Assembly: GCA_001643675.2 (NCBI GenBank)
Contig: LSRY02000032.1
Coordinates: forward strand, 186,001 to 250,000
Direction: 5' to 3'
Length of the DNA: 64,000 nucleotides
DNA from: Monocercomonoides exilis PA203
Lineage: Eukaryota; Protista; Preaxostyla
How positions within the stretch are numbered: the first letter of the stretch is position 1; each line of letters starts with the position of its first letter. The position numbers and the translations under genes were made by a program. The notes beneath the pieces were generated by a model. It searched no databases, was not told where the DNA came from, and saw nothing but the letters and a program-made list of their open reading frames with translations. Below, in pieces: positions 1 to 64,000 of this stretch.

Positions 1-1789
1 GCAGCGCTTACAATCAAAACTTGATACAGACTGGAAATCCATCGTGTCATTCGTCTCCTTATAATTGTTCTTCCTGTTCCTGGTATCCTCTTTCATATAG
101 TAAGAAGAAGAAGATCTATTAGAATTGCGAGATGAAAAGGAATCAAAATATGGAGAATCATAGTATCGAGAAGAAGAAGAAGATGATGACGACGACGACG
201 ATGGAGAATCATAGTATCGAGAAGAAGAAGATGAAGAAGATGATGATGATGAGTGGGAAGAAGAAGAAGAAGAATAGGGATGAGAAGGATGGCAAGCAGA
301 GGTAGAAGAAGAAGAGTGGGAAGAAGAAGAAGGATAAGAAGATGGGTTTGAATATGAAGAAGTACAGTGATGAGAAGAAGATGAGGATGATGACGGATAA
401 GAAGAACGACAAAATGAGGAAGGAGCAGAGGGATTAGAAGACAAGGTAGATGAAGAAGAATCATAAGAGGAGTCAGAATATGAAGAATCATAGCGTCGAG
501 AAGAAGAAAGAGAAGAAGAGGGATAGGAAGGGCGACAAACAGAAGAAGAAGAGGAGGAGGAGGATGTTGAAGAAGAAGATGAACGCAACATAGTTGGCAC
601 AGGATACGCAGAGGTTGGTGACGAAATGGAAGTTGATTTTCCAATTTGTGAAGGAACTCTCTCTTCAATCTTAACATGGCGCTTTTTCGTATCCCTTATC
701 GAATCTTCTGTGTGATCGTCTCTTTGTTTAATTTGTGAATAATCTCTGCATTTCTGCCTGTCTTCATTTGTGTCTTTAAAGCTGTTTTCAGCACTACGAT
801 GAGTTAGTCTATGAATTTCCTGTTCTGTCTCGTATCGCCTTGGAAGCTTCGATGCCACACTTGGATATGAAAGCACCTTGAGCAAGTCTATTCCGCTGTC
901 TGTTTCGTGGCGCAGCAGCACCATTGTGAGTAACATAATTTCTTTGTCGATTGAATCATGGAAGTGATTTTTCACTAACCTCAATGCACCATTCTGTAAA
1001 AACTCATTCAGATCAGCTGATGAAAAAGAACGGAGCATGCACAATTCAAAGAGCACTATACCAAGTTGCCTGAGATCGGTCGCTGAGTCTGAAAACGCTT
1101 GAACTGCCGATGGAGATGAACTCGAAGAGGAAGCAGATGCTCGTCTCAATGTCAATGATGGCTTCGTGATTCGAAATTCTCCTGAGTATTTATATAAAAA
1201 AATATTTTTTATTTTCAGATTTTTATGAATCTTAAAAAAATAAAAGCTCAATGGCATGCCAAGTTTCACGTGACCATCAGGTGTCAGAAGAATGTTGTTC
1301 AAGAGAATGTTTCCGTGCTTCAAACCCACCTTGAAATATTCAAAAAGCCCCAGCAAAAGTTCAGTTATGATAGTCCACAATTCCTTTTTTAAAAGAAAAA
1401 ATATATAAAAAATTCATTTTTTTTTTTTTTTTTTGGATATTATCATTCAGTGAAAACAGACTTAATCTTGTTAACGAATACAAAATGCAAACATTGTTAG
1501 AATAATATTTCCAGTGTTTTTTTCTTTTCTCAATATCATCTTTCAGGTTAGTTCCTTCACAGTACTCAAAAAAAATGTGCAAGTCATTATCATTATTGTA
1601 ATTTGCTTCAACAATGGTTTCTGTATACGGACTTTTGATTGCTTTCGCTTTTGAAAGTTTCAAGCCCATATGTTCATTTGTCAAATAAAAGTTGTCTTCA
1701 AAATTGTAACGCTTCAAAATATTCTTTTCTCCATTTCCTTTCGATACCATGTACACTCTGCACTCCTTATTAATATTCAATAACTTCAT
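1..1789 (-). CDS. NEK-like protein kinase-fold protein, probable pseudokinase, with Ser-rich tail; 3' end lies outside the window
   Basis: Manual splice 1789-1493 / 1383-1260 / 1181-<1 gives LHIFFEYCEGTNL...ELWTIITELLLGL...KHGNILLNNILLTPDGHVKLGEFRITK...DLRQLGIVLFELC. HRD is replaced by HGN and DFG by EFR. The last exon is open to position 1. Confidence 0.75.
1182..1259 (-). other. GC-AG spliceosomal intron (donor G|GCATGC)
   Basis: Needed to join VKL-G to EFRITK. Read-through hits an in-frame TAA. AT-rich interior ends in CTCAG. Confidence 0.7.
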
Positions 1790-2729
1790 GTGTACATCTT
1801 TTCAAAAAAACAATAAACAAATAAAATTCACAGTTGACCCAAATTTAACAACATCGCGCAAACAAAAACAACAAACATTTATCAAATATACTTTGCTCTT
1901 TTTTCTCTTCAGCTTTCAATTTCGCCATCAAAACTATTTCAAATCCGCAAAAATAATATTCAACAAAAATATGAAGATCAATTTGCATATAAAAAAATTA
2001 AAGATATCTCACACTTCTCAAAACGAAATAATGGTTAAAAAATTTCAAACAGATTTTTATTCAAAATTGAAGGTTGAAATGAATTAACTATTTCGGAGGA
2101 AAATCATTTATTTATAGAAAATCGATGAAACAATGATGAAAAAAAGATTTTTTCTTTTTTGTTTTCGTTGGATATTTCTTTTGTTTTTAGTTTTCTGTCC
2201 AAATACATTTAACATTTCGGACGCCTTATATGATCGAGTCTGGTCCTTGTGAAACTGACTTGCGGTTGTTGAAAAAGAAAAATGCTTCAAAACATTTAAT
2301 ATGGCAAACAGCACCATTAAGATTGAAGCTTGATTAACGCAGAAACTTGTAATCTGTCCGTGAAACTGTAAATATTTTTGTTCAATCCATCGTATTTCAT
2401 TCGTATCTTTTCTGTCTTCTTTTTTGCCCTCTTTTTGAATCACAAAAAAGTTAATTTCTTCAGTTTAACAATAAAAGAATGAAACTTTGAGCACAACTTG
2501 TGTGTTAAAGAATAATTTTCGCTTTTATTTCTTCGCTTTCATTTCAAAATTTGTGTAAAGAAAAATAATCCAAAATAATCTAACAATAAAATTCTTAATT
2601 TTTAAATAAATACACCAAAGAAAAAAAATATCAATCTTAAAACATTTCAAATAAATGGATAAAACTAAAAACTGGTGCTAAAAAATATAACATGAAATGA
2701 ATAACATCACGATGATTTTGGCCAACGCT

Positions 2730-4659
2730 TTATTCATATTTCTTCAAGCGTTGAGGGAGTTCATGTGGAAATCTAGATAAAGAATTCGATGTACCTGTAT
2801 TGCAAATGGGGGAGAAAAAAAGAAGAATAAAATAAAATAGATTTTATAACAGTTTGCTTAATAAATAAACCATGATGCATTAGCATACCTAGCATCGATG
2901 GGCAGAGAGCAGAAAAAGGAGAAGCAATGGGTGTTGCCCCCCGATGAATTAAATCAAAACCGCCAACAGTTGAGCCTTCAATGGAGCATCGAGGAATATA
3001 AGGAGGAAAGACAAGTGCCGAGGATGAGTAAGCCGATGCTGAAACAGATGTGGGAGATGAAGACAAAGAAGGTGATGCTGCAGGCGATGGTGATGGCGAA
3101 TTAGAAGACGATGAAGATGAAGATAGCACAGTTGAGGATGATGATACAGCTCCTCCTCCAACACCAACACGTCTCTTTTCAATGTCAACCACATCGAGCA
3201 TATCGTTTAACAGCACATACTTCAAGTGGTAGTCTGCTGGTGTGTCAGCAGTCAGAGATGGCGAAGCATTGACCTCCAACACCCAAACCTTCATCGTATC
3301 ATCAATAATCAAATCAAATCCATACAGCTCAAAGCATTTCCTTTCTGCAATCATCACGTTTTGCCCAGCCTGTACTACTTGCATAATCACCTTCTGCATG
3401 TTGGCAAATAAATCCCTGGCGGCTTTGAATCCGTATCTTCCGTGAACATATAGCTTGAAATCGCGCAGATCCCATTTGCACCCCTGGCTCGCGCTGTAAG
3501 CGCTTGAATGCTTCTGAATAGCCACGTTCGTCAGGTGAACAAACTGGTTGTCCACATTGTCAGGATCAAGAGAAAAATGAGAAAACGAAAATCGTGCAAA
3601 GCCAGTGCGATACAGCCACACTGTCAGTGGCAGAAATGACGTTACAAGCACATACACACGCATGTCAAATTTTTTGCCCCCGACAAGCAAAGGATTTGAA
3701 ATGTATGATTGGATTAGATAAGTTTTATCTTTTTCTTTTTCCTCTTCATGGTCCGGATCATTTGGATCAGCTCCACTTCCAGAAGGCAACGAACGGGGAA
3801 CAGGAGAAGAAGTGAAACGGTTGTCAACCTTCCAGTCTGCAAGCTGAGAAAGTTTGCTTACAACAAAAATTCCTCTTCCTTGGGCTTGCCCCAACTAAAA
3901 AGAAATATTTATATTCGACAGTTGCTGAATTGAAAATTTTACACAAAAAAACAAAACCGGTTTAGCAATCCATAATGATCCTGGTCTTTTTTTAAAAGCT
4001 TCAAGAAATATTCCATAGTCCTGAGGAAGTACGTAAGTCAGAGGAAGAAAGTCAAGTCTTTAACATCAAGCACCACGCAAGTATATAAAGAATAACAATT
4101 ATTGGGGGTAAAGGTAATCACTAAATGAATAAATAATATAATTAGAAAATACTTCATTGATTCTGATTGTTTATTTTCTCGTTCGAGTTCTCGCTTATAT
4201 CGTCGAACAGTTTTATAAAGAAGATCTTTTCTTGTAATCTCGTAATGATTCGGAAAATGATTAACTCTAACAAAATTTTCGTGAAAAAATCAAGAAAAAT
4301 ATAAAGTGATACTTTTGGTAATCTTTCAGAAGCGAGAAATTGCAATGATGAACCCAGTTTGCTGAAATTATTATAAAGCAAATGCTATTCACAGTGAAAC
4401 GAACATAATACTCACAAACTATCTGCCCAAAAAAAATCCCATGCGTCGCTTCTAAGTTGTAATTTTCGAGACGAATTTTTGTTTAATAATTAAAAAATTT
4501 TTAAAAATGTGGCACTTTCAAAAATGGTCAAAACTCTTCATTAACTTCAATCCAATTACGCCCTTCCATTACATCTAATATAGTGTTGCGCAACGTGGTT
4601 TTAAAATAAATCACTCGCTCTTCGGAAGCGGTTGTAGGGCGAGTTTTTGGATTACTCAT
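2730..4659 (-). CDS. TTLL9: Tubulin polyglutamylase, TTLL9/TTLL1 family (multi-exon)
   Basis: Spliced exons give IYFKTTLRNTILDVM...WDFFWAD...VNHFPNHYEITRKDLL...FLPLTYVLP...WIAKP.GQAQGRGIF...QSYISNPLLVGGKKFDMRVYVLV...CFELYGFDLIID...WVLEVNASPSL. GT-AG introns; TAA stop at 2730-2732. Confidence 0.88.
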
Positions 4660-4687
4660 TTTTGTAGTTTGGTATAAGATCAGAAGA
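4660..4687. promoter_or_regulatory. 28-nt gap between divergent start codons (candidate bidirectional promoter)
   Basis: TTLL9 ATG at 4659 (-) and TPR gene ATG at 4688 (+). Confidence 0.5.
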
Positions 4688-7197
4688 ATGGACTTAGAAA
4701 GGGGAAAACTGTCCATTGGTCCTTCATATTCTAGTTTTAGCGAAATTTTGGCGCTATTACGAAAGGAAGGATACATTGGAACAGTTTCTGGATATACTCC
4801 TGGGGGTCTTCCATTGAATAATCCATTTTTTCGACTTATTGGTTGTGATATGCTGTATCAATATTATCAGGATATTTATTTCATGCACAAATATTACAAT
4901 TCTTTATCAATTGATTTGTACACTCACAAAATTATAAATCTGAATAATTCTTTTTATTTTTATGAACAGCCTATTCCTTCAAAGGATTTTGATGGACACG
5001 CTACAACTGTGAAAGATTTAATCAAAGGATCTAAGCCTTGGATAACTACAACTCATTCTTCTAATTTTGAAGAGACATTATCACTTGTTGATGTATGTTA
5101 TCGAAGACTTCATTCTCCTGTTGCAGAATCGTCTCTATCATTTTTCGACAGCTTAAGTGACAAAGGAGAGAAACAAAAAAAGTCAAATAGTTTTTCTACA
5201 TCATCAAGGACCCAAACTACAACAGCTTTATGTCTTGCATTACTTCAGCGCGGGTGTTTAGCTGATGTCAGTGAAGTTTTGGCACGAGAAGTTTCAATGT
5301 ACCCATCTCCAACCCCATTAAATCAATTTCTAATCCTTTCTCTTCTTAGCCAAGGGCATATCGATGAAGCATTCCGTTATGTGCACCTTTTGTTTGATAG
5401 ACCCGATGCTCAAGACTTTATCACCACTCAAGTAATTGGAACAATATTGGTGCCATGCATCCAGCAAGCATTGATGAGGCGTAGATCCCACGACTGTCTT
5501 TACTTCACCACGCTTCTTGTGCAGCGCGTTATTGCCTTTGGAAGAGAAAAATCTTCTTCTTTGCCCACAGGAAGCACATTGTCACTCAGACAGCAGCGGC
5601 AGCAGGAGCTGCAGCAGCGCGTGCAGGAGACGCTTCTGCTGTTTGCGCACCGGGCGCGTTCGGTGGCTCTGTTCCATCTCAGCTGGCAGTCGATGCACGG
5701 CGACAGCGGCAGCGACAGCCTGATGAAAGAGGCAGCACGCGAGGCGCTCATTGCAGTCAATCCATATCTGCCAAAGGAAACGAAGGAAAGGATGAAAGGA
5801 GGAAGAGGGAAAAGGCACGTGCAGAAGCAGAAAGTGGAAGGGAATGAAAGAAAAAATGATGGAGATGAGATGGAAAGCAAAGAGCATAATCAACCAAGTG
5901 TTCAGGGAAATAAAGATCAGTCCAGTTTATCTGCTTCTGACTCCTCTTCTGCTTCTTCTTCCTCTTCCTCTTCATTATTATCATCATCATTTTCTTCTTC
6001 TTCTTCTTCCAATCCAAACTCAAATTTGCATCTTTCTTCTCACAGCTTCGAGCCTTCATTCATCACACATTCAAGTCCCACTCTCCATCCGAAGCATCTT
6101 CTTGTCTCGTCTGCCCTCTTTGTGCTGGCGAGAGAGTTGGCGCAGCGAAGAGAATACGACACTGCCCAGCTCATTCTGAACCAGCTCATTTCATCCATCC
6201 TCCAATTGACTCCTTCTTCTTATGCTTCTTCTTCTTCTTCTTCTTCTTATCCTTCTCCTTCTTCTCTATCTTCTGCTTCTGCTTCTGCTTCAGCCTCAGA
6301 ATTAAATTCACATCCATCTCTTGCTCCGTCTCCTTCTCTTCATTCGCCTTTATCTCCTGCTTCATCATCATCATCATTAACAACAACAACACCTTCATCT
6401 TCCTCTTCCTCTTCCTTCTCCTCTTCTTCCTCCTCTTCTTCTCTTACATCATCCACTCCTTCCACAATCACTCTGTCATTTCACCCAAACATGTCATCCA
6501 TCTCTTCTTGCTCTCTTTTACTTGCTGCTTTCTTGTCTGTCGCTGCTGCTTCATCATCTTCTTCTTCTTCCTCTTCTTCTTCTGCTCATCCTCTTGTTCA
6601 TCTCCAAAATGCCTTCGTGTTTCTCGACTTAGCTCTTTCATCTGAACACTCAGCTATCTCCCCTTTCGATTCTGTTGAGAAGTTTTGGAGAAAGACTCAG
6701 CTGAAATCTTCTTCTTCTTCTTCTTCTTCTTCTTCATTATCACCTGCTAATTCGACTTCTACAATTCCATCAATAGCCTCTTCTTCTTCTTCTTCTCTTC
6801 CTCCTCCTCCTCCTCCTCCTCCTCCTCCTCCTCCAAGTATCACTTTATCACCTATCGCTCCTCGCATCCTCTTCTTCCGCGCTTCCTGCCTCCGCTGCCT
6901 CCCTCCTTCTCTCGCCATTTCATTGTCTTCTCTTTCTTCTTCTCCCTCTTCTCCCTCTTCTTCTTCTTCCTCTCTCTCTTCCTCTTCTTCTCTTAGCATC
7001 TTCAGTTCTCTTGCCCTGACCACTGCCTCCTCTCTGTTCAATGTGTATCTGCTTTCTCAGTCTCTTTCTTTGAGCTCCTATCGCGACTGCCTCATTCTTC
7101 TGAATGCTGCCTCGTTTCTCTCTCTTTCTGAACACTTCCATCATCTTGTGAGCGAATATGCTCTTGTGGAAGGAGATGTGGATAAAGAACAAGGTTA

Positions 7198-7231
<34 letters not shown>

Positions 7232-9618
7232 TCCTCCTCCTCTTCTTCTTCTTCAACAGCATCCATCGAAATGAGTAACACCAAACAACCAAACTCCGAC
7301 AACCAACCAAAACTTAACCCAAAACCCAGCGATTATCACATCATCCACCCGCCAAACCTCACAGCCGGTTTGTCTTCTCTAATGTCCTCCCTTGCCCCTT
7401 CTGTCGCGTCTGTACTGAGCTTTCTGATGGGCGCGCCTGCTTCCCAATCCTCAAAATACCACCGCCTTTCGCAGTACCTCCTCTCCTTCACGCAGACCAT
7501 CACTCCAAAGACCGTTCTGATTGACCCGGCTTACCCTACAATCAGCAACGACACCCTCCCTCTGTCTCTGAAAAGTGCGTTTGCGACTTCTTCTTCTTCT
7601 GTTGCTTCTTCTATTGCCTCTTCTGCTGCACCTTCTGCTGCTGCTTCCTATGCTTCCCTTCCAAATTCTTTGTCTCTCTCTCCCTTTTCCAATTCTTTCT
7701 CCTCCTCTTCCTTCTCCTCTTTCTCCTCTTTCTCCTCCTCTTCTTCTTCTTCTCTCAACACCTCTGCTGCCTACCTTGCCTCGCTCTTACCATCTGACCC
7801 TGTTGAATTAGAAGGGCAGCCAAACACCACTGAGAAGATTCCACCGCTTTCCACTCCATTTCTGATTGATGAGACAGTTGTGCTGACAAACCCAGCGGCG
7901 GGCTTGGAGCTGGCAGACGACACTGCAGCGCCTTCGACAGTGCCGGTGAGGGACTTTGCGAGGATCTGTGTGAGGAGTGAAGGGAGGAATAATGGTAGTA
8001 ATAATAGTAATAGTAATATTAAAGCTTCTGCTAATGCTTCTTCATCTAATGCTGCCTCTAACAGTAACATTAGCAGCAGTAATATTAATCCCAACCCTTC
8101 CTCTCGAGAGCTCACCACCGCTGAGCAGTCCGCAGAGGACATTGCTACACTTGGCCATCCATTCCAGCCACTTCCTCTGCCTCCACTCGATTTAACTCCG
8201 TCTGCGCTGATTGTGCAGTGCTGGCTGGGAATGGCGCAGGTGTTTATCAACCTCGACTTCAACATACAGATCTGTGGAGATGGAGAAGATGATGAAGATG
8301 ATGAAGATGATGGGGAAGATAATGAGGAGGAAGAAGAAGGAGAAGACGATGGTGTAATTGAGATGGTGAATGAACATGGGGAGGTGATTGCAAGCGATGC
8401 TGCAGATGCTGCTGAATCTTCAGAATCTGCTGAAACTAATGATTTTTCAGTGGGAATTGTCCATCGCAGTGTCTTTTCACAAGCAAGAAACAAAAAGAAA
8501 GAGCATCTGAAACAGGAAGTTAAGCCAGCCAGCGGACAAAGTGAAGGTAATCCTGTTGATGAAGTACAGAATCCGCTTGTGGAGAAGCAAGAAGCGCAAT
8601 CGGTTGTTGAAACATCTGCTCCACCAACATCAACTGCTCATACATCACCGACAGCATCGTCGCCTCAACCAGCTAATGCTGCTTCAACATCATCTTCTTC
8701 TTCTTCTTCGTTATCGTCTTCTTCTGCTTCTCCATCTGCTTTTTCTGCTGCCACTTCTTCCTCTACCTCCTCCTCTTCTTCTTCCTCTTCTCTCTCCACC
8801 GCTTCCTCTTCCTCTTCCTTACCGTCTTCCCCTTCCTCTTCTTCCTCTTCTTCCTCTTCCTCCCACATCTGCTCTCTTTCCGTCTCCTCTGTCTCTTCTG
8901 TCTCCGACCGCTTTGAGCCCGACATTCTTCTCTGCCTCTCCTGTGCATGGCATCTGGCCCCTGCCTCCCCCGCTGTCTTTCAGTCAATCGCATCTTACTT
9001 AGTCGCAAGAAACCAGTTTACGAGCGCGGAAGACGCGCTTCTGAGGTCCCTTGCTGTTAATCCTGTGCATGTGGGCACGTTGGTATCACTGGCGATGCTG
9101 CATCTGATGAAGTCTGGTGTGTTGTCTTCAGAGATCGTTACGCAGTTTCTGAGTGGATGCGACAGGTTCTGCTTGGTGGCAGACTCCGAACAGAGCTTCT
9201 ATCTCCTCACTGGAGCTGATGGCTCGCCTGGGGCAGGTGAAGAAGCAGAACAGTTATGTGTGTTGCCTGAGAATATGCTGGGTGGTGCTGCAGGGTTTGG
9301 GGGATGTGATGGTTATAATATCTTTGGTGGTGCTGATGATTCAAATAATTCTGATAGTTCCAATAATCCTAATAATTCTTCTGGTTCTGTGAATCCTTTT
9401 GTTTCAGAGCCGAATGTGCATTCATTTGACACAGACATCGATTTCCTACAGTCTCCAACGTTGGCCTTCACATACCCACCACGGATCGCTCCGCCTCCGT
9501 CTCTGGATGCGCAGCTGAGGGAGGTGGCATTTGCGAAGTATTATGTGCTCTCTGCCCTGTCTATTGACAAGAGAAGAGGATGGAGGTGTGTGTCTCCTAT
9601 GAAGCATTTTTAATTTTC

Positions 9619-9650
<32 letters not shown>

Positions 9651-10048
9651 AATGTTGAGGAGGTGGGGAGAGAGAGAAGTTTGAGGTAGTTTTGTGGGGT
9701 TTTTGTGGAGCTTGATTGATGCTGATTGTTAGTTATTGGCTATTGGAACTTAGGAGTTGATTGGGGAGATTCTTTATTGTTGATATTTTTGTATTTATTT
9801 CATTGTTGGAAAATATATTGATATTTTTGTTTATATACAAATATATATATGTTTATATCGATTTCTTTGACCTCTTATCTATTTCTTTCAGAGCGCCCCA
9901 GGCGTGGAAGATACTCTCCGTCATTCTTTGCTTTGAAGGCAAAGAGCAAAGCGCCAAAACTGCACTTCTGACATCCCAATCCCTGTCAAAAATGTCACCG
10001 AAAGTTCATTCTCTTATTGATCTGATTCCTACGTCAGATCTTATTTGA
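4688..10048 (+). CDS. TTC7/Ypp1-like TPR scaffold (PI4KA complex subunit) with long Ser-rich insertions
   Basis: C-terminal TPR-like helices LIVQCWLGMAQVF, AEDALLRSLAVNPVHVGTLVSLA and, after intron 9586-9891, GWRAPQAWKILSVILCFEGKEQSAKTALLTSQSLSKMSP resemble the TTC7/Ypp1 C-terminus. Confidence 0.6.
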
Positions 10049-10634
10049 ACATTTCCATGAAATTATGTTTTAATTAGATTGAGTATATTTATGTTGCTTT
10101 TATTATTATTATTATTATTTACAACACTTTTGAAGATGTTTTATTGTAATGTTGATAAGATAATTTATAAATAAGCCAATCAAACAGCATCATTCGGTGC
10201 AAATAAAGTGTCTGATTCTGAGGGGAAAAAAAAAAGTGGGGGGAAAAAGATTTATAAACCCGATAACTCATTTTGTAATTTAAAATAAAAAAAAGAAAGA
10301 AAGTTATAATAATAAAATGAAAAAACGTATTTATTTTTAAGTGAACGGAAATGATAAACCGAAAATGGGAGGAATAAAACACGAAAATTTTATAACACTT
10401 AAAATATACAATATCCTCAACACAGATATTTTGAGATTCAACAAAAAAAGCCAACGTTTCCACAAAAATTTAACTTCGCAAAAATGCGATCAGAACGCAA
10501 ACGCAAAAGAGGTTTAAGTCCAAATCCAAAATTACAATTCATAAGATACAGAAAACCCATCTTCAGGAATATCAATCGCATTTCCAATAAAAATGCCAAA
10601 GCTAACCTGTATTGTTTAGATATCTTTTAACAGT

Positions 10635-11474
10635 TTAATAAGCGCGTGTTTGATAAGATGCTAGCAGCTTCTGGTATGTATCCACGGCTGCTTGGAACTC
10701 TTCTTTCTTTATTGAAGTTGTGTAAGACAAGCAAGACAAAAAAAATAATTCGGATTTTGCAAGATGAGGGATTGGTATACCAAAAGCATGACTCCACCAA
10801 GCATTGGAAAACGGAACATCCGCATTCAATTTATTTGCAAGCATCACGCATACGCAAAGTGCCATAGGCATATTATCTCTAGTTAAAACAAAAGGAATGT
10901 CAGTAAGTTGGCCTGTAAGAACGCGTTCAAGAAGAATTAATCCTTGTAAAAATTCGCTTTGTCTAATTCTCATTTGACATGACATTGTCTTCATTAATCC
11001 GCACGCAATATCCCTCAAATAATTAACCAATGAAATTTCCTCTCTTGATAAATTAGTCCAATTGGAAAAAGATAATGCTTCTTGATCAGATAAATCCTCG
11101 ATAAATTTTGTTCCAATTGCGCGAATTGGTGTAAGCAATGATGAGTAAATGGGATTTCTTCTAATGTGCCGTTTGCTGTTATGCCACGCATGGCAATTGG
11201 TGAAAGCAACAGATTTTCCAATAAAATCACTCATAACTTCAATAAATTCATTATTCATAATATTACCATCAAAATGAACTTGCACAACATCATCAAATGA
11301 ATAATCTGCAATCATTTGAATCTTCAAGTCTTTTTCAAATGATTCCTTTTGGCAATCAAGAAGTTTGGTATCTTCTGTGTAAAGACTTGGAAATTCATTT
11401 TCATAGCTTTCAAAGGATGATTTAGGGAAAGGAATAATTGCAAAAGATGTTGTAAATGTTGAGCACGCTGCCAT
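10635..11474 (-). CDS. Cyclin, PHO80/P-type (cyclin U) family
   Basis: LILLERV...LTRDNMPMALCVCVMLANKLNADVPFSNAWWSHAFGIPIPHLAKSELFFLSCLSY matches the PHO80-like cyclin box; intronless. Confidence 0.8.
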   Translation of the reverse strand: MAACSTFTTSFAIIPFPKSSFESYENEFPSLYTEDTKLLDCQKESFEKDLKIQMIADYSFDDVVQVHFDGNIMNNEFIEVMSDFIGKSVAFTNCHAWHNSKRHIRRNPIYSSLLTPIRAIGTKFIEDLSDQEALSFSNWTNLSREEISLVNYLRDIACGLMKTMSCQMRIRQSEFLQGLILLERVLTGQLTDIPFVLTRDNMPMALCVCVMLANKLNADVPFSNAWWSHAFGIPIPHLAKSELFFLSCLSYTTSIKKEEFQAAVDTYQKLLASYQTRAY

Positions 11475-11721
11475 TTTCAATATTTTAAATTCTTGTTATC
11501 AATTAAACTTATTCAATATAATATGTTGGGTATTCTTACCAACATTGAAATTTTTTGACAATAAAAATTTGGGTTAAACTGAATATTAAATAAAAACTAG
11601 TTTAAAAAAATGCATATGTTTAATGTTTGTAAGATTCTTTTAAAATAAATTAAAATTATTAAGTATTTGGTATCAAAACAGTCTTTTTCCAGACAATTAA
11701 AAAATCCACAATTCCACACAC

Positions 11722-11825
11722 AGTGAGTCACAAATCCGGAACATGTTACAAATCCGGGAAAGTGTACAAATTTCAGGTTTTACAAAACCTGAAATTTGTA
11801 CACTTTCCCGGATTTGTGACTCACT
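11722..11825. repeat. Perfect 34-bp inverted repeat with 2-nt spacer plus outer 18-bp inverted repeat (MITE/TIR-like)
   Basis: Arms 11748-11781 and 11784-11817 are exact reverse complements. AGTGAGTCACAAATCCGG at 11722-11739 is the reverse complement of 11808-11825. Confidence 0.9.
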
Positions 11826-12479
11826 TACACCTTTTTTTTCAAATTTGGTTAACTTGTTTTTCGAAATTGCTAAACTAATTATTCTTAATGAATCACATTG
11901 AGTAATTTTCAAAAAATTGTTTTGTGAAAAATTGGTTTTTTGCTGAATGTTATATAGTTATAAAAATAATATATTTTTGCATTATATTTAAAAAGGATAA
12001 GAAATTGAGCCCTTATTTTTTTTATTTGTCAATAAATGGAACTTTCTTTTTGAAAAATCAGAGATCTTCCCGTTATAGTTATTTGGAAAAGAAATAATAA
12101 TATATCCAAAAACGATTTTGCACCATATATATATTTTTATCACAAACGAAACATATTTCAAAATTTTTGTTATTTTCAACAAACCAAAATAGCTTTCATC
12201 AAAATAAATTTCAAAGGGAAATTATTCATTCATCAAATATTCATGTTTTCAAAGATTCCAGCATAATTGATACTCATATGTTGAATGCATTTGATTGGCT
12301 AATTGCATAAGAAGTTATTTTCTTTGATAAAGTTTCATGGTTTTTCGAAAATGTGAAAATCTCGAAAATGTTGGTCATAAATTTTTTATATCTATCTGTT
12401 TCATTATTTTCTTTTTTGCCTTTATTGTGCGATGAACAGATGTTGTCTGGACTGAAAAGATTTTTGCACAGCTTTCCAA

Positions 12480-12985
12480 TCATATAATTAGCGTTTTTCG
12501 GGAAAATGAAAAATTAGCAGAGAGATTCGCTGTTTTTGCTGCTGTGCACAAAGTCTGGTATAAAAGAATTCGAAATATTTTTTTTTTCGAAGAGAAAGAG
12601 ACTGGAGCCCATTTATAATTTTGGTTGCAAAAAAGGCGATTCGCTTGCAGATGACGTGAACGTCCGACTTTTTTCTTTAAAAAAATCAGAGACCACTTAT
12701 TGAACTACCCAGGAAAAAATCAATATCTTAATTTCACTTCGTTTGGATCATTCATCAGACGATGTTTCTGATTCATTATCCATCTCGTTTTTTGCATCTC
12801 AACGTTCTTCTGTGCAGAACAGTGATAAATATCCTTTTCCATCTTTAGCATTTATTGATGAGCCACACAACCAAGATGAACTTATTCAACAGAAGGCGTC
12901 ATAACTGCTAATGAACAAGGGCACCACAGAAGCAAGGAAGTCAGCTGAGTTTTCTATGAATATGAAGCAATGGAGAGAGGATTGA
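12480..12985 (+). pseudogene. Decayed copy of the receptor pseudokinase tail
   Basis: RDSLFLLL...INILISLRLDHSSDD...YPFPSLAFIDE...QQKAS*LLMNK...AEFSMNMKQWRE aligns by eye with RDSLFMLL...VICIALHSDCSSD...SPPPSSAFEDE...RWKAPELLINK...VAFSIGMMLWE at 44083-44990; stops and frameshifts. Confidence 0.7.
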
Positions 12986-13679
12986 AAAATGAATGAAGAG
13001 TTAACAATTATTTTTATTTTCAAAGAAACATTGATATAATCATTAATAAAGTTGAATGTTTCACACTTCTTTATTTATTATAGTTCTTCATCATATTTCT
13101 TTCAAAAAAAAATATTCCTTTTTTTTCGTATGTTTTATACTGCCTTGTTTTATTCTTTTGTTAATTTTTAATGAGGAATTTCGTTGAGTTGTTCCGATTG
13201 TGTTTTTGTATTCAAGTTTAATTCTCACTTTGTCAGGTTATTATTCAAAAGTTTGCTCCTGTTATTTTTGAAAATAACAAAATGAAATGTTTTTTTTATG
13301 GGACAAAATATTAGACTTCAGGCTTTATCATTGAAAATTTATGCATCGAAGATAAACTTTTTGTGAACAAAAAATTTGAAATAAATGGGTTTATTGTTTG
13401 AAATACATGTGAGGTCACAATACATTTTGTGATCACATCAATAATGTTTGTATACAGTTATGAAAATCTAATTCATTTTGAAATCTGAGAAAGTTTTAAA
13501 ATGTTATGAGTGAGACAAAATGTTTGTGCTTTGTGCAAAAAAAGCTTGAAAGTCCATATTTTCCCCCATATATAATAATAGAAATAATAAATATTGGATA
13601 AAAAGAGTGAAATGCTTTGATAGATTTCACATTGAATAAAATTGCTAAAGTAACATTTTCTTAAATTTTTTTTGTCCAT

Positions 13680-14260
13680 TTCCTATTCCTGCACTGCAAC
13701 AGCTTCTGCTGCATCCTCCTTTTTTGTGATATTCCCGCACGCAACTCAATCCACTTCCTCCATGTCCACCTCCAAAAGCATAACTCCTTTATCTCACGCT
13801 TCTTTCACTGCTCCTGCTTCAATCACCGCTTTCAAAGCCACATCCTCCTCTTTTAATTCTCCTATTGCAACTTCCGATCTCTTCTTCATTTCGACCTCTT
13901 TCTCCATTCACGTTATGAACCACTTCTCTTCAGAAAAACTTAAGCAGTTCTGTGACAATTTAAATACATAAAAGGCTGAAAACGTCAAACACTCGGATAA
14001 AAGTGTGCATGTTCTGCGTAATATCAAAAACAACTGATAAAAGATTTTTTGAAAGTTGCATGCCCTCCGCTAAATCGACAATATCCTTTTCGATAAATAA
14101 GTCAAAGCCCACATTTGTAAATTATTCACTGAAATTCTGCTTCATCCGTGCACTGATGCATAAACAGCCAAAGAAAAGAATTTTTGAGTCACAGAAGATG
14201 AGCCATTCTTCTCAACATAGAACAGAGTTTTTAACAGAGCAGCATTTGTCAAAATTTTTT
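13680..14260 (-). pseudogene. Degenerate coding remnant, possibly a surface-protein fragment
   Basis: Codon-like, higher-GC island with several stops; no clear motif. Confidence 0.25.
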
Positions 14261-15220
14261 TGAAAAGTTCCATTTGTTTAATATTGAAAAAATAAAAAAT
14301 TTTATATTTCTATCAAATTTCTGTTTCCACTCACCAAATTTTGCTGTCATTGAAATAAATCCTTGTCAAAGTAATTTTATCCGGTTGGGTGTGATTTCGT
14401 GAGTGAATACAGAAATTTGAAAGAAATATGAAATTTTTAATTTTTTGAAAATTAAACAAATGGAACTTTTCAAAAAAATTTTGGCATTTGTAAAAAGAGA
14501 CAGCATATTGATAAGCTTTGATTCTCCAACTTTTGTGAATTGGCATGAGGCAAATTGATCAACACATTCGTCTTAACTTTCCATTCTCACCGTTCTTTTT
14601 CATCTGAAATGTTCTGTAATTTAAATTCAACAATTTACACAAAAAGAATACATAAATATTTTGCTTTGCGAGGTATAAAATGGAAAATGAAATTGAATCA
14701 GTAAACTCAGAAAAGCGAGAGCAATTAATAAACATCCGCTACACATGTTTTGTGATAGAACCTTCATGCTTCAAACAGAATAAACAAATTGCTTAGAAAA
14801 GAAAAAAGAAAATTGAAACAAGATCATTAATATATAACAACAGATGATAATAAAACCCTTATCTGAATTCTTTATAATTTTTGGATAACAGAGCTTATTA
14901 CCATTCACACACTCTCTACAGAAATAAACTTAAATTGATCTTTGATAAATATCAATACTTTCGAATAGTTTTTTTCAGATTTATCAAAATTCCAAATTCA
15001 AACTGAAGAGTATAAAGATTCTTAGCATGGGCATTATGATTTAAGAAAAAATTAACAGGTCAGGGATTCTTTTTGAAAAATCAGGGATCATCTGTCAATT
15101 GCTTTCTTTCAAATAATAAATAATATTGCATCTGACAACAATGCACCATAACATAGCAAATCTCTATTGCAGCATAATTCTTAAGTTTTGAATATTTCAG
15201 AAAAATCAGAATTGGATCAA

Positions 15221-15417
15221 TCAAAATGTGGGGCAAAATTTTTGCAATTATGAAAAAAAATCTGAGATTTGTTCCAGACTTTTTCTTCAATCATTTCATT
15301 AAAAATCAATCGTAACGATGCAAATAATTCCAGAAAAATTCAAAAATTGAGAAAAATGTTTGTTAGAGAAGAATGGAACAAAATTCATAAAGAAAAATAT
15401 TTTGTACCATATATTCG
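15221..15417 (+). repeat. Dispersed ~200-bp non-coding element, copy 1
   Basis: Shares AATTCAAAAATTGAGAAAAATGTT (15337-15360) and a GA(G/A)ATTTGTTC...CAATCA block with 32431-32626 (+) and 54251-54430 (-). Confidence 0.7.
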
Positions 15418-16129
15418 AAGTGGTTATTTTTTTTCAAACTTTTCATGTTCAAACCGATCCATGGTGCAACAACGGTTTGATTTGTTTATTTCTTTTATAT
15501 ATTGAAAATTTTTATTATATGAAAAGAATAAATGGTTAAAATGGAATCAATCGACACCTATTTTGATCACACTCATTACATTCATATTTATGTTATTTCT
15601 TTTCTTAAACAAGCTCTGAATTGAAGATTTTTTAGTGTTATACGACTAATTGTTTTCGCGTTTTATTTGCTATGGTTAAGAAAAGGTAAAAAAAGTTAGG
15701 GTTTTCCTAGAAAATCCAATTTTTTTTTGCAAATTAATGATAAGAAAGAGATGATTTTAAATATTTGAATACAGTTATTTTTCTAAAAATAATTAGAATA
15801 TATTAAGTATTTATCATTTAATATGTTGGAAAAATGATTATGTATGTCAATTTTTGGGTGTCGGTTGAGTCCACTCTTACCGAATAAATACCAATTATAA
15901 TTGTGTTTGTTTGCAATGTGATGCATTATATTTATCTTTGATATAATCAACATTTCAATGACGATCCAAAAAAATTCTGTTATTTTCATTTTCAGTAAAT
16001 GTTAAATTGTTTGCAATTATGCTTTTCTATTGTAATTTGTTGTTACCATTTTTTTGTTAGAAAAATCTGCAAAAATGATAAGCATTTGATATCTTTTGTG
16101 TTATTTTCACAAACCAGTGGAAAAACGAA

Positions 16130-16555
16130 CATCTTGTGAAAATATGAATTTGGATTTGGAAGATTCACTGTTCTTGTTATTGCAAGGGAGAAATGAGATT
16201 AAATTAATGGAAATTGTTTCTATTTAATTAAAAGAAATGATAGCTTCTCTGGTTCTTTTCAAAGCGACGAATTGATTACTCCATTCATTCGGCGAAGAAA
16301 ATGAATTGACTTCTCTCACTTATCTGCACCCGTGCATTGAGCAGTTCTCCGAATCAATGATCATAAAAATTGTGATGGATTCTGACTACTCTACAGTCGT
16401 TCAGATTCTTCATTCATATTTTTATTAACCATTATTTCTTCTTATAATTTTTCATTGATGAACGAAAGGTATTCAAACCACCATTTCTTTTATCCACCTT
16501 CGAGAATGAGGTCGAAAAAAGGAATGATTGCTAAAGGCAAAAGGAGCCACGTGAT
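16130..16555 (+). pseudogene. Second decayed copy of the receptor pseudokinase tail
   Basis: LDLEDSLFLLLQGRNEIKLMEIVSI*LKEMIASLVLFKATN*LLHSFGEENELTSLTYLHPCIEQFSESMIIKIVMDSDYS vs VDLRDSLFMLLHGRNKTKEMAIGSLKEREMTAAQILFWVANLALHSFDEENELPSLTNLSPHIVLFSEHMVICIALHSDCS. Confidence 0.85.
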
Positions 16556-16599
16556 TCAGTTGTCTATGCCGATGATAATGATATAATTCTCTTCTCCTT

Positions 16600-18350
16600 C
16601 GTCTTTATCTCAACTCCGAAGTGGTGCTCCTCTCTTTCTTTTACAATTCACATCTTCCGCTTTATGAATGTATTTTCCTACTTCTCCTTCTTCTTCTTCT
16701 TCTTCTCTTTCTCTTTCTTTCTTTCTCTTTCTCTTTCTCTTTCTCTCTTTTTGGCTTTTCCTTATTCTCGTTAATCCTCAAAAGCGGATAAGAAAAGCTA
16801 CTGATGATGAGAAAGTGAAGCTCTCTGTTGAACGACGAACCGAGTGGAAACGAGACTGCGCTGCGAACAACGGCAGAGCTGAAAAGCTCATTCAGAAGAG
16901 ATCGTTCGGTGGGCTCAGTGAAGGAGAAAGAGAAAGAAAAAGGCGAAAAAGAAGGCGAAGAAGAAGGCAAAGAAGGAGGCGAAGAAGAAGAAGATGATGA
17001 AGAAGATGAAGAAGAAGAAGAAGGTGGAGGCAACACAACAACCGGAAGAGGAAAAGCTGGAGACGACGAGGCAAACGAATAAGTTGATAAGAAAGTTAAA
17101 TCATGTTGAAGAGAAAGAGGAAGCGATTGCTTTTGAATGAAAGGCTCATAAATGTATGTGACATCAAAGTTGGAATAAGTCATCCGAAGAAAGACATGCG
17201 AATCCATCTCGCTCTCCTTCTACTTCATTCTCTCTTTTTTTTGATCTCTTCTTTCTACAGCTTCTCATCATGACTTGTTTTCTCTCTCTTTTAACGTCTC
17301 TTTTCCATCTTCAATTTCTTTCAATGCATCTTCCTACCTCTTCACCTTTTCTTCTTCCTCTTCCCTATCTACTCACTTCTTCTTCTATTCTTCCTCTTCT
17401 TCTTCTTCTTCTTTTTCCTCTTCACCATCTTCCCATGAACCCTCTTCACTCCCGTCTATCCCATCATTCTCCAACCAAAGCCCTCACGCCCCTACAACGT
17501 TTTCGAAGACCAGCAAATGGCATTCCACGTGCACGGGAAACTCCAATCAATACGACTGCTCAAGCAGAACATCCTCATCCAGCTACAGCGCCTGACAACG
17601 ATGGCAGAGTTGTCGCGAACAGAGGCGAAGCTCTGAACATGCAATTTAAATAGAGTCCGTTTCAACAACAGCTGCTGCTGCTGCCCTTTCAACAAGCACA
17701 ATCACACAACCTGCAGATCCAGCTTATGGACTCTGACTTGTCTTTGCACGTAAAACACTCCTTTTTCAACCCCTTCGCTCTTCCAAAGTCAGACAGCCAT
17801 CACCATCTCGGAGACGCAGCATCAGAAATGGAACATTCTGCACCTGAACCCGAGCTCGCACTTCACCGTGCATCTGTTATAGCTACAGCCACAGCAGCAA
17901 CAGTAGCAATAGCAGAAGCAGAAGCATTAATTGCACAACCAGCCAATATCGTAACTCCGATGCCTCGAGCAGCGAGCTCTCCTTCGCAATAACACTCCTT
18001 TTGAATATGACGAGTGCAATAGGGCTGACGTTCCAGCAGTTCTTTTCCCTTTTGCACAGTTTGAGCAGCAGAGGGCGACTGTGTTTTGGCTGCATTGCTG
18101 CATCATTCTCACCTCTGCCTTTGGAGGAGTTTAGCTGCATGGCGAAGCAGGCGTACGTGCTATGCTGCAGCCGTCTCACTTGTACAGCGAGTTTTGTCAT
18201 CAGGTGCGATCATTCAAACGTACTCCGGACAATCCATTCCTCACACGGGGGAGGATCTAATCGTTTTCTGGGGATGGCAGAATAGCAAATGTAACAACGT
18301 CATCTTCTTCTGCTTCTACCTCTGGCTCTTCTGATAATCGTGGAAGAAGA
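16600..18350 (+). pseudogene. Decayed Ser/Glu-rich low-complexity gene of unknown family
   Basis: Poly-E/K and poly-S tracts like those of intact genes here, interrupted by many stops. Confidence 0.35.
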
Positions 18351-18599
18351 AGCGGTAGTTCAGCGCCGAGTAATTTGAATGCTGCGGATGGAGCAAAAAA
18401 AAAAAGAAAAGAAAGGGGAAAAGAGGTACAAATAACAGAGACGTAAGAGAAGCAATTATTATCAGAAGAAGAAAAGAAGACAAGCAGCCAAACATTCTAA
18501 GAACCAGAGATGAAGTGAACCACAGACTATTCATTAATTGTCCACCTCGCAGTTTTAATATAAATGGAAACAGCAAAAACAAAAACAGTGTAATTTCCT

Positions 18600-19990
18600 C
18601 CTCTTCTGCTCTTCAGATGAGCAGCGGGCACGACCTGTTTGACAGCTGCCCGACAAAGCAGAGATTGGCAGTGATTGCGTCTGGAATGAGCGACACTGCA
18701 CAGAGCCTATCGATCATCTTCCTGATTGCTGTGGAATTTTCTTCCACTCTTTTCCAGCTGGCACAGACAATATTTGCATTGGAGTTTCTTTTGAGTGAAT
18801 CAGCGGTGCTGACGTGTGTGCTGAGGAGGCTGCATATCATCATGTAGCAAATGAACAGGATGCATCGCAAAATGCTGGCAGACAACCTCTTTATTTTGTG
18901 AAATTCTGGTCACTCCACATTTATCCGCGGACTTTTCGAAGATCATTGTAATGCGCTTCTTCATTGTGGTTATCGAGAAAATTGAGTCTGCGCCCAATGT
19001 GCGAAAGTTTTGTTTACCACCCCAATGTGTTAATAAAGCATTTGATGCAGACGGTATTTAGGAGAAATTCAACATCCTCCAAAGGCAAAAATGACTGAAA
19101 AAATTACCACAAGGGCTACAACAGCGGAGAAGGAAAGAAGTTTGTTTCAGTTCAGCCCGTGTGGCAACAACATCTTCATCTGCATATTCCACAGGCTCTT
19201 CTTTCAAACTTCAGCAGCTGATGCCTTCCTTCTCTTCCGCTGCACTGTCTATGAGCTGCATTTCAGTCACATCAACCTCTTCTCTCTTCTCCTCCTTCTT
19301 CTCCTCATCCTCATCCTCCTCCAACTTCTTCTTCTTCTTCTTCTTCTTCAGCATCGCAAATTCCTCTTCCACTGGCCTGTGACTCGATCGATCATACGTC
19401 GTATAATAATATCCTTTCTGGCACAACCATTTGATTTCTCCTTCTGTAAACTTTTCTTTGTTATATTCTTCCTCTTCAGAATTCCCTTTCTCTTCCTCTT
19501 CACTCGTTGGCTGTTTGTTGTCAGAAATGATGTTGTAATCGCTGTATTCAACATCTATCTCTATTGCATCCAGCATTCACAGCACAATCAAACTACATTC
19601 AGCATCGGGAAGGATTAGAAGGGGAGACCGATTTGATAACTATGGTAATAAAGAGATTTATGGAGAAGTTGGTTGTTGTTTGATGTTTGATGTTCATGAA
19701 TCTGGAAAACCCAAGAGTATTGGCGTCTGTAAACCATTTCATTCATATTTCTCATCGTTTTGGCCTTCATTAGCAACAGGTTGTGATTTGATAAGCGTGT
19801 TCGTGAATCAGGAGAATTTATTAAAAAAGGAGGAAAAGAAACTGTGGTTGCAGAAGATGGATGAAATGCTTTGTCATTTATTTAAGAAGTCACAGGAGAC
19901 ATTGAAACCGATAATTCAGTGAAAAATCATTTTGAAGAGGTATTTTTTGTTATAGGCGCGAGCATTTAATCGTGAGAAACTACCATAAGA
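18600..19990 (-). pseudogene. Decayed gene of unknown family
   Basis: Acidic 121-aa ORF at 19211-19576 plus flanking codon-like fragments broken by stops. Confidence 0.3.
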
Positions 19991-20370
19991 TTTTTTTCAA
20001 AATTTTCATCTTCAACTTCTTTCGTTGTTTGTCCTGTAATTCAAAATCAAAACTTCAACAATTTTTCTCAAAATAAAGATTATATGTGTACGTCTGATTA
20101 CAAAAATAGCCAAAAATGAAATTTTCATAACAAACGGAAAAATTTCACTCCTTCATTTTCAAAAATTTGACTATTGACTTGTGATATTGGCAAAATTCAT
20201 CACATATTCAAACTCCTCATTTTTTTTTGAAAATCGAATATTTCAACAAATTTTCATGTTTTGTTTTTAGCAAATTGATTCTTTTTTCTAAATTCTAACC
20301 AGTTTTTTTTTTCTTTAATAAAAATCGCTCATAGAAAATTTTGTATTGATTAATTTTAAATAATAAAATA

Positions 20371-20426
20371 AACCTCTGCGTCACCCTAAAAAGCAAAATC
20401 ATTCGTCAGTCACTTCGTCACTCAGT

Positions 20427-20465
<39 letters not shown>
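20371..20465. promoter_or_regulatory. CGTCA cluster followed by a T38 tract
   Basis: CGTCA at 20379, 20404 and 20416; poly-T at 20428-20465. Confidence 0.35.
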
Positions 20466-20466
<1 letters not shown>

Positions 20467-23199
20467 TAATTTTTTTGAATTTATTTTTATTTTATTTTAA
20501 CATTGTTAAATAATAACTTGATCTTATTTTCTGCAATTGAGTATTGATTTTGAAAATGTTTTTAAAATGAAAAAATGTTAAAATGGAACCATTCTACAAT
20601 TTTAAAAGTTTTTTGTCTGACTTTTGACACTGGAAAACAACAAATTCTTTTAATTTTTGATAGAGCTAATAAGGAATGCTGCACGCCTCAATAATAAATA
20701 TGAAAAATATGTACAAACATCCTAGGTTCTTGTGGAAACAGTAACAAATAATAAGGTTCAATTCAGCGGGAAAACCGTGATGGCATTATTCATTATCTAA
20801 GAAAACCGATGTTGAAATTAACAAAAGTTTGATCAAGAATTTGCAATTTCTTTATCTATCCATTTAATTGCATTTTATCGTTTTGCTTTTGTTCTTTTAT
20901 ATCTTTCATTTTTCGCTTTCAAGCATATCCTCATTGCATCGTTCTTGACTTTTTTCAGCTTTTTCTTCTTTCTATTTCATCGCCACTTTTCATCAGAAGT
21001 GAACAAAACTCAATGGTTGTGAAAATTGTGTTCCCTATTAAATGATTATCCATTATCATCTTATTTAAGTTCTTTGCCTCTCAGTTATTTGACCGCTATT
21101 GTTTTTCAATTATCATTCTTCTATTTTTCAGAACGAAATTCATTCATGTTTCAGAAACACACACTTAGGCTCCTCCCCATCGAAAAATGCATCTTCCACA
21201 GCAAACCACTCTTTTAGCCGGGATGATAACATTGTTTTGAAAAGTTAGCTCTCAGCACCTTCGTGAAGAGCGTCTTTGATGCAACCATGGCTTCTTCAGC
21301 AGCAGTAACATTCGCAGCAGAGTGCAAACAGCAAGGCAACCACTGAAGATCATTGCACTTTAATCTCCGCATCACACACACGCATAAATGAATGGCTTCA
21401 CTTTCTTCTTCAACGCAAATTCAGAATCTCCTTCTTCTTTCTGTGCTCTTCATCCTATTCGATCTTCATCAAAAAAAGTTAAAGAATTTCAATTAATATT
21501 TCAACATCTTCTTTTCCTTCCTCATCTCCCTCCTTTTCTTTTTCTTTGTTGTTTTTTGTTTTCTTTGTTTTCTTTTTTCAAAATATCAAATGAGATATAA
21601 TTTTTGTTGGAAAATCCTCGAAATTTGATTTTTAATTTAGACATTCACCTTTCATCGTTTGTTTCATTTTAAGATTAATTAATAATTGTGTTCTTTGTTA
21701 ACAATAGAAATGTCATTTGCTTCCTTATGCTTTTATTAATTTAATGAAGTTAAGTTGAACCAAATTTCCAATTGATGAAATGATTTGAAAGAAATTAAAA
21801 AAAGAAGGATAAAGGAAATATTGAACATTTTTGAACATTGACAGTTATCAAGGAATTAAAAAAAACATTATCTTTCCATTTTTTGCCACAAAATTAAATT
21901 TGTTGTTTTATGAATGTGCGTTAACATTTCCATTTTTTCAAAAACATATATTAGATACAATGCAGATTGGATCACAAAATTCAAATTGAAAAAATAATTC
22001 AAAATTGTGGGGGTTATTTAAAAATACCCCTGTTTATTTAAATTGACTGGCTAATTTTTAAAATACACAAGCGATTATGAATTGAATGTTCAAAACTTGA
22101 AAAATGATCGTGTTCGATTATTAGCATGAAAGATTAATATAAAATACTGAAGTAAATTGGCTAATGATAACTTAACGTAGTCAATGAGAATATGTTTTTA
22201 ATCTATATTTTAATTTATGTTGTATATTAAATGATAAATAAAAAACAAATAGGTTCGAAAATTAAAGAATATTTCAAATATATTTCTACTAATTTTTAAT
22301 TAAAAACACCCAAAATATTTTTTAATTTGATAAATAAAAATTTAAAAAATTCATTATTCCGAAGTCTTAAAAGTTAAATCTTGTTTTTAATTTTAATTTT
22401 ATAAATATATCTTTCGTTTTATCAAATGCGTTATTAAATACATAGCATTAATGCGAAATATCTGTTTTTTCAATTTTTCAAAAATTGATCGCTCCCACAA
22501 TATTTAACTGTATTATAGGTTTTTTTTAAAAAAAAAACATAGATTAAAAACCAAAAATTCGATGCTAAACGTGTTTTATTTATTCTATTAAATCACGTTT
22601 TATTAATGTTTAAAAATTTTGTGAACATTTCAACGACTACGTAAAGTTATCATATGCCAGTAAATTTTGATTTTCTTTTTGAAAAAAATTTGATCTTTCA
22701 ATAATCAACTTCTAAAAAATAGAATAATTCGATAATTCGTTTTAAATGCTGTTCTAACATATGCAATCGAAGATATGAGCTTCACAATGAGAGTTTGAAT
22801 GATTGTTGCTATTAAAAATTCAATATTCCCAATATACAAATCATAAAAGCTTCTGAAAACTTTCAGTTTATTTTGTCACAATTGTCAATTGTTTCTTAAT
22901 AACTGTAACATCAACAACAACTTCTGTGCCATTTTGTTCAGCACTCACAAGGTAATTATTGCTTTTTTCGTTTTTAGCAACAGCAATTTTCAAACGAAAT
23001 TGTTTAACATTTTTCGCCTTGTTGAGAAACAATATAATGAAACATAAACAAGAAATATATTGAATACTTAATGTTTAAAGGAATATTAGGTTGCTTTTCA
23101 AGATTTCGTTTTTTATAAAGAACATTTATAATTTTTTCAAAATTTTCTTTTTCGATTTTTATCTAATTATAAAGCCGATTACATAATTTTCTTACAGTT

Positions 23200-24497
23200 C
23201 CAAATTCTATAAACCTTTTGCTTTTGTATATCCTGCATTTTTAGCACTCTCCATCCTCAGGATTACTCACAAACGAAATTTCTATTTCAATTGTGGCAAA
23301 CATTAATTCTCTTGCATCCCCATCAACAGCTTTCGCTTCCAGCACGTTAAAAACACCATCAACTGTTCTATTGTCTCTTCTGTCAACAGTTCAGACACTT
23401 TTATCTCTGTCTTTAACACTTCTTTCTCCACCAAACACGCTCTTCACCAAATGCTCCTGTTGAACATATTGGAAATGAAACTCAAAGAGCGAGACCAGGA
23501 AGACTGACCTCTTTTGATGAGAACAGCTACCTCTTTGAATGGTGTGAATGGAATAACTCAAATAGCGGGTCAAGTCGTGGAGGTGCACTTAAAGTTATTT
23601 GCACAAATGCAAATCTCACAATCACTTCTTGCTCATTTCACAAATGTACAACCACAGGAAGTGGAGAAGGCGGAGCATTATTTTGTAACAGTTTGTTAAA
23701 AATTGATATCACAAAATCCAACTTTTTGAACTGCCAGGCGAGACACGGAGGGGCTGTTTATGTGGGGTATATCAATCCAATTCTGTTTGGACATTCTCAG
23801 AAAACAGAGTTGAAAATTGTTCAATAACATACTGGTGTGGAACTGGCTGGCATTTTTATATTGGTGCTTTTCCATCAAATGGTCAATTTCTGTTCACCAA
23901 ATGCAAGTGCATTTCAAATTCTGGAAAAGATTCTGCTGGTTCTCTCACATTCAATTCTCCTCCAAGCAACAAACCAAGTCAATTTTTGGTCAATGATTGT
24001 CAGTTTATTTAAAATTGACAAGTTCATCAACATCATGGGGAGGTGCTGCAATGTTCTTCAGAGACACATATTCTTGGATGAATGAAATAAAATTCATCAC
24101 ATTCTGCTTCTTTGATGGCAACACGGCTACAAACGGAAGAGGAAATGATGTGTTTTTCAATGGTAATTTCATTGCTCAATCTCCGTTTGAGAATTGTGGA
24201 TCAACAACCTCAACAAAAAGAGTGTGGAATCAAGGAACAGCTGACAACTCCGAATACAACAGCTGGCTTCCAATCATCGATCACACAGCAATCACCAGTC
24301 TCACCCTCAACAGCCAAAGCATCTTCCACCTCACCTCCCTCACAGCTCCCCTCACTCTCACCTCCTCCAACATCACCCACATCACCTCCACTGCCTCGCC
24401 CGCCAGCTGTGTCCTCTCCTCTGCCACCTCCCCTGCCCTCTCCCTCTCCCTCACCAACTGCACCATCACCAACATCAACTCAGAACAGTTCAGCTAA
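23200..24497 (+). pseudogene. Frameshifted fragment of the beta-helix surface-protein family (N-terminal GGA-repeat domain)
   Basis: FEWCEWNNSNSGSSRGGALKV..ITSCSFHKC..GEGGALFC..HGGAVYV..WGGAAMF..FITFCFFDGNTATNGRGNDVFF..YNSWLPII; same motifs as the N-terminal domains of the two giant genes. Confidence 0.8.
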
Positions 24498-25750
24498 CAG
24501 ACCGCTACAGATGGCGGGTGCATCTCATTCACCTCATCTGCCCCTGCCAACTCGTTTTCGGTGAGGAACACAAATTTCTCCACCTGCTCTGTGAGCGAAA
24601 GGAAAACGGAAATCGAGAAAATGAAGGAGGAAAAAATTACAGAGAACGTGGGATGCTTCTAAAAATAGATGCAAAGGCGAAAGGAAGAAAATGTACTTCT
24701 TTTCAAAGAAGTTGGCATTAAAGATTTTACGGGGATGTGGTATGAAAATGAAGAGAGAATTGATAACGAAAATAATGATGACTTACAAGACGAAAAGAAA
24801 GAGGGAGTCTTTTAAGAAAGAAAAAGAGAAAGATCATTGGTTTAATTTTTGAAATAGAAACATCAGAAAAAACATGATCAACAGAATTAAATGAAATTGA
24901 GGAAATGATAAAAGCAAAAGAAATTAGCCTTTGATTCCACAACTTCAACATCGCTGTGCAATGCTTGTGAAAATATTTACAGTTTAATGAAATGTTTGCA
25001 GGAAAAATATTTTTCTCATAAAATTGTCAGAATTATGTTGTTTTCTTTTTATTATTTATGCTAAAACTATAAAATTATCTTTGAAGCGAATCATTTCTCA
25101 CACAAAACTCAAAACAAATTATAATTTCACTTTATTAACAAATTATTTATTTAATATTTATTTTATTTTAGCGTGAAAACAAGCTTTTATAGAATTATCA
25201 AGGTCTGGTTAAAAAGACTATTAAAAAAGGTTTGATTTTTCTTTTATTTCCACTTTAATTTTTTCAGTGTTTTTTGTTTGTTTCATTTTCCCTTCCCAAA
25301 ATTGTTATTAATTTAAATGATCTTTTCTAATTTAAAATCTCTTGTTGATTTTTAATTTTTGGCCTTTAATTTGAATTAAGTGGTCTTTATTCAAATTAAC
25401 ATAGGTTTATTAAAAAAACCTCTATTAATTCAAATTTCCCAATTTAATCTGCATTGTATCTATTGAATGACAATTTCTAACTTTTTTAAAGTCATCTTTT
25501 TTTGTTCATTAAAAGCACCAGTATTTAATATATTTGCTTTCTCAATGAACACTGAGGCTTCCTTTTCATTTGCATCTTATCTTTTGCATAATCCCTTTTA
25601 GATAATAAATAATGATCATGATGTTTTTTTTTATTTTTATATATGAGGGACTTAGCGCGTTCGACTCTTTTGAAAAAGTCATTTGTTCAGACATGCATAA
25701 TGTTTTATTCTTGGCTTGAATTTATTCCTCCTTGAAATGCTGATAAGTCC

Positions 25751-27109
25751 ATGGAAAATGACAGTAACATCAATTTTCAACTGATCGCGAAAAAGTCTTC
25801 TAAATTTCGATCGGCTTTGAAAAGGAATACACTAGAACACAGCATATTTTTTTGTGGGAGAGAAAAAAAGCGGTGCAGATTCATTTTTCACTGTGATACA
25901 AACAGCTGGAGTGGAACCTTCATTCTTTCGAGCAGCAGAAGAAAAGTACAAATAGTCCATCACGAGTCTCAACCTGTTCTTCGGAATGTGCCATCTCGAT
26001 CTCATCTGGAGCAATGGCATTGAATTCGGGCGAGCCACCGCACACTTTGCGAAAGAGGGCACAGAAGATGATTTTTAAAAGCAGGACATGATTGCGCTGG
26101 CAGAGCCGTGGATAGAAGGTTTAGGGTGGTTAGTGTCTGACAGGGCAGCGGTGTTCTTTGCGAAGTGGGAAGATGGAAGCATTTTGGACGAGGCACCGCC
26201 TCTGGCTGTGAAGCGGGTGTTTGCGATGCTGCAGACAGAGACGCTTTTTCCGGTGAAGATAAACTTTGTACTAGACGTGTTGTTGTTCTGCTATCCCTCT
26301 TTGTTGAAGGAGAACAGCAGCCTTTTTGACACGGCAGAGGGAAAGGAAAACAGAACAGCCACAATCAACTCTATTGCAAAGCTTGTGACAAAGGAACTGA
26401 GAAAAGCAAATGAACAGTCAAATAATGTCAAAGAGAAGAAAGGCAAAGAGAAAGAGAAAGAGAAAGAGAAAGAAGGCAAAGAAGAAAACAAAGAAGACTT
26501 CAAAAGCGCAGCAGCAGGAGACACAGAGCTGTCAGATGTGGAGCTGCTTCAGGCCGCACTGCAGCTGGCGTGTGAGTTCATTGAAGAGAATGCATTCAAC
26601 TATTTTGGCTCCGTCTGGTCGAAATACTGGCTGGTGGATGTGTTTGGGTAAAGAAGCTGTTTGAGGAGCAGATGCGCTTGTCGCTCAGAGAGGAAGGAGC
26701 AGCTGTGAAGCAAAGGGGAAGCATGAGAGAAAAAGGAGGAGAAGAAGAAGGCAAAATCAATAAAAATGGAAGAAATAACTTATCTTCCTCTTCTTCTTCC
26801 TCCTTTTCAGTGCAGGGAGCGCTGAGGAGCCATCCATACTGCACTCTTTCTGAATTTCTTCTGTCGAGTGTGCTTAATTCACAGGCGATGGCACAGCTTA
26901 TGAGCCTGCTGAAGATATCGCCTGCTTATCACGCACTTCTGTGTGAATGTGTCTATGCTGCCTCATCTGTTGTGGCTGATGGGATGATTGTTGACTTCAT
27001 TCTCACACAGAAAAAATCCATTTTGGCTTTGGAAAGAAAGAGAAACAAGAAAGAAAGGGAGGAGGTTGATGCACCAGAAACTATTTGTGTCGAAATGCTC
27101 AATGATTGA
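25751..27109 (+). pseudogene. Disrupted hypothetical helical protein gene
   Basis: ORFs 26088-26651 and 26672-27109 join with one extra G near 26646-26648. The upstream in-frame segment has TAG and TAA stops. Confidence 0.5.
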
Positions 27110-27243
27110 AGAATGAATGAATGTGTTAATTTTGGTTATAAAATTTGAGAAGATAGATATTTATTCGAATGTTAATGATAAACCTGAAATGAAAATGAAA
27201 AGAACAAGGAGTTAAATATATAATTAAATATGCAACAAGCAGT

Positions 27244-27960
27244 TCAAAGTGTCAATTGACAAACTCTGACGTCTTTCTCCCACAATTCTTCGAGCCCTGG
27301 AAAATAATCATTCACAAAAACATTCGCTGCAAGGAAATTGGATTTGCCTGAATGCAAATGAAGAGTAAACTTTGTGAATATCGCTTTTTCGGAACATATT
27401 TGAATTATAAATATATGTAATTCGTCTTCAATCACATATTTTTCAGTTTCCTTTTTTTCCAAAGATCTCTGAAACAACAGCAAACAACCTTCAATTATTA
27501 CTCCTTATTCTTGACCGATAAAACTTTAAAAAGTCTCCGTGAATCTGCAAACCATCCGACCATGCAAATCTCCAAACACCATATCAAAAATACTGAGCAT
27601 TGGTTTCTCTTCCACTTCGAAATTTTGAAAATGGATTCTTTTCACTGATCCGAACATCACAAGGCACGTTCCATCATTGTTTTCAACACATCTCTCCTCC
27701 AGTTTATGCAAATCATCATTTGTTTTGCAACGACATTCCTCCTCCTCCTCATCAATTAAATTGACAATTTTTTGTTGACCATCAAAATTTGTCTTTTTTT
27801 ATTCTTTGGAATGACGAGTATTATCTATAGGCTTTCTTTCATCTAAATCTTCTATATATTCATTGTCAATTGCTTCGTTTACTGCACATAACAAGCCATA
27901 TTAATCTTCATCAAACTCTTCGTCTGATTAGTCAGCGATGCTTTCCATCTCCATTGATAG
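27244..27960 (-). pseudogene. Decayed gene, possible OB-fold protein
   Basis: CLVMFGSVKRIHF...DMVFGDLHGRMVCRFTETF*...GVIIEGCLLLFQ has an OB-fold-like pattern (D..G.+.C); internal stops. Confidence 0.3.
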
Positions 27961-28340
27961 TGAGCTTGTTCGAAGAGTTTCAATGTATTTCAATAAATCT
28001 ATAAAAATATTATTTGAGCTTTTCTGGAAATTTCGTTGATCATTAACAAAAGGAATCAAACCAAATGCATTATTCATTCATTGAAAAAACTTAAATTCTT
28101 TAACTCTTTTGAGTTTCAAAAATTCGCACTTTGCTCAATAAAAATCTTTTATGGTGTTTCTGAATAATAAATCCTTTCAAAAACACATCACTAAAGATAC
28201 AAAGTGGGCAAGATCATCCAAAAAGTGTTTTATGAGGCAAACTGTGTCTGGATCTTTGATTGACAGAACTTATTTTTTCAGGAATACGTTTTCATCGACA
28301 TGGTTTTGCAAAATAATTCAAGAACAATTTGTTTCAAAAA

Positions 28341-28680
28341 TGACGAGTCACTTAAAAATGACGTCAGTGACGGGAAGTGCCAAAATAATCAAAAAAATGA
28401 CAAATGATCAAAAAAAGTGACGATCAAAAAAGTCCGCATCTGAAATATTCATCAATTTTTCCATAACGAAAATTTTTCGAAAGCTTTTTGTAAACAATTA
28501 ATTTATCAGCAAATAACAGAAATATTGTTATGAAACTGATAATATTTTCAAATATATAAAATGTGTTTGTAATCAAAATAAATAAATTTTCCCGTTTTAA
28601 AAAAATGACATTTAAATTTTAGATTTGTCAGTCACTTTCTAAATAAAGGCTCGTCACTGGCGGGGTGACGAGGAGGTTTA
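28341..28680. promoter_or_regulatory. TGACG/CRE-like motif cluster with an 8-bp GC hairpin, between divergent decayed ORFs
   Basis: TGACG or CGTCA at 28341, 28359 (TGACGTCA), 28368, 28418, 28652 and 28666; CTCGTCAC-N7-GTGACGAG at 28650-28672. Confidence 0.4.
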
Positions 28681-30589
28681 TAATAAAAATATTTGAAAAA
28701 AATAAAAAATTTATAAAAAAGTGCAATACTACATAAAAATGAAAGGATTTTAATAAATACCAACATTTTATTGAGAAAAACAACAAAACTGTAAATGTGG
28801 CCATTTTTGATCTTTTAAGGGTTGCAAATATAAGTTTTCCGACTTTTCAAAAAGAAAGTGCCACATAGAGTTATTATCGAAAGATTTTTCAAAAGTATAG
28901 AAACGATTTTTGCTGTTTTTCGACAAAACTGGCCATTTGATATTGACAAAATTGGAAGTTTTTTTGCTGTTGTAGCTTGTCTAACATATTTTCATATTTT
29001 ATTGAACCCACTAACTACGAGCGATATGGAAGCAAATCTACGTATTATCATAGATCTTCATGTTCAAAACATTCTATGACATGAAGCAAAACAAAGATTA
29101 AACGAACAATATCGAATTCGACTTAGAAATAAACTCAATCCAGATTCCTCACCTGCCTCCAGAAGCACATCCCTTCATGTTCAAGAAGTGGGACTGTTTT
29201 TTTATTTTTTTTTCTCAAATTTTTATTGACAATAATAATTCGATAAATTTTATTTTATTCAAACAAATGTCAATTATTGATATTTTAGAATCTTCTGATA
29301 TCGACGAAGAACGAGATATTCGAGTTTCTTCCGAAAAAAATGAAAATGAAAGAAAAGAAAAATTGAAGATCATTGAAAAAGAAGAAAGAAGCAAGAAAAT
29401 AATGAATGAAAAAGAAAAAGAAATTGAAAGTGAAGGTCAAGAAAAATTTTCCAAATAATGGCATTTACAAAATCAATGGAAATCGATTAGATCTTTCAGT
29501 TCTTTATCATTTGATTGTTTTTCTTCAATTTATCCTGCTTCTGCTTCTGTAACTCACCAGAAAGAAAAAAGAAGCACGCCCAGCATGTTTCAAAAGCAGC
29601 TATAGAGTCATAATTAATGATATAATTTTTTGTTTTTGAAGCACATTCACGCATTTTTGTTATTAACAAAAACAAGTTGTAAAAGATATTTTCCATTTTT
29701 GTTTATAAAATATTTGAAAAAAAATACTAAATGATATGTTAAAAGGTCTTTTTTATTGGAAATTGATGAAATTCGCAATTTGAACCGATGTGAATTTCAT
29801 TATTTCACTAAACAATTAAAATTTCCCCTCAGATGATTGAAAAATGCTTCGATTTCTGTGAATATGCTAAATTTGCTTTCTATAAATCGAAAAATGTTGA
29901 TTAACATAATAGAAAACACTAAAAATGAATACAAACGAATTTTGCCACTTGAACAGATTTAACAAAGAAAATCAACGTGGAAACTGATTAATTGAAACAT
30001 AATAAACGCACTTTTGAAATTTGGCAACACAATTTTTTCTTTCAACAAAGATATTCAAAAAGCAAAAAAAATGTTTGATCAACATGGAAGATTTGATAAT
30101 TTTTTAAAACGACAAAAAAAAAAGTTGATCCTAATTTGGAAAAGATGGATGAATTTTGAATTAAATTGTTCTTTGTGAAAATTTCGTGATGAATTTAAAA
30201 TTACATACTCAATTCAGAAAAGGTCTATTATTCTGAATAATCTTTTAATGAATAAAAAATACATCATTAAAAATGAAAAGAATTTCATTTTCTTTATCAA
30301 TAACAAAGAATTGATTAAATCTCTTTTTTCTAAGACAAACAGTTTTGAGCTTATTTTAAATTAAAAAAAAATACTTTTTGTGAGGATTTTGCCATAATAA
30401 ATTTAATTGTTTTAATCAAAATAGTTTTTCATCATCAAATAATTATTACTGAAAAATTTTCTTCTCTCTTTTTTGAAAACAGAATCGATAGATTATTAAA
30501 CATGTTTGGCTTTTTTGTAGCAAGATGATATTGTTGACTATACTGAATTCTTTAACGTTTATAACTTGAATAATCAAATCATTTACAAA

Positions 30590-32020
30590 ATGACTCATTG
30601 TAATTTCGGAAAAAGGAATGAAGGGTTGCATGTCAATCTACAAACAAAAAAGTTTCAAGGCATGCAATTTTGAAAAATTTAAAAAGAATAAACTAAAGAA
30701 ATAATTCTATGATGAAAATTTGTTTATCTAGATTTATTGAATGAACTGGAACATTGCAGAGAAGTTGAACAAATGCAGAAAGTCGAAGAGATGAATGGAT
30801 TAATTGATGAAATGAATAGAAAAGAATTCAAATCAATTTTCACGAAAGATCTATTCAATAAAATTCACCAAATGATTGAAGAAAAGAAATTATCATTAAA
30901 AAATGCATTTATTCTGTTAAAACAAGCGGGATACTACAAAATAAAAGCTAAAATAGACAATGATGAATTTAACAGATCTTTGCTGAGCAAAAGATATGAG
31001 AGGATGATTGTTACAGAAGAGATCAAAGAAGAAAAGAACGAAAAATTGTTGATGGATCTTTGCAAATGCTATATAATATTTTGCACATATTTTTCAGAAG
31101 AATTAACTCCAATTTATGTTCGATACCTTTTGAAATCTGCGTTGGAGAAAGGAGAAAGCAAGGAAATACAAAGAGAAGTTGAATTAGCTTTTCTGTCTTT
31201 GATAAAAACTGCTTCTCTTCAAGTTTGAATATTTTTTCTGAATTCTTTATATTAATAATAAAGTTGGTTCTATTTTTTATAGGAAATTGGAAAAGAATTA
31301 TATTTAAATCAAATGACAGAAATCATCAAGTATAATCAAGAACATCGCAATCTCACGCACCTTGCTTATCAATCTGCTTTTGAGTTTTTGATCTACAGAT
31401 TATATTACAATAATAGCTTGAAAGAAGTCATCGTAAATGATCTGCATTTTGTCAGAGAGGCGAGAAGAGAATTGGAAGAGCTGATGAAATGTGTGGATTG
31501 GAAGAGAGAGAAAGAAGAGAGAGGAAAAGAAGACAAAGAAGAGATATTATTATTGAAATGGCTCCAAATGTTGAGAAATTTTCTTTACCAATATCAATTG
31601 CGGAATGAAGAATATTCAGCGATTATTGAAAGCATTGTGCAAACATTTCTAGCAGCAAAGGATAATCACAGAGAAATTAGCAAGCAATGCATTTATTCCT
31701 TGAGAGGTGCAGCGGAAAGAAGAGAAGTGAAGATTGATGAGTTTTTGAAAGGAGATGCTTTTGGTGTTGTTTTGGAGGAAATTCAGCGGCCAACGTTGAA
31801 TGGTGAAATAACTTTTGAGTGCATTAAATTTTTAATGAAAATTTTTATTCGATTAAAAGAAAAGGACAGAAAATGCTTGAAAATGAAAGCGCTTGAAATG
31901 ATGGAGGAAGAAGGATATGAAGATACCATCATTAGCTTTCATAAAACTTTAGAGTTTTTTAAAGGAAATTATAATTATTTTTTATCATTGAATATTTCTG
32001 AATATTTTTTTGTTATTTAA
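30590..32020 (+). CDS. Lineage-expanded helical/ARM-like hypothetical protein (3 exons)
   Basis: Exons 30590-30659, 30732-31222 and 31283-32020 give KKFQDLLNELEHC...EEMNGLIDEMN...HRNLTHLAYQSAFEFLIYR...MEEEGYEDTIISF, typical of an abundant oxymonad family; the first intron is GC-AG. Confidence 0.75.
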
Positions 32021-32122
32021 CCAAATTCATTTCATTTGGTTTTGTAACTCAAAGGTTTTATTTTTCTTTTCCCATCACTTTGCTATTCAATAATCAGTTA
32101 TTTGAAGTTATTTTTGAAAGTA

Positions 32123-32123
<1 letters not shown>

Positions 32124-32193
<70 letters not shown>
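32124..32193. repeat. Compound (CA)n(TC)n microsatellite
   Basis: Direct reading. Confidence 0.95.
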
Positions 32194-32197
<4 letters not shown>

Positions 32198-32430
32198 CTC
32201 GCTCTTGCTCTTGCTCTCTCTCTCTTTCTTTCTCTTTCACTTTTTCTTTCTCTCACTCACTCGCTCACTCACTCTTTTTTTCCCCAATTTATTAATGAAT
32301 CAATCAATAATTTTTGGATAAGCTTTTTATTGAATTATTTTCTTATTTCCTCTGGACAAACTATAAGAGTAATGCAAAGCTGAGAAATTAAAAAAAAATG
32401 TATTTTTCTTAGCAACAGAGCCAATTAATT

Positions 32431-32626
32431 GAGATGGGGCAAAAATTATGCAATTATGATAATAACTGAAATTTGTTCCGAACTATTTCCGCAATCACAT
32501 CATTGTTAGTCTTCAATTGCTATGCGAGAAGAATTCAGAAGAATTCAAAAATTGAGAAAAATGTTAGAAAACACTGTATGGATTAAAATTCATAAATTAA
32601 AATATTTTGTCCAAGATATTTTGTCC
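32431..32626 (+). repeat. Dispersed ~200-bp non-coding element, copy 2
   Basis: 24-mer at 32542-32565 is identical to 15337-15360, with collinear flanking similarity. Confidence 0.7.
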
Positions 32627-33287
32627 TTATTCGCAAATAAAATTTCGTTCAATTGACTTTATAGTTTTTGAACATGTTCTTCAAAAAAGGCAAAAGTCAG
32701 CCGAAATGATTATCACATTTATTCAGACATATTATAAGAAAACAACAATAACGATAATGCTCATGATTAAATCTATATTTCAACAGATATCAGTGAAAAG
32801 AGAGTTTTTGTTGCTGAATTGCAATTTTTCTTTGTTTATTTACTTTGGCATGAATTCAAAAATTAAAAAAAAAGATTTTTGATTTTCTTTCATCTAATAA
32901 ACATCATTTTTAATTATTCAAAGTACTAATAAAAAAAACAAGCTTAAAGAAAATTGAATAAGATTATGCAAACGAAAAATTATCGAAAATCACTGATAAG
33001 CAATCTTTCTCAGAAACGAGAAGAATCTATCAAAACAAAAAGAATCAAGCCTAACACATAAAATAAAAACAAACAAATATTTCAAACAGCCAGACATCCA
33101 ACAACAAGAAGTGAAATTGAGAAATAATACTAACGACAACAATAATAATCATTTTGATAATAATAATAATAATCAAAGAAGAAGAAGAAGAAGAAGAAGA
33201 AGAAGAAGAAGAAGAAGAAGAAATAGAAGCAGAAAAAAATAGTTACAAGTGAAATGTCAATTAGAGATGTAATTATCCACAGTGTCT

Positions 33288-35314
33288 TCAGACCACCATT
33301 GAAGACTTCGGGCGAGTCGGAGAAGGGCCAACTCCGTCGTTTCCAGAGGGATACGCCGAAACAAGCGCAGAAGACGTGGGGCGAGGAAGAGGCGTCGCAG
33401 CCAGCGGGGCAAAAGGGGAGCTGGTGGCAGACGCAACAAGAGAAGGTGTGGCTGTGCCGGTGGGCGTGAGGTGTGGTGTGGAAAGGGCAGAGGCAGGATT
33501 TGGCGGCAGCATCGACGAGAGCGGGCGAGTGGGGGTGTGTTCTGGCGAGAGAAACGGAGTCTGCTGTTGGAACTGGCCAGGCGCATTTGCGGGGGACAAG
33601 AACGGTGGAGACACTCTGAGGGATGATTGATAAGGCGAATGAGAAGTATCTGATGAAAGTGTTGTCTCCATCACCCCAGCCGGATTCGTTTGAGGCGACT
33701 GCGATTGTAACTGTGAGCTGCCAGTTCCAATTGAATTTGCTACTGGTGATACCATCGATGAGGACGGGCGAGAACAATTTGGCGTTGGAGCAGCTGCGGC
33801 CGAAGCTGCAGAGGCAGCAGCAACATTGGCAGGTGTATACATTTGAGTGGGCTGCAGCAACTGCGGCGACGGTGCAGATGCTGGATGCGCCACGAGGGGA
33901 GAAACACGCCCAGACTCCGGTGTGGGTGGCTTTGAATTCGGGTCGACGAAGTTCTGCTGCAAGGCCGAGCTGGAAGAGTCAGAGGGTATAACAGCATTGA
34001 TGCTTTGCCCTTCAGACAATGGCTCGTCGGTCGGAAGAGCGTTGATAGCATTCGATCGACTGCCCGGTCGGAGCTGGGCGCGGAGCTGGTTTGCCTGCCT
34101 TTTCTTTTCTTCGTCTTCCCGCTTCTTGGCCAGCTTCCGCTGCTCTTTTTCTTTCATCTCCAGTTTCTTCATCTCTGATATCCGTTTGTTGAATGCCTTC
34201 ATTTCCACCGCAAGGATCTTCTTGTTCATCTCTTCAGCCTCTTCTCTCGTCTCGTTCAGATCCAAAAATGACGAATCCGCCGCGACTTGCGCGTGCGCCA
34301 TCGCTCTTTCAATGATGGTCTCCATCTCCTTCACCCGCTCCATGTCTCCTTCTGCACGCTTCACTTCCTTCTGTCGCGCAAGCTGTACAATTCGCTGACG
34401 CAGGCGCTGGGCAGCCTCAGCTTCTTTTGCTTTCGCGGCGGCTCTCTTTAATAATGAATCATTTTTTTTTTTTTTTTGAAAAATAAAAAATACAATATTT
34501 TGACAAAAATTAAAAAAAGAACATGATTGCATTTAAAACATTAATAAAAAAGTATCAAAGTCAAATTTGCATGCCCCATTTAGAAGAAATAAACCAAATG
34601 CAGAAGGGTTAGATATCACAGAATTGAATGATGGATAATCAAGAAGAACATAATATGGAACAGAAGGTGTTGTAGGAATAGGTGGAACGTGAAGTGGTTT
34701 TGGAGGAACAATAACTCCATCTGTAGAATACGAAAGATATGTCTTTTATATAGTTCAAAAGAATTTTTATTTAACAAATAAAGAAAAATATAAAACCTCT
34801 TTTCCCTCAACTGTAAAACCAGGCGGACAAAGATACATTCCCAGTTCTATATGTCCTGGCTCATCTTCGTGCTCATGAAATAATTGGAAAATTAATCGTT
34901 TTTCCTCTCTGTAAAATGGATTGATGGGGAATGTAAGCTCCCCAACCAATTCATTTGCAAAGCAAAACCCGCTATCCCAAACTTCTATGTGCACCTCTTG
35001 ATTGTCTACAACATCTTCAAAGCAATATCTTTCGAGAAATTCGTAATTTGTCACTTGCTTTAATGACTGATTGTCTTCGGTTTTGAGAGGAACTCCAAAT
35101 TTAGTCAATACTGTTTCATTTCCAAGCGTAACTGATTTATTTTTCAAATTTATTGTTTTTAGAATTTTCAACATTGGAATCAAAAAATGAAAAAAAATCG
35201 CAAACTGGAAACAAATGGTTTACGAAAAAATCCTGGCTCTAAATCCAAAAGATAATATACAGTCAAATAAAATTTTGTTGCGGATTGCTTTGGTTTAGAT
35301 TGCTTTTGCCCCAT
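33288..35314 (-). CDS. N-myristoylated C2-domain protein with coiled coil and Pro/Ser-rich tail (multi-exon)
   Basis: MGQKQSK start (MGxxxS); KPFVSITLGNETVLTK...VHIEVWDSGFCFANELVGELTFPI C2 motifs; coiled-coil exon 34445-33288. Confidence 0.7.
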
Positions 35315-35648
35315 CAAAATCGAGGCTAAGCGATAACACTTTGATCAAATAAAACCATATCATAGTTTCAAAAATTTCTTGGCATGACTAAGCCAATTAA
35401 AAAACAAACATATAAAGTGTAATGTTCGTAATTATTATTTTATTTACAGATAAAGCATTCCGTTTCACCAACAGATTGAGAAAAATCTATGAAAAAATTT
35501 TAGTAATAACTATCGCAATCTTATAAACTATAATTTTCTCATAAATAAAACAAATATATCATCAATAAAAATTAAAACATATCAATTCATTTCCAACATA
35601 TATCACATAAAAATTACCGTCTTTCAGCTTTTCAGTCGATATTGCTGC

Positions 35649-38162
35649 TTAAGACGGCTGGGAAGATGAAGAAGCTTTTTCATCCGAATGAGTTTCTTTT
35701 AAATCATCTGCAAATTCCTTCACCCAAGCTTCCTCAGCAACAGTCCTCTTATCAACTGCTGCTGTGGCATTGAACGCATTCACTGCCGCATTCACATCAT
35801 CCCCAATTATCTTTCTGAAGTCGTCAATGACGCTCTCCAGGTATTCTTTCACATACGGCATCAGAACACTCGACGGGTTGGCACGTCTGCTAACATGTGC
35901 ATAGGCAAACAGGATGAACTCGTCAACACTCGGAACACGCATCAGCCTTGCACACAGCAGCATAAACAGCTTGTGTGTAGAGAGTATTCTGCTGGACTCC
36001 TTGGGGATAATCCGGTAAAACCTGTCTTCCCACGTGTCTCCGCCTGGGAAGCTGTAAACAGGGCGGAGTGTGGCTGGGCAGATCGGCACGTGCTGCAGCT
36101 GAGGCAGTTTGCCTTCATAGTGCGCCCACTCAACCACAGGCTCCGGCATCGCCAGCGGCTCTTTCTCAATCAGCGGCAGCTGCAGATCCACTGCGGAGAG
36201 CTTCGGATCAGCCATCTGCAAGTAGTGATACACATTCGCCAGCGGAATCTCCTTCACATGCTTCGGCAGCATCGACAGAACTTTCTCTATCTGCTCATCG
36301 TCTGCAGGCCCATCCAGTGGCACCAGCGGCAGCTGATAATCGGGGTGAGTGTCAAACAGTTCTTTCTTCACATTCTCCTTGTTGATGATAACTGCCTTCT
36401 GCACCAGGCCTTTTGCCAGCGACAGCACATGCTGCCTCGACGTGCGCTTGGACAAGCTCAGCAGCTGCATCGCGACGCGCGTCCTTTTAAAGAAGTACAC
36501 AATCTCCTCAGGCACAGGGATCGACGCCAGCTGCGCCAGCTTCATCAGCTCCTCCACGTGGATGATGTGCGCCCGCAGCGTGTCTGCCTCAGGCGGAGGC
36601 GGGTGGGTGAACATTGCCGAGCACAGCGTGAAGAACACAGCCGCATCGAGTCGCAGCGGCGTCGTGACAAAGCCAACCAGCCCTGTCAAGGACGCTGCTG
36701 TCGTCCGGTTTCGCAGACGCCACAGCATCTGCTCTCTCAAATGCACCTTCAGCTCCTCCAGGAACGGCAGCTCACCTTCCTCCACCAGCAGCCATATGCA
36801 GGCAAACCACAGGTCCTTGTTGCCCAGCGCTTTCCCGCCGGACACCAGCTTCGACAGCGTCCAGTCTGCTGCTTTTGCGTGCGACGGATGAGCTCCCAAC
36901 GGCAGAAATCCCGCAAGCGGCCGCCTCGTCAGCGGCGATTTTGTGATGGGCCTGTTGAGCTCCTCTGCTTCTCTCAGCGCCTTCAGAGAGATTGGGTGGT
37001 CGACGTGCGAAATCAGCAGCTTTTTGAAGTCCTCGTTGTGCAGCGCGTTCAGCGGGCAGTCGATCAGCATGTCTGTCAGCCTTTTCTCCTTCCCAACAAG
37101 CAGCGGTTCGTCGGGTGCGCAGATCATAATGGCCGGGTCTATCTCGTCGTCGTACGTGACGGGGCACTGGAACGTCGTGAGCTTTCCGCCGGAGGGCGTT
37201 GACGAAGATGACGGGTCGAGGATTTCTGTGTCGCTGACTTCCACTGTGGCAACAGCCTGTGCGCGAGAAGCTCTTGTTGAGTTGATTTCCTTGGAGTTGA
37301 ACGTTGTCCTCAGACCACCATCAGAAAGACGGATCAATGTCTGGATCATCGACGCAAATGAATCGGGACACATATATTCACTAACGATTGTTCCTCCAGC
37401 TTTATATGCTTCTTCCATGTTTCCCCTTGACAGTGCTTCAAGTAGTTGTTTTGAAGCATCAGAATCACTTTTTGAAAATGTTTTAGCAATTCTGTTTTGC
37501 ATTGCAACGAACTGATTGTGAAGAGTCTTATCTCCAGTTGTTCCTAATGTGCGAGATACCAACGCTCTCGAAATTGCGTCATATTGTTGTTTAAGTTCCT
37601 CAAAAGTGCTTATTGAATCAACATGATCCAGCAAAGCTTGATCTTCTTTTGAAACCTGAAGGGATGGTGCAACTTGCTCGTGTGGAGTATTATCAGAAAT
37701 CTCTATAACAACAGATCCATTATAACGATTGAATGGGCACGAAACAGACACATTTGTTCCATATTTTGAGATAACATAAGTTGTTGTAAAAAAAAATGAC
37801 ATCTGATACGATTTGATCAATTTGTCACATTCGTCAATCTCAAATGTTCCAACTTCTCCATCTGTAATTAAAATAAGATGATAATCTTCACAATTTTTGA
37901 CTTTTTCATGTAATCCTTGAACAATTTGAGATGGCGTTGTTCCACCACCTCCTCTTTGCGCTTTAAAAAAACCCAGTGCTTCCTTTTCGCTAACAAATTT
38001 TCGTGTGTGATTCCAAAACAAAATAACATCTGAATCTTGGTAATTCTTTGTAAAAATATCGTTTACGTGATTGTAATAAAAGTCTCCTGTAGTTGATCCG
38101 GAGATATCAATCGCAAAAATGTGGGGCTGCAACTTTCCACTTTTGCAAGATGCTATTTGCAT
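35649..38162 (-). CDS. Intronless vWA-domain protein resembling baculovirus/bracovirus P94
   Basis: MIDAS elements DISGST, GGGGTTP, LILITDGEV. Downstream blocks FQCPVTYDDE.DPAI, DCPL, SPLTRRP, LWRL, TLRAH and ICPATLRP follow the order I recall for P94-like proteins. Confidence 0.7.
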   Translation of the reverse strand: MQIASCKSGKLQPHIFAIDISGSTTGDFYYNHVNDIFTKNYQDSDVILFWNHTRKFVSEKEALGFFKAQRGGGGTTPSQIVQGLHEKVKNCEDYHLILITDGEVGTFEIDECDKLIKSYQMSFFFTTTYVISKYGTNVSVSCPFNRYNGSVVIEISDNTPHEQVAPSLQVSKEDQALLDHVDSISTFEELKQQYDAISRALVSRTLGTTGDKTLHNQFVAMQNRIAKTFSKSDSDASKQLLEALSRGNMEEAYKAGGTIVSEYMCPDSFASMIQTLIRLSDGGLRTTFNSKEINSTRASRAQAVATVEVSDTEILDPSSSSTPSGGKLTTFQCPVTYDDEIDPAIMICAPDEPLLVGKEKRLTDMLIDCPLNALHNEDFKKLLISHVDHPISLKALREAEELNRPITKSPLTRRPLAGFLPLGAHPSHAKAADWTLSKLVSGGKALGNKDLWFACIWLLVEEGELPFLEELKVHLREQMLWRLRNRTTAASLTGLVGFVTTPLRLDAAVFFTLCSAMFTHPPPPEADTLRAHIIHVEELMKLAQLASIPVPEEIVYFFKRTRVAMQLLSLSKRTSRQHVLSLAKGLVQKAVIINKENVKKELFDTHPDYQLPLVPLDGPADDEQIEKVLSMLPKHVKEIPLANVYHYLQMADPKLSAVDLQLPLIEKEPLAMPEPVVEWAHYEGKLPQLQHVPICPATLRPVYSFPGGDTWEDRFYRIIPKESSRILSTHKLFMLLCARLMRVPSVDEFILFAYAHVSRRANPSSVLMPYVKEYLESVIDDFRKIIGDDVNAAVNAFNATAAVDKRTVAEEAWVKEFADDLKETHSDEKASSSSQPS

Positions 38163-38444
38163 TGATTTTTATAATTTTTGTCCCAGAATAAACATTTACC
38201 ATTTCCATTTTCACTTTGTATTTAAAATCGTGTTCAAATTAAAAAACTATATAACTAGAGTTAATATTAATTAAAATTATATGCTATTTAAATAGAATCA
38301 TTGCTGTAAGAAAAAAATATTGATACAATAATTACAGTTCCATAACAATCCTCATAAATTACTTATGGAAAAATGTTATTCAAGATATCAAGTAGGGGGC
38401 CACTTAAAATTTAGATGCAGATAAGATGCTTCCACTGATTGTGT

Positions 38445-39227
38445 TCATCTTATTTCTTGTTGATATTCTCCGAGTTTTGACGTCAAAATTATCTTTCTTT
38501 CAGCAGAGGCTTCTATATCCAACAGCACTGGATCGTCTTCATCGCAAAATCCGTAATATTCATAATCAACAAGCTGGGATAACTCCTTTCTCGTCTTTTT
38601 TTTGGTCTCCGCCTCTAAAAATAAATCAATAAAATTTAACCCACAAAGATATTTAAAAAAAACCTTGCTTATCAAGCAACTCTTTTACTCCATCAAGATT
38701 TTTTGCAGCTCCAAAAAATCTTACAACATAATAATAAATAACAATTTGTAAATATTCATTCAAACTTGTACTTTGGAGGCTCCAGACTTTCAAGAAGATG
38801 AGGCCCTCCGAGATCAAGTATCCTTTTTTCCCACTTCCATTTTTCTACTAGAAGCTTGTTAATTGTATCATTTAATTCACGAATTCTATGTTCTCCAATG
38901 CTTTCTACATTTGAAATTCAAAAATTTTTGAAATATAAACAAAGAATAAAAAAATTCTACCATTCTGAATTATTCCTGTCTTTTTTGAAATTTCTAATAT
39001 AACAGATTCCCTCCAATGTTGTGCTTTCGCAAGATCACTGCATTCTTCAATGCTAAATGGTCGAGTTTCTGGCTGAAGAAGTTGGCGTTCTTCAGCTTTC
39101 ATTTTGAGGAACCTGTTAAGCATTGCATTAGCTTTCTGTGTTATTGATAATTTTTTAAAACGGAAATCACAACGAAAAAGCTGAAAAAAATCAACATCAT
39201 TGAGAAAACCTCTTCAGATCTTGCCAT
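38445..39227 (-). CDS. ISY1: Pre-mRNA splicing factor ISY1 (multi-exon)
   Basis: MARSEE|KANAMLNRF...ECSDLAKAQHWRESVILEISKK..IQN|ESIGEHRIRELNDTINKLL.EKWKWEKRILDLGGP...YYGFCDEDD. Confidence 0.92.
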
Positions 39228-39274
39228 CCTAAATCAATTTAATAATGTAAGAGATCAAAAATAAAAGCTTGAGA
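39228..39274. promoter_or_regulatory. 47-nt gap between divergent ISY1 and SAC1 start codons
   Basis: ATG at 39227 (-) and ATG at 39275 (+). Confidence 0.5.
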
Positions 39275-41465
39275 ATGTCTTCACCAATAAATTTATTTTT
39301 ACATGATCCTTTAGAAATATACATTGCATGTGCAGAAGGAAATACGAGAATTAGTCGACAAAATTGTACAGTTACAGATATCGGTTTGATGACACACTTA
39401 TTTTTATCATTTTATTTGTCTAAAAATTAATAAATTAACGTAAGAATCACTTCCGAACGGATTGACTGATCAGCAAACGTGCGTTGGAATTATTGGTGCA
39501 TTGCAAATTCCGAATGCATGCTGCCTTGTTGTGGTTAATAAAATGGAGCACATTGGCGATTTTGCGGGCCATTCAATATCGAAGATAGTATCAACATCTT
39601 TATATCCGAGCAAAAATGTTATCCTTGGCAGTCTTAAAAATGATGAGGAGTGTAAATCTGTCAGCATGCAATTACAACTGATTGAAAACGTTTTAAAGGT
39701 TGGATCATTTTACACTTCGAAGCCTTTGCAAAAAGCAGAAAAAACAAAAAATTATGTTGAAATTCCCACATGGTCGCTGGGATGCTCAGTTCAGGAAGCT
39801 GTTAAGTCTTATATGGAAAATAAAGAAAACGTTCCGATATGGAACAATTCCTTCAATTGGAACAGACATCTTGCAGCACCATTTGCAAATTGCAAGCACA
39901 ATGCAGCTATATGCAATATAATTAGAGGATTTGTTACTATGCCTTCTCTTTCATTGGAAAAAGGAAAATTACAGTATTTGTTAATTTCACGTCTTTCTGC
40001 CGATCGTGTTGGGTTCCGTTTGCAACGGAGAGGAGCTGATTCAGAAGGCAACTGCTCGAATTCTGTCGAGACAGAATATGCATTCATGCATTCCGAAGGG
40101 AACACAACAAAGATCTGCAGCTATCTTCAGTGTCGAGGATCAGTTCCATTGCCTTGGTGTCAAATACCTGATCTGAAATATAAGCCGGCTGTGAAATTTT
40201 ACACCGACAGCACGGAAGCTCTTTCAAGAGCCAAAAAATCAGTGGAAAAAATGCATGCACGCCACGGCAATGTGACACTTATCAATCTGCTCGACGACAG
40301 GAAGCACGAGGAGAAACTGTGTTGTGCATATACAGGAGCAATGGAAAAACTTACACAGAAAGATGTTTGTGGTGAATGGCTGAAGTACCACTACTTTGAC
40401 TTCCACCACATATGCCGTAAAATGCACTTTGAGCGCGTTTCTCATCTGCTGCCGATTATCTCATCAGATTTGGATAACTTTGGCCGTTTTGTGTGCTCTG
40501 TGACAAATGGCGATGTTCAGAACGGGAACATTGAGTCTGTTCAAAAGGGTATTTTCCGCGTGAACTGCCTCGATTCGCTTGACAGGACTGGAATCGTGCA
40601 GCATCTCATTGCAATGACTACACTGAGAACTCTCTTTGAGCAGTGCGGCCTTCTTAACTCAAAGGAAGTCATATCTCAAGCGCCTTCATCTGCTTCAGCT
40701 TCAGCTTCAGCTTCTGCTTCTGCTTCAGCTTCCTCCTCCTCCTCTTCTTCTTCAGCTGAACCTTCAGAGGAAAGTTCGGCTCCTCCATTTCCTTCATCGT
40801 CGTATCCAGATGTGGATATGCTGATGAAGGGAGTGTGGTCAGACAATGCGAATGCAATGGCTAATTTGAATACGGGAACAAATGCAATGAAAACAGACTA
40901 CACCCGCACAGGAAAGCGAACAACAAAAGGAGCAATTGATGATGGAATCATTGGCGTGAGGAGATATCTTCTCAATAACTTCGTTCATCCTTTGAAGCAG
41001 GACGAAATTGATTTTTGGCTGGGAAAAGTTGATTGCTCGTCCTCATCGTCCTCTTCCTCTTCTTCATCCTCATCCTCATCCTCTTCCTCTTCATCGGAAC
41101 ACAATGCTTTTCTCTCTTCAGGCAAAATCACTCCTTTGAATCGTTTCTTTATTACGGTGTTTTGGGTTGCAGTATTTTGTATTTTGGTGTCAAATAGAGT
41201 GGCCAATAATGTTACTACAAAAGTTACAGGCACATCGAATTGCTGTTTGATCGCAAAAATGTTGTACACCATCCTATTTGTCGGAGCCATGTTTGTTATG
41301 TCCAAGATCTGTATCTCAATTTTGAAGAATAATTCATCACATTACGTTGCACATTCTCGTTTCGGAGATGAATTTGAGAGACAAGGAAAAGAATGTGGAA
41401 GCGTGAAGGATATGAAACGTGAGCTGGACTCTCTTTGCTCCGAGAAAAAGGAAAAGAAGGAGTAA
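39275..41465 (+). CDS. SAC1: Sac1 phosphoinositide (PI4P) phosphatase
   Basis: Exon 39275-39383, intron 39384-39444. LISRLS..R.G.R...RG.DSEGN..N.VETE, RGSVPL.W.Q.PDLKYKP, CX5R motif RVNCLDSLDRT, KTDYTRTGKRT, two C-terminal TMs, KxKxx ER signal. Confidence 0.93.
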
Positions 41466-41775
41466 CTTTTCTTTTCTTTTCTTTTTTTCTTATTGCTAAT
41501 AATTCTATATGACATTTTTAATTATTTGTGAGGAAAATCATTCAATATAAACAAATGATATTCACCTACATCATTCTCAATCATTGAATAGTTATTCAAA
41601 AAAAAAAATTAGACTGTAAATCAACATTGAGATTGACTCACAAAATTCGACAAGCAGCCGGAAAAAATAAAATAAAACAAAATAAAATTAAACCTTACAA
41701 ACAAACAAACAAACAAAAATGAAACAAAACGAAAAAATAAAATGAACGAAAATTTTTAGATAATACAACTCAAAT

Positions 41776-42610
41776 TCAAGTCGACGTAATAGCAACAACA
41801 AGGCACAAAACAAAACAAAGAACGAATAACTGCTTCAGCAAACGAGATGCTCTTTGAACTTGCCTGTGAATGCGTAATTGTCTTCTATTTCTTGTATTGT
41901 TTTCATCAATAGATAGTGTTCTATACTGCAGTCCAAATGGAGTCAAAACAAGATTTCCCCCTTGTGCTAAATTGACTCGTTCGAACTTATGGCAATTACA
42001 AAAATATAATTTTTTCAATAATTCAGTGCATTGGCGAGAATTTGTCGATAAAAATTCAATTTTTTCAAATGACAGAAAAGGGGAAAAAATAATGATGGCA
42101 GTTAAAAGTTCATAAAACATATAAAACAAAATACCGAAAGTGACGGGTGTCTTCCGCCTTGATGTGTAGGAGGTCTTGGGGCTTGAGGCCTGGCCTCAAT
42201 ATTTCTTTAAAAAAATTCATAATTCATCAGGGTAAAAGAGCAACTCTAGTGAAAAAAAACTTCACACCTTGGATCAACGTTTTCTTTACCCTTTCCATAA
42301 ACAGGGATGACACTGCTTTTAGTACAATCAGCGTGACATAAAGGGCAACATGGAACTTTTGCAATCCACTAAAAATTCAAATAAAAAGAAATTCCCATCA
42401 ATTTTTATTATAACACAAAAAACTTTCATAGATTTTTTTTGAGATAATAATTCGAACCTCATTTAAACAAGACCAACAATAAAGATGCCCGCATTGAGTA
42501 ACTACCGGCTCGGAAGGCATATCATGGCAAATATGACATAAAAAATCGAATTCATTTTTTATGCTCTGGGGTGATGTGATTGAAGAATCTCCTTCAAGCT
42601 CAGCACTCAT
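41776..42610 (-). CDS. RNF5/RNF185/RMA1-like tail-anchored C3HC4 RING E3 ligase (multi-exon)
   Basis: FLCHICHDMPSEPVVTQCGHLYCWSCLNE|WIAKVPCCPLCH...VIPVYGKG...DPR..RPQAPRP; C-terminal hydrophobic helix. Confidence 0.85.
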
Positions 42611-42999
42611 CCAAATAAAAATAAAAATGTTTTAATGGGCAAATATTTTTTCAAAGAAATCTCAAACACATAAAAAAATTTATTTAAGTGCTTTCAAAAA
42701 CATCACTTAGATATTAGAATTTTATTGGTTTCGGTTCGAAAATTTTTAAGTGTTGCTCTGAAATTTTTTTTTGAAAAAAACTTTTATCACTTAATCAAAT
42801 ATCAGAATAAAATGAAAAAAAAAGAATCCATCTATAAATCGAAATTGCTATAAATAAAACAATACATGTTGTGAATTTATCAATTTAATTGTGAACTTCA
42901 ATAATAAAAAACTTAAAACATAACAACGAAAGGAATGTTGGGTGAATGAAAATGAAAAATCCTGCGCTCTGTGACTTGAAGATGAATAATAGACTTATT

Positions 43000-44068
43000 T
43001 CACATCAGAGGCGTTGCAGTAAAAATTATTGTGATTGCTCTGGAAAGATTTTTCTTGGTTGAAAAAGACTTCAGTTCTGCGTATTATTAAATACTTGTTC
43101 TGCTCCTTCCGCGCGCTCTCAAACATGCATCTCATTGTTACCGTTGCTACGGATAAGATCTGAAAGTGGAAGATTATCAATCTGTTAGGAACACGTTCAG
43201 GGATTTTTTTGGAGAGGAAAAGTGAAGAAACAATAAACGGAATATTTGACACTTTTTTTGAGCTTGGAAGCAGGATCATGCCATCATGCGCAACGATGAA
43301 TTTCCTTAATTTATTTTGCTTGGAGGAATGCATTTTGAACGAAATGAGCAAGGATTCTATGAAGCTAGGGAAGATACTATTCCTCCGTGTTGGCTCACTT
43401 TTCCATGTGAGTGTTGGAGAATCGGAGGATCAAAACAAATACAGATTGCAAATAATGTATTTTCATGGGCCTGGGCTGCTTTTGCGATTTTTCCTGGCTG
43501 GCAGAAGAGCAGATTTCGACTTGAGCAAAACTCACGATTTGCAGAGCAAGCGTTAACTTTGATTTACTGGCGCATTTACAGGGTTCACGACAAGAACCAT
43601 ATGAAAAACGAAAAGACATCCGAGAAGGATTTGCTAAAAATTTGCTGTTTTGATGAGAGAGGCAGGAGATAATCGAAAAGATTGTGCTGCTTGATTGGAA
43701 AACGCATTCATTTATCTTTGGAAAAGCATTTCATTTTCTGCAGCTCGCTCCATATCACCAATAAATTTAGATGAACGCATGCGAATGCTCACATCCAAAC
43801 GCCAAAAAGGAATCGGAAAAATAAACATTTTGAAAATCGATCGATATTTTTTTTCTTCATTGCAAGATTTTTCTCGCAATAATCAAATTGAAAAGCAAGG
43901 ATATATGCAGAGTTCTATCGTTGAGAACAGCTGAGATTCTGAGATGGAAATGAACGGAAAATGAGTGAAAACGACAAGTAATACACGAAAAATTGAAGGC
44001 AAGAAAGAAAATGGAAGCATAACATATGCTAAATGATAGAATACTCTATCAGATGAAATGAATTAGGC
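43000..44068 (+). mobile_element. Highly degenerate retroelement relic (RT plus RNase H, probably DIRS-like)
   Basis: FLVEKDFSSAYY*ILV near 43052-43099 resembles RT motif DLKSAYHQI. KINILKI near 43820 and NTLSDEMN at 44040 resemble DIRS RNase H HINxLE and NxxADxLSR. The three motifs are in the expected order. Confidence 0.45.
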
Positions 44069-44082
44069 GCAAAAGATAGGTT

Positions 44083-47000
44083 TCACGTTTCTGTTTGGGT
44101 GCTTCTGATTTCCGAATCGATGAGCGTCTCGCTTCCATCGACATTGTCTGTGGCATTCTCAAAGCCAATTGCATCTGTAACTGTGAGGATCGCAGCACCA
44201 GACGGGAAATGAGTTATAAAGTCTCTTTTGAGCTCAAAAAGAGAAGGGCGTGCAGACGGCGATTGTGACACGCAATTCTTCACAAGGATATAGAAAGCAG
44301 AACATTGGACAACGTCCAATTTTGGCCTTTCGCCTTTTGTAATTTTGTCTCCAGCTATTACTGCCTCATACTCGCCAAACGGGATCTCCAGCGTCAGACT
44401 CTCCCACAGCATCATCCCAATCGAGAACGCAACTGTCTTCTTTGTTGCTCCCATCTTCTTGTTGATCAGCAGCTCTGGTGCCTTCCACCGCAGACACTCT
44501 TTTTGAAGTCATCCTCATCCTCAAAGGCCGACGAAGGTGGTGGTGATTTTGAGAATCTCTCGCTCTTCACAGAAACATCAGAGGAAGAGGTGACAATTGT
44601 CGAGGTGGAAGAAGAGATGGATGAAGTGTCTGAGTCTGAGGAGCAGTCGGAGTGGAGGGCAATGCAGATAACCATGTGTTCTGAGAAGAGAACAATGTGA
44701 GGGCTGAGGTTGGTAAGAGAAGGCAATTCGTTTTCTTCATCAAATGAATGGAGTGCGAGATTGGCCACCCAGAACAGGATCTGAGCAGCTGTCATCTCCC
44801 TCTCTTTCAAGGATCCGATTGCCATCTCCTTTGTCTTGTTCCTTCCATGAAGAAGCATGAACAGCGAATCCCTCAAGTCCACAATCAACTTTTCGTGAGG
44901 CGATGAACATGCCATAGCATCCACCAGATTCGACATGGATGAGGTGGTTGGACACAGATCCTCCCCCGAACAAACGTGGATTCAGTGTCTGAAGTGTCTG
45001 TGGTTGAAGTGGATGAGATGGATGGTGAAGGCGATCTCTTTCTTGTCTCTTCCTCATCATCAACCTTCTCCAGCACCCATTCGGGGATCTTGTCCGAGTC
45101 TTTTCCCAAGATGTATTCAGTGGAGCCACTCTCAGACAGAAGGTGCTCTGATGACTCGGAATGCTCCATATTCGTCTCATACACCCTCTTCTTGATCCTC
45201 TCCTCATTCTTCTTCTCTGCCTCCCTCTCAGCCCTCCGCCACTGCTCCTCGGGTGACATCTCCATCGTCACCATCTCGAATGCCTTCGGATCCTTCTTCA
45301 CTGTGTCATTCACAATCACTTCCAGCTCTTCAGTCCTTCTCTTTTGCTTTCTCCACCTAATAGTCACAGCAACAATTATCAACAACAAGACGATAAATAC
45401 AATGCAAGAAACAACAATTATAATCCACAATGAATTGACTCCTTTTCCACTTTCAACAGATTTTTCTTCTTCTTTTTGCTTGGGCTCGCTTCTATTCTTC
45501 AATATGAACGATTCGGTTTTTGATGGAAACGATGGATTTCCAAACAGAATGCTCACAGCAACTTCTGTCTCTGCGAGTGCAGTTGTCAAATTACTGCTAT
45601 GAATTACACATTCGACTTCTCCTTCCGAGATGAATCCGTCTTCATTAAAATCATACTTCTCAATCAGCTTCTCATCGCCTGTTGTGTATGTCAAACCGAA
45701 AGACAGACCACATGGCAGAAACAATGATCCTTTGAACCTGATTTTGTTGTATTCCTCAGCTTCTGATCCCACAACCAGGGCAGATTCCAGTTTGGGAATG
45801 AAGAAAGGTGATTCTCTCTCCCCTGCTATTCCACCAAGTGTGCATCCATCATTCAGAACCCATAGTGAAGAATTGTCCTTCACTCCATCTCCACCTTTCA
45901 AGCTGGAAATTGTTATTGAGGCAGAATCAGAGCAGATGATGTTTCGGCGAAGGGAGGGATATTTTTCAATGAAAGGATTATTGTTTGCCAGCATTCCCAT
46001 TTCGATAAATGTTCTTCCTCCTTTTATAGTTATTCCTCCTTTCGATGAATTCTTTATCATTATTTCTTTTGACTGAAGATTGGAATTTTCAATGTGCACA
46101 AGAGATCCATTCCATTTGCAGATTCCATCAGCAGCAATATCATTTCCCAACTCTTGTTGATTTGCAAGCATTCCTGAAAAACTACATGAGCTCAACGAAA
46201 TGTTTTCCGAATCACAGATATTTATAATGCTCCCTTTATGTGTTGTGGAAATGCAAGATTCACAAGAACAATTTGAAAACATTGCATGAGTGAAAGATGA
46301 AAGAGACACTGAGAGAATGGAGGCATCTGGCGAGTTGCGAGTGCAATTCTCGAATGAAGCGCTCACAAGAGATATTGTTTCCAAAGTTATATCGTTTATT
46401 GAAAAGATGCAACCTTCAGATAGATTCGCCCCATCAACAGATACTCTGTCAAATACAACATTTTTGCAGTCTCCAAGCTCAAATACATTTTCTGAAGCTT
46501 CAATCTGTTTCAATTTCGCATTTGCCAACGAAATGCGATCTCCACTCAACAGAAAAGAAGGCTTATTGAATGAAAGGAATGAGATTGAGCAGTTGTCAAC
46601 ATGAAGAATTCCATTTTCTATGCTCAGCAATGTGGAATTAAGAACAACAGCTTCAACGCTTTCTGACTCTCCAACTGAAGAGAAATCAACAAATGATAAA
46701 GAAAGTTCCCCACTTGCTTGATGAATGATAGAACTTCCTGAATAAGAAAATGGCTGACCAAAGTTGAAATTCAATCTCTCAATCCGAACTTTCCCTGATG
46801 TTGTGATAACATTTCCCTCATCATAACTAGCAATTGTTGAGTTCAGATGCACCAAAGCGGTAGAAGGAGATTGCAATGAGCGAATGGTCACATCATGAAC
46901 ATCGCATTTCTGGAAGATATCTGTTTCCCCTAAGATCAACAGCTGTGAGAATAACGATGGAATGATGTGTTGAACTCCATCATTCAATGAATTGCATGGC

Positions 47001-50000
47001 ATGCTGAACTCTCCGCATTGCTTGCTATCTGAATGATTATCTGCAACAGAAGACACAAATATCGTCTCGCTCTGATATTTCACAACCCTCAACAAAAGAT
47101 CTTCTTCATCCAGAAATGTGTCTGCTGTGCAACCCCATATTGCGAGCTCCTTCACAAATGGAGCTCTGAAATCCAGCAAGAATTGTTCATCTGCTATTTG
47201 ATTTTCTATTGAGTGACACCTCACATACACGTCTCTCCCTCTGAACGCAGAGTTGTCTTTGAATGTGATATTGGAGAGAACAAAATTCAGTGGTTGTTCA
47301 ACTGTTGAAGTGCATCCCAGAAACAGCCAGCCACCTCTTCCAGTGGTTGAGCAGAAGCACTCAGAAATCGAGCAAAATGAGCAGTCAAACTTTCCTCCCT
47401 CATTCAACACACAAAACATCCCTCCTCCCTTTCCACACTTCAACCCTCCACACTTCCTCATCGTTGTGTTTCTAATAACCATTTTCAATGGCTCATCATC
47501 ATTGGTATTTCGAATGATGGGAATATCATTGGTTGTGTTCTGGGTGACTTCTTCGAATAAACTCCACTCAATAACAATATCTTGTTCCTCTTCATTTTTT
47601 TCTCTCCCTGAACTCTTTGATATGCTCAATCCACTCGCCCTATCAAGTTGAACGTCCTTCATTGTCAGATTTTTGATATTCAGAATTGTTGATGATAGCA
47701 CAGAAATAACATCTTTTTCAAAGCGCAATGATTGGATAGATTCAAAATTCAACAAAACAGCTCCTACATCTGCTTTGATCAGCCCAAAGTTAATCATTTC
47801 TTCTCTATTGTCTCCTTTTTTAGTGAACGAACAATCTTTCACCGTCAACAGTCCTTCGCTTGATCCTATATGCATCAAATAGTTGATTCCGCTTGTGAAT
47901 GAAGATGGAATCACAAACTTCATCAGCTCGAAATTGGTGATGCCACAAATCTTCATTGCTGCTCCTTCTGCTCCTTTAAGAGATGAAGCAGATTCCAAAG
48001 TGCACACTTCTTCATCACTTGATTTTATTGAAACTCCGCTGATATCAACACATTTCTGAAGGACACCTTTTCCAATGATATTAATATTCCTTTCATTTCC
48101 TTCTGGCAGTCTTGTCAACGAATGTTCCATCGACAGACACGGATAATCCAAGAATCCACAAATACACACATCCTTTCCATTGCCCCCAATAAATATCTCT
48201 AACCCAAGTGAGAACCAAAAGTACACCAGTGGAATTGCATTTGTTGTGTCACTTCCATCAAAGCCTCTCATGGAATCCAATGAAACATCAACAAGATTCT
48301 CAGATACAAATGGAAGCGAGGCATTTGTGATGCTCTTTGCCAAGTTAGGCGATTCGACAAACAGGTCATTTCCATATTTTGCAACATTTGGCTTATCTGT
48401 ATCAAAAATGGGGGATGAGATCACAAACGAAGAATCGTCATCAATCAGCTTCAGTGCCATCCCTCCTCCAAAACCAGTTTTATCTTCTCCTCCTGGAGCT
48501 GTGCAACCTGTGAATGCGCATGAAATAATATTCAATTGAGTGTTCATCTTCATCTGCACGAAAACAGCACCTCCTCTGCTTTCGTCAGATTGCACACAAC
48601 ACTCAAAAGTGCACTCTTCAATATTGATTGAAACGTTTTCGTTTTCATCATTGCTGTTATCAATGCTGATGCAGCCTCCGCTTCCAGCAGCCCTATCTAT
48701 TGCTGTAGCATGGCATTGGCTTGCGTTTAAATATTGAATGTTTCTGCATTCAATCAAACATCCGTTTTGCTCACCATTTCCGGAAAAGTTGCTTTCCATA
48801 ATTTCGATCGAAGGGGCTCCTCCGCTTCTTCCATCAACAACAATTGCACTTGTCTGCCATCTGATTGCATTCCCAAACAGATTGCTTATCATCACTTCGC
48901 CTCCTTCAATCTTCACAAAGGAGATATCCAATTGATTTTCAGATGCCATAACCCCACAATTCTGAATTGACAATTTGTTGGAAACACAATGGAAAACACA
49001 CTCATAAGATGCAATTCTTTCTTCAAGAGAAAATACCACTTCACTAAATGTGGTTTGGATGTGCGTCTCGAATACTCCGATTTGAATTCCTGAAAAAACA
49101 AATGAAATTCCATAATGTGAAGCATTTCCATCTCCAGTCACAATCCATTCTTTTGAGTCCATCCTCAGTTCTTCTCCAAACGAAAACGGCGAATCCAGTT
49201 TTATCGATTTTTTTTCACCAGAAAATCTCAATCCCACTGCTTTTGTGATTGTGTTGCATGGAATCTGAACATATCCACACCCGCTGAAATCATGTGCATT
49301 CTGACCACCAACATGACATGGTGCTGTGAAGTTATTCCACAGATAAACCACAAGCGGAATTTCACATCCTTCATTTGTTGTTGATCTCTCAAATCCATTC
49401 AGCTTATCCAACTCGTTCATATCGGCATCGAAGCAAAATATTGCTGTGCTTGTCACAATGCTCAAATCATCTGCATCTAAAAACACATCTTTCCCTTTCT
49501 TTCCTTTGCATCCATCAAATTGCACGCTCCTCAAAACAAAATCAGATGCTTCCTCATCCAAATATATATATATCCCTCCTCCCAATCCTTTGCTGCCTTC
49601 AATATTTGTGGATGCTTCGCAACTCGAAAAGCACATCTTTTTCACTTGTTCATTTTCATTTCCGTTGCTTGAAAGAGATTCTGTACCATTGCCAATACTG
49701 AAAGATGATCCACTTTTCATCTGCACCCACAACCCTCCTCCATTCCCCCCTTCACTTTTACAAGAACTAAGATTTCCTTCTTCAAACATCAAAGAGCAGC
49801 TGCTTTCAAGTGTGCATTCTATTGCTCCCCCGTTTTGACCTTTCACTGCAAAGTTCGAAATGCCAGTTCGAATGATTTCAATTATCTTTGCATCTGTTGT
49901 GGAGATAAGACGTGAGGATGCGATTCCTTCTGATGAAACGATCGAAGAAATATCACTGTCACTCATTTGAAGAGAAGCGTTGCACCTCACTTCTATTAAT

Positions 50001-53000
50001 CCTGATGCATAATTTGTGACAATTTCATTCAGTTGAACGCTTTTCAAGTTGGCTTCTGTGCTGCTTCCAGATAACGAGATCAATGGACATCCATTCAAAA
50101 CGATTGATGAAGCCAAGAATGAATCAATAGCCAAGGGTCCTGAATTAACAGACAAAAACATACATTCCAATTCTGATGATGGATTTTGAAGGGAAAGAGA
50201 ACACTGAGACAAAGTTAATTGAGAAGAAGAAGAAATGAAAGTGGAATGAAGAGGAAGGGAAGATGGGAGAGAGAAGATGAGCCTTGACAATTCAGTTTCA
50301 ATGGTTGCTGTTAACAACGCTGAATTGGATGTTGTGCTTGCGTCAGAAACTGTCCAACCACTTTGATCATCATTTCCTCGAATAACATGCTTCTGGCTGG
50401 ATAAAACAAATTCATCACAAACAGGAATTGTTCCCTTCACAATAACTTTCTTTTCTTCTGTTTGATGTGTGAGTGAGTGCTTCAAAGTCAAACAAGGGAA
50501 TTGAGCAATTCCGCAATGTAAATGATCATATGACTCAGCGTTACTCACATATATTTCTTCTGGTGTGGGAAGGAGATAAATGCACAGAGGGATAGCAACA
50601 CTCGTATTTCCGTTGTCGAATCCTCGCACTCTATCAGCAGAATCTGTTGATGCTGTTACGCATGTGATATTTTGTGATTTTGCGATAACTTCCAGATTTG
50701 GTGAAAGGACAAAGATATCTCTTCCCCATTTGGCTGTGTTTGCTCCAAAGGAAGATGATATCAGGAAATCTGGATTTTCATTCAGCAATTGAAGAAGGAT
50801 TCCTCCTCCAAGTCCATTCAATGTGGAGCAAAAGCACTCATCAAAAGATCCGCCATTCACTTTCACTTCATTTCCATCACCGACACACAGTATCATTGAA
50901 CCTCCATCAGTCGATGTTGTGCTTCCACATCCAAAAAACGAACAAGAATTCAGCTCAATACTTGCCTTATCGTTGGAAAACGAAATCACAGCTGCTCCGC
51001 TGGTTGTTCTTTCTATTCCATCAAAGGCACACTCAGACAATGTTAATGAAATTTCATATGTTGAAGAAAGCGAAAATAACGAAACGGCGGAGATAGCCTT
51101 TGCCCAATTCACACGTTCCATCTGCAACACCCCATTCTGAATATTTATCAACTCTGTAGAAAATGCTGTTTGAGCTGAGTGTCCGCTTCCAGCAGATATA
51201 TTTAATCTGCTGATATGCATCTCTCCTGTTCCAACGATCTCAAACAGCTTTGAGCCACGATTATTTACATGTGCCGAGTTATGAACAAGGGAAATGTCAT
51301 TCACAGTCAAAGTGCCTGTTGAGGCAGAAAAAAGAGACAAGCCAGCTGCTTCTAATTCTGTTTGGATTGTTGAACTCAAGTCACTTTCTCCATAAATCGA
51401 TAAACCATCTGCTCCACAATCCACATTTTTTGTCACGATTATTATTCCAGTGAGTATTTTGATATCCTTCACAAATTCTGGAATCAGTTGAGTCAAACAA
51501 TAGCTGATGGTGCTGCATGGATAAGATTCATTAATTCCACATACAAATGCATCCATTGCATGAGGTTGTGTTTCAATCGAAGAAACAAATCTGACTCTTC
51601 CTCCATCATTCCTTAGCCATTCACTTCGATCAACGATTGAATAGAAGTCTATACCAACACGAATTCCAGTCTGACGAGTTGAATAGCAATTTCTGTCTAT
51701 CGCATTGCTGCTTTGATTTTGTAAGAGAATATCACAACCTCCAACGCCTCCCGTGTTTTCATGGAAAAAGCAAAAAAATAAGACTTTTATCGACACATTT
51801 TGAGAGCCACTTATTGAGATACCTCCACCTCCCCAAAAGGCATAATTCTTTGTAAATTGGCAATTAGAAATGTTTGGATATGCGATCATATTCCAAATCT
51901 GAGTCCCTCCTCCAATTGGCGATGAAGAGTTTGACGTTGTGCAGTTGTAAAACAAACAATCGGAAATACAATCACCGGTTGCATTGTTTGATTTCGCATA
52001 AACACACAATCCACCACCATCGTTGCCTGCAAAGCAATTTCTGAATGAGCTATTTTTAATGATGTATGTATTCTGAGGACTTTCGATGCAAATTGCGCCT
52101 CCCTCTTCATCAAAGTTTCCATTCGTAGCTTGGCAGTTCAAAAAAATAGAGTCACAAATGGAAATCTGAGAAATAGATGCTGCGTATATTGCGCCTCCCC
52201 TTCCACTTTGCGCAATATTTCCTTGAAAATAGCAATTTGAAAGAGTGAGGGTGGATGCAGTGTTCCCTGTTATATGAATGGCGCCTCCATTTGTTGTTGA
52301 ATTGCAATCAATCCATTCAGAATTACTCAATGACACCGAGTCTGAAGTGTTGATCCTGCTTTGGCTTGTATATCCATCATTGCGACCTCTGTTGCTGATT
52401 ACAGATGTATTTTTGCAATGAAAACGGACAGCACCTTTCAGACCAAAAATGACAGAGCCAAAAAATGCATTTTCTGTTGAAATCAACAGGCAGTTTTCAA
52501 TGGAGCTTTCCTCCGTTTTTCTTCCAATGGCACTGGGCTTGTCCGTTTGCAATAGCTTTCCTTCTCTTGTGATGTTGTGTATGATTGTATTTTTGATGGA
52601 AAAAGAGTGGCTGTCAATCCCACAAATCAGCCCACTTCCACAGAACCTCAAATCGCTGACCAAGCAATTATCCATTGAGATTGATGACTCTTTCCCTTCA
52701 GCAAAGCAGATGGACTGCACAGCTTCGTTCTGCGATTCGTGCTCAAGCGTCAAATTGACAAAGCGGAGAACAGATTCTCGATTTTCAAAAGAAATTGGAG
52801 AATTGGCATCTCTCACCAAAATACTTGAACAAATGCAAACAGCCGAATATTTTTCAACGATGAAAAGGCTTCTTGTCTTCTGCTGCACGAAAGCCATTCC
52901 AACAAGCATACTCGAGGCATTTTGAGTCCTCCATGTGCCTGCCACCTCTGACATCAAACCAGAAAGATCATTTTTCCAATCCTCTTCCATCTGCTTCCTG

Positions 53001-53197
53001 TTCCCTGTATCTCCCAATGCACACAACCATTCTTTGTTTTTGGTTCCTTCGTTCTCGAGAGGGTGTTTCAATCTCATCTTCGTTATCCGTCCTTTCTTCA
53101 AGCCCATTTTGTCCGATGCTCCATCCCCCAAGCAAAACCCAGTGCTCTCGCTGCTGCAAACACCACCAAGCACCAAGAAAGAAAATATCAAAATCAT
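44083..53197 (-). CDS. Giant (~3000 aa) single-pass surface receptor: signal peptide, tandem Cys-capped right-handed beta-helix modules, TM, C-lobe-only pseudokinase; two single-base frameshifts in the tail
   Basis: MILIFSFLVLGGVC signal peptide; GG[AG][ILMV] repeats; five D..CG....PC.[TS] caps; TM LWIIIVVSCIVFIVLLLIIVAVTI followed by RWRKQK; tail [RWKAPE]..AFSIGMMLWE.LT.EIPF..GERP..C.SQSPSARPS. Adding one base at the G5 (44963-44967) and A5 (44500-44504) runs restores the frame. Confidence 0.85.
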
Positions 53198-53255
53198 CTT
53201 TTTGGGATGATTAAAAAAAACAGAAATTATGGAACATTTTTTGTAATTTTTAATT

Positions 53256-53401
53256 TTTTCTTTCTTTCTTTCTTTCTTTTTTTTTTCTTTCTTTCTTTCT
53301 TTCTTTCTTTCTTTTTCTTTCTTTCTCTTTCTTTCTTTCTTTTTTTCTTTCTTTCTTTCTTTCTTTTTTTCTTTCTTTCTTTATTTCTTTCTTTCTTTAT
53401 T

Positions 53402-53441
<40 letters not shown>

Positions 53442-53547
53442 TTTCTTTCTTTCTTTTTCTTTCTTTCTCTTTCTTTCTTTCTTTTTTTCTTTCTTTCTTT
53501 CTTTCTTTTTTTCTTTCTTTCTTTATTTCTTTCTTTCTTTATTTATT

Positions 53548-53583
<36 letters not shown>

Positions 53584-53671
53584 TTTCTTTCTTTCTCTTT
53601 CTTTCTTTCTTTTTTTCTTTCTTTCTTTCTTTCTTTTTTTCTTTCTTTCTTTATTTCTTTCTTTCTTTATT

Positions 53672-53711
<40 letters not shown>

Positions 53712-53813
53712 TTTCTTTCTTTCTTTTTCTTTCTTTCTCTTTCTTTCTTTCTTTTTTTCTTTCTTTCTTTCTTTCTTTTTTTCTTTCTTTCTTTATTTCT
53801 TTCTTTCTTTATT

Positions 53814-53853
<40 letters not shown>

Positions 53854-53941
53854 TTTCTTTCTTTCTCTTTCTTTCTTTCTTTTTTTCTTTCTTTCTTTCT
53901 TTCTTTTTTTCTTTCTTTCTTTATTTCTTTCTTTCTTTATT

Positions 53942-53985
<44 letters not shown>

Positions 53986-54087
53986 TTTCTTTCTTTCTTT
54001 TTCTTTCTTTCTCTTTCTTTCTTTCTTTTTTTCTTTCTTTCTTTCTTTCTTTTTTTCTTTCTTTCTTTATTTCTTTCTTTCTTTATT

Positions 54088-54123
<36 letters not shown>

Positions 54124-54232
54124 TATTTCTTTCTTTCTTTATTTCTTTATTTCTTTCTTTATTTCTTTCTTTATTTCTTCCTTTCTTTCTTTCTTTTTCT
54201 TTCTTTCTCTTTCTTTCTTTTTTTTTTTTTTT
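53256..54232. repeat. (TTTC)n satellite of about 1 kb with a 270-bp higher-order period
   Basis: The same variant pattern recurs at 53341, 53611 and 53881; near-pure pyrimidine strand. Confidence 0.93.
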
Positions 54233-54250
54233 TCATTTTTTATTTATTTA

Positions 54251-54430
54251 GGACGAAATATTTTGCTTTAAGTATTTTGTTCAACACATTGCTTCAAAGA
54301 TTTTTCTCAATTTTAGAATTTTTCTATATTATTTTGCATGTGATAAAATTTTTGTGATGATATGATTGCAGAAAAAGTTTTGAACAAATCTCTGTTTTTT
54401 TCAAAATGCCAAAATTTTCGCTCCATTTGA
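54251..54430 (-). repeat. Dispersed ~200-bp non-coding element, copy 3, upstream of the giant receptor
   Basis: Reverse complement contains CAGAGATTTGTTCAAAACTTTTTCTGCAATCA and AATTCTAAAATTGAGAAAAATCTT, matching copies 1 and 2. Confidence 0.7.
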
Positions 54431-54480
54431 ACAAATAATTTCATTGGAAATATAAGTCAGAGGGGAACAATAAATTTTAT

Positions 54481-54600
54481 CATTAGATGAAATTTGAATA
54501 GACTTCTTCAATTCAAATAAACTCATTTTATTCAAATGAAATTTGTTTATTTTAAATGAAGTTGGTATATTTTAAATGAAGATAATTTATTCAAATTAAC
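54481..54600 (-). repeat. Degenerate ~20-bp-period TTCAAAT/TTTGAAT element; inverted copy at 58600-58735
   Basis: The 17-mer at 54484-54500 is the reverse complement of 58715-58731, with collinear flanks. Confidence 0.6.
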
Positions 54601-55386
54601 GCTGAAATCCATCTTGAAAGGTATTTAAAAAAATTATGTTTTATCTTTCTAAATAACTAATTGATACATTTGGTGTTGTTTTTAAAAGAATAAATAATAC
54701 AATTTTTTTTAACAATTTTTATTTTTTTGTTTTTAATTGGAAATGTTACTAAATTCCACCAAAATGTGCTTCAAAGGCAAAAAAAAAAAGAAAAGAAAAA
54801 TTTTGAGAGTTTAAGGTTTATTTCACTAATATTTGTATGTTTATTTTGGAAAAAACACAGATGATACGATTTTCATTAGGATAAAAATGTTGAGAGGAAA
54901 AGTGAAATGCTCCGAACAGTTTCATTTTATGAAATACAAATAACTGCAAAAGTGTACGAAATGAAGCGTGTAAGTTGACAAACATGATTTTCTTTTTTCT
55001 TCTTCCTCTCCTTCCAACTCTTTTTCATCCCATATTATCTCCTCCCAGATGCAAATCCCCAAATCCCTGCCTCCTTCTCCGTCTCTGATTCTTTTTTCTC
55101 CTCTTTCATCTCTCTTCACAATTCCTTCCTTTTTTCTCCTTCCCCTCTCCATATCCATCGCCGTTCTCATCCCCACCTCCAAATTCACCTCAATCTCCAT
55201 CTCTCAAACACCCTCTTCTCCAACATCTCATCTCCCCAATCCCATCTATCTCTTCCATCCCATCCTTCATATCCACTCAATCCATTCACCTCAACCATTT
55301 CTTCCTCTTCTTCCACTTCCACCAACTCCAATTCAATCCCCTCATTCTCCCTTCACTCATCCCTCTCCATCCACTCAACCAATTAT

Positions 55387-55875
55387 TCATTTTCAGAAAA
55401 CAGAGTAGAAAGTTGTTCGATCACAAATTGGTGCGGAACTGGATGGTATTTCTGTATTGGTGCTTTTCCATCAAACGGACAATTCCTGTTCACAACATGC
55501 AAGTGTATTTCAAATTCTGGTGGTGATGCTGCTGGTTCTTTAACATTTCATTACCCTCCAAGCAACAAACCAAGTCAGTTTTTGGTAAATGATTGTCAGT
55601 TTATAAACAACAAAGTCGAAAATCCAACCACCTACGGTGGTGCTGCGCTGTGCTGCACAAACACCTTCACTTGGATGAGTGGAGTAAAATTCATCATATT
55701 TTGTTTCTTCGATGGAAATATTGCAACTAATGGCAGAGGGAATGATGTGTTTTTCAATGGCAGCAGCATTACTCAATCTCCTTTCCAGCAATGTGGCTCA
55801 ACAACTCCAACGAAAAGAGCGTGGAACAACAATACAGCTTATAATGCTGAGTGCAACAGTTGGCCTCCAATCATC
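55387..55875 (+). pseudogene. Fragment of the beta-helix N-terminal domain, paralogous to 23790-24278
   Basis: Collinear nucleotide similarity (e.g. TTGGTGCTTTTCCATCAAA, CCTCCAAGCAACAAACCAAGTCA, AATGATGTGTTTTTCAATGG) ending at CCAATCATC in both. Confidence 0.85.
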
Positions 55876-56014
55876 TTATCTCCTTTTTTTCAAATGAAAA
55901 TTCATGAGAAATTTCATCTCTTCATTCTCTTCATTCTCTTCCTCACCCTCTCTTCCTATTCCTTCCGCATCGACTATGTTTGTGAAAATATACCTTTTTA
56001 ATGTGAAGCTGAAG

Positions 56015-58330
56015 CTACAGCTTCCGTGTCCACTTCTCCAAAACCTCATGTATTATTTCCTCTTTCTGCTTTTGTTCTTTATATTTCAAAAAAATAAACT
56101 TCATGTCTCCATCAACTTTCTCTTCTTCCTCCTCCTCCTCTTCCTTCTCAATATCAATCGAACTTCTCTCTATCTCTGACTCCTCAAATATCGCCAAATC
56201 ATTCTTCGATATTTGCATTTGTTCCTCATCTTTCTTTTCTCCATCTGAACTTCCATCTAAAGTTATGTCCAAAGACCCATCTGCTGATTCTTCTTCTGCT
56301 CTCCTGTTCTCCTGTTGGACGTTATCGGATGGAGAAGAACTGCATCCTTCACTTTCTGTAAATTACTGTTAGTCTGTCTCTTCATGTGTCTCCGCCTTCA
56401 CAAACCTCAGCCCACTCATCCCAAGCGCCTCCACAACCATCTGCGCAATCGCCTCTTCCAGCTTCCCCTGGTTCTCTTTGATTCTCTCCACAAACTCTCT
56501 GTGCGCTGCCGGATACCCACCTTTCACTTCATTCCCATCACCTCCCTTTCTCCCTCCCTTTTCTTCTCCCTCTTTGTCTCCCTCTTTGCATCCCCTTTCT
56601 CCTTCCTCTGCCTCTTCCCGCTCCTCCAGCACCGCCAGCGTAATCGCTGCTGGAAACAACCAAATTCTCCATCCTCAGCCTCGCCGCCTCCAGCACCTTC
56701 TCCACAATCTCTCCTTCTTCACACACTGCAACCCCTCGCCCCATCACCTCGTCGTCCAGCTTCACCTCCATACGCCTCGACTTCGGCGATCACCATATCT
56801 GCAGTGAAGGGTCAAACAGATTGTAGATTGACGGGAACGCATTCACATCCGCCTCCACAAATACCTTCATGTTCCCCGACTTCGTGCCCACTAACGCAAC
56901 AAGCAACTGAAGCGGTTCCACCAGCGGAACAGAAAGCATTGCCAAAAGCATCATATCGTAGGCACACAGAACAACCCCATACAGCATCGCCCGCCGCTCC
57001 ACTTCATATCCCAGCAGCGTCCGCAGCGCAAGCCGCGACAGCGGCATGTGCCGCGCATCACCCCAGCTATCTCAGGCACAACAATCCGCAGCCGCCTCTC
57101 GATGTCGTCCATCACTGCCACCTACGTGTTTGACTCCATCACCACAGAGGCATCCGAAGAGTCAATCACAGGCGCTGATGGTGATTGATCATCTTCTGCA
57201 GCCTTCTTCTCTTCGATTATCTGCCTCGAGTATGGTGAATCAAATTGGCATTCTGCTCCAAATCGGATTGATGAAACAGATGAAGAAAGCGGAACTTGAT
57301 CTGGAAGAAGAAAAAGAGGAAGAAGAAGAATGAAGAGACGATGAAAATTAACCTTTGCTTTCTACGGCACATGAGAAGCAGTATTTCATTGAAGGTGAAA
57401 GAATGTGTTTTCGAGTGTTTCTGCGTTGAATCCCCACCAGCGATAAGTGAGGGCGAGAAGGCAGGAACAGATCATTGCAGTTCGAAGGATATGAAGAAGA
57501 AAAAGAAGAAAAAGAAGAAGTTATTGATGAAATTATTTGATATTTGGAATAATGAAGGTTATCGACAACAAATACAAAGACTCTCGTAAAAACACATGTG
57601 AATCTGAATTATTCTTCTTTGGTTGCATATTCTTCTGGCAAGCAGTTTCCACTGAATCCTTCAAACATCCAACTTGCCCATTCACCTCTTGTCAACAAAA
57701 AATAGGTAACAATGGGCAATTCATTTCTGTTTCTTCATTTCCTCATTTCCTCTTTAAATTCCTTTTCTTAGATAAAAAATATCTTTCAACTTAAGCATTC
57801 CCTCAACCAGAATAAATATTTGAAGTTTTGTGAATCATGAACACTCTCAATTTTCGTATTTCCACTTTTTCTCACCAGTCTTTCTTTCTTTAAAAAAAAC
57901 CCTTTCCTCACTATTCTTCATCTTGCTGAAAACTGATTTCTTCTTCTTCAAAGCAATTCGATTTATTTCTGTTCTGTTGTTCGTTGTTTTTTTCCGCATT
58001 TTCATTTCATCACCATGTACTAATTTTTGAATATTCATATGATAAAATAACAATCCATCCATCACAGTTCAACAAAAACAAACATTCAACACAAACCTAA
58101 TGCATTTTTTCTCGTTCGTATCTGCATATTTAAAGATCAGTGCAACATCAATGCGCCAAGAAGACACAATTGAACTATAAATCTTTATTTCACCTTCCAT
58201 CAACAATATGCGTATAAAAGTTGTGAACTTCCTCTCTAAAAGAACTTGTGTGCTCCTAGAATTTCTCTTTCATAAGATCTGTTGTCTTGTAAACCAAATT
58301 TCGAACATCTGAATTCTATAAATTCCATAT
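56015..58330 (-). pseudogene. Decayed acidic/lysine-rich gene of unknown family
   Basis: Chain of short same-strand ORFs (56015-56272, 56369-56659, 56538-56771, 56790-57047) broken by stops and frameshifts. Confidence 0.4.
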
Positions 58331-58599
58331 TTTTTTTTATATAATAGTTTTCACTCAACAAACTCACTCAGAGAAACATTGAAAATTGCTTTTGATTAAT
58401 GTATTTTAAAGTTTATGTGTTTGGAATTTCCTTTAATTGCATCCAAACTAATGTGTTCATTTATTTGAATTTCAGAAAAATGAAATCATAATTTCACTTT
58501 TACACAAGAGAGAAAAATACATATAAATAATTTTTATCAAACATTCAAATTATAATGTTCATTATTCTGTTCTTTTTAAAATCATAACAAAACAGAAAC

Positions 58600-58735
58600 T
58601 CAAATGAAGTTGGGAATTTCTAAATGAAGTGAGCTTATTTGAATAAAGAAAGTTTTATTCAAATAAAGTTATGTTTTATTCGAATAAAATGAAGTTATTT
58701 AAATAGAAAATTTTTATTCAAATTTCATCTATTGA
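58600..58735 (+). repeat. Inverted partner of 54481-54600, upstream of the second giant gene
   Basis: GAATAAAATGAAGTTATTTAAATAGAAAATTTTTATTCAAATTTCATCTA matches the reverse complement of 54484-54533. Confidence 0.6.
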
Positions 58736-59621
58736 AATAATACTTTTTAGAATTTTCCATGTAAGCCTTATATGATAGTTTATATGCAACAATCAAAATG
58801 AAACAAACAAGCATTGTCTGAATGATAATCTGTATAATCCTTTTTCACATTACACTTTCTTTCGAGTTTTGAACAACTTTTTTTTCCAATGGAATTTGGA
58901 AAAAATAAACTGAAATATGGAACACTTATAGTTTATGACATGGCAATTGCAAGAACAAATTTTAGATAAAAACTTTGACGAAAATGTGATTCTTAAAAAG
59001 GATCGGACTTCTTTCGATTTTTTCTCTCACAATTTTCTTTTAAATCATTCAAAGATTGTTTAAGAGAAAAAATTAAAAAAAAAAAATATAAAGTTTATAT
59101 AATTGTGAGTTTTGTTTTTGAAAATGAGAAACTGAATGAAACAATTTAACCAACACAATTATTTTTTGAAAGAGCATTTCAAAAACAAAATCCAAGGATT
59201 TTTAACACATATGCGAATTGTTGCGAGAAAAAAAATGTTTCTGTTAAGCATTTGAAACAAAAATTAAAAATCAAATCATGATCACAACTTTTAATCATTT
59301 GCTGAGGACTTTTCTAGTTTGATATAAAAATTTAAAAAGAATAATAAAGCAATTCACAAAAATTGTTTCATTTTATCTATTAATTTATGTTGAATCTGAA
59401 CAAAATTAACAGAAAAAACTCATGATCAAAAATTTCCATCCAAATAAAAAATTAATTTTTTCAACAATTTTATATTTGGTTTATCTAAAAAGGAAGTATA
59501 TGGAAATAAAAAACAATTCCTTTTAAATGGAAATAACAACTGTTGAGTTTTTTGATAAAGATCAATCATTAACCATTAACCTTCAGATCTCTAGCATTTG
59601 AATAATACTCATTGCTCTTGC

Positions 59622-62600
59622 ATGTTGACACTCAAAAATGCCATCATCATCGTCTTGCTTTTCCACCTTCAACAGTCTTACAGATCACAACACACGTCCA
59701 CTTACAAAAATTCAAATAAAAACAACAATCTTCCGGATAAAAACCAGAGTATACCCAACTTTTATGAAGAAACTTCAATGAAAAAGAAGAGTGAATGCAT
59801 TAAATCATTCACAAAATGTGCGACGCCAAGTATTGCTGAAAACACCAATAAGTACCAGAATGCTTCAAAACAAATAAAAAGCAACAAAAAAGGCACATGC
59901 TCAGAAGTTCATTTGTCTGGCAAAGAAAAAGAAATGTCGCACTTCGCTCGACTGAAAAATGGAGAAATTTCATTCCCAAAACCATTCAAGCTGGAGCATA
60001 CAACAATAAGGAATTACGCAAGAGTACTCAATTCCAGCTGCGGTTTTCTGAATGGTTTATTGAAAGCTTACACTACCAACAACAGCGTCATTCATGTTGA
60101 ATCTGGAAGTGCTATAATCAAAAATTGTCGCGTCGTTTTCGATCGGCATTCTCCTGCACATATTGCTTTGTTGATGAATGGTAATGTTTCGCTCATCAAT
60201 ATCTCTGTTCAACACATTCAATACTCTCCAAATTTCACTTCAGTCGCTGCTTGTCCAAAGATTATTTCGCACAAATCGCATTGTTCACTCACAATTATAT
60301 CATCAATTTTTGAGTCATATTGCTCCATTTGCAGCACTCCCTTTGTAGCATCAACTGGAATATATGAAATATCGTTGGTCAATTCACTGTTTGTGAATAT
60401 CACTCACAGTACAATATTGAATGATGTGTATGTGAATGATACAGGTCATACGCAATCCGTTGTTGAAGGATGCATAATTCAGTGTGTCGATTCACCTTTC
60501 AATGGCGGATTATTTAATGCATTGAATTCTTTTGAATTCAATCATTTCTCATCGAACACATCGTATGTGCGTTGCTTGAGAAAAGACAATCTTGATCCAT
60601 TCATAAAAAATGATTCAATGTTAAATCAAAATATCTCTTCAGGAGATGCAACATATATCGATTGCATTTTTCAGACACTTCAACACAATGAAGGCTCCAA
60701 TGGAAATGGAGGTGCCATTTTATTCACTTCTTCAGGATTATTAACAGTTTGTAAATGTTCATTCAACGATTGCTACTCATCATATTGTGGAGGTGCTATT
60801 TCTTTCAGAGTCGGAGGAAAAAATTTGAACTTGACATCAACAAGTTTCAATCAATGTGTCGCAAACGCATCTGGTGGAGCAGTTGATTTGTACTACGTTT
60901 ATTCTTTTTCTATTAAACTCTCGAATTCAACAGGCTGCACAACTAATCATGTTGGTGGGAGTTTAATGGTTTACGAAAGTGACACCCAAGGGATTATCGA
61001 TTCTTGCAATTTTAAAAATTGTCAAAAGAAAACGCAAGAATATTTAGGAGGAAGCATTGGCTTTCACAAAATGGGATGGGCAGTTGTTACTGATTGTATG
61101 CTTTGTAATTGTACAAGCGAGCAATGCGGAGGAGGTATATGTTGGGACATAGTCCCAGGGACACATCCTTCAAAGGTACTTTATTGTTTTTTTGCAAACA
61201 ACTCTGCTGAAAACAAAGGACATGATGTGTTCATCAATGATGGCTGGACTGCTATCAATGAGAATACCTTTGTTTTATGCCGTTCAACAACTGCTACACA
61301 AAAAAATAGAGTAGTGAAGGCTTCACAACAGCACAACAACTGGATTCCAACAATCGTCTTCCATCCCATTCTTGTTCACGGATCATTAGGCTTGGATCAC
61401 GAGGCATGTGGATCATCTGACACTTCGGATGAACCAGGAAGAAGATGCAAAACAGTTGGCTTTGCTGTGAGCGTAACTGTTCCAGAGATACAGATGCTCA
61501 CAATTGCTGTCGAGGAATGTAATTGCACTGAAACATCCATTTCAGTATGTTCACTAAGTGTGTCTGTGGAAGGGATAGGAATTAGAAAATCGAGGCTGCT
61601 TGCAAACTCTCAAAACGGCATGGCTCTGGTGGAGATAACATCAGGAAAAGGACACTTCAAGGCGCTCACATTTGAAAGGAATGCAAGTGTATCATTGTTG
61701 TCTGAAGTGTTTGCTGTTAAAGAGGAGCAAGGATGGCTGGAAGTTGTAGAATGTTTGATCACTTCAACAGAAGAATCGTACACGGCCGTTTTCAGCTCGT
61801 CTGTCCTGAATGTTAAAGCTGGAACCGTTCTGTTTGATTCTGTGGAAATAGGCCCCACATTATTGTCAGATGTTGCTGTGGTAACAATATCTGCAGAGAA
61901 AATCGTAAATGTAGCCTTTACCGCAACCACAATGAAGAATATCAAGAGGCAAATTGGAAATGGATGTGGTGTTGAGTGCATCTTGTCAAGTGGATCAAGT
62001 TTTGTGATTACAGATGGAATATTTCAGAACTGCTCCGTTGATGCAGACAGCGCAAGTGGTGGAGGGGTGTGCATCCGTTTGAAAGAACAATGTGAATTTG
62101 TGGTGAATGGTTCAGCAGCATTTGAAACATGTTGTGCTCCTGATGCAGATGTGCAAAGCGGGAAAGGCGGAGGATTGATGATGTGTGTTGAAGAATTCGA
62201 TGCAACGTTTGAAGTTGCGGGCGGTGTATGCTTTTCCAATGAGAGGCCAAACAGAGCAGCATCTGGCAAAGATATGTTTGTGCAGTGTGGAAGAGAGATA
62301 TCGCTCCATAAAATTGTCAGCAAAAACATATTAGGATTTGTTGATGAATTGCAGTGCTTCGAGGATCCATCCAGACTGTGTGGATCAGAAAATGCAAGTG
62401 AAAATCCCATTATCCCACTTGATATCTTTATCTGTCCGTTAACAAGTACAATACATGCAGATGGAGAAAAGGGCACTGATCATCCCCATTGTGGAGCACA
62501 TGCGTTTGCTTGCTCAACAATCTCATATTGTGTTGCAAACAGAATCTCTCCTCTTTTGAGCACTGTCTTGATTGAAACGAGTTCGTCAATTGGTAATGAG

Positions 62601-64000
62601 ATGGAGATTGCTTCATGCTCATTCACTCTGTCTTCTTCCTCAACTGAACAAAAGAATATCATAGTGGCAGACGAAGGTGAATGTCTCTCAAATGTACTTG
62701 TGTCATCCACTGTTGGCTGGTCAGTCTTGCAAATTTACTTTTCCCTTCCAACGACGATGAAGGCAGAACGGAAAGGATTCATCAGCTCATCGAGCTCGCT
62801 TTTGATTGAGGATTGTGAAATTGCATTCACGGACAATCCGCAACATCCAATTTCCTTTTTCATTCTTTTCATTTCAGATGGCATCACAAGACTTAACAGA
62901 TTCAAAATGATCACAAAACTGAAGTTTGGCTCTTCAACACCAATAGTGATGCAAAATGGCCATACGTTTGTGGTTAACAGCAGCACTGTTTCAGGAATTT
63001 CACGGATCGACGGAGATGGAGGGTGCATTAGAATTGAGGAACAAAGTGATAGCAACAGCGCTGTGCAATTGTTAAACAGCTCATTTTCTTCTTGTTGCAC
63101 TCGAGAGAGCCACCCTAAAGGCGGAGGGATGTACGTTTGGCTGGAAAGCAGCAGAGAGTTGACAATGTCAGACGTAGAGTTCAACAAGTGTTCAGCAACA
63201 AAAAATGGAGAAGAAGAGACTGAAGAGAATGGATTGGGCGGCGGAATTTTTATTGAAGAAGGGAACTATCTCATGCAATTTGAACTTCAGAATATGATTT
63301 TTGACGGATGCAACGCTTGGAAAGGCAAGAGAGTGTTTATTGCAGGAACAATGCTTGATGTTGTGGTTGATAGCATCCATTTCAATTGGAGCATGAGTAA
63401 GACTGAGATGGAGGAATTGGATGAACTGAATGGTTGGGAAAGAGCAACATCCAACGAGAAATACATAATCCCTCTTGTTGTGTATTTCTGGACCAACTTT
63501 TCTGGTAACGGATTCGTTAACGGTGCATCAGGAGCTGATTTCAGTGGATGCGGATTTGATGTTGCACCCTGTAAAACAATTGACAAAATCATAAAATTGC
63601 GATTCTCACAGGAGAAGATATCATCTCAATTAAATATCACTGTATCTTCCAACTCATCAATCTCATCATTCATCCAACTGATACAAAAATCATCAACATC
63701 TGATGCTTGCCTGAATGTTTCTGGAATCAATCAAAGCGATACAACTGTTTATGTGAATGATCCAGCAACTGAAAGCGTGCAGACATCACTTGTTGCATCG
63801 CGCATCCAGTTGCACCTCCACAACCTGGATTTCTCTCTTCCATGCTCCTTTGCTTATTGAGACACTTTTCTTGAGTCTGCTTCATCTTCAGCTTTCCTGA
63901 CTGTATGTCAGTGTTCTTTCCAATGTCAAATACAATCAATCTCAATGAATTTCGCAATTATGAGAATCGCTGGTGGAAATACAGAAATAGCTGATTGTCT
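59622..64000 (+). CDS. Second giant beta-helix surface protein paralog; in-frame TGA at 63858-63860 but coding continues to the window edge
   Basis: Hydrophobic N-terminus; GGAI repeats; caps DHEACG..RCKT, DHPHCG..ACST, DFSGCG..PCKT; LDELNGWER.T..YIIPLVVYFWTNF matches the other paralog. After the TGA, DTFLESASSSAFLTVCQCSF...IAGG stays in frame. Confidence 0.8.

Follow-up and report, generated by a model that had tools for sequence, protein, structure and literature searches.

The window, that is, the whole stretch of 64,000 nucleotides of Monocercomonoides exilis DNA analysed here, holds two divergently oriented genes, W and P, that encode giant predicted surface proteins. Gene W lies on the minus strand. 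Its main open reading frame (44885-53197, 2770 aa in the ORF table) begins with an ATG, and the reading of the tail continues in two further frames to a stop codon at 44083-44085. The start codon and signal peptide (aa 1-16, 53150-53197), seen in the translation as the hydrophobic N-terminus MILIFSFLVLGGVCSS, are followed by an N-terminal head domain (aa 17-540, 51578-53149) and by five homologous ectodomain modules (45431-51577) delimited by internal blastp: M1 at 50552-51577, M2 at 49316-50551, M3 at 48197-49315, M4 at 47054-48196, and M5 together with a membrane-proximal stalk at 45431-47053. A transmembrane helix (aa 2590-2612, 45362-45430) reaches a Kyte-Doolittle 19-residue mean of up to 3.7 and is the sole such segment in the protein. 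Behind it, a cytoplasmic tail of 425 aa starts with a juxtamembrane region (44980-45361), for which the alignment of 16 paralogs delineates a charged helix SPEEQWRRAEREAEKKNEE, a HSESSEHLLSESGSTEYILG.DSDKIP block, and an acidic and Ser/Thr-rich linker; a Pfam search with this region gave no match. The tail ends in a pseudokinase domain (TFVRGEDLCPTTSS...LTVTDA, 44172-44979), which in the W copy is spread over three frames. Signal peptide and single span had both been foreseen in the original prediction made from this DNA, and at the level of sequence features W is confirmed as a type-I membrane protein with a signal peptide, a Pmp-like domain, five modules of about 380 aa, one span and a tail.

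In the head domain of W, six GG[AG]x and seven Fxx[NC] motifs are intermingled between aa 304 and 481 (51755-52288), which bears out the predicted N-terminal GGA-repeat domain. The repeated GGA[ILV] / FxxN motifs by which Chlamydia-type Pmp proteins are recognised are thus present. The Pfam family Chlam_PMP scores 16.1 bits on W, below its cut-off of 20.6, and the C-terminus of the protein carries no autotransporter barrel; the membrane helix and the pseudokinase stand there instead. As a lead only, the language-model (Atlas) feature neighbours of the head are all Chlam_PMP, Beta_helix or DUF1565, at 0.84.

The motif CG....PC.[TS] occurs five times in W (aa 553, 895, 1307, 1680 and 2061), and the segments behind these five sites are mutually homologous (blastp E 1e-5 to 1e-17, 21-35% identity). 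Five modules, each capped by the motif, had been proposed; the five homologous modules stand, whereas the alignment places the motif, in its fuller form G.D...CG....PC.[ST], at the head of each module and not at its end. Proteins of the family have between one and eight copies of it, spaced by a median of 381 aa; among the modules, Cys and Gly residues alone are invariant. The Pfam family PF13229 (Beta_helix) is matched in 5 of 46 modules at a borderline best E of 3.4e-5, and in one family head domain it reaches 25.5 bits against a cut-off of 25.9. Atlas feature neighbours of the modules are DUF1565, Chlam_PMP and Beta_helix at 0.95. The module profile matches one Chlam_PMP protein (E 4e-7), and the profile of 46 modules found zero matches among PDB sequences. 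By this indirect evidence, from sub-threshold or borderline Pfam matches, language-model neighbours and motif patterns, the right-handed beta-helix is the most likely, still putative, fold of the modules of about 380 aa.

The paralog P starts with an ATG at 59622 on the plus strand and runs past the window end at 64000 to C28:253763. Its 2714 codons are interrupted once, by an in-frame TGA at codon 1413 (63858-63860). A divergent paralog sharing the ectodomain modules had been expected at this place, and the ectodomains of P and W are indeed homologous (E 2e-42 over 1738 aa), though only 22% identical; P retains just two recognisable module-head motifs. The relationship changes abruptly at an inverted repeat found with blastn, where the identity between W and P leaps from about 55-69% to 100%. 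Its left arm (42929-45867) comprises the stalk, span and tail of W and 1,154 bp of 3' flank, and the partner arm lies just past the window end (window-equivalent 65980-68920). The arms match over 2,941 bp with 99.83% identity, three mismatches and two gaps. The ectodomain of W is nearest to two other genes on the same contig, and the donor pattern along it is mosaic. Among 30 sampled loci there is another inverted tail pair and one direct pair. A relic of the N-terminal domain of the family is found on the plus strand in the spacer between W and P (55384-55875; blastx 71% over 165 aa to P0081 aa 467-631, E 3e-67). Judged by these alignments, W is a mosaic, and its 99.8% identity with P from the stalk to the 3' flank marks a recent gene conversion or inverted duplication.

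The tail of W holds the motifs SLFMLLH, RWKAPE, FSIGMMLWE, IPF, GERP and C..Q.P..RPS, while a search of it for GxGxxG, VAIK, HRD and DFG found none of them; in both respects the predicted list of retained and missing kinase motifs is reproduced. Sequence searches (Pfam, PDB sequences, hhalign) recognise only the section from APE to alphaI as kinase: PF07714 is matched at positions 160-257 only (E 1.9e-8 to 1.8e-13), and in an hhalign comparison of the whole tail with kinases just the C-terminal 88 columns align. An hhalign comparison of the domain's conserved upstream half with eight true kinases of M. exilis returned a probability of 0.25%. At this value the reading of SLFMLLH as alphaD/alphaE finds no support in sequence and rests on the AF2 model, and the putative kinase identity of the part upstream of the insert is likewise derived from that model together with pattern matching.

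For searches and folds of the frame-corrected tail the intact, otherwise identical arm of the paralog was used; the frames of W were not joined. With an alignment of paralogs only, AF2 modelled the full 425-aa tail at an unusable pLDDT of 35.6, and a domain-only alignment of 33 sequences was used instead, which included Blattamonas and metagenome relatives and left out true kinases. The resulting model (pLDDT 79.2, pTM 0.78) shows a TKL-type C-lobe and one beta-hairpin, with pLDDT above 90 over most of the region from alphaD to alphaI. Foldseek places RIPK1, ILK and BRAF on top (E ~1e-6), VIA-align gives a Z of 18 to CTR1, BRAF, ILK and insulin receptor kinase with 170-198 residues aligned of 250-300, and the Atlas structure neighbours are all TKL kinases with TM-scores of 0.60-0.62. 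The fold had been named beforehand as the point on which the idea of a kinase tail could fail, and the model adopts a kinase C-lobe. Calling the domain C-lobe-only was slightly too strict, as the model retains a hairpin (strands 18-23 and 30-34) ahead of alphaD. To this hairpin the N-lobe is reduced; the five-stranded sheet with a glycine-rich loop, beta3 Lys and alphaC Glu is not found in the tail. P168, E169 (the Glu of APE) and R244 (the alphaH-I Arg) are invariant across the 33 divergent sequences; E169 and R244 correspond to the salt-bridge pair of the kinase fold. The poly-Ser insert noticed earlier in place of the activation loop is Ser/Asp-rich and lies between the DFG slot and APE (44531-44653, model residues 110-150, pLDDT <50). 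No other long stretch of the model is disordered; the insert is flanked by beta8/DFG slot and alphaEF, and a short loop takes its place in the Blattamonas and metagenome relatives.

The same losses run through the family. RW[KM]APE is present in 166 of 166 family proteins, HRD-like and VAIK-like motifs in none of them, and GxGxxG in one, which is chance level. The slot of the catalytic loop reads L[ASTN]NLSPHIVLF in these 166 proteins and that of DFG reads VMH, ALH or AMH; the upstream half of the domain is invariant at PTTSSMSNLVD...IVDLRDSLF. Intact relatives with a full active kinase, the other point named beforehand, which would speak for a decayed copy in W, were not found among them. Giant open reading frames with a complete PF07714 had been considered as active family members and turned out to be cytosolic kinases, unrelated to the family, whose long tails are of low complexity; the two best PF07714 matches represent an active TKL of receptor type (61% GC), and its ectodomain shows no similarity to the family of W. 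In the tail, PF07714 outscores PF00069, and the best PDB sequences are CSK, DLK, ILK and TAK1. By similarity, in profile and structure matches and in the W before APE, the domain is placed in the TKL group. Because glycine loop, beta3 lysine and alphaC are gone and the catalytic loop, DFG slot and activation segment are altered, canonical ATP binding or phosphate transfer by the tail is predicted to be impossible.

Tail matches were found at more than 1,100 candidate places in the M. exilis genome (1148 in a first-look search). The 150 that were scored all have E <1e-43; most lie in open frames of 2,500-4,100 aa and about a fifth in short ones. Blattamonas nauphoetae proteins and metagenome contigs bear the same domain with the same catalytic losses, and the predicted N-lobe-less pseudokinase domain is thereby established in a second oxymonad. 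In the most conserved section of the tail, pS is ~0.58 and pN 0.066. By region, dN/dS values, which are rough because synonymous sites are near saturation, amount to 0.06 for the upstream half, 0.10 for the juxtamembrane region, 0.16-0.19 for the C-terminal half of the domain, 0.26-0.28 for the stalk and 0.5-0.6 for the extreme C-terminus. Strong purifying selection acts on the protein in the tail (dN/dS 0.06-0.19 at a pS of ~0.58), beyond mere homogenisation of the DNA. For the ectodomain of W and its nearest intact relative dN/dS is 0.22-0.45, over 2,745 codons without a stop. The proposed pairing of a diversified ectodomain with a conserved non-catalytic tail agrees with these values and with the ectodomains of neighbours, which are down to 22% identical. 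Homology to PF07714, the joint absence of VAIK, HRD and DFG, and a dN/dS of 0.06-0.19 make the tail a pseudokinase. Because a C-lobe fold, the lack of HRD and VAIK in all 166 proteins, strong purifying selection and relatives in Blattamonas nauphoetae come together, the family is supported as a true N-lobe-less receptor pseudokinase and not a decayed kinase.

We therefore favour, with a probability of roughly 0.7 for the explanation as a whole, that W and P are ordinary members of a family of about a thousand giant type-I surface receptors with a kinase-remnant tail, to which a recent local conversion or duplication has been added. Each protein would be a type-I surface glycoprotein with a rod outside the cell, consisting of one Pmp-like GGA/FxxN domain and one to eight modules of about 380 aa. 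One span and a conserved charged juxtamembrane stretch would lead inside to the kinase remnant, a predicted TKL-type C-lobe in which a single beta-hairpin stands for the N-lobe, without glycine loop, beta3 lysine and alphaC, with LxNLSPHIVLF as catalytic loop, VMH or ALH in the DFG slot, and a disordered Ser/Asp-rich insert in place of the activation segment. Ligands of the ectodomains may be polymers, probably glycans, on the surface of gut bacteria, mucus or food. Upon receptor engagement or clustering the half-kinase could act as a docking platform and draw in a cytosolic partner, perhaps an adaptor of the cytoskeletal or endocytic kind or an active kinase, and the Ser/Thr-rich linkers would act as phospho-acceptor sites. 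A bolder version sees in the half-kinase an autonomous domain of a new kind for signalling or docking, an N-lobe-less pseudokinase fixed in oxymonads and almost unchanged across about a thousand paralogs. It would link uptake or signalling to a huge, recombining set of beta-helix proteins that bind glycans, and so provide a protist with an innate 'recognition repertoire' for gut bacteria, founded on a dead enzyme; we consider this speculative and rather doubtful.

The locus itself may be non-functional, because both copies carry reading-frame defects. The tail of W needs two one-base homopolymer corrections to be read in one frame, a G5 for the G6 of the otherwise identical P arm (44963-44967) and an A5 for its A6 (44500-44504), the latter just ahead of CLRWKAPE, as the DNA alignment of the arms reveals. 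The frameshifts are either Nanopore errors or very recent changes. If they and the nonsense codon of P are real, the frameshifts would deprive W of its conserved tail, and W and P would be two recent pseudogenes of an otherwise functional family. The two one-base deficits relative to an intact arm speak for this, as does the position of the TGA of P in a unique part of the ectodomain, where short-read polishing should reach, and broken copies are common, given the fifth of the 150 scored tails that lie in short frames. On the other hand, under-calling of homopolymers (G6 to G5, A6 to A5) is the typical Nanopore error, both defects fall in the 2.9-kb duplicate to which short reads map ambiguously, and some frameshifts in this assembly are on record as having outlasted polishing (PMC8767320). 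Apart from two bases, W has 2,745 open codons, an ectodomain dN/dS of 0.22-0.45 and a tail identical to an intact one, so that we regard the death of both genes as possible, but less likely than not, at odds of about two to one against.

The inverted repeat raises the further thought of programmed variation, in which inverted repeats and cassette-like fragments drive ectodomain switching while one or few genes are expressed, as with parasite surface antigens. A 2.9-kb inverted repeat flanking two divergent ectodomains, a second inverted pair and a direct pair among just 30 sampled loci, the mosaic donor pattern along W and the relic ectodomain fragment in the W-P spacer would all fit. Yet inversion between identical arms alters no protein, neither a recombinase nor an expression site nor a switch signal was seen, and patchy exchange among neighbouring paralogs is what ordinary gene conversion produces in any large tandem family; with an ectodomain dN/dS below 0.5 and an organism regarded as a commensal, such switching seems quite improbable. 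Unlikely, though a little less so, is that the modules are enzymes instead of binders, namely membrane-anchored pectate-lyase- or DUF1565-like polysaccharide degraders used for feeding. Their closest language-model neighbours carry DUF1565, Beta_helix, NosD and Pectate_lyase_5, and among right-handed beta-helix proteins, lyases and hydrolases of glycans are frequent. However, the Pmp-type proteins with GGA/FxxN repeats are adhesins, none of the catalytic Pfam families scores above its threshold, and modules that are 21-35% identical with only Cys and Gly invariant are better described as a scaffold than by a conserved active site. As for the tail, some former 'pseudokinases' have proved to be non-canonical enzymes, and conservation as extreme as in the upstream half (dN/dS 0.06) is unusual for a mere scaffold. 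Against a comparable activity here stand a model without a nucleotide-binding lobe and the loss of every canonical catalytic residue in 166 of 166 proteins, and the known cases of alternative catalysis retain a bilobal nucleotide pocket; we judge it highly improbable.

Several known systems resemble parts of the favoured architecture of a giant receptor with a kinase-remnant tail. ILK, a TKL-group pseudokinase scaffold and among the best sequence and structure matches of the oxymonad tail, is a non-catalytic docking platform for parvin; it is cytosolic, has a complete bilobal fold and binds ATP, whereas the oxymonad tail has little left of the N-lobe and forms one polypeptide with a membrane span and a giant ectodomain. 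Receptor-like pseudokinases such as BIR2, STRUBBELIG-type RLKs, PTK7, ROR and RYK are likewise single-pass proteins with a TKL- or TK-derived domain that lacks catalytic motifs and signals via protein-protein contacts. Unlike the oxymonad proteins they keep both lobes, usually miss just one to three motifs, carry LRR, Ig or similar ectodomains and form families of tens, compared with about a thousand oxymonad genes. Chlamydial Pmps and the Pmp-like proteins of Trichomonas share GGA[ILV]/FxxN, a predicted beta-helix and the organisation in large variable surface families of host-associated microbes. The oxymonad proteins differ in having no autotransporter barrel and a sub-threshold Chlam_PMP score, and the bulk of their ectodomain consists of the different, DUF1565-like module headed by G.D...CG....PC.[ST]. 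The NEK pseudokinases of Giardia and the transmembrane kinases of Entamoeba are also lineage-specific, kinase-derived and partly non-catalytic expansions in anaerobic gut protists, but they belong to other kinase groups, have full-length folds with different or no ectodomains and come in far fewer copies.

The largest gene family of M. exilis has been published only as 'protein tyrosine kinase' or TKL, with 332 members counted and called kinases (Karnkowska et al. 2019, PMC6759080; Treitli et al. 2021, PMC8767320). It comprises the same genes as the family of W, being the largest in the genome, annotated with PF07714 and overlapping with the 'unclassified repeats' of the assembly. Known already, therefore, is the gene family itself, as 'protein tyrosine kinases' (PMC6759080, PMC8767320); new is the non-catalytic half-kinase on giant modular surface receptors, with more than 1,100 candidate tail places. 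Our literature search found no paper that links oxymonads or Monocercomonoides to pseudokinases in this sense.

M. exilis is a gut protist and the model eukaryote without mitochondria. If our reading is true, its kinome is overstated by hundreds of genes, and one family may account for a large share of the 'unclassified repeats', a label given to 35% of the assembly. For work on pseudokinases the tail would be a natural extreme, in which selection strongly maintains a C-lobe that has no nucleotide-binding lobe beside it. The receptor family would also be a tangible starting point for asking how this bacterivorous commensal of the gut might recognise what surrounds it.

The region carries two divergently transcribed giant genes, W on the minus strand (window 44083-53197) and its paralog P on the plus strand. 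The main open reading frame of W (44885-53197) encodes 2770 aa and is followed downstream by two reading-frame changes before a stop at 44083-44085. Translation of P begins at the ATG at 59622, leaves the window and ends at C28:253763, C28 being the contig that carries the window. Searches covered the Nanopore assembly of M. exilis PA203 with its 82,301,135 bases in 101 contigs (PMC8767320). The 6.4-kb spacer between the genes is strongly pyrimidine-rich on the plus strand because of a (TTTC)n array at 53257-54232 (about 1 kb, 253 copies), which starts 60 bp upstream of the W start codon and has a higher-order period of 270 bp (95% match). It also holds, at 55384-55875 (+), a relic of the family's Pmp-like N-terminal head domain, matching residues 467-631 of the protein P0081 (71% over 165 aa, E 3e-67).

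The final 1.3 kb of W is the same as that of P apart from two absent bases, at 44963-44967 (-; G5 in W, G6 in the P arm) and 44500-44504 (-; A5 versus A6), each of which shifts the frame. The intact arm of P therefore served as stand-in for the cytoplasmic tail of W, whose frames were left unjoined. In Pfam, among PDB sequences and in profile-profile comparison with true M. exilis kinases, kinase similarity is confined to the stretch from APE to alphaI (PF07714 positions 160-257); the highly conserved 110 residues upstream have no kinase similarity detectable in sequence. AlphaFold, given an alignment of the family with relatives from Blattamonas nauphoetae and metagenomes and with true kinases excluded, produced a confident model of the tail domain (pLDDT 79.2, pTM 0.78). 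It runs from a beta-hairpin (residues 18-34) through helices at the alphaD and alphaE places and two short strands to a disordered insert of 40 residues, rich in Ser and Asp, and then helices alphaEF to alphaI. Foldseek ranked RIPK1, ILK and BRAF highest (E ~1e-6), VIA-align gave Z 18 to CTR1, BRAF, ILK and the insulin receptor kinase, covering 170-198 of the 250-300 residues in these kinases, and neighbours in the ESM Atlas were exclusively TKL kinases (TM 0.60-0.62). These matches bear out the kinase C-lobe fold proposed for the tail, and the model places the Ser-rich insert where the activation loop was expected. Judging from its sequence, the hairpin may correspond to beta4-beta5 (NLVDAMAC...KLIVDL, then RDSLFMLLH).

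It had been suggested that the tail lacks the catalytic motifs; the alternative was that intact relatives keep an active kinase and this copy has simply decayed. Across 166 family proteins neither an HRD-like nor a VAIK-like motif occurs (0/166 each); L[ASTN]NLSPHIVLF occupies the catalytic-loop slot, and VMH, ALH or AMH stands in place of DFG. As far as sampled, the half-kinase is dead throughout the family. Giant open reading frames with complete kinase domains were considered as active members and rejected, being unrelated cytosolic kinases. Two further loci, L035 (C28:382644-383396, -) and L036 (C28:460237-460989, +), are oppositely oriented, identical-scoring copies of a gene with 61% GC, an outlier in this AT-rich genome. 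The product of its ORF of ~870 aa is an active receptor-type TKL kinase with a membrane span and with both HRD and DFG intact, and its ectodomain has no similarity to that of the pseudokinase family. An exhaustive profile search returned the M. exilis family and divergent proteins that share the two-part domain and the same losses, among them three from the oxymonad Blattamonas nauphoetae and several on metagenome contigs. Two of the former, P0232 and P0250 (338-365 aa), have nothing beyond a membrane span at the N-terminus and the dead half-kinase, so the tail also occurs without a giant ectodomain.

On the outer side, W has a hydrophobic, signal-peptide-like N-terminus, a single strongly hydrophobic segment (aa 2590-2612) and an ectodomain with 101 cysteines and 43 N-glycosylation sequons. 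Residues 304-481 intersperse six GG[AG]x with seven Fxx[NC], the Pmp-type repeat signature. Behind this head follow five mutually homologous segments of 342-537 aa (blastp E 1e-5 to 1e-17), each with G.D...CG....PC.[ST] at its start. The original prediction of a signal peptide, one membrane span, an N-terminal GGA-repeat domain and five modules is confirmed in these observations, with the motif at the head of each module rather than as a cap at its end, and its structural interpretation of W is supported. Among 161 family proteins the motif occurs in 1-8 copies, with a median of 381 aa from one to the next, and proteins lengthen with module number, from ~2,600 aa (four modules) to ~3,800-4,050 aa (six to eight). 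The only Pfam family recurring in modules is PF13229 Beta_helix (5/46, best E 3.4e-5); in one head domain it scores 25.5 bits, short of the 25.9 cut-off. Chlam_PMP stays below the Pfam threshold in W. Language-model neighbours all fall in DUF1565, Chlam_PMP or Beta_helix clusters (module 0.95, head 0.84), and the module profile matches a Chlam_PMP protein among 5.8 billion sequences (E 4e-7) and nothing among PDB sequences. The recurring Beta_helix hits, the language-model neighbours and the Chlam_PMP match are indirect evidence for a putative beta-helix fold; the lack of a PDB match and the sub-threshold Chlam_PMP score in W speak against it.

Selection was assessed on 27 intact tails from many contigs. 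Although their synonymous sites are near saturation (pS ~0.58), the upstream half of the pseudokinase domain has a pN of just 0.066 and a dN/dS of 0.06; the latter ratio is 0.10 in the juxtamembrane part, 0.16-0.19 in the insert and C-terminal half, 0.26-0.28 in the membrane-proximal stalk, 0.4 in the membrane span and 0.5-0.6 at the extreme C-terminus. The constancy of the tail is therefore more than homogenisation of DNA. Between W and its closest intact relative, MONOS_5378, ectodomain dN/dS is 0.22-0.45 over 2,745 codons without a stop.

W and P share an inverted repeat of 2,941 bp at 99.83% identity, whose arm at 42929-45867 extends from the stalk through the membrane span and the tail into 1,154 bp of 3' flank; its partner lies just past the window. 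Their ectodomains are homologous, as had been proposed, but at only 22% protein and ~50% DNA identity. The nearest relative of W shifts along its length, from MONOS_5378 (aa 1-900 and about 2000-2600) to MONOS_2123 (aa 900-1900). Within a set of 30 loci, one more inverted pair shares 2.8 kb at 99.5% and a direct pair 2.3 kb at 99.3%. Repeat arms and mosaic are what gene conversion and local duplication between neighbours typically leave; local and paralog comparisons gave no sign of a dedicated switching machine, and inversion across the identical arms would leave the proteins unchanged. The 1,154 bp beyond the stop (42929-44082) accompany the tail to the same end base in three tail-locus copies (L001, L002, L004), one of them ~180 kb distant and 97% identical, which suggests a defined 3' unit, perhaps a UTR or a repeat boundary. 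Genome-wide, the 150 top-scoring tail matches include at least 16 neighbouring pairs of equal score that lie 2-36 kb from each other in opposite orientation, often with one member inside a short open frame; partial duplications that invert the 3' end appear to be frequent among family members.

Both defects of W are homopolymer under-calls inside a duplicated stretch, just the setting in which Nanopore errors outlast short-read polishing (PMC8767320); a real frameshift in W is possible, if on the doubtful side. The in-frame TGA of P lies in unique sequence, at a position that varies among relatives (R, H, Y or Q), and is probably real. W and P are ordinary family members that may have been damaged.

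In print, the family appears as the largest of M. exilis, 'protein tyrosine kinases' with 332 genes, 320 of them TKL (PMC6759080), and as a 'tyrosine kinase' family overlapping unclassified repeats (PMC8767320). Our literature search found no paper treating these proteins as pseudokinases or beta-helix receptors. In function, the closest analogues are ILK and receptor pseudokinases known from plants and animals, all of which keep both lobes. The ectodomain may bind bacterial or host surface polymers, and the tail may dock a cytosolic partner. W and P belong to a remarkable family, of which they are themselves unexceptional members.
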